A DNA stretch of 41,538 nucleotides from a virus. The notes below the pieces were generated by a model. It was not told the DNA's origin and did no database searches. It saw only the letters and a list, made by a program, of their open reading frames with translations. The stretch is taken from IMG/VR virus record IMGVR_UViG_3300045988_148476. One strand, given 5' to 3'. Positions within the stretch are counted from its first letter, which is position 1, and the number at the start of each line of letters is the position of its first letter. This document shows, one piece after another, positions 1 to 41,538 of the stretch. The translations under genes were made by a program, and so were the position numbers.

Positions 1-55
1 AGCAAAGCGGCTATTTTTCAACCCGCTCTCAGCTCAGCGCGTCCTTCAACTTGCT
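1..55. repeat. 55-nt terminal direct repeat, left copy (att core or circular-assembly overlap)
   Basis: nt 1-55 are identical (55/55) to nt 41484-41538, read directly. Lies ~50 nt downstream of the integrase stop codon. Confidence 0.9.
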
Positions 56-105
56 GAAGAACCACCGTTTGCAGGAATGGCGTGATTCCAACGTTTCTGA
101 GGGTT

Positions 106-1290
106 TCAAGCATGTTCCAAAACGTTTTTGCCCACATTTTGCCCACATTCTTCCACGCCCGTCTCCACCTGCACGGCGGCATCGAGCAGACGGGCAACAT
201 CCATCAGGTCGCTGTCGAACAGATCCGCGTACACGTCCAACGTCATGCTCGCGTTCTTGTGGCCCAGCATCCGCTGCAGCGCCTTGACGTTCGCGCCCGC
301 GTGCACGGCCAGCGAGGCGGCGGTGTGCCGCAGGTCATGAGGCGTGGGCCATTCCTCCTTCGGCCAGCCCAGGCGCACCAGCGCGTGATACCACCAGCCG
401 GTCGTCTTCGCCGTGCTCTGCTTCATGATCGGGCCGCCCCGCAGATCACGAAACACCCTTTCGTCCGGCTCGCGTTCCCCGCATATCGGTTTCAGCGCTT
501 CCATGACGATGAGAGGCATGGGCACGTCGCGTTCCTCGCTGTTCTTCGGAGTGCCCTCGACCCATCTTGCCCCGACGTACACGAGGTTGCCGCCCACATG
601 CAGCACTCCCCTGTCGAAGTCCAGATCGTGGGCTTTTAACGCCGCCGCCTCGCCCCAACGCAACCCGCAGAACCCCAACGTCAGCACGAGCGCCCGCCGC
701 TCCGCTCCCAGATGCTTTCCTCTGGCGCATTCGTCGGCGAATGCGAGCAGACGGGATATGGGCAGGTACACGCGGCGGCTCTTGCGCCTCGGCGGTTTGG
801 GGAGTTCGACGTTTTCACAGGGGTTGTCGAGTATGAGCCTGTCCCGGACGGCCATGCGGCAGATGCCGAGCATGGTCTGGTATGGACGGCTTACGGATGA
901 AGCGCCGGCGCTCGCGATGATGTCGCTGATCCACGCCTGGACCTCGGCGCGGGTGATGGTGCCGATCCGACGATCGGCCCAACGCTCCTCGCAGTAGAGT
1001 CGCCATGCTTCCGTGGCGTTGACCCGCGTGGTTTCCTTCCAAAACGGCCATTTTTCCTTCAGCCACTGCTCATACAGGTCTCCGACGAGCCGTTTGCCGC
1101 CTTCCGGATCCACGTAGCTGTTGGTTGCCTTGGCGATGGTGACGTGTTCTGCCGCCCAGTTTTCGGCGTCGATTTTACGGCGGAAGCCCCTCTTGTCGGT
1201 CTGCGTGCCATCCGGTTTCCGGTAGCGGACTCGATACCTGTTTTCGCCTTTGGCCGTCCTGTATCTGGTGATGTTCGCCATGATTTTCAC
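106..1290 (-). CDS. int: Tyrosine recombinase / phage integrase
   Basis: 394-aa ORF. Catalytic residues occur in order: R (GLRWGEAAAL), HxxR (HDLRHTAAS), H (LGHKN), Y (LDVYADL). N-terminal arm-binding-like segment ITRYRTAKGENRYRVRYRKPDG. Start is GTG at 1290 or, more likely, ATG at 1281 (MANITRY). Confidence 0.93.
   Translation of the reverse strand: MKIMANITRYRTAKGENRYRVRYRKPDGTQTDKRGFRRKIDAENWAAEHVTIAKATNSYVDPEGGKRLVGDLYEQWLKEKWPFWKETTRVNATEAWRLYCEERWADRRIGTITRAEVQAWISDIIASAGASSVSRPYQTMLGICRMAVRDRLILDNPCENVELPKPPRRKSRRVYLPISRLLAFADECARGKHLGAERRALVLTLGFCGLRWGEAAALKAHDLDFDRGVLHVGGNLVYVGARWVEGTPKNSEERDVPMPLIVMEALKPICGEREPDERVFRDLRGGPIMKQSTAKTTGWWYHALVRLGWPKEEWPTPHDLRHTAASLAVHAGANVKALQRMLGHKNASMTLDVYADLFDSDLMDVARLLDAAVQVETGVEECGQNVGKNVLEHA
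125..149. repeat. 25-nt repeat TTTTTGCCCACATTTTGCCCACATT (tandem TTTTGCCCACA x2); candidate integrase arm-type site (P' side), inside the int 3' end
   Basis: Exact 25/25 match to 41387-41411. The two copies flank the 55-nt core at about 70 nt on each side once the ends are joined. Confidence 0.7.
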
Positions 1291-1300
1291 TCACTTGTAC

Positions 1301-1355
1301 GGTTTTTCCGGTTTTAACGTGTTTTAACCGGTTTTGATGTGTTTTAATGGGATTT
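1301..1355. repeat. Six 10-bp-phased GTTTT(A/T/G)A-type repeats immediately upstream of int
   Basis: ggtttttccg/gttttaacgt/gttttaaccg/gttttgatgt/gttttaatgg/gatttgacaa: GTTTT begins at 1302, 1311, 1321, 1331 and 1341 (GATTT at 1351). An inverted array (GTTAAAAC) lies at 41426-41460. Confidence 0.8.
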
Positions 1356-1415
1356 GACAAAGGGAAGGGAAACACGTAGGCTATCCCCTTACGCCAAAAT
1401 CGAAAGGAGGCGGCC

Positions 1416-1589
1416 ATGACCATGACGGATACCGGCGTGAAGCCAATACCGGCGTACGCGCCGCCCGAGGACGGCAAGCCACGCAACGCCGTGGACGAGA
1501 AATGGATGCGACTGCACCGCGCGATGATGAACCGTCCGGCACGACTCGCGAAGAAGGCGCAGAAGATTGAGAATAGCGATCGTCACTAG
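1416..1589 (+). CDS. Small hypothetical protein (57 aa), below the ORF-track cutoff
   Basis: ATG at 1416 lies 6 nt after a strong SD (AAAGGAGG, 1403-1410). Translation is MTMTDTGVKPIPAYAPPEDGKPRNAVDEKWMRLHRAMMNRPARLAKKAQKIENSDRH. It overlaps the TTG start of the GNAT gene by 23 nt. Confidence 0.4.
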   Translation: MTMTDTGVKPIPAYAPPEDGKPRNAVDEKWMRLHRAMMNRPARLAKKAQKIENSDRH

Positions 1590-2127
1590 TCGCCTGTGCG
1601 ACTCCGGCGACCAGCTCGCATTGCGTCGCTTCGTCTGCTGCGAGCCGAACGGCCCGGAGTACGCGATGGACGTGCAGCGCTATATCCGCGGACTCCGCGT
1701 CAAGGACGAGCCGGGGATGTACCGGATGGTTCTCCAGTACGGGGAAACCCCGAACGCTCCCATCGTCGGCTTCTGCGAGTTCGGATACGACCCCGCCGCC
1801 CCGGAATCCAGTGGTTACGCGATATCGTTCATCGCCACCGCGTTGAGCGAACGCGGCCGGCATCTCGGTGCGATACTGTTGGACTGCGCGCTGCGATGGA
1901 TGGCGAACGACGCCGCCAGACACGGGCGCACCCCGTACGTGCTTACACAGATCGACCCCCGGAACGAGGCCAGCGTTCACCTTTTCTCCGGCGCGGGCTT
2001 CGAGAACGAGGGGCGGGATGAGAACGACCCCGAATTCGACATCTGGTCGAAGGAATTCGAACCGCTCGCCACGGACAGACTCTACTTCTACTCCCCCATC
2101 ATGATTGACGAGGACGATAAGAACTGA
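1567..2127 (+). CDS. GNAT-family N-acetyltransferase
   Basis: Acetyl-CoA motif A (RGRHLGAILLDCAL) and a beta-strand/helix order typical of the GNAT fold. Start is uncertain: TTG at 1567 gives the full fold; ATG at 1666 has a GGAG SD. Confidence 0.8.
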   Translation: MRIAIVTSRLCDSGDQLALRRFVCCEPNGPEYAMDVQRYIRGLRVKDEPGMYRMVLQYGETPNAPIVGFCEFGYDPAAPESSGYAISFIATALSERGRHLGAILLDCALRWMANDAARHGRTPYVLTQIDPRNEASVHLFSGAGFENEGRDENDPEFDIWSKEFEPLATDRLYFYSPIMIDEDDKN

Positions 2128-2250
2128 CATTTCAGGTATGGCTTCGCCCCGTGTAGGATGGGAGGCGAAGCGTCCTCCTTTCTGATAAGCAAGCTGGTCG
2201 ATGTTTCACACGCCCTGCCGATGTTCCAGATCGACAGGGCAATTCTTTTT

Positions 2251-3060
2251 CTATCGATTAACCACGTAATTCGGGTCGGTGACTATATAGGAGTAGTTGT
2301 CCTCCCCGCCGGTGCCGGAATACACGTCTCCGACGTCGCGGAATGCTATGGCAACCATCTTCGCGTCCAATGGAACCTGGAACGGATAGGTGACCGTGCT
2401 GGTCAATCCCGGCTGGAGCTGGGCGTTGCACTCGGGGTTGCCTTCGACCTGATACAGATTCTTGATGGGCGTGTATTTCTGGTTCTTCGAGTTCAACGCG
2501 ACTATCTCATAGGGGTAGCTGCAGGTGATGTCCATCGGACTGCTGGTGTTGTTCGTGACCTCCACCTTGGCCACCCAGTACTTGGTGTTCGCGTCCGGTG
2601 TCTTTGGCCCGTATTGGCCGTTGCTGCATCCGTCGCCGCATGTGTCGAAGCTGATGGTGGGCTGTTCGCCGGCTTCTAGGACCTTCATTTCGACGCCGCC
2701 GCTGACGGCGGTCTCCCCCGTGCCCGAAGCGTCGGTGTTGGATCCCGTGTCGTTGGGATCTTCCTGGGGGTTGAGTTTTTCGTTCGCGTCGGCTAGCTGC
2801 GCTTTGACGGAGTCCAATGATGTATTGAGGTCTTGGATGTCCGACTTCTGCTGGTTGATGATGGGCGTGGCGTACAGGTACATGCCTCCGAGTCCGCCGG
2901 CAAGGCCGACGACCAGTCCTATGGCTGCGGCGATGGCGATGAGGGCCGGTATCGGGAGCTTCTTCTTCGGCGTCGGCTGTGGTGTAAGCGGCATGGTTGC
3001 GGGCTGCGTGCCCTGCGGTGTTGGTGGCTGCTGTGCCTGCATGGGGGTTGACTCGGTCAT
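2251..3060 (-). CDS. Membrane-anchored extracellular beta-sandwich (DUF4352-like) protein; candidate superinfection-exclusion factor
   Basis: P/Q/T-rich N-terminus, one TM helix (IPALIAIAAAIGLVVGLAGGLGG), a coiled segment, then KYWVAKVEVTNNTSSPMDI...LQPGLTSTVTYPFQVP, the pattern typical of DUF4352 Ig-like domains. G+C is lower than in flanking genes. Confidence 0.8.
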   Translation of the reverse strand: MTESTPMQAQQPPTPQGTQPATMPLTPQPTPKKKLPIPALIAIAAAIGLVVGLAGGLGGMYLYATPIINQQKSDIQDLNTSLDSVKAQLADANEKLNPQEDPNDTGSNTDASGTGETAVSGGVEMKVLEAGEQPTISFDTCGDGCSNGQYGPKTPDANTKYWVAKVEVTNNTSSPMDITCSYPYEIVALNSKNQKYTPIKNLYQVEGNPECNAQLQPGLTSTVTYPFQVPLDAKMVAIAFRDVGDVYSGTGGEDNYSYIVTDPNYVVNR

Positions 3061-3077
3061 TGTCTTCTTCTTTCTCG

Positions 3078-3290
3078 CTATTGCCTAGACCACGTTCCGC
3101 AGTCCTGAAGTTTGAGCTGTTGGCCATCCGAGACAGTCACTTGTGGGTAGCCACCGCCTGGAATGTCGTTCTGTACTATGTCGGCTCCATTGTTGACTGT
3201 GATTTCCCAATAGCACTGAGAAGGCACCTGCGAATTAGCACGGTATGTCCCGGCCTCTATTCTTTTATTCCAAAGTTGTATCGCTTCCAT
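3078..3290 (-). CDS. Small hypothetical protein (about 70 aa; ORF open to 3320)
   Basis: Fills the gap between the lipoprotein gene and the 2251-3060 gene on the same strand. Overlaps the lipoprotein 3' end. No recognisable motif. Could instead be a frameshifted continuation of the lipoprotein gene. Confidence 0.4.
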   Translation of the reverse strand: MEAIQLWNKRIEAGTYRANSQVPSQCYWEITVNNGADIVQNDIPGGGYPQVTVSDGQQLKLQDCGTWSRQ

Positions 3291-3855
3291 CAGCGGGACA
3301 TGTCGCCACATCCCGGCCATCGATGGATAGCGTCGCGTTCCACTTGATGCCGGTGCCGCGAATATCCTGGTTGGGAAGCAACGCGTAGAAGGTGCCGTCC
3401 TGAAGCGTCACCAAATCATTCCAGGTTCCGAGATTATTCTGCTTGCTTGTTTCCATGTCGAACACGCCCACAGAGGTTTCATGGGAGTTGACTATGTTTT
3501 TGAAGCCTGCCTGCCATGATTCTCCAGCATCATTTGTGAACATGATGAAATAACCGTAGAAGTCGCTCGTTTGTATCAGATTGTTGTTCGGTATTTCAAC
3601 TTGAATTTTGTATGAGTTGGTGTTGACCTTCACCGATTGGAGTCTTGGATCAGAGCCGGAACATTCGCCGTGCAGGCCATTATCAATCAATGGTTCCTGA
3701 CCGTCTTCAGAATTGGTCCCTTTAATGGCATCTTCGGCTTCCGACTGGGTTTCAGCTTTGTCGGCGGCTGTCGATTCCTTACTCACGCCACAGGCAGTGA
3801 GGAATCCGAACATTAATAGCAATGCTACAACTGCGGTTACTTTCTTTCCGTGCAT
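3265..3855 (-). CDS. Secreted lipoprotein (prophage-expressed; candidate superinfection-exclusion factor)
   Basis: Signal peptide with lipobox MHGKKVTAVVALLLMFGFLTAC-G. Mature part is beta-rich. Lower G+C. Sits in the repressor operon. Confidence 0.85.
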   Translation of the reverse strand: MHGKKVTAVVALLLMFGFLTACGVSKESTAADKAETQSEAEDAIKGTNSEDGQEPLIDNGLHGECSGSDPRLQSVKVNTNSYKIQVEIPNNNLIQTSDFYGYFIMFTNDAGESWQAGFKNIVNSHETSVGVFDMETSKQNNLGTWNDLVTLQDGTFYALLPNQDIRGTGIKWNATLSIDGRDVATCPADGSDTTLE

Positions 3856-4259
3856 GTCTTATCCTTTCCCTGCGCAACAGCTCCGTTATGCAGCAGTTCT
3901 TTGTAATCTTCCACGACCTGTACGGTCACGTCGAGCGCCTGTGCGATGAGGAAACTGTCTCCCTCGTACATTTGTTCGGCGATTGCGTATTCGGTCGGGT
4001 TGATGAGTCGGAGCACGGTTTCGCGTCTGGCTCGTCTCTCGGCTTTTGACCCGTTCGGGTCGCAGCCTCGATCGTGGTGCCTAGCGTGAGCAAGCTCGTG
4101 GGCGAGCGTGCAACGTCGGGCGAAGTCTGGGAGCGTCTCGTCGATGATGATGAGTCGCGTGGGTTCGTAGTAGCAGCCGCAGCGTCCGGGCGATAGTTCT
4201 CGTTCCCGGACTTTGACGCCGAGTCTCAACGCTTCGGCGAGTAGATCCTCATATCCCAT
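3837..4259 (-). CDS. ImmA/IrrE-family zinc metallopeptidase (anti-repressor protease)
   Basis: HExxH motif in TLAHELAHARHHD. Lies directly downstream (8 nt) of the XRE repressor, as in immR-immA modules. Start chosen at MGYEDLL (4259). Confidence 0.85.
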   Translation of the reverse strand: MGYEDLLAEALRLGVKVRERELSPGRCGCYYEPTRLIIIDETLPDFARRCTLAHELAHARHHDRGCDPNGSKAERRARRETVLRLINPTEYAIAEQMYEGDSFLIAQALDVTVQVVEDYKELLHNGAVAQGKDKTCTERK

Positions 4260-4266
4260 AAAGCCT

Positions 4267-4647
4267 CTATTCGCGGGGTGTGGTGGCTTCGTTTTCCTTG
4301 TTTGGGTCGTCGTTCGCGGCCACGTCGAACTGTTCTGGGTTGGCGGCAATGCGGTCGGCCATCTCGTCGGCGGCGCGTTCCGCCTCGATGCGGCTGGCCT
4401 CGGCGAGTATGTCTCTCACCGTCTGCACGGGGTCAGCGCCGCATACGTCACAGATAAGCAGGAACTCAGAGAGCCTGACAGGAGCTTTAAGGCCATTGCG
4501 AATATCGCGCACGCGGTTATAGCCGATAGAACTTTTTGAGGCCCTGTCGACGGCGGAGTTATTCATGCCAGCGCGCTCGATTACCCGATTCATCGCCTTT
4601 GCGGCCACCTCATCTACGAGATTCCGCTCTCTCTTGTTCGTTGCCAT
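4267..4647 (-). CDS. XRE-family (cI-like) phage repressor
   Basis: HTH segment (AGMNNSAVDRASKSSIGYNRVRDIRNG). Divergent from the early operon across an operator-bearing intergenic region. Start at MATNKRE (4647). Confidence 0.85.
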   Translation of the reverse strand: MATNKRERNLVDEVAAKAMNRVIERAGMNNSAVDRASKSSIGYNRVRDIRNGLKAPVRLSEFLLICDVCGADPVQTVRDILAEASRIEAERAADEMADRIAANPEQFDVAANDDPNKENEATTPRE

Positions 4648-4656
4648 ATATGCAAC

Positions 4657-4732
4657 TATAGCAGACACGCCGAGCACTTGCTACAAAATATAGCAGGCGC
4701 TATATTGAATATCAGTTAGAGCAGGCGCTATA
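4657..4732. promoter_or_regulatory. Genetic-switch operators: palindrome TATAGCAGGCGCTATA (4689-4704), near-copy TAGAGCAGGCGCTATA (4717-4732), half-site-like TATAGCAGACACGC (4657-4670)
   Basis: Repeats read directly in the 97-nt divergent region between the repressor start (4647) and the first rightward ORF (4745). Confidence 0.65.
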
Positions 4733-4744
4733 GAGGAGGTCAGA

Positions 4745-4909
4745 ATGAGTGAGGAAATCCGAATCGAGAACCACGAGGAGCCGGGCAGACCGCTGAAGGT
4801 CAGGCGACTGGCCGATGGCCGGGTCGAGGTCCGAATCGGGGACATGGGAATCACCGACACGACCATCACCCTCACCCCCGAAGAATTCGACCAGCTCAAG
4901 AACCTCTGA
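4745..4909 (+). CDS. Small early protein (54 aa), first rightward gene
   Basis: ATG at 4745 after SD AGAGGAGG (4732-4739). Translation is MSEEIRIENHEEPGRPLKVRRLADGRVEVRIGDMGITDTTITLTPEEFDQLKNL. Below the ORF-track cutoff. Confidence 0.5.
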   Translation: MSEEIRIENHEEPGRPLKVRRLADGRVEVRIGDMGITDTTITLTPEEFDQLKNL

Positions 4910-4943
4910 CAGAAGACCCAAGGCAGAAAGGAGACTCAGGCAC

Positions 4944-5258
4944 ATGAGCGAGCCAATCAAACGCAAGGCATCGGCGGCAGGCATCGGACGCGAGCCGGCA
5001 CTGCCGGTCAAACCCGGCATGGATAAGGTCGCCAGCAAACTCACCAGACAGGCGCGCGCCCGGCTACGCCGCGGCAACGTGCCAGACACCCAAGTGGCCC
5101 GCGCTGCCTCGGTCAACCGAATGACCATCCAATCGTTCCGCACCGGCGCGCCACGCAACGACATGAGCCTGAGCATGTTCCTCGCCGTACTCAACGAGAC
5201 CGGCGGCGACCCAGCAAAAGCCATCGCTACCGCGCTCGCTGATAAGGAGGTGGCGTGA
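4944..5258 (+). CDS. HTH DNA-binding protein (Cro/antirepressor-like early regulator)
   Basis: ATG at 4944 after AAAGGAG. HTH segment DTQVARAASVNRMTIQSFRTG. Confidence 0.75.
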   Translation: MSEPIKRKASAAGIGREPALPVKPGMDKVASKLTRQARARLRRGNVPDTQVARAASVNRMTIQSFRTGAPRNDMSLSMFLAVLNETGGDPAKAIATALADKEVA

Positions 5259-5464
5259 TGGATGACTTCGTTTACCACCCGTCATTGGAACATGCGAAGG
5301 ATTTCGACGCGCTTCTCGATGAGGAGCCTTCATCGGAACGCGGCGGAATCTCCGCTAAACCGGCAACGTTCCAGTTCGGTAACGACAAGTGCGTTGTCAC
5401 CTATTCAAAGGTCCGTGTAATCGATAACACCAAGGCAATGGAATTCATCAGGAGTCTGAAATGA
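5255..5464 (+). CDS. Hypothetical early protein
   Basis: 69-aa ORF. GTGATG start overlaps the upstream stop, with AAGGAGG SD. Confidence 0.6.
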   Translation: MMDDFVYHPSLEHAKDFDALLDEEPSSERGGISAKPATFQFGNDKCVVTYSKVRVIDNTKAMEFIRSLK

Positions 5465-6077
5465 GCTGCTTCCCGGGAATGAAACTCACGCGACGGGTCA
5501 CATGCGGCCTGTCGTCCCCCTCGAATCGCCATTCGATTACCCCCACCGCCCTGCCATTTTCCATGCCAGGAGCCAGATACTCGACGCTGTCGCCCTGCGG
5601 GCAACGGAATGGCGTATGCCGTCTGCTGTCGAACGGCAATCCCCGCGCATCCGTATGCACCGACAGCACCTCGACTGTCCGCTTGCCGGTGTTCTTGATC
5701 CTGAACCCGTCGCCGGACATCCATTCGGCATCGCCCCAGGGATCCGCGTCTATGTCGGCATTGGAGAGCACTTCCACAAGATTCTTGAGTTGTTCGACCT
5801 GTGCGCGAAGTGCCTTGGCCATGTTATCCGCTGTGTCCCTCTGGCTTTTGAGCACCGCCAGATGGGCGTCGAACTTCTCCTGCGCATCCTTGGCCTCACG
5901 TTTCGCGGCTTTGCCCTCCAGATATTTGGACGTGAACCACGCCACCGGGGAGAGCACGATTCCCAGAACCGTGATCGCCAAGTCCATCCAGGCTGTCGGG
6001 TTCTGCGCGAAATCCCCCTGTATCAGATTCCACAACCATGTGACCATCACCGACTTCTTTCTCATAGGAGCATTCAT
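5448..6077 (-). CDS. Membrane-anchored protein (TM + coiled coil + C-terminal beta domain), antisense to the early operon
   Basis: 209-aa ORF. TM helix AWMDLAITVLGIVLSPVAWF, a coiled region (AKDAQEKFDAHLAVLKSQRDTADNMAKALRAQVEQLKNL), then FRIKNTGKRTVEVLSV...APGMENGRAVGVIEW. Confidence 0.7.
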   Translation of the reverse strand: MNAPMRKKSVMVTWLWNLIQGDFAQNPTAWMDLAITVLGIVLSPVAWFTSKYLEGKAAKREAKDAQEKFDAHLAVLKSQRDTADNMAKALRAQVEQLKNLVEVLSNADIDADPWGDAEWMSGDGFRIKNTGKRTVEVLSVHTDARGLPFDSRRHTPFRCPQGDSVEYLAPGMENGRAVGVIEWRFEGDDRPHVTRRVSFIPGKQLISDS

Positions 6078-6158
6078 GATGAATCTACCGCATCATGCGT
6101 CCCATCGTCCCATCCGCACCGCAACCATTCCGGCGCTCGCCGGCAAGGAGGTGGCGTG

Positions 6159-6299
6159 ATGAACGGTCCGACGGTTCTTATAATCGCGCTTTTCCTTCTG
6201 AATATCGGGTTGTCCATCAAGAACGAGCTTGACCTTCGTGAGATCGAGCGCGCTCGACGTAAGCGCGCTTCACTTCGACCATCGGAACGGATGGAGTGA
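6159..6299 (+). CDS. Small single-TM protein (46 aa)
   Basis: ATG at 6159 preceded by the same 17-nt AAGGAGGTGGCGTGATG junction seen at 5244-5260. Translation is MNGPTVLIIALFLLNIGLSIKNELDLREIERARRKRASLRPSERME. Confidence 0.45.
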   Translation: MNGPTVLIIALFLLNIGLSIKNELDLREIERARRKRASLRPSERME

Positions 6300-6610
6300 T
6301 GGATGTCGAGTTTTGTCCGGCGGAGGATGTCGAACGGGCGGCCTTGATGGAACTGGATCGGATGGGGGCTTTCGACTTCGATCCGGTAAACGAGATCATT
6401 GATATCGTTTCAGCTGCCATGGGCTTAGCGTTATCCCTTCTACGGCTCCTAGATGTATGGCCGCGTCAAACACGCATCGTAATTCTCGTTGCGATTGCGG
6501 TCTTCCTGCTCGTATTCGCCGCAGTGCCGGATGAGCGCGATCCAACCGAACGTCATCCGAGGTTTTTGGGTGCACTGTCCTTGGTCTTGTGCGCCACCAC
6601 AGCCCTATAA
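6296..6610 (+). CDS. Hypothetical membrane protein
   Basis: 104-aa ORF, start-stop coupled to 6159-6299. Hydrophobic stretches AAMGLALSLLRLL and IVILVAIAVFLLVFAAV. T-rich second codon positions. Its 3' 215 nt overlap the convergent ORF 6396-7070. Confidence 0.5.
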   Translation: MMDVEFCPAEDVERAALMELDRMGAFDFDPVNEIIDIVSAAMGLALSLLRLLDVWPRQTRIVILVAIAVFLLVFAAVPDERDPTERHPRFLGALSLVLCATTAL

Positions 6611-7070
6611 GCCCGAGGTCGTCCAGCGGGTCGTCCGGATCGGAGGAAAGATCAATGAACTGCAGGAACACGAAACGCCTGTCGGAACCGTCCCTATACG
6701 TGACGAGCATCCATGCATCGTCCTCGATGTCAATCGCGCCTAAGGAATATTCGTCGCCCGGGGAGAGCAGCTCGCGGCCGCCGAACAGTTCGGGACTGCC
6801 CTTGAGAGGGGTGACGCCTCGGTACAGGATGCCGATGAGACGTATCGGCGCTATGCCGACGTTCATGAGACGGAGCCTGCGATATCTGGTCTCGCGTACG
6901 GTCTTCTTCCCGCTGCTCTCGATGGTTTCCACCAAGGTTTCATGTTTCGCCGAGACAAGGTCGCACCTTCCGTGCCGCCAATGACGACTCTCGTCGAGGA
7001 ACCGTTTCGCCTCCACTCCCAAGGCAATCCCGCCGAACGCGGCTCCGGCCACGTTGACCCAGTCAATCAT
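6396..7070 (-). CDS. Membrane-anchored protein with C-terminal beta domain, antisense to the early operon (possible paralogue of 5448-6077)
   Basis: ATG at 7070 after GGAGGGAAGA SD. TM-like VNVAGAAFGGIALGV. Contains RLRLMNVGIAPIRLIGI...SPGDEYSLGAIDI. High third-position G+C down to about 6610, then it is lost in the Arg-rich tail. Confidence 0.65.
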   Translation of the reverse strand: MIDWVNVAGAAFGGIALGVEAKRFLDESRHWRHGRCDLVSAKHETLVETIESSGKKTVRETRYRRLRLMNVGIAPIRLIGILYRGVTPLKGSPELFGGRELLSPGDEYSLGAIDIEDDAWMLVTYRDGSDRRFVFLQFIDLSSDPDDPLDDLGLIGLWWRTRPRTVHPKTSDDVRLDRAHPALRRIRAGRPQSQRELRCVFDAAIHLGAVEGITLSPWQLKRYQ

Positions 7071-7149
7071 TCTTCCCTCCGCTGGCTGTGTTTTGAATGT
7101 CGCAGTTCCAAGCCTATCGGCGGAGGGGCCACACGAAAAGAGAAAAACG

Positions 7150-7395
7150 ATGAACGCCAAGGATTACGGGCGTCACGCCAGCGGTTTCCGCACGGCGGAT
7201 GGAGGCCCGTCGAAACGGTTCATGCGCCGGCTGGTCTTCTGGGGCGTCGTGTTCGCCGCATGTCTGGCGTGGGTGATGACCCACGAGGCGTGCCGGTACC
7301 CGTTGGCCAACGGCGTCTGCTCGCTGGTCGCGTTCCTGGGAGTCCCCCTGCGTCTGCTCTGTCTTGTGGCAAGCGAGGCGGGAGCCGATGAATAA
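7150..7395 (+). CDS. Small membrane protein (81 aa)
   Basis: ATG at 7150. Two hydrophobic segments (LVFWGVVFAACLAWVM; VCSLVAFLGVPLRLLCLV). Confidence 0.55.
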   Translation: MNAKDYGRHASGFRTADGGPSKRFMRRLVFWGVVFAACLAWVMTHEACRYPLANGVCSLVAFLGVPLRLLCLVASEAGADE

Positions 7396-7401
7396 AGGCC
7401 T

Positions 7402-7424
7402 GCCGGGGTTCTTCCTTCCCCGGC
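7402..7424 (+). terminator. Hairpin (GCCGGGG-9 nt-CCCCGGC) directly after the 7150-7395 stop; no U-tract
   Basis: Perfect 7-bp GC stem read from the sequence. It is the first of several hairpins in the 7396-7650 spacer. Confidence 0.4.
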
Positions 7425-7650
7425 AATCGACAAGGACAGTCGCTAACACCATCGTGCCGCACCCTTCCCCAGCTGGTGCGGCGTGCGGGGCCGGCAGGTT
7501 CGCCCCCGTCGGAGATCGCGCGGTGTCATGTACGCGCGGCAAACGGCGGGAAGCCGTTCGATTCGGCACGGTCCACTCCCCCTGCGGGAAAGAAAAAGCC
7601 CACGCGGCAACGTGGGCGAAGCAAAACAGCTACATGAGAAAGGATACACC

Positions 7651-7914
7651 ATGAGCGCCATGATTCCGCCCGACATCGTCCGGGACGGCGTCGCCTATTG
7701 GAAGGCCGACAAGGTGAGCGCCTATTTCGGGGGCTCTCCCACCGTGGGCACGCTCGGCGTGTGGAGATACCGGGGCGAGGGGCCGAGGTTCGTGAAACTC
7801 GGCTGCAAACGCGAGCACCGCCAACGCGATACGCGCCGCGTCGTCTACCCGGTCAGGGAGGTGATCGCATGGGGGGAGCGCAACGGTCTCCAGCAGCAGA
7901 CGGTCGCCGCGTGA
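7651..7914 (+). CDS. Excisionase/AlpA-like (MerR-superfamily) HTH DNA-binding protein; candidate recombination directionality factor
   Basis: 87 aa. ATG at 7651 after GAGAAAGGA. Pattern KVSAYFGGSPTVGTLGVWRYRGEGPRFVKLG...VVYPVREVIAWGE is typical of the HTH_17/Xis family. Confidence 0.7.
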   Translation: MSAMIPPDIVRDGVAYWKADKVSAYFGGSPTVGTLGVWRYRGEGPRFVKLGCKREHRQRDTRRVVYPVREVIAWGERNGLQQQTVAA

Positions 7915-7928
7915 GCGAAGGAGCATCG

Positions 7929-8198
7929 ATGACGAGCCAGCCGGATGATTACGACTATCGGGAGGAAGGCGAAAGCCTGTTCGAATGGCCGCTCGACGCC
8001 GCGGGCATGCGCATGGGCGCCGGCGAACTATTGGACAGCCTGCTCGAGGTCATCCAGCATCTGAATCGCGCGGACGCATGGCCGCTGACCATATTGCCGC
8101 CCCGGTTCGGCGACGTGGTGGTCGACCGTGGCCGGCGCACGATATCGGCGGTGTGCCTGTGGAAACGCAAGCCGTCGAACGATTCGAAGGAGGTATGA
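7929..8198 (+). CDS. Hypothetical early protein (89 aa)
   Basis: ATG at 7929 after GAAGGAG. Acidic N-terminus. No assignable motif. Confidence 0.6.
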   Translation: MTSQPDDYDYREEGESLFEWPLDAAGMRMGAGELLDSLLEVIQHLNRADAWPLTILPPRFGDVVVDRGRRTISAVCLWKRKPSNDSKEV

Positions 8199-8200
8199 AC

Positions 8201-8770
8201 ATGGCGGGCGAGACAGTCATCACGATCGTCGGCAACCTGACCGCCGACCCCGAGCTGCGCACCATCGCCAGCGGCGCCGTCGTCTGCGGGTTCACCATCG
8301 CGTCCACACCGAGAATCTGGAACCGGCAGGCCAACCAGTACGAGGACGGGCAGGCGTTGTTCCTGCGCTGCAGCGCGTGGCGTGATCTGGCCAATCATTG
8401 CGCGCAGTCCCTGTCCCAGGGCATGCGCGTGATCGCCACGGGCAGGTTGCGGCAGCGTTCCTACCAGGCGCAGGACGGCACCAACCGCACCGTCATCGAC
8501 ATGACCATCGATGAGATCGGCCCCTCATTGAGGTACGCGACCGCGCAGGTGACGCGCGTGCAATCCGGGCGCGGCTATTCGGGCGGCAGCACGTATGGGG
8601 ATCCGGCCAAGCCCGCCAACCAGCAACAAGGCTGGCAGAACGGCTCCCCGGCCCAGAACCCCGGCATGCCGGAAGGCGATCCGTGGGCTCAGCCGGCACC
8701 CGCCTCTCCCGGCGCCGCGTTCGGCGCTTCCAACGATTTCCCATCAAACGATTCCGACCCCGAATTCTAA
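8201..8770 (+). CDS. ssb: Single-stranded DNA-binding protein
   Basis: OB-fold N-terminus (VITIVGNLTADPELR...FLRCSAWRDLANH), a Gly/Pro/Gln-rich linker, and an acidic tail ending DSDPEF. Confidence 0.93.
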   Translation: MAGETVITIVGNLTADPELRTIASGAVVCGFTIASTPRIWNRQANQYEDGQALFLRCSAWRDLANHCAQSLSQGMRVIATGRLRQRSYQAQDGTNRTVIDMTIDEIGPSLRYATAQVTRVQSGRGYSGGSTYGDPAKPANQQQGWQNGSPAQNPGMPEGDPWAQPAPASPGAAFGASNDFPSNDSDPEF

Positions 8771-8779
8771 GGAGATTCA

Positions 8780-9187
8780 ATGTCACGAAAGAAAAAGACC
8801 GATGGCGTGCAGGACGCGCTGATACCCGACGAAATAACACCGCTCATGCTGCTCGCCCTGACAGCCAAGGCATCACGCATGAAGGACGCCGCGGCCGCGT
8901 TCCGCATCGCGGCCAGCAAGATGCTCGACCTGGCCACCAAGGACGAATACATCGAAAAATACAAGGAAATCGACCCCATCACCGACGCCCTGTACGACGC
9001 CTGCGATCTCTCGCAGCACATCTTCGACGCCGCCAACGCGGTCAACGACCTCATCAACTATCCGGTCGAGGCCCGCGAGCGCGTGGTGAAGGCGGATATC
9101 GAGCGCAGTCTGTTGGATCCGTGGCGTGATTTGCCCACTTCGGGTGGGGATGTGGATCCGGATACCGGCGAGATTAAGGAGGGCTGA
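8780..9187 (+). CDS. Hypothetical protein (135 aa, helical)
   Basis: ORF follows ssb by 9 nt. No assignable motif. Confidence 0.65.
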   Translation: MSRKKKTDGVQDALIPDEITPLMLLALTAKASRMKDAAAAFRIAASKMLDLATKDEYIEKYKEIDPITDALYDACDLSQHIFDAANAVNDLINYPVEARERVVKADIERSLLDPWRDLPTSGGDVDPDTGEIKEG

Positions 9188-9190
9188 ACC

Positions 9191-9301
9191 GTGGCAAAAC
9201 GCAAGCACGGACGCCAGCAATTGGAGCATGAGCGTCAGCGCCGGCGCAGGAAGCGCATGCCGCACCTGCCCGTACACCAGAATCTATCGATCAAGGAGTA
9301 G
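9191..9301 (+). CDS. Very small basic ORF (36 aa)
   Basis: GTG at 9191 lies 7 nt after AAGGAGGG. Translation is VAKRKHGRQQLEHERQRRRRKRMPHLPVHQNLSIKE. Low complexity, so it may not be expressed. Confidence 0.3.
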   Translation: MAKRKHGRQQLEHERQRRRRKRMPHLPVHQNLSIKE

Positions 9302-9313
9302 TGACCCGATTCA

Positions 9314-10729
9314 GTGGCTATCAGCATCATCGATATCAACGTAAAGAGCCTCATCCCGAACCCGGACAACCCCCGCAAAGACGTGGGCGATGTCACCGAA
9401 CTCGCCGACAGCATCAGGGAGCAGGGCCTGCAGCAGGCGCTTGTGGTAACTCCCGACCATGAGGAGCACGGCGAGCGCATGTTTCGTGTGGTGATTGGTC
9501 ATCGTCGTTTGGCGGCGTGCAAGTTGGCTGGTTTGGAGTCCGTGCCGTGTGTTGTGCGTGAGTTGGACGTGAAAACCGAGCGTGAGTTGATGCTGGTGGA
9601 GAATTGCCAGCGTTCCGATTTGACGCCGTTGGAGGAGGCTGACGGGTATCAGGGTTTGCTTGACCTTGGTGCGAACGTGGGTGAGCTGGCTTCGAAGACG
9701 GGGCGTAGCGAGTCGTTTGTGCGTGGCCGTTTGAGGATTGCGCGTATCCCCGCCGATGTGCGTGCCAAGTCGAATTCGTTCGCCCAGCTGTCGCTTTCCC
9801 AGCTGGATGATCTTGCGGAGTTCGAGGCTTATCCCGACATGATGGCTGAGTTGGCCTCGATGGCGGGCACCAAGAACTGGGATTGGAAGCGCGGCCAGCT
9901 GCGAAGCCGTATGCGCGTCGAGGACTGGCAGAAGCGTATGCGTCAAGTGCTTGACGGCTTGGGCCTGGTCGTGGATCCCGGGCCGTCTATATGGACGACT
10001 CCGGCGGGCTACCGGTATTACAACACGTGGAGCGGCGAGCCCGACGAGTTCAAGCAATGGTATGGGCGGTGGCGCGAGAAGAACCCGTACGGCGAGCCGG
10101 TGATCCGATTCTCCGAGCGCAACGTATTGTGCTTCTCGCAGATGTCTCCCGAGGAGATCGCCAAACGCGACGCCGACAGCGAGCAGCGGGAGCGAAGGAA
10201 CGCGGAAGACCGGGCGCTCTTGGTCAAACGCCAGGACTTCGACGCCCTGGCACGCGGCCTGCGCGCCGAGTGGGTCAAAACGCATGCCGCCGGATTCAAC
10301 GGCGGCCAACTGCGCAAGGCCAACACCCGTCTGAGCCTGCTCGCGCTGACCGGGACCAACCTATGCGACGGCCTGATCGCAGGGGCCGGATGGAACAACC
10401 TCGACCACGTGCTCGACGCATACAACCTGCTCGCCGCCACGCCGCTGCCATGCGACGACACGAGCGATAGGGGACTGTGGCGCGAAACGAACCTCGCGGA
10501 ACTGCACCGCCGCCAGCACGTCGAGGGAGCCGCGAACAGGGAACTCCTGCTCATCCTGTGCGCCCAGATCGAAGCACTCATCAACCCCGGCACATGGGCC
10601 GACGAGTGCGACATCACCATCGCCCAAGCCTACTACCACACGCTCGCAGACCTCGGATACCCCACCAGCGACGAGGAAAACAAGGCACTCAACGGGTGTT
10701 TCCTGCCCGAAGACGACGAGGCGGAGTGA
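9314..10729 (+). CDS. ParB-like nuclease-domain (ParB/Srx N-terminal) protein with long C-terminal extension
   Basis: LIPNPDNPRKD, then VVIGHRRLAACKLAG (GxRR box), then LMLVENCQRSDLTPLEEA. Confidence 0.85.
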   Translation: MAISIIDINVKSLIPNPDNPRKDVGDVTELADSIREQGLQQALVVTPDHEEHGERMFRVVIGHRRLAACKLAGLESVPCVVRELDVKTERELMLVENCQRSDLTPLEEADGYQGLLDLGANVGELASKTGRSESFVRGRLRIARIPADVRAKSNSFAQLSLSQLDDLAEFEAYPDMMAELASMAGTKNWDWKRGQLRSRMRVEDWQKRMRQVLDGLGLVVDPGPSIWTTPAGYRYYNTWSGEPDEFKQWYGRWREKNPYGEPVIRFSERNVLCFSQMSPEEIAKRDADSEQRERRNAEDRALLVKRQDFDALARGLRAEWVKTHAAGFNGGQLRKANTRLSLLALTGTNLCDGLIAGAGWNNLDHVLDAYNLLAATPLPCDDTSDRGLWRETNLAELHRRQHVEGAANRELLLILCAQIEALINPGTWADECDITIAQAYYHTLADLGYPTSDEENKALNGCFLPEDDEAE

Positions 10730-10732
10730 GCC

Positions 10733-11854
10733 ATGACATGGACCCAGATAGACGACGGGCTCAACTTCAGCCCGCAGACCATGCCCGGCACGGTATCAAA
10801 CGCCGCGCTGGGCCTATGGGTCAGACTCTGCGTGCACACCGCGTACCAGCTGCGATTCCCCGCATTCGACGGCGCATTCGACCTCACCGTGGTGCGCTCG
10901 CTGAAAGGCAACGCACGACAGGTGACGGAACTGGAGGCCGCGGGAATGCTCGAACCGGCGCTCGCCGCCGGCCGGTGGATGGTGGTCGAGGCCGACACCC
11001 TGATGAAATTCGGCGGCACCTCCGGCAGCGAACTCAAGGAGAAAAGGGCCAAGGCCGGGCATGCCGGCGGCGTCGCTTCGGGCGAGGCTCGACGAAGCAA
11101 ACGCGAAGCAAATGCTTCGAAGCAAAACGAAGCAAGTGCTTCAAGCAAACCACGAAGCAAAACCGAAGCAAACCATGAAGCAAACGGTGAAGCAAACCAT
11201 GAAGCAAAACCGAAGCAAACGTCCGAAGCAAAACGAAGCAATTGCTTCGAAGCAAACGAAGCAACCGGTCCTAACCTAACCATACCTAGCCTTACCTCCC
11301 CTGTAGCCCCCTCCGCGCCGAACGCCGAACCAAGTCCGGCCGTTCCCGGCCATGCCGGCACCGAATCCGGCCGAGCCACGCCGGCGTCAAGCCTCGCCGA
11401 GGCCGAAGCCCGCGTCCAAGCCGACCCGTTCGCCTTCGCCTGGGAGCAGTATCCGAGCCATACCGGAAACCGCGAGCAGGCCTCACGCCTGTGGCAGGCC
11501 ATCACCGGCGACGACCCGACCGTGCCGCACGTCGAGGCCAGCCAACTGCTCGGGGCCGTCATCCGCTACGCCCAAGCCGTGCGCCAGGACGGCAACCGGT
11601 TCACGCCATCGATGCGCAAATGGCTCGAAAACCGGCAATACGTCAAATGGCTGGCAAGCGAACCCATCCGCACCGAATGGGGCGGCATCACACGCCAATG
11701 GCTCAGCCAGCACGCCATCAGCCTCGTGCCGGCAGGGGCATGGACGGACAGCGTCGAACAGACGTTCTGGGCCCACGTCAAAACCGGCGAGGACCCGGAG
11801 ACCGTCGCCCAACGGCTCGTAAACGAAATCAACGAAAGAAGCCAAGCATCATGA
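10733..11854 (+). CDS. Putative replication initiator/organiser protein carrying an internal iteron array
   Basis: 373-aa ORF in the replication module. N-terminal winged-helix-like region, a central low-complexity linker encoded by the GAAGCAA repeats, and a conserved-looking C-terminal domain. Confidence 0.7.
   Translation: MTWTQIDDGLNFSPQTMPGTVSNAALGLWVRLCVHTAYQLRFPAFDGAFDLTVVRSLKGNARQVTELEAAGMLEPALAAGRWMVVEADTLMKFGGTSGSELKEKRAKAGHAGGVASGEARRSKREANASKQNEASASSKPRSKTEANHEANGEANHEAKPKQTSEAKRSNCFEANEATGPNLTIPSLTSPVAPSAPNAEPSPAVPGHAGTESGRATPASSLAEAEARVQADPFAFAWEQYPSHTGNREQASRLWQAITGDDPTVPHVEASQLLGAVIRYAQAVRQDGNRFTPSMRKWLENRQYVKWLASEPIRTEWGGITRQWLSQHAISLVPAGAWTDSVEQTFWAHVKTGEDPETVAQRLVNEINERSQAS
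11094..11264. repeat. Iteron array: about 15 copies of GAAGCAA(A/C) plus three GAAGCAnnTGCTTC palindromes; probable origin of replication
   Basis: Copies start at 11094, 11105, 11119, 11129, (11142 variant), 11154, 11165, 11177, 11189, 11201, 11212, 11225, 11235, 11249 and 11258. Palindromes are gaagcaaatgcttc, gaagcaagtgcttc and gaagcaattgcttc. Confidence 0.8.
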
Positions 11855-12255
11855 GCGACAAGCCCAGCAGCCAGACCCTCAGGCTCGTGGAAGGCCGCGA
11901 GCGCCATCGGTGCATCGTGTGCGACCGGTACCTGCGGCTCGGCGAATGGCCCGGAGTGAGCCATCATCATCGCAAGCGCCGCTCGCAGACGTACGGCGAT
12001 GCCGAACGGCACGCGGCGTCGAACATCGTCACCGTGTGCGGCGTGGACAACAGCACCGGATGCCACGGATGGATCCACCAACACCCCGAACAGGCCCGAG
12101 CATTGGGCTACCTGCTCAAAAGCTACGACCCCGAGCCAAGCCAAGTGCCCGTGTACAGCTGCCGGCGCGGCTGGATACTGCTCGACACCGACGGCCAATG
12201 GCATTCATGCCCGCCACCAGAGGGAATGCCCAACCACCCGCAAACCAACCGATAA
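11851..12255 (+). CDS. HNH endonuclease
   Basis: ATGA overlap with the upstream stop. Motifs CIVCD...HHHRKRRSQ...NIVTVCG...CHGWIH. Confidence 0.8.
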   Translation: MSDKPSSQTLRLVEGRERHRCIVCDRYLRLGEWPGVSHHHRKRRSQTYGDAERHAASNIVTVCGVDNSTGCHGWIHQHPEQARALGYLLKSYDPEPSQVPVYSCRRGWILLDTDGQWHSCPPPEGMPNHPQTNR

Positions 12256-12275
12256 ATCAGCAGAAAGGAACACTT

Positions 12276-12488
12276 ATGATCAGCGCCTACGCGGTCACCG
12301 TGCCCGGCGAACTCGACAACGTGGACTTCACCCGAGAGGACGGCACCAGCGTGACCATGCTCATCCCGCCCGACATACCGGTGAGCACCAGGACAATCAT
12401 CATCCCGCAGGGCTTCACCCGCGAGGAAACCCGAACCATCCAGGGAGCCATCGTTCAGGCGCTCGCCGGAAAGGAGAAGACGCTATGA
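12276..12488 (+). CDS. Hypothetical protein (70 aa)
   Basis: ATG at 12276 after GAAAGGAA. Coupled to the downstream gene. Confidence 0.6.
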   Translation: MISAYAVTVPGELDNVDFTREDGTSVTMLIPPDIPVSTRTIIIPQGFTREETRTIQGAIVQALAGKEKTL

Positions 12489-13072
12489 TCCCCGAGAAAC
12501 CCGAAGCCCTGCTATGGGTGGACGTGGAGACCACCGGCCTCGATGCGAACATGTGTTCGATACTGGAGATCGGGTTGCGCTGCACGAGCATGGACGCCAT
12601 GCACGAATACGGGCGGTTCGAGGCCGTGGTGCACATCGGCCGGGAGACCCTGCTGACCGTGCAGCCCTCCGCCCTGGAACTGCATCTGAACAACGGTCTG
12701 CTCGCCCAATGCGAATCCTGCGACCCGCTGGCCAACTCACCCAGGGTCATCGCCGAACAGGCCCTCCGGTTCATCCAAGGCATGGCCACCACGTACGTCC
12801 TGCACGCGGCGGGAACGAACATCGGCCGTTTCGACCTGCCCATGGTCGAACGCTTCTGCATGACGGGATTCGGAGAACTGCTGCACTACCGCGTGCTGGA
12901 CGTCACCGCACTGCGCCTCGCAGCCAAAGCCTGCGGCCAAGACCCATACCAGCACCGCATGAAGCCCACGCGCCGGGTCCACGACTGCCTTGACAGGGAC
13001 ATCACGGAATACCGCCACTACCTCACCCTCATGACAGGGCCGGCGCTCGCCGACGAAAGTAGCACCATATGA
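12485..13072 (+). CDS. DEDDh 3'-5' exonuclease (DnaQ/oligoribonuclease-like)
   Basis: ExoI LWVDVETTGLD, ExoII GTNIGRFDLPMV, ExoIII RVHDCLDRD. Confidence 0.8.
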   Translation: MIPEKPEALLWVDVETTGLDANMCSILEIGLRCTSMDAMHEYGRFEAVVHIGRETLLTVQPSALELHLNNGLLAQCESCDPLANSPRVIAEQALRFIQGMATTYVLHAAGTNIGRFDLPMVERFCMTGFGELLHYRVLDVTALRLAAKACGQDPYQHRMKPTRRVHDCLDRDITEYRHYLTLMTGPALADESSTI

Positions 13073-13263
13073 GCTACACGGCACGAATCTTCACACAAGA
13101 CCAACTCGAACAGGCGCTCGCGAGCGCCTGCGTGCTGGAAGGCGTGAGCATCCTGCACTTCGGCCAATGCTCCGATACGGCCAGCCGGAACCTCAAGGCG
13201 GTGGCCAAGACCATGTACGAGACCAGCGGCGAGCCGACCATCGTGGAGGACGACGATGAGTGA
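13069..13263 (+). CDS. Hypothetical protein (64 aa)
   Basis: ORF coupled by ATGA-type overlap to its neighbours. Confidence 0.55.
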   Translation: MSYTARIFTQDQLEQALASACVLEGVSILHFGQCSDTASRNLKAVAKTMYETSGEPTIVEDDDE

Positions 13264-13576
13264 CCTCACCCAACAAGCCCTCACGGCGCTCGCCGACGCC
13301 GGACTGGGCAACGAATCAGCCGCCGAAGCGTTCGTCGTCGGCTACCAGGCCGGCTGGGACAAGGCGCTCAACCTGGCCATCCGCATCGAAAACGAACTCA
13401 ACTCGGACGAGCCCACAGACGAGGAGATCGAGACCTGCGCCCGAGGGTTCTTCACGGGCACACCCGGCCCCACCAACTGGGACGCCGTCAGCGAAGTCTC
13501 CAAACAGGCATGGCTGCACGCCGCCAAAAAGGCGCTCGCAGCCGTCAACGCCATGAAAACGAAGGAACAACAATGA
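13256..13576 (+). CDS. Hypothetical protein (106 aa)
   Basis: ORF with overlapping start and stop junctions on both sides. Confidence 0.6.
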   Translation: MSDLTQQALTALADAGLGNESAAEAFVVGYQAGWDKALNLAIRIENELNSDEPTDEEIETCARGFFTGTPGPTNWDAVSEVSKQAWLHAAKKALAAVNAMKTKEQQ

Positions 13577-13692
13577 ACGAGAACACAACCCTCACCGACA
13601 TCATCAACACGGCGCTTGCCACCGGATGCCAGATCAGCGTGACCATCACACCCAAAGGCTTCTACGGCGACGAAGAGGAGACGAAAGCATGA
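13573..13692 (+). CDS. Small hypothetical protein (39 aa)
   Basis: ATGA overlap at 13573, with GAAGGAA SD. Translation is MNENTTLTDIINTALATGCQISVTITPKGFYGDEEETKA. Confidence 0.45.
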   Translation: MNENTTLTDIINTALATGCQISVTITPKGFYGDEEETKA

Positions 13693-13943
13693 GAATTACA
13701 TTAGTCAAACGGCTTATCACATTAATTTGCGCCCTTTTTTGCATTAGCATGCTCGCCGGCTGCGGAGGCCCCACGCAGGTCTCCGAGGAAACCACGAAAA
13801 TCGCATGCGGCGAAACAAACAGCGGAAACAGCATCTGCTCCTACCGAGTGCCCCTCTCGGGCGACAGCCACGTGCTCTGCGTGGCCCTCGGCAACGGAGG
13901 CGTCACCTGCGACTGGGGCAACACCGGCAAGGCGGAACAATGA
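13689..13943 (+). CDS. Small Cys-rich lipoprotein (84 aa) inside the early operon
   Basis: Lipobox in MRITLVKRLITLICALFCISMLAGC-G. The short mature part contains four further Cys residues. Confidence 0.7.
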   Translation: MRITLVKRLITLICALFCISMLAGCGGPTQVSEETTKIACGETNSGNSICSYRVPLSGDSHVLCVALGNGGVTCDWGNTGKAEQ

Positions 13944-14134
13944 CCAGCGAACGCCGCAAGCAAATGGTCCGCGACTGGCACGCCAAACATGCCGCCACAC
14001 CCGAAGAAACAGCCCAACTACTAGGCATCACCCTTCAGGAAGTCCAAGACATCCTCAACCAAAACAAAGAACAACAAACCAAGACAGACAAACCGGCGCT
14101 CGCCGGCGGCTGTGAGGACAGGCCGCTGTTCTGA
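13940..14134 (+). CDS. Small HTH-like protein (64 aa)
   Basis: ATGA overlap at 13940. Segment PEETAQLLGITLQEVQDIL resembles an HTH. Confidence 0.55.
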   Translation: MTSERRKQMVRDWHAKHAATPEETAQLLGITLQEVQDILNQNKEQQTKTDKPALAGGCEDRPLF

Positions 14135-14207
14135 AATAACGAAACCCTCCACCAACGGCGGAGGGCATGTCTGCAAACAACCAGTGTAGCCGACGTGGAG
14201 GGGATTC

Positions 14208-14966
14208 GTGAACTGTCAGAACTGCAAGACGATGACCGAAGAGGGGTATTCGCTGTGCGAGACGTGCGAGATGCGCCTCGCCGGCACATTATTGCGATTG
14301 GCGCGTGACGTCACGCCATTGCATGACAGCCTCGACGCCACATTGCATCCGGGCGGGCATTCGCCGGTCAGGATCCAGACCGCCACTCCCCCGACGCCGA
14401 TACGCTTGGACGTGCTCGACCTGATCGACATGCTCGACGCGACAGCGCGCGAACTATGGCGCTGCCTCGACGGCATCGACGCCTTGGACTGGCACAGGGA
14501 TCCACGCATGGAGGACCTCGAGGCCACGCTCATCGCATGCGCCGGACATCCCAAACTCGCCACATTCCCCGACGCAGGCCTCTACATGCGCATCGTCAAC
14601 AACCTTGCCCGCAAGGTCGACCTCGCATTGGACCCGCCCGAACAACGCCGCGAGATCGGCACCTGCGAACTATGCGAGACCATGCTAACCGCAGGACAGG
14701 CAGACCAATGGGTCACATGCCCCGTCTGCGGCACCGAACAGCGAGTGCAGACCGTGAAACTGAGACGTTTGAAGAAACTCTGCTGGGATGATTCCAAGCA
14801 AGGCAGAGCGGCGGACATCGCCAAGGCGTTCACCGACGCCGGAATAACTCTCAAGGCGTCGCTGGTACGCAAGTGGGCGGAGCGAGGCCAAGTCGCACGC
14901 ACTCCGCAGGGTATTCCCTACAGCGATGTGTACCGGCAGGTCATCGCCGGCCAGCTTGACAAATGA
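14208..14966 (+). CDS. Double zinc-ribbon protein with C-terminal HTH-like region; candidate late-gene regulator
   Basis: CQNCKT...CETCE and CELCET...CPVCG motifs. C-terminal ADIAKAFTDAGITLKASLVRKWAERG. It is the last gene before the terminator and moron. Confidence 0.7.
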   Translation: MNCQNCKTMTEEGYSLCETCEMRLAGTLLRLARDVTPLHDSLDATLHPGGHSPVRIQTATPPTPIRLDVLDLIDMLDATARELWRCLDGIDALDWHRDPRMEDLEATLIACAGHPKLATFPDAGLYMRIVNNLARKVDLALDPPEQRREIGTCELCETMLTAGQADQWVTCPVCGTEQRVQTVKLRRLKKLCWDDSKQGRAADIAKAFTDAGITLKASLVRKWAERGQVARTPQGIPYSDVYRQVIAGQLDK

Positions 14967-15003
14967 TTGTTTGTCACACACAATTGCAGTGGCAGAAGTG
15001 TCG

Positions 15004-15034
15004 AAAAACCCAGCTCATGTGGCTGGGTTTTCGC
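15004..15034 (+). terminator. Rho-independent terminator ending the early operon
   Basis: AAACCCAGC-tcatgtg-GCTGGGTTT (15006-15014 / 15022-15030) followed by TTCG. Confidence 0.75.
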
Positions 15035-15159
15035 GTATCTGACCTCTAGGTGTTCCGGCCAATCCCCAGCGGCCGGAGCACCAAACCCCCGATATCGATG
15101 TAGAATCGATGACATAACCGTAAACTACATTGGTGTCGTTCTAGCTGGGGAGCAACGAT

Positions 15160-16206
15160 ATGGTCAGGAGCACTGTCGACTACTACACTTTCAACGTTAA
15201 GCCAAGAAAAAAGAGCCCCAATATTCCTCGCAGTGCCGTGAACCTTGGGAACGGACGCAGCATACTCCCCTACCTATATGGATACATCGATTATCAGCGT
15301 GGAAGAATTATCAAAGAAGAACGCAAGCAGCGCCTCTATGCGGTCCGTAACGTTGAAATTCACGGTCGCCTCATACTGATTGAGCTGATGTCCGGACAGT
15401 ACGGCGAGGAAAGCCAGCTGATGAACATGTTGGACGGGTCGGTCACGGACATCCCATCCGACCAAGCAGCAGTAAAGACCGTCCGTGTTGTATTTGCTTG
15501 TCCCATAGCGGATGGTGCGACTAATGCGATATTCGCTATTGAACATGTGGACTCGATTAATGGATATTACTTTATTCAAGATTTTGCCAAGTGCATAAGA
15601 AAAATATTCAGTGATTCAAACTCTCCGATTCATTCCATTTTGGAAAAAGAGGCATGGTTCGACTCAAGCAGCCTTGTGTCAATGGCAATACCCATCGGTT
15701 CGACGGATCAGCAAATCACATTGGATAACGGCATAGCCGACGAAGATGTTGAGCGAACCTTCGGCCGCATGTCCTTGATTATCAACCCGCCGAAAGGTAG
15801 CGCCAGCTTCGACCCGAGATTCTGGAAAAAGATGTTGAAGCACACATTGGAGAAGGCAGGCATGCTGACTATCCCGGCCCTCGATAATGACACCGTCGAG
15901 AAAACCAACGTATCCGTAACCGCAATCGGCGCAGACAACCGTCGTAAGACCTTCACCATAGGCAATGAGAAAAGCCCGAAAGTACGTGAACTGATTACCG
16001 ACTACGGACAGCCAAGACTCGATAATGGTGCGCTACGACGCCATCTCGCCGATTCAATCCTCGATAAATATGCAGAAAGCCAAATTAAACTCCAATCCGG
16101 ATGGGATAAGGGACAGCTTGGAGAAGAGCTGATACCGAAAGGAGAAATCGACTGGGCCAATCTTGTTGAGCCCAAGCCGGAGGAAAACAATCATGCCGAG
16201 GACTAA
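15160..16206 (+). CDS. Uncharacterised 348-aa soluble protein (moron gene A)
   Basis: ATG at 15160, 7 nt after GGGGAG. G+C is clearly lower (sampled 33-40%) than the phage backbone. No family motif that I can assign. Confidence 0.85.
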   Translation: MVRSTVDYYTFNVKPRKKSPNIPRSAVNLGNGRSILPYLYGYIDYQRGRIIKEERKQRLYAVRNVEIHGRLILIELMSGQYGEESQLMNMLDGSVTDIPSDQAAVKTVRVVFACPIADGATNAIFAIEHVDSINGYYFIQDFAKCIRKIFSDSNSPIHSILEKEAWFDSSSLVSMAIPIGSTDQQITLDNGIADEDVERTFGRMSLIINPPKGSASFDPRFWKKMLKHTLEKAGMLTIPALDNDTVEKTNVSVTAIGADNRRKTFTIGNEKSPKVRELITDYGQPRLDNGALRRHLADSILDKYAESQIKLQSGWDKGQLGEELIPKGEIDWANLVEPKPEENNHAED

Positions 16207-16753
16207 AGACCATAACAATGGCATATTATGGCAGTACATCCTCAGCCTGTGCCCCAAGATACACAACACAAGAAGCATCGCATGGAAATACGTATTCCGA
16301 GAAATACTCATTCCATCGGTTGCTGCATATCTTGACTTTCGCTTCTCCCGACTTGCATTGAACGCAGACATCATCGTCTCGGCTTTGGGGGTCCTTGGAG
16401 GCCTTCTGTTTGCGCATGCGATCTTCGTTTTCGAATTGCGAATGACGTACAACGCAAACCTACGGGAAAGAATCAGAAACAAAGAGATACAGGCAGAAAA
16501 CACAAAACTGACCAGACTCATCAACGATATGTTCTATAGTGTCGTCTACTCATCCGCATTGGCTCTGGGGATTACACTTGCCGTGGCCATGGGATCTTCC
16601 CTTGGCGTATACGACACACTGCCGCAGATAGGGAAAAAACTGATATCGGCGGCGATTGTATGGCTAATGACACACTTAGCATTCTGCATTTATCGAGTTC
16701 TCAAAACCACATCCGGCGCATACGGAGAACTACGAAAATCAAGAATCGCATAA
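16193..16753 (+). CDS. Uncharacterised 186-aa three-TM membrane protein (moron gene B)
   Basis: ATG at 16193, 8 nt after GGAGGA, overlapping the end of gene A by 14 nt. TM helices: IIVSALGVLGGLLFAHAIFVF, MFYSVVYSSALALGITLAVAMG, LISAAIVWLMTHLAFCIYRVL. Confidence 0.8.
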   Translation: MPRTKDHNNGILWQYILSLCPKIHNTRSIAWKYVFREILIPSVAAYLDFRFSRLALNADIIVSALGVLGGLLFAHAIFVFELRMTYNANLRERIRNKEIQAENTKLTRLINDMFYSVVYSSALALGITLAVAMGSSLGVYDTLPQIGKKLISAAIVWLMTHLAFCIYRVLKTTSGAYGELRKSRIA

Positions 16754-16814
16754 TGTCAACAACGAGATAGCAATGTGGTTCATCTGACAGTCGAAGGAGA
16801 TATCGTGATGACCT

Positions 16815-17162
16815 ATGGGGCCACGGGGCATGAGGGGCATGGGACACGGCAGACAGCGAACTAACTGGAACTCCAGCAACAGAGGTTCACGACTGCCGGA
16901 TGACTGGCCCGAGCGCAGGGCCAAGGTGCGCGGACGGGCTCATGGTCTGTGCCAAGCGAAACAGCATGTTCCCGAATGCGATGGAATCGGCACTGACTGC
17001 GACCACATCATCGCCGGCGACGACCACAGCCTTGACAACTTGCAATGGCTGTCGCATCCTTGTCATAAAGCGAAAACGGAGCGTGAGAACGCAGAGAGGA
17101 ACGCCAAGCGCAAGCGAATGCGAAAACATCCGGAGGAACGTTTCCCCGGCCTGCTCGACTGA
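16815..17162 (+). CDS. HNH endonuclease (packaging-associated, upstream of terminase)
   Basis: CQAKQHVPECDGIGTDCDHIIAGDDHSLDNLQWLSHPCHKAKT. This is the typical HNH-TerS-TerL arrangement of cos-type HK97-like phages. Confidence 0.85.
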   Translation: MGPRGMRGMGHGRQRTNWNSSNRGSRLPDDWPERRAKVRGRAHGLCQAKQHVPECDGIGTDCDHIIAGDDHSLDNLQWLSHPCHKAKTERENAERNAKRKRMRKHPEERFPGLLD

Positions 17163-17383
17163 CCCAAGCGGGGTGGGAGGGGACTCCCCCGGCTTGCCGG
17201 TAAAACCGCCGGATAGCACCTCCGGTCATGCATGCGCCCAGAACGCCCGTTTTTCGCGATATCTCATTTTTATCGGAACCTTCCCTGCTGTACCGTTCTT
17301 GGCGGCTTTATTCGCCGTATGGAGCCAAGTGGCGTTTTCGCGCGGCTCGGACAGGCTGGTCGGCGCTCGTTTTTTTATGTGAT

Positions 17384-17467
17384 GTCACGATATTGAAGAA
17401 TCGTTGATATTGCACTGTTTTGTTGTTTTATTAGCGTTGTCACGATATAATTAAAGCGTGACACGAT
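17384..17467. repeat. Three copies of TG(T/A)CACGAT(AT) around the late promoter (17384-17394, 17438-17448, 17459-17467)
   Basis: TGTCACGATAT occurs twice exactly, 54 bp apart. TGACACGAT overlaps the GTG start of the next gene. Confidence 0.7.
17423..17451 (+). promoter_or_regulatory. Sigma-70-type promoter (TTGTTT -17 nt- TATAAT) positioned for a leaderless transcript starting at the GTG at 17458
   Basis: -35 at 17423-17428 and -10 at 17446-17451. Only 6 nt separate the -10 from the GTG, and there is no SD. Confidence 0.5.
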
Positions 17468-18078
17468 GTGAATTTTGCGACAAGGAACTCCCCGAAGCCC
17501 AGAGACGGGGACGCAAGCGCCGGTTCTGCGACGACCGGTGCCGCCAAGCCGCGCACAGGGCCGGAGGGCAAATGCCCGTACCTCCCGCGATGGCGATGGC
17601 CGACCGCTGGATGCACTGGCGCAGAATCACCCGCGGCGACGGCACATCGAAACTGCCGGTCACCGTCGACGGCTCCCCCGCATCCAGCACCGACATGTCC
17701 ACATGGGCCGCGCTTCCCCAGGCGGAATCCTCCGATGTCGGCGAAGGTCTCGGATTCGCGCTCGGCGACGGATTCGCATGCATCGACCTCGATCACTGCT
17801 ATGACGAGCGCAACCATCTGACCCCGTGGGCGAAGATGCTGATAGCCCCCGTGGCCGATTCCACATGGATCGAAATCAGCCCGTCCGGAAACGGACTGCA
17901 CATCTGGGGGCGCTGCGGCGAGCGAACCGGACTGAAGGTCCGCAACGACCTCGGCATGAACATCGAGGCCTACAGCCAAGGCCGTTACATGACCTACACG
18001 GGGCACAGGTTCCGCAAAAGTCCCGCGAAACTCGCCGATCTCACATTCCTGTTCGACGTGATCGCACATCTCGCCTGA
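17458..18078 (+). CDS. Stand-alone AEP-type primase-polymerase (Prim-Pol domain) with N-terminal zinc ribbon
   Basis: CEFCDK...RRFCDDRC, DxD motif in ACIDLDHC, SPSGNGLHIWG, and IEAYSQGRYMTYTG. Confidence 0.8.
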   Translation: MTRCEFCDKELPEAQRRGRKRRFCDDRCRQAAHRAGGQMPVPPAMAMADRWMHWRRITRGDGTSKLPVTVDGSPASSTDMSTWAALPQAESSDVGEGLGFALGDGFACIDLDHCYDERNHLTPWAKMLIAPVADSTWIEISPSGNGLHIWGRCGERTGLKVRNDLGMNIEAYSQGRYMTYTGHRFRKSPAKLADLTFLFDVIAHLA

Positions 18079-18099
18079 CCCGCAGAAAGGAGGCGCACG

Positions 18100-18498
18100 T
18101 TGCCAAGACCAAGAAAAACGTCCGGGCACCGCATGCCCTCCGGACTCATGAAGGACGGCAAGGGGCAGACCCTGTGGCGCGACCTGACCGGCAAATGGGA
18201 GTTCACGGAATCCGAATACCGGATGCTGGAGAACGCCTGCTACACCGCCGACCGCATCGTCAAGGAACGCCGCGCCATCGGCGACGACCTGACCGTCTCC
18301 GGCAGCCAGGGACAGATCGTCGCGCACCCGCTGCTCGCGCAACTCAGGCTCGACGAGGAGCACCTCGCCAAAACGCTCTCCCGCATCGTCATGCCGGAAC
18401 CCGACGAGAAGGAAAACGCCGCCACCGATGAGGGCGACAGGTCTGCCAGGATGCGCGACGCGGCCCAATCACGGTGGGGAAAGGCATACGGTGGATGA
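18100..18498 (+). CDS. terS: Terminase small subunit (P27-like)
   Basis: TTG at 18100 after GAAAGGAGG. 132 aa. LWRDLTGKWEFTESEYRMLENACYTADRI pattern. Sits immediately upstream of TerL with an ATGA junction. Confidence 0.75.
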   Translation: MPRPRKTSGHRMPSGLMKDGKGQTLWRDLTGKWEFTESEYRMLENACYTADRIVKERRAIGDDLTVSGSQGQIVAHPLLAQLRLDEEHLAKTLSRIVMPEPDEKENAATDEGDRSARMRDAAQSRWGKAYGG

Positions 18499-20294
18499 TG
18501 GCGAGGCTGCTGACCAATCGATCCGCAGCCTACATCCCCTCCCATCAAGCCGAATACCGGGAAATCATCGACTGGTACCGCAACGCGCTGGCCAACGAAC
18601 CCGCACGCGACTGGAACACCAACCCGGTCACCATCGGGCCCACATGGAAGCACGACGGCGACGGCTGGGTTTTGCCCGATCTCACTTTGGGTTGGAACTT
18701 CCTGGCTTGGAGCGGCCGCTGGCTGCGCAACGCCAAACAGCGCGCCCCATGGAAGTGGACGCTCGAACAGGCGCGTTTCTGGCTGTGGTTCTACAGTCTG
18801 GACGAACATGGCGTGCCCGTCCACGATAACGCGGTGCTGCAGCGGCTCAAGGGTTGGGGCAAAGACCCGATGGCGGCCGGCGGTGCCGTCGCCAGCTGCT
18901 TCGCCGACCTGACCTTCGACCGGTTCGACCATAACGGCGATCCGGTCGGCCGCGAGGAACCGAACGCCTGGGTGCAGGTGTGCGCAGTCTCGCAGGAACA
19001 GACGAAGAACACGATGAAACTGCTGCCCGGCCTCATCCCCGCCGAAACCCGGCGCAGGTACGGCATACAGCTCGGCAAACTCAACATGTACGCGCTCGGG
19101 GACAGCCGCCAGATAGAGGCCGTCACCTCAAGCCCGCTCGCATTGGAGGGCGGACGTCCCACGTTCCTGATCCGCAACGAGACGCAGAACTGGAATTCCA
19201 GCAACGGCGGCCACGACATGGACGGCGTGCTGTCCGGCAACGCGGCGAAGTCCGAGGAATCGGTGAACGTGAAGATGCTCGACATCTGCAACGCTTACCG
19301 AGACGGCGAGGACAGCGTCGCCCAAAGGGTGCGCGAGGCATGGGAGGGCACGCAGGGCGACCCGAACAGCAACGATCAGGGTCTGCGGCCGAAATACATG
19401 GATTACGGTCTGCTCTATGACAGCATCGAAGCCGCGCCGGACACCCCCATGACGGTGGACATGATTCCGAAGGTCATCGAGGACGTGCGCGGAGATTCCA
19501 CGTGGCTGACCACATCGAAGATCGTCAAGACCATCATCGACCCGAAGAATCCGGTCTCCGAAAGCCGACGCAAATGGTACAACCAGTGCGAGGCCCCGGA
19601 AGACGCCTACGTCACCAGCCAGGAATGGGATGCCAACGAGCATCCCGAGCTCAAGCTGGAGGCCGGCGAGGAGATCACGATGTTCCTCGACTGCTCACTG
19701 ACCGACGATGCCACCGCCTTGGTGGCCTGCAGGGTCAGCGACGGTTTCACGAAGCCGCTCGGCCTATGGAAAAGGCCGCCCGGCAAACGCGGCGAAACAT
19801 GGAAGGTGCCACGCGAAAGCGTGGATGACACCGTGCGAGAAGCCATGCGCATCTACCGGGTGGTCGCCTTTTGGGGAGACCCCAGCCACGTGCTGGACGA
19901 CGAGACCGGCCTGCACTATTGGGATCCCCTGTTCGATGCCTGGCATCGCGAATACGGGCGACGATTGAAGCTCTGGGCGCGGCCCGAGGGCCGTGACAGG
20001 CACAGCATCATGTTCGACATGGTTCGCCTCGACGTGCAGAAAAGGTTCGTCACCTATGTGGACCAGGCGTACACGGCGATCTGCGACAAGGATTTCCCCC
20101 ATGACGGTGACGCGAGATTGCGTTCCCACATGCTCAACGCGCGCCGCCAGCCCACGAAGGCGGGCATGAGTATCGCCAAGGAGGGGCGCGAGTCCCAACG
20201 GAAGATAGATCTCGCGTTCTGCGCCATTGCCGCGCGCGGCATGCGACGCGAATATTTGAACAACCGGAAGAAAGGCGGTGGACAGGTATGGTGA
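18495..20294 (+). CDS. terL: Terminase large subunit
   Basis: About 600-aa ORF between TerS and portal. ATG at 18495 overlaps the TerS stop (an alternative GTG lies at 18474). Called mainly on size and synteny. Confidence 0.88.
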   Translation: MMARLLTNRSAAYIPSHQAEYREIIDWYRNALANEPARDWNTNPVTIGPTWKHDGDGWVLPDLTLGWNFLAWSGRWLRNAKQRAPWKWTLEQARFWLWFYSLDEHGVPVHDNAVLQRLKGWGKDPMAAGGAVASCFADLTFDRFDHNGDPVGREEPNAWVQVCAVSQEQTKNTMKLLPGLIPAETRRRYGIQLGKLNMYALGDSRQIEAVTSSPLALEGGRPTFLIRNETQNWNSSNGGHDMDGVLSGNAAKSEESVNVKMLDICNAYRDGEDSVAQRVREAWEGTQGDPNSNDQGLRPKYMDYGLLYDSIEAAPDTPMTVDMIPKVIEDVRGDSTWLTTSKIVKTIIDPKNPVSESRRKWYNQCEAPEDAYVTSQEWDANEHPELKLEAGEEITMFLDCSLTDDATALVACRVSDGFTKPLGLWKRPPGKRGETWKVPRESVDDTVREAMRIYRVVAFWGDPSHVLDDETGLHYWDPLFDAWHREYGRRLKLWARPEGRDRHSIMFDMVRLDVQKRFVTYVDQAYTAICDKDFPHDGDARLRSHMLNARRQPTKAGMSIAKEGRESQRKIDLAFCAIAARGMRREYLNNRKKGGGQVW

Positions 20295-21688
20295 CCACCG
20301 GTTACGCGGATGAGAAATCGGCCGCGAAAGCATTGCGGGAGCTGCTGCTGCCCGCCTACGGGGAGGAGATCACCCGTTTGAACCGCATCGACCGCTGGTG
20401 GCGGTGGAATCCGAAACCGATCCGCCTGCGCAGAGCCACCCCCGAGCATCGCATGCTTAGGGATATGGGTCATACGCCATGGCTGAGGCTTGTGGTGACC
20501 ACAATCTCCCAGACCCTCTACTTGGAGGGTGTGGATATTCCCGGCAAGCAGGACACGGATTCGGCCCGCCTGTTCTGGCATCCATGGGTGGCCAGCCGCA
20601 TGGGCCGCCGCCAGGTCGCCTTGCATAAGGCGGCCATCGCCTACGGTTGCGCGTATGCGACCGTGCGCGCCGTGGAATCCCCGGAAGGCGGCGTAAGGGC
20701 CGGAATCGACTGCTGGTCGCCGCGCGAAAGCATCGCCCTATATGACGATCCGGCACGCGACACATATCCGCAGGTGTTCATGCGTCGCCGGCGACTGTCC
20801 GACACCGTGGACTCATACGAGCTATGGGATGCATGGAACGTATGGCAGTGGAGACGCGAGCAAGGTGTCTACGAGTTCGTGGACTGCACGCCGCATCTGG
20901 CGACCGATTCCTACGGGCAACCGGTCTGTCCGGTCATCCGATACACGAACGACCTCGACCTGCAGGGAAGGGCACCCGGCGAGGTCGAACCGTTCATCCC
21001 CCTTGCCAACCGATTGAACAAGGATAATTACGACCGGCTTCTGGCCCAACACTACAATTCGTGGAAAGTACGCACCGTCACCGGTCTGGACATGACCGAA
21101 TTGTCGGACGAGCAGCGGGCTGACCGGAAAGCCAAGCTCAGCCAGGAGGATATTCTCGCCGGCGGCGAGGGTGTCCAGTTCGGCACGCTCCCGGAAACCG
21201 CGCTGTCCAGCCTCATCGAGGCGAAACAAGCCGATGTGGAGGAACTCGCCGCGGTCAGCCAGACCCCGACCACCGCGTTCGGCAAAATGGTCAACGTGGG
21301 CGATGCCGGCATAGCCGAAAGCCGCGCCGGTTTCTACGCGAAACGCGATGAACGGCAGAAAAGCTTCGGCGTCAGCCACATGGACGTGCTTCGCTTGGCC
21401 GCTGGCATCGAAGGCCGCATGGACGATGCGCGCAATTTCGACCTGACCCCATTGTGGGAGGATACGGACGTGCGCACCATCAACCAGGCGGTCGATGCCT
21501 TGGGCAAGGCCGCTCAGATGCTCGGCGCGCCCAAGGAGCAATTGTGGGACATGATTCCGGGCGTATCCAAGTCGCGCGCCGACTCATGGCGCGAATGGGT
21601 GGAGAACCATCCGGACGCGGACACGCTCGCCGCGCAGGCGTATCAGGCGCAGCTCGAACCGGCGGTCGATGATGGCGCGAACCAATGA
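20288..21688 (+). CDS. Portal protein
   Basis: 466-aa ORF directly after TerL, overlapping its stop. Acidic C-terminus. Canonical position. Confidence 0.88.
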   Translation: MVTTGYADEKSAAKALRELLLPAYGEEITRLNRIDRWWRWNPKPIRLRRATPEHRMLRDMGHTPWLRLVVTTISQTLYLEGVDIPGKQDTDSARLFWHPWVASRMGRRQVALHKAAIAYGCAYATVRAVESPEGGVRAGIDCWSPRESIALYDDPARDTYPQVFMRRRRLSDTVDSYELWDAWNVWQWRREQGVYEFVDCTPHLATDSYGQPVCPVIRYTNDLDLQGRAPGEVEPFIPLANRLNKDNYDRLLAQHYNSWKVRTVTGLDMTELSDEQRADRKAKLSQEDILAGGEGVQFGTLPETALSSLIEAKQADVEELAAVSQTPTTAFGKMVNVGDAGIAESRAGFYAKRDERQKSFGVSHMDVLRLAAGIEGRMDDARNFDLTPLWEDTDVRTINQAVDALGKAAQMLGAPKEQLWDMIPGVSKSRADSWREWVENHPDADTLAAQAYQAQLEPAVDDGANQ

Positions 21689-22952
21689 CGGTGCCATGCT
21701 CACCGACAAGCACCGGCGTGCGCAGGTCAGGCTCGCCATCACCGCCGACAGCCAGGCCCGCCGCATCTGGGACTCCACGCTTGACCCGAACGATCTGAAA
21801 CGCACGCAGCCGATATGGAAGAACGCCATCCTCCAACTGCTGCAGACTTGGTGGCGGATCAGCGCCCGGACCGCGAACGAGTACCTGCCCCGATTCCGGG
21901 AGGCCGAGACCGGCGACGGCGGCTTCGAGACCGCCATGCCGCGTTTCGATCGCAAACAGGCTGCAAGAAGCATCGACTGGACCGGCGCCACGAACGTGCT
22001 CTGGCACATCGCGCGCGGAGAGACCCAGGAGGCAGCCTACGTGGCGGCGCGAAGCCTGTTCCTCGGAATATTCCACGAGGCCGTGCTCACCGGCGGACGC
22101 ACCACGATAGAAAACTGGGCCAAGAAGGATACGAGAGCCGTGGGCTGGCGGCGAGTCTCCGACGGGAATCCATGCGCGTTCTGCGCGATGCTGGCCACCA
22201 GGGGACCCGTCTACACGAGTGCCGAAAAAGCCGGATTGCGCGCGTCCGACGGACACAAATACCACCCGCATTGCGGGTGCACCGTCGAAATCGTGTACGG
22301 GGACTGGAAGCCCACCGAAAAGGAACAGCAGTGGATCGACGAATACTACAAGGCCGCCGAAAGCCTGCCCTCCAAAACTCCGCGCACCGCCGAGACCGTG
22401 CTTCCGCTCCTGCGCCGCAACGGAACCTTCCGTGACAGTTCGACCATAAGAAGCACTCCGGAGTTCCTTGCGGCCAGACGCGCCCAACGCAAAGCGGCCA
22501 ATAGCCCGGCCGTCAACAACGTACGGACATTGTCGACAGGCAAAACCGCCGTGCGGCATTCCGACGGATATTGGGTCGAAACCGGTGCGAATCCGTCCGC
22601 CGCCGAAAGAACGGTCGCCAAACAGATGACGGACCTCGGACATGATGTCACATTCCGCAAGCCCGTCGACGAGCAGCATGTCAAGACGCCTGACTTCTTC
22701 ATCGACGGAGACACCTGGGAACTGAAAACCCTCCACGGAAGCGGCAAGAACACCGTGCTCAACGCTCTTCGCAAAGCGAAGAGCCAGAGTCCGCGCATCA
22801 TTCTCGACATCACCGACTGCCCGAAACCGATGGAACAGATTGTGGATGATTGCATGAGCAAACTCCAAAGGCCGAACAACAGGATCAGAGAGATCATCCT
22901 GTTCAAGGACGGGGCCATCGAACGGCGTCTCAAAGGGTATACTAAGAGTTAG
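21669..22952 (+). CDS. MuF/SPP1-gp7-like head morphogenesis protein fused to a C-terminal PD-(D/E)xK-like toxin-type domain
   Basis: MuF signature WRRVSDGNPCAFCAMLATRGPVY...HPHCGCT in aa 150-210. A linker follows, then aa ~295-427 with TPDFFIDGDTWELKT (D...ExK) and SPRIILDIT. Confidence 0.85.
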   Translation: MMARTNDGAMLTDKHRRAQVRLAITADSQARRIWDSTLDPNDLKRTQPIWKNAILQLLQTWWRISARTANEYLPRFREAETGDGGFETAMPRFDRKQAARSIDWTGATNVLWHIARGETQEAAYVAARSLFLGIFHEAVLTGGRTTIENWAKKDTRAVGWRRVSDGNPCAFCAMLATRGPVYTSAEKAGLRASDGHKYHPHCGCTVEIVYGDWKPTEKEQQWIDEYYKAAESLPSKTPRTAETVLPLLRRNGTFRDSSTIRSTPEFLAARRAQRKAANSPAVNNVRTLSTGKTAVRHSDGYWVETGANPSAAERTVAKQMTDLGHDVTFRKPVDEQHVKTPDFFIDGDTWELKTLHGSGKNTVLNALRKAKSQSPRIILDITDCPKPMEQIVDDCMSKLQRPNNRIREIILFKDGAIERRLKGYTKS

Positions 22953-23009
22953 AAGGCCGGTGCCTTCCACCCTTTAAACCTTTTGGTCTGGTGGAAGGTT
23001 CCCGGCCTT
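22953..23009 (+). terminator. Large interrupted stem-loop (2 x 8 bp) immediately after the MuF-toxin gene
   Basis: AAGGCCGG-tg-CCTTCCAC ... GTGGAAGG-ttc-CCGGCCTT, followed by TTCACCTTTCC. Confidence 0.55.
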
Positions 23010-23032
23010 TCACCTTTCCACACATAACATCC

Positions 23033-23063
23033 AAGCCACCGTGAAGTTCATGGTGGCTTTTCT
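23033..23063 (+). terminator. Second hairpin with T-run upstream of the scaffold gene
   Basis: AAGCCACC-gtgaagttcat-GGTGGCTT followed by TTCTT. Confidence 0.5.
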
Positions 23064-23096
23064 TATGCCCGCAAGCCGGGCGGAAAGGAAACCATC

Positions 23097-23648
23097 ATGG
23101 CAGACGACACCGAAGACCAGGTCAAGGAGCCAGATACCGGCGCTGCCGGAAACGAGCCGAACCAGCCTACAGGCGATTCGGGCCAAAAGCCGCCATGGGA
23201 GCGCGCCGGTGAGGAGTTCAGCCCGGAGAAGGCGTGGAAACTCATCGAAAACCTGCGCGCCGACAACACGAAGCTCAAGGAGTCCAACGACTCCAACAGC
23301 GCGAAACTGCGCGAGATCGAGGACGCGAAACTCACCGAACAGGAGAAGCTGCAGCGTGACCTCAAGGAGGCGCAGGAACAGCTCGCCACGGTCAATCAGG
23401 CCAAGGCATGGGCCGAGGCCCGCGCCAAATACCCACAATTGACCGAACAGGATTTTGACCTCATCGGAGGAGGCACCCCCGAGGAGATCGCAGCAAAGGC
23501 CGCAAAGCTTGCGGCACGCATCCCCGCACAGGAGGCGGGCGACGCCAAGAACATCAACCCCGTGATCCGCGCCAACCCGTCAGGCGGCTCCGACCCGCTC
23601 CATACGGAGTCGAAGGACTGGCTGCGCGACGTGATCACAGACAAGTAA
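23097..23648 (+). CDS. Capsid scaffolding protein
   Basis: 183 aa. Acidic N-terminus and a long coiled coil (KLKESNDSNSAKLREIEDAKLTEQEKLQRDLKEAQEQLA). Directly upstream of the major capsid gene. Confidence 0.8.
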   Translation: MADDTEDQVKEPDTGAAGNEPNQPTGDSGQKPPWERAGEEFSPEKAWKLIENLRADNTKLKESNDSNSAKLREIEDAKLTEQEKLQRDLKEAQEQLATVNQAKAWAEARAKYPQLTEQDFDLIGGGTPEEIAAKAAKLAARIPAQEAGDAKNINPVIRANPSGGSDPLHTESKDWLRDVITDK

Positions 23649-23658
23649 GGAACCTATC

Positions 23659-24603
23659 ATGGCAGACAACTTCAACAACACCATCGGCCGCACCGACCTG
23701 GGCGCGAGCCTCATCCCCGACGAGGTCTCCCAGGAGATCATCCAGACCGTTCCGGAATCCTCCGTTCTCCTGACCCGAGCCAAGCGCATGCGCATGAGCT
23801 CCAAGAAGAAGACGCAGCCCGTGCTCGCATCCCTGCCCGAAGCCTACTGGGTACAGGAAGGCGCACTCAAGCAGACCACGAAGACCGGCTGGGAGGACGT
23901 GAACATCACCGCCGAGGAGATGGCCGTCATCGTGCCCATCCCCGATTCCGTGGTCGATGACGCGAAGATCAACCTGTGGGACACCATCAAGCCGCTCATC
24001 GCGGAAGCGTTCGGCAAGAAGATCGACGAAGCCGGCATCTTCGGCGTGGACAAGCCCGCCACCTGGGGCCTCGACATCCTCGCCGGCGCCGCCGCCGCCG
24101 GCACGAACATTGCGCAGGGTACCGGCGTCGACCTCGCGCAGGATGTCGCCAAGCTCGGCGAGAACCTGAGCAAGAAAGGCTACGCGGTCAACGGCTTCGC
24201 CAGCCAGCCCGGACTCAACTGGCAGCTCGTCGGCCTTCGCGACGCGAACGGCCAGCCGGTCTACACTCCCAGCCTGACGCAGGGTGCCCCCTCCAACCTG
24301 TACGGCTACCCGCTCAACGAGGTCAAGAACGGCGCATGGGATGCTACCAAGGCGGTATTGCTCGCCGCCGATTGGAGCAAGTTCGTGGTCGGCATCCGAC
24401 AGGACATGACCTACCAGCTGTTCGACCAGGGCGTCATCAGCAACGCGGACGGCAAGGTTCTCTACAACCTCATGCAGCAGGACGCCAAGGCTCTGCGCGT
24501 GGTCATGCGCGTCGGCTTCCAGGTCGCCAACCCGATTACCCGAGTCGCGGCAAAGGGCACCCAGTATCCGGCGGGCTTCATCACCCCGAAGGCGAGCAAG
24601 TGA
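23659..24603 (+). CDS. Major capsid protein (HK97 fold)
   Basis: 314 aa. Position after the scaffold gene. Sequence pattern is typical of HK97-like capsids (SVLLTRAKRMRMSSKKKTQPVL...AEEMAVIVPIPDSVVDD). Confidence 0.9.
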   Translation: MADNFNNTIGRTDLGASLIPDEVSQEIIQTVPESSVLLTRAKRMRMSSKKKTQPVLASLPEAYWVQEGALKQTTKTGWEDVNITAEEMAVIVPIPDSVVDDAKINLWDTIKPLIAEAFGKKIDEAGIFGVDKPATWGLDILAGAAAAGTNIAQGTGVDLAQDVAKLGENLSKKGYAVNGFASQPGLNWQLVGLRDANGQPVYTPSLTQGAPSNLYGYPLNEVKNGAWDATKAVLLAADWSKFVVGIRQDMTYQLFDQGVISNADGKVLYNLMQQDAKALRVVMRVGFQVANPITRVAAKGTQYPAGFITPKASK

Positions 24604-25007
24604 TGGCCAAGCAGATACGATTCATCTCCCAGCCCGCCATCATCGACGGACAGGACGTGGCCGAGGTCGCCGCATTCGACGCGACGGGTCACCCGCTCAC
24701 CGTCGGATCGGCCCCTGCAGCCGGTTCGGTCACGAACGGAATGCTTGCAGGCGGCATCACCAAGGACAAGCTGGCCGAAGGCGTCATTCCCCCCGCCTAT
24801 TCACTTCCCGCCGCCAGCGCAAACGCGCTGGGCGGCGTGAAGAAGGCCGCGACCGTGGCCGCAGTCGCTTCCGCCGATGCCAACCCCGCTGCGGGTGAAG
24901 CGCCCACCAAGGCGGAGTTCGACGCCGTGGTGACCGAACTGAATGAAACGAAGAAGCAGCTGAACGCCGCACTCGTTTCGCTCAAGGCGGCTGGAATCAT
25001 CGCCTAG
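24603..25007 (+). CDS. Head fibre / decoration-like protein
   Basis: 134 aa, Ala/Gly-rich. GGVKKAATVAAVAS...APTKAEFDAVVTELNETKKQLNAALVSLKAAGII resembles head-fibre proteins. Confidence 0.6.
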   Translation: MAKQIRFISQPAIIDGQDVAEVAAFDATGHPLTVGSAPAAGSVTNGMLAGGITKDKLAEGVIPPAYSLPAASANALGGVKKAATVAAVASADANPAAGEAPTKAEFDAVVTELNETKKQLNAALVSLKAAGIIA

Positions 25008-25018
25008 AAGGGATCGTT

Positions 25019-25528
25019 ATGGCGGACAAGGTCAGAATGCCGGCTTTCGCCGAGGTCGCCGATCTCGCCGAATGGCTCGGGGAAAACATTCCCGAAAAAT
25101 CGGCCGACTGGAAGCGCGCGGAACGCTGCCTGAGGGCCGCGTCCAATCGAATCCGCCGGTACACGAAACGCAGTTGGGTCGACGAATCCAACAACCTCGT
25201 GGATTCGCTGCCGGAGGACATCGAGGATGTGACACTTGCCTGCGCCGGGCGGTTCTATTCGAATCCGGAAGGCGAGACCTCATGGTCGCGGCAGATTGAC
25301 GATGGCATGGACGGTGGCAGCAGGAAGGTCGACGAGGCAGGCCTGTATCTGACCGCCAGCGAAATGCAGACATTGGACGATCTGATTGCCGACCAGTCGC
25401 CGCTCATCGGCGGCTTGGGTGTCATCTCCACTACAAGGGATGAGCATGCCAGTCTCGACATGCTTCCTGGCTGGTTCGACGATGACAATGACAATCCAGG
25501 CTTCCTGAACGCGAGGCTGAGCCAGTGA
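25019..25528 (+). CDS. Head-tail connector (gp6-like)
   Basis: 169 aa. Called on position and on the N-terminal pattern FAEVADLAEWLG...AERCLRAASNRIRRYT. Confidence 0.7.
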   Translation: MADKVRMPAFAEVADLAEWLGENIPEKSADWKRAERCLRAASNRIRRYTKRSWVDESNNLVDSLPEDIEDVTLACAGRFYSNPEGETSWSRQIDDGMDGGSRKVDEAGLYLTASEMQTLDDLIADQSPLIGGLGVISTTRDEHASLDMLPGWFDDDNDNPGFLNARLSQ

Positions 25529-25959
25529 GCGTACCGCGATTCAAAACCGCCAGCCTTGAACGGCTGCGCTCATATGCCAATAGCCTCATGTTCGACCAGT
25601 GTCGTGTCCTCCACATGGGCAAACCGGTCACCGACCCCGAAACGGGACTGGTGGAACCGGCCGTGAAAACCGTGTATGAGGGCAAGTGCAAGGTGCAGAC
25701 CTCCGGCGGCTTGGCCGCCGAGAACACGGAGGGCGGCATCGTCGAAGCCCTCGGCGCCGTCACTCCCGTGTGGAGCATGTACGTGCACTTCCCCTACGGC
25801 ACCACGGGATTGTTGCCGGGCGACGTGTGCGAGATAACCGAAGCCAATGACCCGAACCTCAAGGGCAGGAAGCTCCGGTTGTTGAACATGCAGTCGGAGA
25901 AGTCGCATGCGACCGCATGCCGGTGGAACGTGAAGGAGGTGGGCAACAGCAATGAGTGA
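25525..25959 (+). CDS. Head-tail adaptor / head closure protein
   Basis: 144-aa ORF, GTGA-coupled. Called on synteny. Confidence 0.65.
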   Translation: MSVPRFKTASLERLRSYANSLMFDQCRVLHMGKPVTDPETGLVEPAVKTVYEGKCKVQTSGGLAAENTEGGIVEALGAVTPVWSMYVHFPYGTTGLLPGDVCEITEANDPNLKGRKLRLLNMQSEKSHATACRWNVKEVGNSNE

Positions 25960-26377
25960 CGTGACAATCGACGCTTCGGAGCTGACCGCCTTCGGACGCA
26001 GAATCGCCGCCGCTCACGCGATGGCCGGGGTCAGTATCGCCAAGGCCGTGAAGAAGGGGGCTCAGGTCGTCAAGGAGAAAACCCAAAGCGACCTGAATTC
26101 CAGCAGCAACGGCGGATTGCACGTTGTTCGTGTGAGATACGAGTTGGGAACCACCGGCTCGCAGATATACGCGGACATAGGCCCCGAAGATTCCGGCAAA
26201 ACCCGCAAACACGGGCACACGGGCCCCACCGTCGCCGCGATCGCCTTCTACGGCACCGCGCGAGGCGGCGGAACGCACAAGCCCCCCGAGCATTACGCCG
26301 AAGAAGAATTGCCCACGCTCGCCGAATACGTGGCCGATGCCGCCGACGACATGCTGATAGGAGCCATCGGATTATGA
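25952..26377 (+). CDS. HK97 gp10-like tail-completion protein
   Basis: 141-aa ORF. Called on the N-terminal pattern IDASELTAFGRRIAAA...KAVKKGAQVVKEK and on synteny. Confidence 0.7.
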   Translation: MSDVTIDASELTAFGRRIAAAHAMAGVSIAKAVKKGAQVVKEKTQSDLNSSSNGGLHVVRVRYELGTTGSQIYADIGPEDSGKTRKHGHTGPTVAAIAFYGTARGGGTHKPPEHYAEEELPTLAEYVADAADDMLIGAIGL

Positions 26378-26790
26378 GCGTCATGGACCTGACCAATGCG
26401 GGTCTCGACCTGCTGCCCTCCATGCCGTCCGGCGTGAAGGTCTACCGGCAGGAGGAGCCGTTGGAGTCGGAGATGCCGCCGTGGATCATCGCGCGCGTCT
26501 CCACCGACCGCCATGTGGCGGCGGAAACGATGCGGTTCGCCGCCCACTCCGCCCTGTTGGAGGTTCGCGCCGTCAGCACCACCGCCGACAGCGTGAACAT
26601 CTGGTGTGACGACATGCTGATCCCCGCGTTGGCGAACCGCTCCCCCACCCGGCCGCCGGGCTACACGGTCGGCCAGCTCACCCTGTACGAGGATTCCGGC
26701 GCGTATGCGGCCGGTCTGACCGCCGACGACACCGCGCGCCGCTACCAGGTGCGCGTCCTCCGGTTCCGCTTCACGTGGAGCCGACCATAG
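26374..26790 (+). CDS. Tail terminator-like protein
   Basis: 138-aa ORF, coupled. It is the last gene before the major tail protein. Confidence 0.6.
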   Translation: MSVMDLTNAGLDLLPSMPSGVKVYRQEEPLESEMPPWIIARVSTDRHVAAETMRFAAHSALLEVRAVSTTADSVNIWCDDMLIPALANRSPTRPPGYTVGQLTLYEDSGAYAAGLTADDTARRYQVRVLRFRFTWSRP

Positions 26791-26862
26791 TCAACCAATC
26801 ATTTACCAAAAGTCTTCAACGCCATCCCATACGGGGTGGCGTTTTGCTTCAAGGAGCACATT

Positions 26863-27396
26863 ATGACCCTGAAACTAGGTACAGAGATTCCCGGCACTAG
26901 CGCCGATGGCAACATCACCACACTATGGGTGCCGACGATCAAGGACATCAAGGCCCCCACCATGGCCGAGCTGGAAGCAGGCACCGACATCTCGAACTAC
27001 GTCATGCTCGGCGGCTGGAGCTTCGACCCGTCGCAGGACGCCGTATCCGACCAGCGCGAGAACGTCGTGCAGGACTTCGGGGCCCCCGGCCGCAAGAGCG
27101 TAGGAGACATCAGCATCGAGGTCATCGACAACACGAACACGGAGCACCAGGAACAGAACGAGGCCGTCACCCTCATGCACGAGGGTGCCTCAGGCTATAT
27201 CGTGCGCCGTCGCGGCATGGCCACCGACACACCCCTCGCCGTAGGGCAGAAGCTCACCGTCGTGAGCGTCATCTGCGGTGAGAAGCAGGTCATCAACCCG
27301 GACGCGAGCACCATGATCCGCTCGAAGATTCCGCTGTTCGCGAAGGCCCCCGGCTGGGAGTCCGAGACCGCAGAGATCTCGAACCCAAAAGGCTGA
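26863..27396 (+). CDS. Major tail (tube) protein
   Basis: ATG at 26863 after CAAGGAG. 177 aa. Followed by a hairpin (27406-27447) and then the chaperone genes. Confidence 0.78.
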   Translation: MTLKLGTEIPGTSADGNITTLWVPTIKDIKAPTMAELEAGTDISNYVMLGGWSFDPSQDAVSDQRENVVQDFGAPGRKSVGDISIEVIDNTNTEHQEQNEAVTLMHEGASGYIVRRRGMATDTPLAVGQKLTVVSVICGEKQVINPDASTMIRSKIPLFAKAPGWESETAEISNPKG

Positions 27397-27572
27397 CGCC
27401 TCCGACCGTGACCGCCACAGCCCGTGAGGGAGGCCGGACGGTCACGGTGAAAGAGGCCATCGCCGGCGGCTGACAAAACTTCCGCGCGGGGACTCTTACC
27501 TTTCTGGCCCCGCACGGACATTCTCTCGCCCCCATCAGAAAGGCAATCCGAAACTTGCAGAAAGGGATAATC

Positions 27573-28076
27573 ATGGCTTTGGAAGTGAAGCGCAAGCGCG
27601 TGGACGTCGACCTCATATTGGATCAGGAGAAGGCCGAACAGGTCGCCGCATTGGGAGCCGACCTGGAACGCGCCATGGCGCAGCATGTGACCGAGGGCGG
27701 CAACGCCGCCGCCAAACGCATCGCCGAACAGATCGACAAGCTGCGCGACGAGGTGAAGGACGACACCATCCGCATCACCTTGGAGGCGCTGCCGCTCTCC
27801 CAGTGGCGCCAGATGCTCGAGTCGAACACCGTCACAGAGAACGGCATCCCGAAACAGCGCATCGAGGACATCTGCGCCGACGCCGTCAGACTCATGGTCA
27901 GGAAGACCGTGCCGGAAACCCCCGTGGATGATCTGGCGAACGTCATGACCGAACTGTCCGACGGCCAGATCAGCCCCATCTGGTACGCGATCCGTGACCT
28001 GAATGCGAAGCTCATCGACCCAAAAGACGCACTCGAATCAGCCTCGCGGATAATCCGCAGACAGTCCGCGAGCTGA
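27573..28076 (+). CDS. Tail assembly chaperone (G-like, zero-frame product)
   Basis: 167 aa and acidic. Located between the major tail and tape measure genes. Contains the slippery site near its 3' end. Confidence 0.8.
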   Translation: MALEVKRKRVDVDLILDQEKAEQVAALGADLERAMAQHVTEGGNAAAKRIAEQIDKLRDEVKDDTIRITLEALPLSQWRQMLESNTVTENGIPKQRIEDICADAVRLMVRKTVPETPVDDLANVMTELSDGQISPIWYAIRDLNAKLIDPKDALESASRIIRRQSAS

Positions 28077-28435
28077 GAATCTGCCAAAAGCTCGGCATCA
28101 GCTACAAACGCTGGCTCGGCTGGGAACCATCGTATCGGGTGGAACGAGACGAACATCGGCGCATCACCGGCTACACGCCGGAAACCGAATGGGATGCGAC
28201 CGAACGCGAATGGATGCTCGCGCTCGACGAATACGAACACTCATTATGCCCCCAATGCGGCATGCCCCTCTCGGTCTGCCACGACGAGCAGACACCCTTC
28301 CATTTCACTGCCGACGTCGGCATATGCCAGATATCGCTCATGCAATCCCTCAAGCTCGACGAGTGGAAGAAAGACCATGCGGACGAGAACGAGCTGAAAC
28401 AGTCCGCATTGACTGTGGGAATCAAACCAAGATAA
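27573..28435 (+). CDS. Tail assembly chaperone, -1 frameshift fusion product (G-T-like)
   Basis: The -1 frame is open from 27998 to 28435. Slippery heptamer C.CCA.AAA at 28019-28025 is in the correct zero-frame phase. The downstream ORF has no credible independent start or SD. Confidence 0.7.
28019..28025 (+). other. Programmed -1 ribosomal frameshift slippery heptamer CCCAAAA (X XXY YYZ)
   Basis: Zero-frame codons are GAC CCA AAA GAC. After the slip the reading is CCC AAA AGA CGC..., continuing to the stop at 28435. Confidence 0.7.
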
Positions 28436-28451
28436 ATCTCAGGAGGCCGCT

Positions 28452-31400
28452 ATGGCAGGCGGATTGAACCGCAACATCACAGTCCGCCTGCTCGCGGACA
28501 CGTCCAACTTCACCGCCGGAATGGCCAAGGTCAGCGGCGAAAGCCAGAAGGCGGCCACCACCATGGAAGCCGCCGGAGGCAAATCGAAGCTCATCACCAC
28601 CGGCATAGCGGCGGCCGGAGTCGCCGCCACCGCACTGGGCGTCGCCGCTGTCAGGATGGCAGCGGACTTCGATGCCAGCATGTCGACGGTGCAGGCCAAC
28701 ACCGGAGCCAGCGCAGATGAGATGAATCAGCTCCGTCAGGCCGCCATCGACGCCGGCGCCGACACCATATACTCGGCCACCGAATCCGCCGACGCCATCA
28801 ACGAACTCGGCAAAGCCGGCCTATCGACCTCCGATATTCTCTCCGGCGGTTTGAGCGGCGCATTGAACCTCGCAGCGTCCGACGGCATGGAAGTCGGCCA
28901 AGCCGCCGAATACATGAGCTCGGCCATGGCCCAATTCAATTTGACCGGCGCCGACGCCACGCATATCGCCGACCTGCTCGCCGCAGGAGCCGGCGAAGCC
29001 CTCGGCAACGTAAGCGATTTCGGCGAGGCGTTGAACAACGTGGGCTCCACTGCCAGCAAGTTCGGCCTGAGTATCGACACCACCGTCGGCACATTGGCCG
29101 CATTCGCGCACCAAGGCATCATCGGAGCCGAAGCCGGCACCCAACTGCGCTCCGTGCTGCTCGCACTGACCAACCAGACCGAAAAACAGCGGAAGGCCAC
29201 CGAGGAATATGGGATATCCCTGTACGACGCGCAAGGCAACTTCGTCGGCATGAGCAGTCTCGCCGGACAGCTCAAGGAGAAGCTCGGCGGGCTCACCCAG
29301 GAACAGCGCAACAGCGCCATGGCGACCATGTTCGGCAGTTACGCCATCCAAGGAGCGAACGTGCTCTACGCGGAGGGCGCGAGCGGCATCGACGAATGGA
29401 CCAAGAAGGTCAGCCAATCCGGCTACGCCGCGGACCTCGCCGCCAAGAAGAACGACAACCTGAAAGGCGATCTGGAGAATCTGAGCGGCTCTTTCGAATC
29501 CCTCATGATCTCTTTGGGCGAGGGAGGTCAGGGACCATTGCGCTCCCTCGTGCAATCGCTCGACACCTTGGTGGATGCGTTCAGCCAACTGCCCGCACCA
29601 GTACAACAGGGCATAGTACTGATGACCGCGCTCGCAGGAGGCTTCACCGCCCTGCACTCCGCCATGGGGCCATTGAACGCCAGCAGCTCGCAGACGGCAC
29701 GGAACTTCGGCCTGATGCTCGACCCGTTCCAGCGAGGCATCACCGCCATACCACTGCTCAAGGAAGGCATCATCCAACTTGGCACCTCCATGCTTGGCAC
29801 ATCAACCAACGCCGGCACGCTTGCCAACGGACTGACACGAGGCCAGACCGCGATGAACGGCATGAAAAGCATCGGCAGCGGACTGTTCGCCGCCTTGGGC
29901 GGACCATGGGGCATCGCCTTGACGGTCGCGGGGGCATTGCTTGTGGGGTTCGCCCAATCCGCACAGGACGCGAAAGCCAACATCAGCGAATTCTCCAGCG
30001 CAATCGACCAGTCCGGCAGCTCCGTCGAAACCCTCATCAAGAAAATCGCCAGCGGCGAGGACAAGACATGGGACTTCGGCGACAAGTTCGCCACCGGACT
30101 AGGCTCGCTCGGCGAGGCGCTCGACAAGGCCGGCATCGACTACAGTACCTTCGCCGAAGCGGTAGACGGCTCCAAAAAGGCGCAGGCACTGTTCGACAAA
30201 CAGCTGGACGAGGCGAAAAGCCACATGTCCGCCATGCAGATCGACAGCATCAACGACAGTTACGGCAAACTATCCTCACAGGTCGGCAAAGCCAAGGAGC
30301 AGGTCAGCAAAACAAACACGGAGGTCGCCAAGGCGAAGGACAGTGCGGACACGGCCGCCGAGGGCACTGACAACTATGCCGACAGCGCGGACGGCGCCGC
30401 GACAAGCACTGAAGACCTCACCGAAGCCATCGACGGCCTTGTGAAAGGCTGGCTCAGCCTGCCGGGAACATACCTGACCACCGACCAGGCCATCACCAAA
30501 CTCAATCAGGGGATACTCGACCTCAACGAAAGCATCACGGAAAACGGGCGTGTGTTCGACGAAGGCGGCAACGTCCTCCAGGGACACGAAAAACAGGCAT
30601 ACGACTCGCAATCCGCCCTGCAATCCCTCGCCTCCACTGCACAGGACACCGCGCAGAAGATCATTGAGGAAGGCCAAGCCAACGACCGCGCCGCAGCAGC
30701 GACCCAACAAGCCGGAGACAAACTCGAACAGGCCCGCCAGGCCTTCATCGAAAACGCCCATGCCGCGGGCATGAGCGAACAAGCCGCAGGCGCTCTCGCC
30801 GACCGTTACGGCCTGACCCGCAGTCAGGCAGATGTACTGCGTCAAGGCATCGAGAATCTGAGCAATACCGCCGCCAAGGGCATCGACGTGAAAATCAAGA
30901 TCACCGATGATGCCAGCAAGGCGCTCGATAACGTGAAGCTGAAGGCCGAGAAAATCGATGACAAGACCGTGCGCATCAGCGGCGACAACACCGACCTGAT
31001 GCAGAAGATCGCGGAAGCCACCGGTGCCACCATCGACCCGAAAACCGGCAAACTCGATCTGGACAAGACCCAGTTCGACTATGCGATGGCCATCGCCGCA
31101 GGTGCCACCATCGACCCGAAAACCGGGTTGCTGCAGGGGGACAACAGCGGCATGCTGGCCAAGGTGGCCGAAGCGAACGGCTGGACCATCGACCCGAAAA
31201 CCGGCTACATCTACGCCAACGACGATCAGGCCATCGGAGTGATCCAAGGCCTGAACAACATGCAAATCGCGGACAAGTGGTTCACGATTCACGGTAAATA
31301 TGAGGATTCCAACGGTGGCACGTATTCGTCCAGTGGTTATCGTCCTGCCGGGGCGATGGGCAACATCCCCACCGGTAAGACCGGCGGCCTGTTCAACGGC

Positions 31401-31790
31401 TACGGGGTTTCGATGCGCGGCTACGCCACTGGCGGCCGTGTCGTCGAGGGCCTCCTGCCAGGCAAGGCCACCACTATGGGCGGCGACAACATCACGTTGG
31501 CGAACGCGCGCGTCAAGAGCGGCGAATTCGTGTCCAACGTGAAAAGCGTCGACTACTACGGCGCCGACCTGTACGCGGCGATGAACCGCAGGCAGGTTCC
31601 GCGTGAGAGGTTCTACAAGCCGAACCCGATGGTGCTGAGCCAGCCGGTCACGAACAACCAGACCGTCAACCAGACCATCGCACCGGTGTTCCAGCAGAAG
31701 ATCGTTCGTCCGGCGGACGACCTGTATGTGGCCGGGTCGATACTGCACCGCGACGCGGTGAAAACCGTCGGAAGGCTGAGCCGAATATGA
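28452..31790 (+). CDS. Tape measure protein
   Basis: 1112 aa. Position after the chaperone genes. Helical Ala/Gly-rich sequence with internal TM-like segments (GIALTVAGALLVGF). Confidence 0.93.
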   Translation: MAGGLNRNITVRLLADTSNFTAGMAKVSGESQKAATTMEAAGGKSKLITTGIAAAGVAATALGVAAVRMAADFDASMSTVQANTGASADEMNQLRQAAIDAGADTIYSATESADAINELGKAGLSTSDILSGGLSGALNLAASDGMEVGQAAEYMSSAMAQFNLTGADATHIADLLAAGAGEALGNVSDFGEALNNVGSTASKFGLSIDTTVGTLAAFAHQGIIGAEAGTQLRSVLLALTNQTEKQRKATEEYGISLYDAQGNFVGMSSLAGQLKEKLGGLTQEQRNSAMATMFGSYAIQGANVLYAEGASGIDEWTKKVSQSGYAADLAAKKNDNLKGDLENLSGSFESLMISLGEGGQGPLRSLVQSLDTLVDAFSQLPAPVQQGIVLMTALAGGFTALHSAMGPLNASSSQTARNFGLMLDPFQRGITAIPLLKEGIIQLGTSMLGTSTNAGTLANGLTRGQTAMNGMKSIGSGLFAALGGPWGIALTVAGALLVGFAQSAQDAKANISEFSSAIDQSGSSVETLIKKIASGEDKTWDFGDKFATGLGSLGEALDKAGIDYSTFAEAVDGSKKAQALFDKQLDEAKSHMSAMQIDSINDSYGKLSSQVGKAKEQVSKTNTEVAKAKDSADTAAEGTDNYADSADGAATSTEDLTEAIDGLVKGWLSLPGTYLTTDQAITKLNQGILDLNESITENGRVFDEGGNVLQGHEKQAYDSQSALQSLASTAQDTAQKIIEEGQANDRAAAATQQAGDKLEQARQAFIENAHAAGMSEQAAGALADRYGLTRSQADVLRQGIENLSNTAAKGIDVKIKITDDASKALDNVKLKAEKIDDKTVRISGDNTDLMQKIAEATGATIDPKTGKLDLDKTQFDYAMAIAAGATIDPKTGLLQGDNSGMLAKVAEANGWTIDPKTGYIYANDDQAIGVIQGLNNMQIADKWFTIHGKYEDSNGGTYSSSGYRPAGAMGNIPTGKTGGLFNGYGVSMRGYATGGRVVEGLLPGKATTMGGDNITLANARVKSGEFVSNVKSVDYYGADLYAAMNRRQVPRERFYKPNPMVLSQPVTNNQTVNQTIAPVFQQKIVRPADDLYVAGSILHRDAVKTVGRLSRI
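31029..31204 (+). repeat. Three exact 20-nt repeats ACCATCGACCCGAAAACCGG at 78-nt (26-aa) spacing inside the tape measure gene (TIDPKTG motif)
   Basis: Copies at 31029-31048, 31107-31126 and 31185-31204. Confidence 0.85.
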
Positions 31791-32683
31791 GCGATCTGTG
31801 GACTATGTACCCGCACTTCGGGGAACTCTATGCGGGCGGCACGCTGATATGCCGTTTCAACCCCGACGACTCCCGTTCCCGTGGCCTTTACGTCACCTCG
31901 AACGGGGTCGAGGGTTGGGACACGATGCCGGACGCGAAGGTGGAGCTGACGGAACGAGGCCAAGGTGACGGCGCGCACGACGTGCCCGAATCCGACCTCA
32001 TCTATTCGGCTCGCACCGTCACCGTGCACTACGAGGCCATCGGACTGTCGCGCGGCGAACTGCTCTCCATCATGCGCAAGATCAACCGGCTTGCCCACCG
32101 AAACGCCCGACTCCGATTCAGCGACGGAGGGGAGGACACCTACGTGGACGGCTATCTGGCACAGATGGGCCGCAGCTCCGCATGGCACCCCACGCTGGAA
32201 AACGACCTGACACTGCATTTCGTATGCCCGCGACCCGAACGCCTCAGCTGGACTCCGCACCGCTGCCAGTTGAAGCCCACATCAGACGGTCGCGGAGGCC
32301 TGTTCTACGGCGGTGCCAGGGCGGGGCTTGTATACCCGTTGACCTACGGCAGGCAGGCGACGGACTCCCGCAATGTCGGCACGCTGCTCAACAACGGCAG
32401 TTCGCGCGCCTACCCCGTGTTCACCGTCTACGGGGGTTTCGACAGCGGTGTCATCCTGCAATTCTCCGGCGGTTCCTCGATACGGTGGACGGGTTCTGTT
32501 GGCGGAACGCCTCTGGTGTTGGACTGCCGGCTGGGCACCGCGACGATGGGAGGCCGTGATGTGAGCCGTTATCTCATGTCGCGCGGCTTCCCGACCGTGC
32601 AGTCGGGTGGGAGCCTGTCGGTGTCGTTGCAGTCGGCCGGCACCGGCTACGTGGACTGCCTCGTCCGTGACACGTGGATGTGA
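31787..32683 (+). CDS. Distal tail protein (Dit-like, siphovirus tail family)
   Basis: 298 aa. ATGA-coupled to the tape measure gene. Canonical position. Confidence 0.78.
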   Translation: MSDLWTMYPHFGELYAGGTLICRFNPDDSRSRGLYVTSNGVEGWDTMPDAKVELTERGQGDGAHDVPESDLIYSARTVTVHYEAIGLSRGELLSIMRKINRLAHRNARLRFSDGGEDTYVDGYLAQMGRSSAWHPTLENDLTLHFVCPRPERLSWTPHRCQLKPTSDGRGGLFYGGARAGLVYPLTYGRQATDSRNVGTLLNNGSSRAYPVFTVYGGFDSGVILQFSGGSSIRWTGSVGGTPLVLDCRLGTATMGGRDVSRYLMSRGFPTVQSGGSLSVSLQSAGTGYVDCLVRDTWM

Positions 32684-32747
32684 CTTCCCCATCTTTTCCC
32701 CCATTCGTTTTCCTTTCCCCTATTCGTATTTTTTTGGAGGTCTGATC

Positions 32748-33692
32748 ATGGCTACCACCGCATTGGGCATCGCACCGGATTCGAGCGGCGCGGGCGTCAC
32801 GCCATTGACGCACAGGCAGATAATCCGCGCCCACTGGGCCAACACCGGCATCGTGAACGGGTTGAACGTTTCGGGTCGAGGCGACCTGACCTACAGCGTC
32901 GGGGCCGGCATGGCCGTATGCTCCCGCGGCGACGCGGACGGATACACGGAAGCGTACTGGGCCGGAGGCCAGACCCCCGCCGTGAGCGCCACCGGAAGCC
33001 AGCCGCGCATCGACTGCATCTGGATCAGGGCCAACGACCCCACCCAGGGTGATGCCGACAACCATGTGGTCATCGGCGTCACGCAGGGCAACGCCTCCCC
33101 CACTCCGTCCGTGCCGGGCGTGCCGGCAGGCGCTACCCGCATAGGCATCCGTCTCATGCCCGCTCACGCCACTTCCACGTCGGGCAGCACCATGTACCGG
33201 TCGGCCACCTACGCGGTTCCCTCCGGCGCTTCGCTCGGCAGGCTCGCCATCGCCCGTTCGACCGCCGACTATCCGATTCCCGAGGACAAGGATTCGGCGG
33301 GCAAGATGGTCTACCACCAGTTGCTGCGCATCGACTTCGCGGTGCCGACGAAACGTCTGGTCACCGTCGAATGGAAGGCGTCGGCCACGGTGCCCTCCGG
33401 CAGCGGCGACGACGCGAACAAGCCCATGGGCAGCTATTTCATGCAGATTCGCCTGGACGCGAAGGTCATCAACGACACGCCCACCACGAACCCGACCGTG
33501 GTCGGCCCCTGCGACGAGATTATGGCGACCCGCTACAGCGCCCCGTACACGGTTTCCTATGACGCCGAGGTCAATGCCGGAGCCCATCAGGTCGCCGTCT
33601 GGGTGGCCGGCAACGCCGATGGGCTGACCTATCCGGTCACCATCCACGGCATCCACCAGCTGCGCGTCAGCGATTCCGGGGTGGCGGACTAG
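32748..33692 (+). CDS. Minor tail / baseplate protein of unknown role
   Basis: ATG at 32748 after GGAGG. 314 aa and beta-rich. Preceded by an unusual pyrimidine-rich 64-nt spacer. Confidence 0.65.
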   Translation: MATTALGIAPDSSGAGVTPLTHRQIIRAHWANTGIVNGLNVSGRGDLTYSVGAGMAVCSRGDADGYTEAYWAGGQTPAVSATGSQPRIDCIWIRANDPTQGDADNHVVIGVTQGNASPTPSVPGVPAGATRIGIRLMPAHATSTSGSTMYRSATYAVPSGASLGRLAIARSTADYPIPEDKDSAGKMVYHQLLRIDFAVPTKRLVTVEWKASATVPSGSGDDANKPMGSYFMQIRLDAKVINDTPTTNPTVVGPCDEIMATRYSAPYTVSYDAEVNAGAHQVAVWVAGNADGLTYPVTIHGIHQLRVSDSGVAD

Positions 33693-34900
33693 TGAGCTGG
33701 CGAGCCTACATCGCGGACACCATCACCGGCCAGCTCATCGCCCCCATCGACATCCCCTCGTTCGCGTGGAGCATATCGGTGTCCGATTCCACGCTTTCCA
33801 CCACCAAGGACAAAGGCGCCGGCGAATACGACGCCAGCGGCCTGACGCTGCCGTGGACGAGCGTGCCCGGCAGCACTCCTGCGGAACGGGTGGCCATGCT
33901 CGCGCAGGACAAGCGTTCCATCGTCCTGTTCTGGAAAACCAGCCTCGACCCGCAGGACCTCGGCACGCCCATCCTCATGGGCTCGATCAGCCCCCGCACC
34001 GACTCGTGGCAGGACACCAGCTTCACGCTCAACAGCGTGATGGAGCTGCTGGACTCGCGCATCCTTGTACGAGAGAACACGTATGGCAGGGCGGCGAACA
34101 GCACGACCAGCGACGAGTTCACTCTGCACGGCTCGTGGCGGGGCATCGCCGCGCAGGTCGGCTACATGTGCACCGACATGAAACCGGGAGGCCGACTGCC
34201 CATCGACTGGAACAACCGCGGCGAATCGGGAAACCATTCCATGGATTTCAAGGGCTTCGACGCGGGCAACCAGTCGTGCCGCCAGATACTCGAATCCATC
34301 GCGAACACCGAGAACGGCATCGACATGCAGTTCCGCCCGTATCTCGCGGGCAACACCGTGCGATTCTCTTTCCAGGCCGCGTCCGACGGCGACGTGCATC
34401 TGGGCCAGTCCACCGTGCACCGGCTCTACTGCCGCCGATACGGCGGCGACCTGGAGAACGTGACCATCGACCACATCGGCCCCGTGATGCGCGTCTATGC
34501 CGCCGGTGCCGGCAGCGACAAGGCTCAACTGGGCTATCTGGCCGAGGATCTGAGCCTGTGCCTGCAATCCGACCCATGGCCGTTGAGGGAGATGACCCTC
34601 TCCAACACGGACACGGACAAGGCCGAGCAGCTGGCCGCCTCAGCACGCGGGAACCTGAACGCGAACCGGCTGCCACTCATGCAGATCAAGGGCGAAGTCA
34701 ACGTGAACGACCATGATTCGACCGGACTGCCCGTCAACCCTTTGGGCTCGTTCTGGCCCGGCGAACGCATGGAGATCGCGCTCGACGGCTTCCCCGGCAT
34801 GAACGACGGCATCTACCAGACCCGCCTCATGCAAATGAGCGGAGACGAAACCGCGCAAGTCAAGCTCACGTTCGACGTGATGACTGACCCTATCAGATAA
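33692..34900 (+). CDS. Tail-associated (Tal-like) minor tail protein
   Basis: 402 aa. GTG overlaps the upstream stop. Called on position within the tail tip module. Confidence 0.7.
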   Translation: MSWRAYIADTITGQLIAPIDIPSFAWSISVSDSTLSTTKDKGAGEYDASGLTLPWTSVPGSTPAERVAMLAQDKRSIVLFWKTSLDPQDLGTPILMGSISPRTDSWQDTSFTLNSVMELLDSRILVRENTYGRAANSTTSDEFTLHGSWRGIAAQVGYMCTDMKPGGRLPIDWNNRGESGNHSMDFKGFDAGNQSCRQILESIANTENGIDMQFRPYLAGNTVRFSFQAASDGDVHLGQSTVHRLYCRRYGGDLENVTIDHIGPVMRVYAAGAGSDKAQLGYLAEDLSLCLQSDPWPLREMTLSNTDTDKAEQLAASARGNLNANRLPLMQIKGEVNVNDHDSTGLPVNPLGSFWPGERMEIALDGFPGMNDGIYQTRLMQMSGDETAQVKLTFDVMTDPIR

Positions 34901-34910
34901 GGAACCGCAC

Positions 34911-37900
34911 ATGGCAGTGCATACCGAAATCGTGCCGTCCGGGGACCCCGCGCTCGGCATCGGACTGGAAGCGTTGAGGCTCGCCCGAATGCGCATGACC
35001 TCCAACGCTGGCAGCAGCTACTGGCCGATGGGCGACGGCACTGGAATACTGGCCGGCCAGCAGGCCGGTGACCAAGGGCTCGTGCTGGTGGACCAGCACG
35101 GCAACAGGATGCCGCTCATCGACACCACGGAAATCTCGCAGAAGGCCGACGACGCCATATCCAAGGCCAACGCGGCCGTCGACGGCATGGAACAGGTGCG
35201 AGAGGACGCGGAAAACGGCGTGAAGGAGGCCAAGGACGCGGCCGCCAATGCGGATTCGAAGGCGCAATCCGCGATCGACGGCATGCAGTCGGTGCGCAAC
35301 GAGGCCGTCAAAGGCGTGAAGGAGGCCAAGGACGCGGCAAGCACCGCGCAATCCACTGCCGCCTCCGCCGCGTCGAAGGCCGACAAACTCGCCACGGAAT
35401 TGGATGGCACGAAGGCGATCGTAGAACGGCATACGACCAAGTTGGGCGAGGTGGAGACCAAGGTATCCAACAGTGTCGAGCACGCGGACCAGGCGCTCTC
35501 CGCGTCAACGCAGGCCGTGCAGACCGCGAACTCGGTCAAGACCACCGCCGACCGGGCATACGATGACGCGCAGTCGGCGCTCACCCAGTCCTCCACGGCC
35601 GTGCAGACCGCCGGCGAGGTCAAAACCACCCTCGAAACCAACTATTTGTCGAAGAAGGATTCCGACGCAGCATACGCGAGCAAGTCGGAGCTGAAGCAGA
35701 CCTCGGACGGGATCACCAGCACGGTCGAGAAGACCTATGCGACCAAGAGCGCGTTGGAGGCGTTGCGGAACATCGCGGACAACGCGGTGGAGACGTGGAC
35801 CGGATCGCAGAAGCCTACCGCGTCGAACGCGCCCGCCTCGACGTGGGCCACCGACCAGCTGCGGAAGCAGCATGCGGGCGACGTCTACTACGACACGTCA
35901 ACCGGCTACTCCTACCGTTGGGGCAGCACGGACGGGGAAACGTATGCGTGGAGCCTGATCAAGGATTCCGACATCACGAAGGCGATAGCCGATGCGGCAA
36001 AGGCCCAAAGCACCGCGAACGGCGCGCAGAAGGGCGTGGACAGGCTCGACGCGGACATCCCCGTCACCTACAGCACGAAATCGGAACTGAGGCAGACCAG
36101 CGAGAGCTTGACCGCGAAGGTCACCGAAGCGCAGCGCGTCGGCCAGAGCGCCTTGGACAAAGCCACTACTGTCGAACAGACCGCTAATGGTCTTAAGACA
36201 ACAGTTCAGGAACAGGCACAGACCATCAAGGGGCAGACCACAACCATCGGCCAACTCACGCAGAAGGCCGACTCATTGACCTCGTCGCTCACGCAGACGA
36301 ACCAGAACGTGGAGACCGCGCAGTCCACGGCGGATACGGCCATCAGCCGCGCCAGCAAACTCGAACAGACTCTCGACGGGTTCAAAACCAGTGTTTCCCA
36401 GACGTATGAGACCAAGGCGGATTCGCTGAAAAAGCAGTCCGCGTTGGAGCAGAACCTGAACGGGTTCAAGACCAGCGTGAGCAACACGTATTTGTCGAAG
36501 ACGGACGCGTCGAAGACGTACAGCACGAAGAGCGAACTCACGCAGACCAATGAGAGCCTGACCGCGAAAATCAACTCCACGGCCACCACGGCGAACAACG
36601 CCTTGAGCAAGGCCGCGAGCGTGGAGGCCACCGCGAACGGTTTGAAGACCACCGTCTCGGAGCAGGCCACCACGCTCAAGGGGCACACGAGCACGATCGG
36701 CCAATTGACGGCCAAGGCCGACTCATTGACCTCGTCGCTCACGCAGACGAACCGGAACGTGGAGACCGCGTTGGCGAACGGCGCGGAGCTGATACGCAAC
36801 CCGGAATGCGATCGCACGCTCGGCAATCCCGACGGCTGGACGAACGGCCTGACCCTATCCGCATCGGGAGCACCGGAGGGTGCCCCGGCACCGACGTACG
36901 GCAAGCTCTCCGCGCGTGACACGACCAACGGGTCCAAAGTGCTCAGACGCGGGCGAACCTACCGGTTCAGCGCGTGGATGGCGCACGATTCCACTGCGAA
37001 GAAACCTGCAGCCCTCGGCTGCTTCTACCATGAATCTAACGGTAACGGCCACTGGGATACGGCGTTCAGAGTGCCGACCTCCCAGTCCGGATGGAAACAA
37101 TGGTCCGGGGACCTCACGATTCCCAAAGCCGCGCGGGAGGACGCGATCGTATGGCTTCAGGTGGGCGGCGCGAATGGCAGCGCGGATGTGACCGGCTGGT
37201 ATTGCACCCTGCTGAGCATACGCGACGTCACCGAGGCCAAGAACGCGCAGACGACGGCGGATACGGCCATCAGCCGCGCCAGTACGCTGGAACAGTCCCT
37301 GAACGGGTTCAAGACCACGGTCAGCCAGAACTACGAGACCAAGTCCGACAGTCTGGCGAAGAAGACCGCGTTGGAACAATCCCTGAACGGGTTCAAGACC
37401 AGCGTGAGCAACACGTACCTGTCGAAGACGGACGCTTCGAAGACGTACGCGACCAAGAGCAGCGTGGAGCAGACCGCGACGAGCATTAAAAGCTCGGTGT
37501 CGGAGACGTACGCGACGAAGACCACGGTGCAGAACCTGAGCACGACGGTCACGCAGACCAAGGAAAGCCTGACCGTCAGCATCAAACAGGCGCAGACCAC
37601 GGCGAACACGGCGAACGGGAACGCCACCAACGCCCAATCCCGCGTCGGCTCATTGGAGGCGTGCATCAGGATGACCTCCTCCGGCGTGAGAGTCGGACAG
37701 ATAAAAAACGGGTCGTTCGTCGGATACAGCGCGCTCGTGTCCACAAGCGGCAGTTTCCAGGTGATTGACAATATTGGCAACAAAGTCTCCGAACTGAACG
37801 CCGGCAGCGTGCTCAGCTATGACAACGGCCGAACCGTATGGTCCATCAAACAAGAAGGTCAGACCGTCACGCTTGACTCGTATGCATCACCGCTGAAGCT

Positions 37901-38216
37901 GGCGTCGTCGGATCTCTATTTCCTCCACTACCCCAAGTACTCCAGCAATAACCACCTCGCCTGTCCGGTGTCGGGTCAGTTCAAGGGCGCCACGAACGTG
38001 AACGGCGTTGCCGTCATCACGCACAATCTCGGATACATCCCCACCCTGAGCATCACCCCCGGCCCATGGGACGGCATCGGTGAACCACAAGGAAAACTGT
38101 TCCGCCCGGTCATATGGGACTGCACAACGACGACTGCCCAAATCCGATTCGTCAGAACCGACACCAACCAGTGGATCGACCGGCAGCCCGTCGCCTTCCA
38201 CTGGTACGCAATCTGA
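34911..38216 (+). CDS. Tail fibre / receptor-binding protein with coiled-coil repeats and an inserted CBM-like domain
   Basis: 1101 aa. Many T/S/Q/A-rich heptad-like repeats (LNGFKTSVSNTYLSKTDASKTY...). The central segment NPECDRTLGNPDGW...YRFSAWM...WYCTLLSIRDV resembles a galactose-binding-like/CBM fold. There is a globular C-terminal domain. Confidence 0.85.
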   Translation: MAVHTEIVPSGDPALGIGLEALRLARMRMTSNAGSSYWPMGDGTGILAGQQAGDQGLVLVDQHGNRMPLIDTTEISQKADDAISKANAAVDGMEQVREDAENGVKEAKDAAANADSKAQSAIDGMQSVRNEAVKGVKEAKDAASTAQSTAASAASKADKLATELDGTKAIVERHTTKLGEVETKVSNSVEHADQALSASTQAVQTANSVKTTADRAYDDAQSALTQSSTAVQTAGEVKTTLETNYLSKKDSDAAYASKSELKQTSDGITSTVEKTYATKSALEALRNIADNAVETWTGSQKPTASNAPASTWATDQLRKQHAGDVYYDTSTGYSYRWGSTDGETYAWSLIKDSDITKAIADAAKAQSTANGAQKGVDRLDADIPVTYSTKSELRQTSESLTAKVTEAQRVGQSALDKATTVEQTANGLKTTVQEQAQTIKGQTTTIGQLTQKADSLTSSLTQTNQNVETAQSTADTAISRASKLEQTLDGFKTSVSQTYETKADSLKKQSALEQNLNGFKTSVSNTYLSKTDASKTYSTKSELTQTNESLTAKINSTATTANNALSKAASVEATANGLKTTVSEQATTLKGHTSTIGQLTAKADSLTSSLTQTNRNVETALANGAELIRNPECDRTLGNPDGWTNGLTLSASGAPEGAPAPTYGKLSARDTTNGSKVLRRGRTYRFSAWMAHDSTAKKPAALGCFYHESNGNGHWDTAFRVPTSQSGWKQWSGDLTIPKAAREDAIVWLQVGGANGSADVTGWYCTLLSIRDVTEAKNAQTTADTAISRASTLEQSLNGFKTTVSQNYETKSDSLAKKTALEQSLNGFKTSVSNTYLSKTDASKTYATKSSVEQTATSIKSSVSETYATKTTVQNLSTTVTQTKESLTVSIKQAQTTANTANGNATNAQSRVGSLEACIRMTSSGVRVGQIKNGSFVGYSALVSTSGSFQVIDNIGNKVSELNAGSVLSYDNGRTVWSIKQEGQTVTLDSYASPLKLASSDLYFLHYPKYSSNNHLACPVSGQFKGATNVNGVAVITHNLGYIPTLSITPGPWDGIGEPQGKLFRPVIWDCTTTTAQIRFVRTDTNQWIDRQPVAFHWYAI

Positions 38217-38234
38217 TTTTCGAGAGGAAACATC

Positions 38235-38531
38235 ATGCCAGACAAGACCACGGAACCAGCCATGCAGGTCATCGACCTACGCCCACCGGATGACGGCATC
38301 CTCGCCCAAATGCTCCGACTCGGACTCCGGTTCGACCATTCCGACGACGGGTCAAGCCAGTCATGGATAGACCCGGAACGGCAATTGAGAGCCGATTTCG
38401 CCGGCGTTGATGCCGAAACCGTTGTTTTCACGGATTTACAGACCCGGCTCTGCACGGAGGTGCCCGCCGCGAATCTGCCTCGAATCTCGGACATCATCAC
38501 ATGGCAATCCGCCCAAGGGTCGGAGGACTGA
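38235..38531 (+). CDS. Hypothetical protein (98 aa)
   Basis: ORF after the fibre gene, with GAGAGGAAA SD. No assignable motif. Confidence 0.55.
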   Translation: MPDKTTEPAMQVIDLRPPDDGILAQMLRLGLRFDHSDDGSSQSWIDPERQLRADFAGVDAETVVFTDLQTRLCTEVPAANLPRISDIITWQSAQGSED

Positions 38532-38929
38532 TGGATTGGGACGCGATCATAGGCGGACTCATGTCAAGTCCGCTGCTCCTGCTCGCCATGGCCGTCATCG
38601 GCAAGCTATGGCCGGACACGCTTCCCACGTTCTCCACATGGCTCTACTCCCACGTGGATCCCGGAAAACTGCCGTTCGACAGCGAGATGAACGCGCATTG
38701 GGCTCAGTCGCGCGAACTCGGTGAACGTCTCGACCGGTTCGAGGCGAACCAGCACGAGGTGCAGAAGGACACCATCAAGAACACTCTGCTGACCCTCATG
38801 TCGGATTCGACGCGAGACCACAGCGAGGCGATCCGCTACGAACTCGACAAGCTCAAGGCCATCAACGCGGACTGCTGGGTCGTCGACGCCGCCGAACAAT
38901 ACCTCCTCGACCGCGTGAAACGGTCGTGA
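38531..38929 (+). CDS. Membrane protein of the lysis region (132 aa, N-terminal TM)
   Basis: ATG at 38531 overlaps the upstream stop, with GGAGGA SD. TM helix LMSSPLLLLAMAVIGKLW. Confidence 0.6.
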   Translation: MDWDAIIGGLMSSPLLLLAMAVIGKLWPDTLPTFSTWLYSHVDPGKLPFDSEMNAHWAQSRELGERLDRFEANQHEVQKDTIKNTLLTLMSDSTRDHSEAIRYELDKLKAINADCWVVDAAEQYLLDRVKRS

Positions 38930-38964
38930 CCATCAAACCAAAACCCAACAGAAGGAGATCAATC

Positions 38965-39402
38965 ATGGCAAACACCGCCAAAGCCGACCACAAGGCCACC
39001 TCGAACATGGCGAAGCTGACGCAGGAGCGAGTCAAGGCCATCGTGCTTTTGATCGTGCAGCTGTTCTCGGTCGTCCAGACCGGCCTGAGTCTGGCCGGCA
39101 TCAGCCAGCTGCCATTCACCTCTGACCAGGTATCCACCGCCATCACGGGCGTGATCGCCGTCATCACCAGCATCTACGCGTGGTGGCGCAACAACAACAT
39201 TACCGCCGCCGCGGTCGCCGGCCAGCGGATCACGGATCGCGTCAAGGCCGGCGCGCAATCCAGCCTGACCAGCATCGACCCGGAGCTCATGCCCACCGCG
39301 ATCCAGCTCGACGCGTCGGGCATCGACCCGGACGTGCTCACCCTCATGGCCGCAAACGCCGCCAACGATACCGACGCCAGTGACGTGGAGGAGTCCAAGT
39401 GA
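38965..39402 (+). CDS. Holin
   Basis: ATG at 38965 after GAAGGAG. Two TM helices (IVLLIVQLFSVVQTGLSLAGI; AITGVIAVITSIYAWW) followed by WRNNNIT and an acidic tail. Directly upstream of the endolysin gene. Confidence 0.8.
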   Translation: MANTAKADHKATSNMAKLTQERVKAIVLLIVQLFSVVQTGLSLAGISQLPFTSDQVSTAITGVIAVITSIYAWWRNNNITAAAVAGQRITDRVKAGAQSSLTSIDPELMPTAIQLDASGIDPDVLTLMAANAANDTDASDVEESK

Positions 39403-40088
39403 GCCGCTTCGACCAATGGGCCGCCTCCAACACGGGAGCATGGCGCGACCTCGACGGAGCCTACGGGGCGCAATGCTGGGACCTTTTCTGCGCATTGTGC
39501 GTCGACCTCATGGGTGCCAGCGTCAGCGACTGCCATACCGCGCGCTCCGGCAAATGGGCGGGCTGGGCCGGCAGCCTATACACGGGATTCCCCACCACCG
39601 ATTGGATCGGCCGGCACTTCACGCGCATCCCCGCCTCGCAGCCCGGTTTGAAGGGCGACGTCATCCTCTGGGGCGGCGACGCCAACCACCCCTGCACTCA
39701 CGTGGCGATCCTCCTGGCCGACGTGAGACCGGGAGCCAGCCCGTACGTGCTCGCCCAGAACGCGGGAGCGACCATGAACGCGCGCCGCATGTGGGAGACG
39801 CCAGCCAGCCTCGGCTACCTGCGGCCGAAAGACCGCAGCTTCATCACAGGAACAACCAACAAGGAGAACAATGATATGAACGGTCTTGCATGCATCGTCC
39901 AACTTAACGACGAAAACGGCTTGCACTATTTCGACGGGAGCAGGCTCCACCCGCTCAAGGACCCGGACGACGTGGTCGCGTTGAACATGGTCGCCAAGGC
40001 GACCATCGGCCACGACCTGCCGGCCCTCAAGGTCGGCAACAACCGGGCACCGTTCGGCACGCGACTACGCGAAGCAGTCGAAGGCTAA
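39399..40088 (+). CDS. Endolysin with N-terminal CHAP domain and small C-terminal domain
   Basis: Catalytic Cys context GAQCWDL and His context CTHVAIL. Linker TGTTNKENND. About 70-aa C-terminal module. Confidence 0.85.
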   Translation: MSRFDQWAASNTGAWRDLDGAYGAQCWDLFCALCVDLMGASVSDCHTARSGKWAGWAGSLYTGFPTTDWIGRHFTRIPASQPGLKGDVILWGGDANHPCTHVAILLADVRPGASPYVLAQNAGATMNARRMWETPASLGYLRPKDRSFITGTTNKENNDMNGLACIVQLNDENGLHYFDGSRLHPLKDPDDVVALNMVAKATIGHDLPALKVGNNRAPFGTRLREAVEG

Positions 40089-40104
40089 AACGCCCACTGA
40101 AACG

Positions 40105-40151
40105 AAAACCGCCCCTCCCCCAGCAGCAACGCTGGACGGAGGGGCGGTTTT
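40105..40151. terminator. Bidirectional rho-independent terminator between the lysis operon and the convergent accessory operon
   Basis: AAAACCGCCCCTCC-19 nt loop-GGAGGGGCGGTTTT. A-run and T-run lie on either side. Confidence 0.85.
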
Positions 40152-40166
40152 CGCGTATCCGCGCGA

Positions 40167-41057
40167 TCAATTGGATGCGTTTATGACCCAAGCATGATCT
40201 CCGCTGGAGATGATCTTCACGGCATTCGATTGGTGAAAAAGAATCATGAACACATGATGGATGGAAAGAACCATATCCTGTATGACGTCATCATCCTCAA
40301 GCGTCTTGACTATAAGTCCCATGCTTCTGGCGGTGTCGATGGAAAAATGCCTGTCATGCATGCCCGAATCCGCATGGGAGGTAAGACGGCTAACGACCTC
40401 ATCTACCTTTTCCGGATTCTCCGCAAACATGTTTTCCTTTAGACTCTTCGAGAGAATCTCAGCCGATACCCTCAAGGCTTTCTCGCTCTCGCCGATGTAG
40501 GCGGGAGGATATTTCCCGATGATAGTGCCCCAGAGGGCGGCCATGCCCGGGTCTTTTCTTACCGATTCCACGGCCTTTTGAAACTCCTCCACGATTCCGC
40601 TTGCCGGGGTGCCGCCGAACTGGGGGTCGGTCGGGCCAATCGATGACTGACGTCCCATGTATATTTCCCGGCAGGCGCAAGCCATCATGGTTCCGCCCGA
40701 CATAGCAAGCTGTGGGACAAAGGCAACCATGTCTCGACCAAAGCAACCATGCAGATAGGATATGACGGATTCGGTGGCCGCCACCGCACCACCCGGCGTG
40801 TGAAGAACCAGATCAAGTCCCTTTGACCGGTCCATGTCCTTGACGGCGTTCATGAAACCGTTCATGTCCAGATCGTTGATACCGGTGTCATCACGGTTCG
40901 GCTTCTGAAGCCAGCTGGAATAATAGCAGATCACGTTTCTGCCACGTTTTGCGGAGAACGCGGCGATGCGTTCCCGAATCATGTGATCCAGCACGGACTC
41001 CTCGCCGTTCTGTTCCCGGCTGTTCACCTCGTCCAAGGTCTCTCCCCACGATGGCAT
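40167..41057 (-). CDS. SDH-family (serine dehydrogenase proteinase, ClpP/SppA-fold) serine protease
   Basis: LVLHTPGGAVAATESV and PQLAMSGGTMMACAC (nucleophile Ser context) match the Clp-fold SDH pattern. 296 aa. Confidence 0.85.
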   Translation of the reverse strand: MPSWGETLDEVNSREQNGEESVLDHMIRERIAAFSAKRGRNVICYYSSWLQKPNRDDTGINDLDMNGFMNAVKDMDRSKGLDLVLHTPGGAVAATESVISYLHGCFGRDMVAFVPQLAMSGGTMMACACREIYMGRQSSIGPTDPQFGGTPASGIVEEFQKAVESVRKDPGMAALWGTIIGKYPPAYIGESEKALRVSAEILSKSLKENMFAENPEKVDEVVSRLTSHADSGMHDRHFSIDTARSMGLIVKTLEDDDVIQDMVLSIHHVFMILFHQSNAVKIISSGDHAWVINASN

Positions 41058-41060
41058 GAG

Positions 41061-41306
41061 TCACGCACCGATCTTGTTGGACGCGGTGGTCGGCCCTGCA
41101 TCATGATTCCATGAGCAGGCTTCCCACAGACTACGAGCGGACATATGCGATGGCCGATTCCATTGCGCGTCGGGAACAATTCTCCTATAGTCATTCAGCA
41201 ACTGTTTTTCGTGCTTGTCCAGTTTCTTTTCCATACGGGTTTCCTGATCCATAACCACAGTGTATCCGGCAAGTATGTAAATCGCCATAATCGCATCAAC
41301 TGCCAT
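41061..41306 (-). CDS. Small N-terminally TM-anchored protein (81 aa), co-operonic with the protease
   Basis: Only 3 nt separate its stop from the protease start. TM helix AIMAIYILAGYTVVM. No clear SD. Confidence 0.55.
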   Translation of the reverse strand: MAVDAIMAIYILAGYTVVMDQETRMEKKLDKHEKQLLNDYRRIVPDAQWNRPSHMSARSLWEACSWNHDAGPTTASNKIGA

Positions 41307-41386
41307 GATAAAGAGCCGCCTGGCCTCCTCAGACTCCGAGAGTCCGATGGGACTTTCGGGTTAGGGAGCGGGTTTCAGGGGCTCAA

Positions 41387-41411
41387 TTTTTGCCCACATT
41401 TTGCCCACATT
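41387..41411. repeat. 25-nt repeat TTTTTGCCCACATTTTGCCCACATT; candidate integrase arm-type site (P side)
   Basis: Exact match to 125-149. Lies 72 nt from the 55-nt core. Confidence 0.7.
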
Positions 41412-41425
41412 TTTCGTAAAAACAG

Positions 41426-41460
41426 GTTAAAAACCGTTAAAACCGGTTAAAACGAAAAAA
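41426..41460. repeat. 10-bp-phased GTTAAAAC repeats / A-tracts between the arm repeat and the core
   Basis: GTTAA starts at 41426, 41436 and 41446, then GAAAAAA at 41454. Inverted orientation relative to the 1301-1355 array. Confidence 0.8.
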
Positions 41461-41483
41461 GCCGCTCAGCCCTACTCCCGCAA

Positions 41484-41538
41484 AGCAAAGCGGCTATTTT
41501 TCAACCCGCTCTCAGCTCAGCGCGTCCTTCAACTTGCT
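41484..41538. repeat. 55-nt terminal direct repeat, right copy
   Basis: Identical to nt 1-55. Confidence 0.9.

Follow-up and report, generated by a model that had tools for sequence, protein, structure and literature searches.

Genes 43/44 of the Gordonia phage CarolAnn and genes 30/31 of the Mycobacterium phage Sbash encode two-gene 'Rex-like' abortive-infection (Abi) systems that have been validated experimentally; each is expressed in lysogeny, each is necessary and sufficient for defence, and their triggers have been mapped to genes of the attacking phage (PMC6426606, PMC6426596). Both Sbash gp30 and CarolAnn gp44 form dimers and bind dsDNA (PMC11077077). The literature places these actinophage systems with lambda RexA/RexB as 'RexAB-type', of which only five were counted as described by a 2026 paper (PMC12894663), and a weak HHpred match to DUF4747 has been reported for gp44, gp30 and RexA. 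Another pair, gp44/gp43 of the Gordonia phage DumpsterDude, was given as homologues of RexA/RexB on the basis of a bioinformatic call (Adams et al., 2024, Suppl. Figs S9-S10; PMC11077077). In the literature searched, no link was found between Rex-type systems and Bifidobacterium prophages.

The window analysed here, a stretch of 41,538 nucleotides (IMG/VR record IMGVR_UViG_3300045988_148476), is a Bifidobacterium prophage containing a two-gene segment that is probably a horizontally acquired moron of a temperate phage, encoding a two-component exclusion or Abi system of the actinobacteriophage 'Rex-like' family. An earlier note on this DNA had described the segment as a self-contained, compositionally foreign cargo unit of a temperate phage, and its composition supports this description. 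For example, positions 15035-16790 have a G+C content of 48.1%, compared with 61.2% in the remainder of the 41.5-kb prophage, which makes them the lowest in G+C of all 1756-nt segments in the whole sequence (mean 60.8%, sd 3.3%), and the GC3 of the module genes is 0.53-0.55, compared with 0.66-0.82 for neighbouring genes. The reported drop in G+C is thus real, but the values of 33-40% that had been quoted are true of the lowest 60-nt stretches only; across the module such stretches range from 32 to 62% G+C, and the majority lie at 42-58%.

The first gene of the module, gene A (15160-16206, + strand), encodes a mildly acidic (pI 6.0) protein of 348 aa, and gene B (16193-16753, + strand; ATG at 16193, stop at 16753) encodes a basic protein (pI 9.9) of 186 aa. 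The coordinates and 14-nt overlap of these reading frames given in the earlier note were confirmed, as were the two Shine-Dalgarno sites that it listed: GGGGAG (15147-15152) lies 7 nt upstream of the start of gene A, and GGAGGA (16179-16184, + strand) lies 8 nt upstream of the start of gene B, within the 3'-terminal part of gene A, an arrangement that couples the two genes translationally. Protein A was correctly called soluble, as it contains no hydrophobic or transmembrane segment; it is conserved over its full length, and Glu128 is invariant in broad alignments. Protein B had been assigned three transmembrane helices, and it does contain three strongly hydrophobic segments (residues 58-83, 113-140 and 149-169), but its AlphaFold2 model (pLDDT 82) has four long helices. 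The helix at residues 31-51 is weakly hydrophobic in the window copy (Kyte-Doolittle maximum 1.18) and clearly hydrophobic in homologues, and B is better described, on this model, as a four-helix membrane protein. In the family alignment, B also has an invariant intramembrane motif of 15 residues, GVLGGLLFAHAIFVF-x-LR, together with a conserved His.

A zinc-ribbon gene of the late-early class precedes the module, which separates the early from the late lytic operons and lies ~10 kb from the immunity region, where the landmarks are an integrase gene (106-1290) and an IrrE-like gene (3837-4349). Between the zinc-ribbon gene and gene A is the hairpin that had been noted as a terminator (15008-15034, + strand; ACCCAGC-N7-GCTGGGT followed by TTTT), with a folding energy of -18 kcal/mol (z = -3.1 relative to shuffled sequences), which is also kept in the related phage L001. 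This terminator-like element would close the upstream early operon and isolate the module; a simple terminator scanner missed it because its T tract is just 4 nt long. Downstream of gene B no terminator is apparent, a Rfam scan of 14900-16900 returned no credible match, and a megablast search of 14000-18000 against phages gave zero matches.

The region upstream of gene A contains additional conserved elements. The repeat ATCGAT-gtaga-ATCGAT (15094-15110) is present where it had been placed, as is the -10-like hexamer TAGAAT (15101-15106, + strand), which lies within GTGTAGAATC and is a candidate promoter of the module. A sigma-70 scanner did not pick up this hexamer and recognised no -35 element, but TAGAAT is unchanged across the window, L001 and L007 despite A proteins that are just 50-62% identical. 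On its 5' side is a palindrome, TTCCGGCC-N10-GGCCGGAG (15053-15078, no strand assigned), which is found once in the window where 0 are expected by chance. The palindrome is kept in L001, and the L007 version has two compensatory changes in the stem and an identical loop, AATCCCCAGC. It is possibly an operator or a leader hairpin. On the 3' side of the hexamer, a conserved 5' leader (15107-15159, + strand) includes the Shine-Dalgarno site of gene A.

Profile comparisons place A in the same family as the soluble proteins of the actinophage systems. When a profile of 56 A sequences was aligned by hhalign to the family of CarolAnn gp44, Sbash gp30 and Sejanus gp46, the match had a probability of 99.5% (E 1.6e-22) over 311 collinear columns, which is nearly the full length of the protein, whereas a reversed-sequence control gave 0.3%. 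The identity of A to the tested proteins in this alignment is low (~14-16%). The corresponding HMMER profile scored 288 bits with DumpsterDude gp44, 97 with Sejanus gp46, 91 with Sbash gp30 and 57 with CarolAnn gp44. By tblastn against 50,697 phage records, DumpsterDude gp44 was the sole match of A (E 4e-10, 93% coverage) and DumpsterDude gp43 the sole match of B (E 1e-3); Toast gp42 was absent from the tblastn matches of both A and CarolAnn gp44. Judged from these sequence comparisons, A is a clear homologue of the soluble component of the CarolAnn gp44/Sbash gp30 systems.

The relationship of B to the membrane proteins of these systems is more graded. DumpsterDude gp43 is annotated as truncated (115 aa), and when its open reading frame was extended to 181 aa, hhalign matched B to it with a probability of 98.6%; at the level of sequence profiles, B is a homologue of this protein. 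A narrow B profile gave 12.7% with the gp43/gp31 family, and broader, divergent B profiles compared with gp43/gp31/gp45 gave 64.8% (E 6e-5, 125 columns) and 86% (E 5e-6, 137 columns) in collinear alignments, with controls at 0.2-0.3% (reversed sequences) and 0.1% (the four-TM RexB). Similarity between membrane proteins is easily spurious. This link to gp43/gp31 is moderate, and B is probably a distant homologue of CarolAnn gp43 and Sbash gp31.

The organization of the locus is also similar to that of these systems. In CarolAnn and Sbash, as in the window, a soluble protein of 330-370 aa is encoded first, a membrane protein of ~165-190 aa, with four helices predicted for the window copy, follows on the same strand, and the pair is prophage cargo in Actinomycetota; the paired genes overlap by 26 nt in CarolAnn, compared with 14 nt in the window. 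The differences include the host (Bifidobacterium, rather than those of a Gordonia and a Mycobacterium phage), the very low identity (~15%), the different, invariant transmembrane motif of the window B, and the genomic position, because the window module occupies the junction of early and late genes and has a promoter-like region to itself, whereas the CarolAnn genes are co-transcribed with the repressor and the Sbash genes lie near the lysis cassette. DumpsterDude gp44/gp43, the only proteins of a cultured phage to match A and B, belong to the same subfamily as the window proteins (21% and 28% identity to A and B, respectively), but they follow immediately behind the immunity repressor gp45 on one strand, a layout of the cI-rexA-rexB type which the window lacks. 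The claim that the pair corresponds to no system already recognised therefore did not hold, as A is homologous to CarolAnn gp44/Sbash gp30 and the gene order and sizes are the same. With A related to an already-named defence family, the proposal to see in it the leading candidate for a new system was refuted as far as novelty goes, and the window pair instead appears to be a divergent member of an already known, Rex-like kind. The Kiwa and SLATT-type systems offered earlier as comparators were not matched in PADLOC or Pfam.

The reading of the locus as an Abi or superinfection-exclusion module remains the best one. Its soluble protein and small membrane protein are conserved as a pair. Whether the two genes co-occur in other genomes, and in hotspots, had been raised in the earlier note, and it was found that gene B comes next after gene A in the same orientation in 17/17 distinct gene contexts examined, in most cases with an overlap or with the two genes abutting. 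Loci with this order are the window, L001-L006, L007, L008-L011, L012/L013, L014, L015, L016, L021, L022 and L027-L030. The contexts include prophage cargo slots, chromosomal loci and a defence island, and the two genes travel together from one such site to another. In prophages L001, L007, L012 and L015 it occupies the same early/late junction slot as in the window. In Bbif-1, whose TerL is 83.6% identical, the pair is absent and a HicA-like cassette fills this slot. The defence-island copy (L014) lies between AbiE and Hma, with AbiE, a PDC-S41/Nhi-like helicase and HmaA/HmaB as neighbours, and the L008 pair adjoins a gene for an Ltp-type lipoprotein.

By analogy with the studied homologues, the pair would be expressed from the prophage, for which the upstream terminator-like hairpin and the conserved -10-like box and leader are indirect evidence, and A would serve as a cytoplasmic sensor that activates B, which in turn would damage or depolarise the membrane. 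As a result, ATP would be expected to fall and macromolecular synthesis to stop, so that the infection aborts and the lysogen population is protected. In such a scheme, the invariant motif of B, GVLGGLLFAHAIFVF-x-LR, would be a likely gate or pore-lining element. The ion-channel step is a proposal for every actinophage system, and the P. putida RexAB system causes membrane damage without depolarisation (PMC12894663). As no terminator is evident after gene B and the module sits between lytic operons, its transcription may simply belong to the lytic programme.

The name 'Rex-like' also raises the question of how these proteins relate to those of lambda. The two systems share a soluble protein followed by a four-TM partner, carriage by a prophage and, for lambda, abortive infection of heterotypic phages, but RexA and RexB are shorter (279/144 aa, compared with 348/186 aa for A/B) and are encoded in a repressor-rexA-rexB operon in the immunity region, while the window module lies elsewhere. 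The Pfam models for RexA (PF15969) and RexB (PF15968) did not match A or B at E ≤ 1, or any of 56 A-family members at E ≤ 0.1, and as a positive control lambda RexA and RexB matched their own models at 1e-97 and 8e-92. When A and B were aligned by hhalign to RexA and RexB profiles of 4 sequences (from lambda and from Klebsiella, Hafnia and Salmonella phages), the probabilities were ≤0.2%, and there was no RexA or RdgC entry among the 50 Foldseek matches listed for the A model. Neither sequence profiles nor the Foldseek search revealed similarity of A/B to lambda RexA/RexB. The CarolAnn and Sbash proteins were also unmatched by the Pfam RexA, RexB and DUF4747 models, and hmmscan found DUF4747 neither in A and the 56 family members nor in the CarolAnn, Sbash, Sejanus and DumpsterDude proteins. 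It may be, although this is less likely than not, that the A/B family together with Sbash and CarolAnn is an independent Abi lineage unrelated to lambda RexAB, and that 'Rex-like' describes convergence. If so, the sensor would have a fold without a solved relative: when the A model was compared with the PDB by Foldseek, 0/807 matches reached E ≤ 0.001, with TM-scores of ~0.07-0.15, and against BFVD the same model matched just four uncharacterised phage proteins; the A-family HMM had 0 matches at E ≤ 10 among all PDB sequences. The B model resembled only generic helical bundles in the PDB, and under an independent origin its GVLGGLLFAHAIFVF-x-LR motif could define a new gated pore or membrane-disrupting element.

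A different division of labour between the two proteins is suggested by gp30/gp31 of the Mycobacterium phage Butters, which are likewise a soluble protein and a four-TM protein encoded in a prophage cargo region, but for which the roles are proposed to be reversed, so that the soluble partner is the effector. There, gp30 is sufficient to block PurpleHaze, and the block is weakened by gp31 (PMC7542560). By this logic, A itself would act against the phage, for instance through binding to DNA or to replication intermediates, and B would sequester or restrain it until infection sets it free; non-specific DNA binding by RexA-like proteins (PMC11077077) is in keeping with such a role, as is the weak, partial match of Butters gp30 to the A profile (hhalign 38% over 88 columns; HMMER 13.9 bits), which lies in the N-terminal domain of A, in the surroundings of the invariant Glu. 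However, Butters gp30 reaches 14 bits with the A profile, far below the 57-97 bits of CarolAnn gp44 and Sbash gp30, Butters gp31 has no similarity to B, defence by CarolAnn and Sbash needs both genes, and the invariant 15-residue intramembrane motif suggests that B has an activity of its own beyond that of an anchor. This explanation is considered unlikely.

It is more improbable that the genes form a toxin-antitoxin or addiction cassette, in which B would act as a membrane toxin neutralised by A and the prophage would be stabilised instead of attacking phage being sensed. The HicA-like toxin cassette in the equivalent slot of Bbif-1, the gene overlap, which is typical of toxin-antitoxin pairs, and the occurrence of the pair outside prophages would fit this proposal. 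Against it, no toxin-antitoxin family was matched in Pfam, PADLOC, PHROGs or NCBIfam, neither gene of the homologous CarolAnn system is toxic alone (PMC6426606), and A, with 348 aa conserved over their full length, is large for an antitoxin.

An equally small chance is given to a role in phage development, by which the pair would bias the lysogeny-lysis switch, a role proposed for lambda RexA, or B would act like a holin or antiholin on the timing of lysis. In lambda, DNA binding by RexA promotes the lytic state (PMC11077077), Butters gp31 has weak holin-like HHpred matches (PMC7542560), and the module is embedded among the lytic genes, with no terminator behind it. However, the pair also occurs in non-prophage chromosomal loci and a defence island, the window module adjoins neither repressor nor lysis genes, and the closely related phage Bbif-1 lacks the pair, which shows that it is dispensable for development.

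Finally, an unrelated and categorically new two-gene defence system is highly improbable, as the absence of Pfam, NCBIfam, PHROGs, PADLOC (PADLOC-DB v2.0.0, E ≤ 1) and PDB fold matches for A or B is outweighed by the strong homology with CarolAnn gp44 and Sbash gp30 that both profile alignment and HMMER gave for A, and by the published assignment of the DumpsterDude homologues as Rex-like. Novelty was not argued from the empty family scans, since CarolAnn gp44 is equally invisible to Pfam and PADLOC, and its lack of a PADLOC match makes the database miss of A and B uninformative.

A Rex-like exclusion system in this prophage, the reading favoured here, would have consequences for both the family and its hosts. 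Resistance of Bifidobacterium to phages bears on probiotic strains and on the ecology of the infant gut, and in this module the genus has a concrete candidate for prophage-mediated defence that can be cloned. For the mechanism of the family, a channel, membrane damage and a soluble effector are all candidates, and the residues that broad alignments make available for experiments, the invariant Glu128 of A and the invariant transmembrane motif of B, bear on this choice. At 50% identity, the A/B family falls into ~166 clusters, nearly all of them from Actinomycetota or phages of Actinomycetota, and its hosts include the gut commensals Bifidobacterium and Collinsella. A profile search with the B alignment matched just two species-representative genomes. 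The Sbash/CarolAnn lineage is thus a far broader, Actinomycetota-wide family which is present in defence islands yet undetected by Pfam, NCBIfam, PHROGs and PADLOC.

Gene A (15160-16206, + strand) and gene B (16193-16753, + strand) are open reading frames of 348 and 186 aa (the latter counted from its ATG) that overlap by 14 nt, and each has its own Shine-Dalgarno sequence (GGGGAG at 15147-15152 and GGAGGA at 16179-16184, both on the + strand), as the earlier note had described. The pair lies between an early gene (14208-14966) that encodes a 252-aa double zinc-ribbon protein (phrog_8013; weak DUF7341) and the HNH/terminase block (16815 onward), which contains the large terminase gene (TerL, 18474-20294). 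The terminator proposed upstream is supported by a hairpin followed by TTTT (stem-loop 15008-15028; folding energy -18 kcal/mol, z = -3.1); no convincing terminator was seen 3′ of B. The low G+C content also holds, since 15035-16790 has 48.1% G+C vs 61.2% in the rest of the window and is the lowest-G+C 1756-nt stretch in the whole 41.5 kb, but the 33-40% first quoted is true of the lowest 60-nt stretches only. Codon third positions agree, with GC3 of 0.53-0.55 for A/B vs 0.66-0.82 for neighbouring genes.

The TAGAAT box (15101-15106) and the leader after it are conserved in two contigs of related phages, which encode A proteins with only 62% and 50% identity to that of the window. Shortly 5′ of this box is a palindrome, TTCCGGCC-N10-GGCCGGAG (15053-15078), that occurs once in the window; its copy in L007, a related Bifidobacterium-type phage, differs by two compensatory changes in the stem and keeps the loop unaltered. 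Conservation of the ~110 nt 5′ of gene A (the palindrome plus 15079-15159) exceeds that of the A protein (50-62% aa identity), and the palindrome could serve as an operator or form a leader hairpin.

The window is a temperate Bifidobacterium phage or prophage. It encodes a tyrosine integrase (106-1290, - strand), an IrrE/M78-like (peptidase-like) gene near the integrase end (3837-4349, - strand), a ParB-like early gene, an SPP1-type portal, a tape measure and a large terminase that is 83.6% identical to that of Bifidobacterium phage Bbif-1. Bbif-1 is without A/B, so the pair is an insertion relative to this close relative. The equivalent Bbif-1 slot, 3′ of a homologous zinc-ribbon gene, is occupied by a YcfA/HicA-like cassette (L023, 2785-3564: a YcfA/HicA-family gene, a 14.8-kDa protein and a small regulator), and therefore the early/late junction is a variable slot, a hotspot for exchangeable cargo. 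The zinc-ribbon gene precedes this slot in the window, Bbif-1, the phages L001 and L007, and the prophage L012/L013 (as DUF7341), making it a useful landmark for locating the hotspot.

A word search placed only five 90%-identity clusters in the A family, and profile searching across 1.84 billion representatives brought in 166 members, 82 of them at E<=1e-10; those of full length have ~300-350 aa, and shorter entries resemble fragments. The B family comprises at least 49 clusters and carries an invariant block, GVLGGLLFAHAIFVF-x-LR, together with conserved His161 and T..AY close to the C-terminus. The two genes, regarded from the start as a pair, do co-occur across genomes: an A-family gene is followed by a B-family gene on the same strand in 17/17 distinct gene contexts (the window and 24 further loci, with near-identical contigs merged). 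These include related Bifidobacterium-type phages (L001-L006 and L007), a chromosomal locus next to an Ltp-type lipoprotein gene (L008-L011), a prophage within a 499-kb MAG (L012, L013), a defence island (L014), another phage (L015), a Collinsella MAG and Bifidobacterium cuniculi (L021, L022), and four loci picked via distant A representatives (L027-L030), whose B partners match the B HMM at E 1e-11 to 1e-31. Pairing is obligate and translationally coupled, B is a membrane protein, and the pair is mobile as cargo and found in defence contexts.

B-family genes are frequently mis-annotated (Gordonia phage DumpsterDude, L016 6920-7465; L007 4155-4727; L027 5903-6499); gene callers left B uncalled in L007 and L027, and in L027 called an opposite-strand ORF instead. 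In the defence island (L014 159-15596), A/B sit between AbiEi/AbiEii, a PDC-S41/Nhi-like helicase, a MazG-like gene and an Hma-type system (HmaA-like SNF2 helicase, HmaB-like DUF1156 methylase, DUF499); the A copy of this island, annotated at just 234 aa, could be a truncated or frameshifted gene. The Ltp-type lipoprotein gene of the chromosomal locus (PF07553; L008 4807-5443, - strand, and L009) is ~1.5 kb away from A/B; the superinfection-exclusion protein of TP-J34 is a member of this family.

When 50,697 phage records were searched by tblastn, the sole A/B matches were DumpsterDude gp44 (E 4e-10, 93% coverage) and gp43 (E 1e-3). This phage is listed among those with Rex homologues, and its gp44 has been aligned as RexA-like (Adams et al. 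2024, PMC11077077). A 56-sequence A profile aligned with CarolAnn gp44, Sbash gp30 and Sejanus gp46, from the experimentally characterised Rex-like abortive-infection pairs, at an hhalign probability of 99.5% (E 1.6e-22, 311 collinear columns; reversed-sequence control 0.3%), and HMMER scored these proteins at 57-97 bits and DumpsterDude gp44 at 288 bits. By these profile and control scores, A is securely placed in the CarolAnn gp44/Sbash gp30 family. For DumpsterDude gp43 the annotation gives a truncated protein of 115 aa; the full 181-aa ORF, which overlaps gp44, aligns full-length with B (98.6%). A narrow B profile reached 12.7% against CarolAnn gp43, Sbash gp31 and Sejanus gp45, and broader or divergent profiles reached 64.8% (E 6e-5) and 86% (E 5e-6), with collinearity across 125-137 columns (controls 0.1-0.3%). 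B is probably a highly diverged protein of the gp43/gp31 type, the cognate membrane partner of A.

In DumpsterDude, the immunity repressor gp45, gp44 and gp43 follow one another on one strand, the layout of lambda cI-rexA-rexB. Pfam RexA, RexB and DUF4747 matched none of A, B, 56 A-family members or the CarolAnn, Sbash, Sejanus and DumpsterDude proteins, and hhalign against 4-sequence RexA and RexB profiles gave <=0.2%. The A-family HMM hit no PDB chain at E<=10. A structure model of A (pLDDT 74.5, pTM 0.65) had no Foldseek match in the PDB at E<=0.001, with no RexA or RdgC among the matches listed, and its BFVD matches were four uncharacterised phage proteins only. Because no comparison made revealed a relationship to lambda Rex, the term Rex-like describes a likeness in working mode, function rather than demonstrated common ancestry.

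The earlier note's reading of the pair as a candidate new system is rejected: A belongs to the gp44/gp30 family, of which DumpsterDude gp44 is already published as RexA-like. PADLOC v2.0.0 matched neither A nor B; it misses CarolAnn gp44 too, so its silence says nothing on novelty. What is new is the breadth of the family, an A protein without a solved structural relative, the invariant intramembrane motif of B, and the occurrence of a Rex-like pair in Bifidobacterium and Collinsella, hosts new for such systems; the pair is strongly diverged from those of CarolAnn and Sbash and has a different prophage position.

CarolAnn 43/44 and Sbash 30/31 are expressed in lysogeny, and each pair is both required and sufficient to protect against specific heterotypic phages (PMC6426606, PMC6426596). 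Escape mutations map to attacker early genes (Kita gp53, Crossroads gp132/gp141; PMC6426606, PMC6426596), and Kita gp53 toxicity requires gp43/gp44 (PMC6426606). In the proposed model, sensing of infection by the soluble protein would turn on the four-TM protein, which would act as an ion channel (PMC6426606, PMC6426596); in every actinophage system this channel step is a proposal. Sbash gp30 and CarolAnn gp44 are dimers with non-specific dsDNA binding (PMC11077077), and P. putida RexAB causes membrane damage without depolarisation (PMC12894663). By analogy, the prophage would express A/B from the candidate TAGAAT promoter, A, as a cytoplasmic dimer, would sense an early product of the superinfecting phage, and activated B would damage the membrane, collapsing cell energy and aborting infection. 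Within the family, the chief rival reading casts A as the effector and B as its restraint, after Butters, whose soluble protein appears to have the effector role (PMC7542560). Toxin-antitoxin, switch-control or lysis roles rank lower because the pair also occurs outside prophages, is dispensable in a close relative, and has CarolAnn homologues of which neither is toxic singly (PMC6426606).

The window has other possible cargo genes. A low-G+C (~47-50%) ORF of 196 aa (3265-3855, - strand), cargo-like and without a Pfam or PADLOC match, sits immediately 3′ of the IrrE/M78-peptidase-like gene. The right end of the element, where G+C is lowered to ~51-52%, has on the opposite strand a ClpP-like SDH-type serine protease/NfeD-family gene (PF01972; 40167-41057, - strand) without a PADLOC match, possibly another cargo gene expressed in lysogeny.

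Follow-up and report, generated by a model that had tools for sequence, protein, structure and literature searches.

The closest described system is FS_HP_SDH_sah, which presumably derives from the study of enterobacterial PICIs by Fillol-Salom et al. 2022 (Cell 185:3248), in which PICI-borne systems were reportedly shown to protect against phages. The name is attested as that of a DefenseFinder system (PMC13532340), so that a preliminary description of the locus reported here, which stated that no named defence system was built on such a pair, has to be amended. SDH is not mentioned in the Tai paper or in the DefenseFinder resource paper. A literature search found no published mechanism for HP + SDH_sah, and nothing relevant was found on PF01972/SDH-family Clp-fold proteases in defence or conflict systems.

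The window, i.e. the whole stretch of DNA that was analysed (41,538 nucleotides), carries at one end a two-gene cassette that fits this system. We consider it, with a probability of roughly 55%, to be a horizontally acquired, self-contained HP + SDH_sah anti-phage module (superinfection exclusion or abortive infection) that is a moron of a temperate Bifidobacterium phage. The features referred to below are the following.

40104..40152, unstranded: intrinsic terminator for both strands, separating endolysin gene (+) and protease gene (-), from RNA folding
40167..41057, minus strand: gene of an SDH-type ClpP-fold serine protease (PF01972, phrog_11747, AF2, Foldseek)
41058..41060, minus strand: 3-nt spacer CTC between the partner stop codon and the protease ATG, from the sequence
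41061..41234, minus strand: small partner gene "HP" with a likely 57-aa product, from the Shine-Dalgarno position and homologues
41235..41306, minus strand: 24 codons by which the small ORF may be extended at its N-terminus (the "TM" segment), judged by GC3 and P0121 substitutions
41307..41386, minus strand: leader and promoter region of the cassette, 99% conserved along with the cassette in L001
41387..41411, unstranded: 25-nt repeat TTTTTGCCCACATTTTGCCCACATT, with an identical second copy at 125-149 on the opposite side of the att core
41415..41452, unstranded: three 10-bp-phased (C/G)GTTAAAA repeats in the attP arm, from sequence repeats
41455..41500, minus strand: hairpin with T-run just before the cassette (inverted repeat I3, 12-nt arms, 92% complementary)
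41484..41538, unstranded: circular-assembly overlap, together with 56-61 the att core common to the integrated junctions (L014, L001)
106..1290, minus strand: tyrosine integrase (phrog_1 integrase, E 7e-69)

As initially described, the cassette is a minus-strand operon of two ORFs, of 296 aa at 40167-41057 and, in the longest call, of 81 aa at 41061-41306, which lie in the same frame and are joined by the sequence TGA CTC ATG. The identical layout of stop codon, 3 nt and ATG recurs in loci L009 and L010, and suggests translational coupling of partner and protease. The hairpin at 40104-40152, which the preliminary description had read as a bidirectional terminator insulating the cassette from the lysis genes, was supported by RNA folding: its energy was -44.8 kcal/mol on the plus strand (z -7.4) and -48.1 kcal/mol on the minus strand (z -7.1), none of 200 shuffles was equally good, and a T-run follows it on either strand. 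No consensus promoter was found when the leader 41307..41386 was scanned (0 sites).

The placement of the cassette next to attP also held. The window ends in an exact 55-bp terminal repeat, 41484..41538 being a copy of 1-55, which indicates a circular assembly. On the circle, the same-strand gene next upstream of the cassette, across the junction, is that of the integrase. The L014 and L001 junctions match window positions 1-61/66 and 41533-41538. Because of their position on either side of the att core, the two TTTTTGCCCACATTTTGCCCACATT copies are candidate integrase arm-type sites. On the minus strand, the hairpin at 41455..41500 would end the transcript of the upstream integrase gene. No tRNA was found at the att site, and no GenBank phage was matched by the region in megablast.

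The cassette is a compositional outlier within the phage genome, in keeping with the partly low G+C noted earlier: GC3 is 0.60-0.65, compared to 0.78-0.89 in the phage core genes, and the protease gene has a GC content of 0.54 and a GC3 of 0.65. Other Bifidobacterium prophages carry the cassette at 99-100% identity, and the breakpoints coincide exactly with the terminator and the att core; in L001 and L018 an identity of 99-100% to the window extends down to 40108 and is then lost. The terminator is the recombination boundary of the cassette, which moves as a unit. The reading of the cassette as an accessory element (moron), an autonomous two-gene unit rather than a virion gene, is supported.

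Profile searches and structural comparison, both proposed in the preliminary description, agreed with the SDH-family Clp-fold signature that it had recognised in the 296-aa protein. The motifs LHTPGG (residues 85-90) and AMSGGT (residues 118-123) are present, the score against PF01972 SDH_protease was 75.6 bits (gathering score 31.3), and phrog_11747 was matched with an E-value of 9e-76. The score of 97.3 bits against the NCBIfam equivalog NF047768 Clp_like_SDH stayed under the curated cut-off of 250; since E. coli proteins named "SDH family Clp fold serine proteinase" by PGAP reach just 85-95 bits on this model, the window protease represents a distinct subfamily that still belongs to the SDH family. 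Its AF2 model (pLDDT 93, pTM 0.90) retrieved ClpP chains as the top matches among PDB entries in Foldseek, so that a ClpP-like fold is confidently predicted. The best viral matches in BFVD were giant-virus models of "serine dehydrogenase proteinase" (TM 0.64-0.66). A sequence search of solved structures retrieved only remote ClpP and NfeD matches.

The window protease keeps all 53 columns that are invariant in an alignment of 40 protease sequences from many phyla. H86, D144, H234, R236, H237, H267 and H268 are among the residues invariant in this alignment, and candidates for a Ser, Asp and His set occur in that sequence order, S120, D144 and H234/H237/H267/H268 being invariant in 40/40 sequences. 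S120 is aligned with the catalytic Ser of ClpP and is the candidate nucleophile. No signal peptide or TM segment was seen in the protease sequence.

The small ORF had been described as a TM protein, an assignment that we do not retain. The hydrophobic stretch comprises only residues 1-19 of the longest possible ORF, and the sole good Shine-Dalgarno sequence, AGGAA, is placed 6 nt before the ATG at 41234 (Met25); the upstream alternative is a GAGGAGG 17 nt from the ATG at 41306. Codons 1-24 have a GC3 of 0.46, and the 3 positions at which the ORF product differs from P0121, a homologue of 96% identity, are all within residues 2-11. Furthermore, a 42% identical homologue in prophages L002-L007 is devoid of the hydrophobic segment. 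The hydrophobic N-terminus is thus probably an artefact of ORF extension, with 41235..41306 as untranslated leader, and the partner is likely a soluble 57-aa protein (MEKKLDKHEKQLLNDYRRIV...SNKIGA), hydrophilic and helical in its N-terminal half. In most partner ORFs elsewhere, even the best 19-residue window is not hydrophobic, with a mean Kyte-Doolittle value < 1; a few ORFs score higher, at the N-terminal end of longest-ORF calls. Protease and partner both have the appearance of cytoplasmic proteins, and the partner family is of hydrophilic character, which speaks against the membrane-tethered partner or envelope role considered previously. Envelope modification was rejected on the same grounds.

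Modelled alone by AF2, the window partner was predicted with low confidence (pLDDT 54) as a helix followed by disorder. The partner family shows a conserved N-terminus, with a helix motif common to different partner types, and a variable C-terminus rich in Ser, Thr and Asn. No partner had a Pfam match or a DNA-binding domain. Besides the homologue in L002-L007, P0121 was the only relative of the window partner among 5.8 billion proteins, and a profile of the partner alignment run against the same set matched only 35 unnamed proteins of 59-90 aa, none of which carries a Pfam domain. The window and L002 partners were left out when the HMM of the main partner family, to which BLAST ties the HP of E. 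coli Nissle, was constructed. With this HMM the window partner scored no better than shuffles, an iterative search from the main family converged without it, HHalign of the window partner against the main family was not significant (P = 0.018 over 10 columns), and single-linkage BLAST placed it in its own cluster, apart from the main family and the E. coli HP. As the window partner is not detectably homologous to the main family, the pairing argument rests here on position, size and Bifidobacterium relatives.

Pairing was studied in about 170 related SDH loci from many phyla. An ORF of 45-110 aa ending between -15 and +20 nt from the SDH start accompanies 93/144 SDH genes, compared to 101/834 of the other genes in those loci (odds ratio 13, p 6e-39). 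An HMM of the small ORF matched 71 of 37,285 six-frame ORFs, 67 of them immediately upstream and 4 immediately downstream of SDH. In one case the two are naturally fused in frame, the N-terminus of P0260 matching the small ORF of L168 (E 2.6e-7). No third conserved gene was found beside the pair among the related loci. Between random pairs of loci, identity was 52% for the protease and 14% for the partner (shuffle baseline 10%), and the partners split into at least 8 clusters without BLAST links; judged by these comparisons, the partner evolves far faster than the protease. Besides bacteria from many phyla, at least one archaeal MAG contains an SDH protease.

A tyrosine integrase adjoins the pair more often than any other gene (31 loci). 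On IMG/VR contigs of at least 20 kb, the pair lies no more than 5 kb from a contig end in 31 of 61 cases, compared to 17.8 expected (p 3e-4). In three Fibrobacter loci it lies inside type I R-M operons, with hsdS on one side and hsdR on the other; the gene order is hsdS-pair-GmrSD-deaminase/ATPase-hsdR in L157 and hsdM-hsdS-pair-Schlafen ATPase in L158. It adjoins SocA/RelA_SpoT (toxSAS) in an Agarivorans integrative island and HicAB in Porphyromonas phages, in the latter inside the structural-gene block, and it was also found at an IS-flanked locus. About 2% of complete E. coli genomes contain the pair, and E. coli prophages, including that of Nissle 1917, carry it in the Q-to-holin slot or in the slot between lysis genes and terminase. 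A DNA match to the Klebsiella version was not found in E. coli. In lambdoid and Mu-like phages the pair is oriented in the direction of the late operon downstream of Q or C, an arrangement that would fit a function in lytic growth too.

These associations point to defence or exclusion. The idea of an exclusion or abortive-infection module, raised on first inspection, is well supported because the pair sits in moron slots and beside integrases, R-M, GmrSD, Schlafen and toxSAS genes. The neighbourhood check suggested at that time bore out the mobile-element and defence-island context and a conserved small partner, but not a TM nature of this partner. Likewise, the assignment to a moron slot without virion role stands, since the homologues are not linked to head genes; consistent linkage to head assembly, named beforehand as an outcome that would speak against the idea, did not occur among the related loci.

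In the mechanism that we propose, the effector would be a cytoplasmic ClpP-fold serine protease with S120 as nucleophile, and the Ser-Asp-His set to which the family name refers would consist of S120, D144 and one invariant C-terminal histidine. The co-translated, fast-evolving partner would bind the protease, probably through its more conserved N-terminal helix and near the protease N-terminus, and would either keep the protease inactive or set its recognition. Infection by a second phage would remove or engage the partner, and the protease would then cleave a conserved cellular or phage protein, whereby the infection would be stopped. We infer both the defence phenotype of the window pair and this kind of substrate, and the role of the partner as inhibitor or sensor is purely conjectural. 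A more specific version, in which a hypervariable partner acts as sensor or pseudo-substrate and plugs the conserved protease until its removal in response to a phage cue lets the protease cut a near-universal target of the cell, is tentative and rather doubtful as it stands. If it were true, the pair would constitute a protease-based, toxin-antitoxin-like immune switch that reaches from Actinobacteria as far as Proteobacteria and Archaea and has giant-virus relatives, and abortive infection would gain a new mechanistic class.

Defence could also be achieved differently, with the variable partner as an adaptor that recognises incoming phage proteins and delivers them to the protease, resulting in direct, non-abortive immunity. 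We regard this as unlikely. The hypervariable C-terminus of the partner next to a very conserved protease and the N-terminal helix motif shared by the partner types are consistent with it, and its defence-island context equals that of the preferred reading; however, a largely disordered partner of 57-70 aa (AF2) is a small platform for recognising folded targets, and the evidence does not tell an adaptor from an inhibitor or sensor. Quite improbable in our view is a benefit for lytic growth, in which a protease made late would degrade host proteins (e.g. defence or stress factors) or tune lysis with the partner as co-factor. This would be in line with E. coli lambdoid prophages, where the pair follows antiterminator Q directly or comes after the lysis genes in late-transcript orientation, with its position behind the late activator C in a Mu-like phage and with the structural-gene block of Porphyromonas phages. 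Yet the Q-S and post-lysis slots are classic moron slots too, and the pair also occurs outside phages, in type I R-M operons, at the IS-flanked locus and in the integrative island with toxSAS. Moreover, the window pair faces the lysis genes across a strong terminator and adjoins attP. Such a convergent, terminator-insulated, attP-adjacent layout is typical of lysogen-expressed morons.

A regulatory protease resembling ImmA, which would cleave a repressor or the partner and thereby control induction, excision or transfer, has little to recommend it. ImmR/ImmA follows a two-gene logic of small protein and protease that the pair resembles, and the pair often adjoins an integrase and an att site, but the partners have neither a DNA-binding domain nor a Pfam match, the pair is found inside R-M operons without any integrase, and an M78 peptidase of the ImmA/IrrE type (3840-4349) is already encoded in the lysogeny region of the phage. 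It is even harder to believe that the pair is a precursor peptide with its processing protease (RiPP-like or signalling), from which an N-terminal "leader" would be cut off so that a variable C-terminal peptide is set free: the neighbourhood shows no conserved modification enzyme, exporter, receptor or signal peptide, and embedding in defence islands is not expected, although the conserved, leader-like N-terminus and the variable Ser/Thr/Asn-rich C-terminus of the partner have the appropriate form. A virion function as prohead (head-maturation) protease is effectively refuted by context. Profile similarity to ClpP-related head proteases is weak (phrog_53, E 1e-7; NF045542, 25 bits at a cut-off of 120), and the gene is encoded at the far genome end, 17 kb from the head genes and on the strand opposite to theirs. 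Many homologues are outside phages, and the neighbours at other loci are integrases, R-M and TA genes. E. coli prophages with the pair also carry a separate S49 head protease. The head module of the window has a scaffold and its own candidate, the gene after the portal (21669-22949), which matches phrog_193 "head maturation protease" and Pfam VG15 and makes the earlier statement that no prohead protease is encoded doubtful. The identity as head-maturation protease was rejected.

Compared with known proteases, the window protease shares its core fold with ClpP (MEROPS S14) and with SppA and lambda gpC (S49), at target-normalised Foldseek TM scores of 0.55-0.69. As in ClpP, the nucleophile Ser is located in a G-x-S-x-G-like turn, and the SPGG-like oxyanion motif is present as LHTPGG. 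Unlike in ClpP, D144 (GPTDPQ) stands where ClpP has its His motif, there is no ATPase partner, and profile E-values to ClpP reach only about 1e-6; an extra C-terminal domain of ~110 residues with invariant His and Arg distinguishes the protein from both ClpP and SppA. The NfeD (1510-N)/stomatin operon likewise combines a ClpP-fold protease with a dedicated partner gene, and the NfeD1b_N profile gave a weak match (31 bits, below the cut-off of 40). In NfeD, a Lys acts in a catalytic Ser-Lys dyad. This Lys is not conserved in the window protease family, TM and OB-fold domains are absent and stomatin is not a neighbour, and an NfeD/stomatin-type membrane protease was rejected.

Lit and CapRel were compared with the window pair by possible working mode only; they are unrelated in sequence and fold. 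Lit, an example of protease-based abortive infection, is a zinc metalloprotease whose cleavage of EF-Tu is set off by the T4 Gol peptide. CapRel, a tRNA pyrophosphokinase, represents toxin-antitoxin defence with a sensing antitoxin. The common element would be a one- or two-gene unit on a prophage or other mobile element, with a latent enzyme effector and a fast-evolving small regulatory element.

The pair most resembles FS_HP_SDH_sah, which also consists of two genes on phage-related mobile elements, one for a protease of PF01972 (formerly SDH_sah) and one for a small hypothetical protein. In the window, a PF01972 protease is preceded, 3 nt upstream, by a co-oriented ORF of 57-81 aa, and the protease is 40% identical (E 2e-69) to a prophage protein of E. 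coli Nissle 1917 that sits behind a 68-aa hypothetical protein. Neither window protein was matched by any model of PADLOC-DB v2, and HMM, HHalign and BLAST comparisons with the main family detected no homology of the window HP to the enterobacterial HP. The window pair further differs in that its host is an actinobacterium (Bifidobacterium), its partner falls into a separate sequence cluster, and it lies beside attP instead of in a PICI accessory region. We infer that it corresponds to the validated PICI system, and the sequence comparisons fit a new actinobacterial member of the catalogued FS_HP_SDH_sah system. The pair would thereby extend this system to Bifidobacterium prophages, which matters for how gut commensals and probiotic strains resist phages. 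From the comparisons, testable hypotheses follow for a ClpP-fold protease as immune effector, and as the pair is present in Nissle 1917 and in about 2% of the complete genomes of E. coli, the genetics of FS_HP_SDH_sah are easily accessible.

The window is a complete circular genome of a temperate phage with an exact 55-bp terminal overlap (1-55 = 41484-41538), as is typical for k = 55 assembly of a circular molecule. Sequence identity indicates that the phage host is a Bifidobacterium: over ~1.4 kb, the cassette formed by a small partner ORF and a protease gene shares 98% identity with a MAG contig of Bifidobacterium sp., which encodes a protease 100% identical to the 296-aa protein of the window. 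Gene-order annotation (integrase, virion and lysis genes), ORF calls (cassette) and hairpins gave the following layout:

106-1290, minus strand, integrase
18.4-24.6 kb, terminase, portal, MuF/VG15-like head protein, scaffold and major capsid protein
38926-39402, holin
39399-40088, endolysin
40104-40152, both strands, hairpin in the endolysin/protease interval, followed by a T-run in each direction
40167-41057, minus strand, SDH protease ORF, 296 aa
41061-41306, minus strand, small partner ORF, 81 aa (longest)
41455-41500, hairpin terminator of the integrase transcript, in the attP region upstream of the cassette

As stated in the preliminary description, the two minus-strand ORFs lie 3 nt apart at the far end of the window, and a bidirectional terminator separates them from the endolysin gene. 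The ORFs share a frame, and the terminator folds with -44.8 kcal/mol on the plus and -48.1 kcal/mol on the minus strand (z about -7; 0 shuffles equally stable). On the circular map attP adjoins the cassette on its upstream side, where the attP region contains three phased GTTAAAA repeats. Identical copies of a 25-nt repeat, TTTTTGCCCACATTTTGCCCACATT, flank the att core at 41387-41411 and 125-149, one of them falling inside the integrase coding sequence. The integrated copies in two related loci, L014 and L001, match the window through about 41533-41538 and 1-61 and diverge beyond, so that the att core maps here, where a host gene has its 3' end. Between the terminator (40108) and the att core, L001 and a further related locus, L018, match the window with 99-100% identity, and all is different beyond the terminator; GC3 is 0.60-0.65 in the cassette versus 0.78-0.89 in phage core genes. 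Judged from these alignments, the cassette is a segment that moves as a unit.

For the gene that follows portal (21669-22949, plus strand), profile matches comprise phrog_193 'head maturation protease', Pfam VG15 and, at the C-terminus, the CdiA_C toxin domain (residues 339-416, E 3e-18); its product resembles a head protein of the MuF type tipped with a polymorphic toxin. A low-GC island on the plus strand (15001-17000; GC 0.46-0.52 versus 0.61 for the genome) encodes ORFs of 348 aa (15160-16206) and 196 aa (16163-16753), neither with a Pfam match, and is likely another acquired accessory cassette in the early/replication region. A second low-GC stretch on the minus strand (3251-4350), with an ImmA/IrrE-type M78 metallopeptidase (3840-4349) and an uncharacterised 196-aa ORF (3265-3855), probably belongs to the lysogeny switch. 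In the host flank of L001 (4197-5100), four ~225-nt repeats, each beginning ...CCTTAAATAAA...CGCAGAAAATCAACGTT, have a Schlafen/AlbA_2 ATPase gene on one side and the prophage junction on the other, and an ApeA-like HEPN gene lies directly past the ATPase gene.

The earlier reading of the larger ORF as an SDH/Clp-fold protease was borne out. The profile search proposed with it gave 75.6 bits for Pfam PF01972 (SDH_protease; gathering score 31.3), and phrog_11747, of unknown function, was matched with E 9e-76, while the PADLOC profile search of the 296-aa protein returned no match. On NCBIfam NF047768 the protein scores 97 bits, under the 250-bit equivalog cut-off, and E. coli proteins named 'SDH family Clp fold serine proteinase' by RefSeq likewise reach only 85-95 bits; the window protein and those proteins therefore belong to the same subfamily. 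An AF2 model based on 40 homologues was confident (pLDDT 93, pTM 0.90), with ClpP chains as best PDB matches (TM 0.55-0.69 normalised to ClpP) and giant-virus 'serine dehydrogenase proteinases' as best viral matches (TM 0.64-0.66); sequence search of solved structures found no close relative. The BFVD matches of the model comprise multiple SDH paralogues in Mimivirus LCMiAC01, Marseillevirus LCMAC101, Hyperionvirus, Harvfovirus and Klosneuvirus, and these model matches suggest an expansion of the SDH family in Nucleocytoviricota.

In the alignment with ClpP, S120 (AMSGGT) takes the place of the nucleophile, and LHTPGG is the counterpart of the SPGG turn. D144 (GPTDPQ), H234, R236, H237, H267 and H268 are invariant in the family alignment, the last five within a ~110-residue C-terminal extension. 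The family name presumably reflects a Ser-Asp-His order (Pfam description), with which the invariant S120, D144 and C-terminal His agree. The 296-aa protein has neither a signal peptide nor a TM segment; one SDH homologue, P0164, bears a C-terminal TM anchor. Homologues, about 45-55% identical across many groups, occur in Actinobacteria, Proteobacteria, Bacteroidota, Verrucomicrobiota, Chloroflexota, Spirochaetota and one Methanosarcinaceae MAG, and a search of 1.84 billion 50%-identity clusters yielded 664 representatives of the subfamily at E <= 1e-30.

The upstream ORF had been called a small TM protein because of the 19-residue hydrophobic stretch that opens its 81-aa version. Several observations argue that translation starts instead at Met25 (ATG 41234), downstream of this stretch, which would yield a protein of 57 aa with hydrophilic character: AGGAA precedes this ATG by 6 nt, but the distance between GAGGAGG and the first ATG is 17 nt; GC3 is 0.46 in codons 1-24 versus 0.60 in the remainder; the 96%-identical P0121, the sole close relative among 5.8 billion proteins, differs at residues 2, 4 and 11 only; and the 42%-identical partner in the related Bifidobacterium prophage loci L002-L007 lacks a hydrophobic segment. 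AF2 modelled the partner alone poorly (pLDDT 54), predicting a helix at the N-terminus that leads into a tail of low confidence.

Conservation of the pair was assessed in loci encoding relatives, 80 from IMG/VR and 80 from GTDB genomes, and in several metagenome contigs. A same-strand ORF of 45-110 aa ending -15 to +20 nt from the start precedes 93/144 SDH genes; these loci also served as the control, and among their other genes with a length of 200 aa or more, 101/834 have such an ORF (odds ratio 13, p 6e-39). A partner HMM trained on 45 small ORFs matched 71 of 37,285 six-frame ORFs (E <= 0.01), 67 directly upstream of SDH, including 22 from loci outside the training set, and 4 directly downstream, so that gene order is swapped now and then. 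In one database protein, P0260, a partner is fused in frame to the protease N-terminus, and the first 67 residues match the partner of another locus (L168) with E 2.6e-7. P0262 has a similar N-terminal extension with only weak similarity to known partners, and both proteins are C-terminally shorter than full-length family members.

Partners are built on a loosely common plan of an N-terminal helix (E-I-x-x-x-F/Y-x-x-L-G-I) and a variable Ser/Thr/Asn-rich tail, frequently with an F-K-K-C-S-h-h motif; none has a Pfam domain or name. They evolve far faster than the protease (identity between random locus pairs 14% versus 52%; shuffle baseline 10%) and form at least eight clusters that lack BLAST links to each other. 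The window partner clusters solely with Bifidobacterium prophage versions and shows no statistical link to the main family, and its assignment therefore rests on position, size, coupling and Bifidobacterium relatives. No third conserved gene emerged from the neighbourhood comparison across loci.

A tyrosine integrase is the most frequent neighbour (31 loci), upstream on the same strand as in the window or downstream and convergent. In related Bifidobacterium prophages the protease gene lies at the integrase/att junction or after lysin and holin, and on IMG/VR contigs 20 kb or longer, 31/61 cases have it no more than 5 kb away from a contig end (expected 17.8, p 3e-4). Among isolated phages, the pair adjoins HicAB in Porphyromonas phages, lies between late activator C and the lysis genes in a Shewanella Mu-like phage, and follows the tail genes near the immunity region in Gordonia phage BeeGee. 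In type I R-M operons of three Fibrobacter genomes it separates hsdS from hsdR; a Limisphaerales MAG has the order hsdS-pair-GmrSD/DUF4268-deaminase/ATPase-hsdR, and an Opitutales MAG hsdM-hsdS-pair-Schlafen/AlbA_2 ATPase. HsdS subunits make up 6/136 immediate neighbours in GTDB loci, which we judge, by informal estimate, to be far above chance. Elsewhere the pair adjoins a SocA/RelA_SpoT toxSAS module (Agarivorans island) or is flanked by IS elements.

The Enterobacter version of the locus is matched by 129/5,426 complete E. coli genomes. Nissle 1917 and 2022CK-00450 have the order Q antiterminator, 66-68-aa hypothetical protein, SDH protease, holin, with a methyltransferase gene before the holin in Nissle 1917. 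The Nissle 1917 pair (L185, chromosome 2064095-2065213) sits in a lambdoid prophage between Q and the lysis genes, where Stx phages carry their Shiga-toxin genes; its protease is 40% identical to that of the window (E 2e-69) and its partner falls in the main partner cluster. EC14 carries a 66-aa hypothetical protein and SDH between lysis/bor genes and terminase, and YPE10 an SDH gene in the same slot, preceded by a gap without an annotated partner gene; a separate S49 head protease is present in both. In a 42.8-kb circular phage-like replicon of Enterobacter asburiae (L184, 3001-3828), an unannotated SDH gene between Q and holin, matched in three pieces, is apparently a frameshifted pseudogene.

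Positions downstream of Q and C would suit a late lytic function, but the R-M-operon and island contexts contradict this less likely reading, and genomic context likewise speaks against a head protease. Taken together, the findings agree with the absence of a virion role proposed earlier, do not fit a membrane function, and are consistent with a self-contained accessory module whose genomic signature is that of anti-phage defence; the neighbourhoods showed the prophage and defence-island settings and the small coupled partner asked about earlier, though not its TM nature. That the protease is an ImmA-like regulator is less likely, since the partners lack a DNA-binding domain and the phage already encodes an M78 ImmA-like peptidase. 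A peptide-precursor system is also less likely, with neither an exporter nor a modifying enzyme conserved nearby.

Within the defence reading, we infer that the protease most likely acts as the effector, under regulation by the small partner. Features that resemble those of a toxin-antitoxin-like switch are the tight translational coupling with the partner usually upstream, the occasional fusion of the partner onto the protease N-terminus, the shared N-terminal helix with a hypervariable tail, and a protease that is extremely conserved and mobile across phyla. The partner, as inhibitor or pseudo-substrate, would keep the protease inactive; infection would lift the block, either because the partner is labile and runs out or because its variable tail is engaged by a factor of the phage, and the freed protease would then cut a conserved target. 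As a variant, the partner could be a specificity adaptor handing phage proteins to the protease.

DefenseFinder contains a system, FS_HP_SDH_sah, contrary to the preliminary statement that no named defence system is built on such a pair. The name stands for hypothetical protein plus SDH_sah, as PF01972 was formerly called. The system was reportedly defined by Fillol-Salom et al. (Cell 2022, 185:3248), who are said to have found it in phage-inducible chromosomal islands of enterobacteria, within their accessory region, and to have shown that it protects against phages. A literature search for its mechanism found no paper. The profile name appears in a 2026 paper listing DefenseFinder matches in oral phages (PMC13532340). 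The defence idea put forward earlier is thus supported by strong guilt by association, through the integrase/att, R-M operon and toxSAS contexts, together with a catalogued homologous system. The comparative features of the pair could guide work on mechanism, and what is new here is limited to an actinobacterial member of the known system whose partner appears to have diverged beyond recognition.
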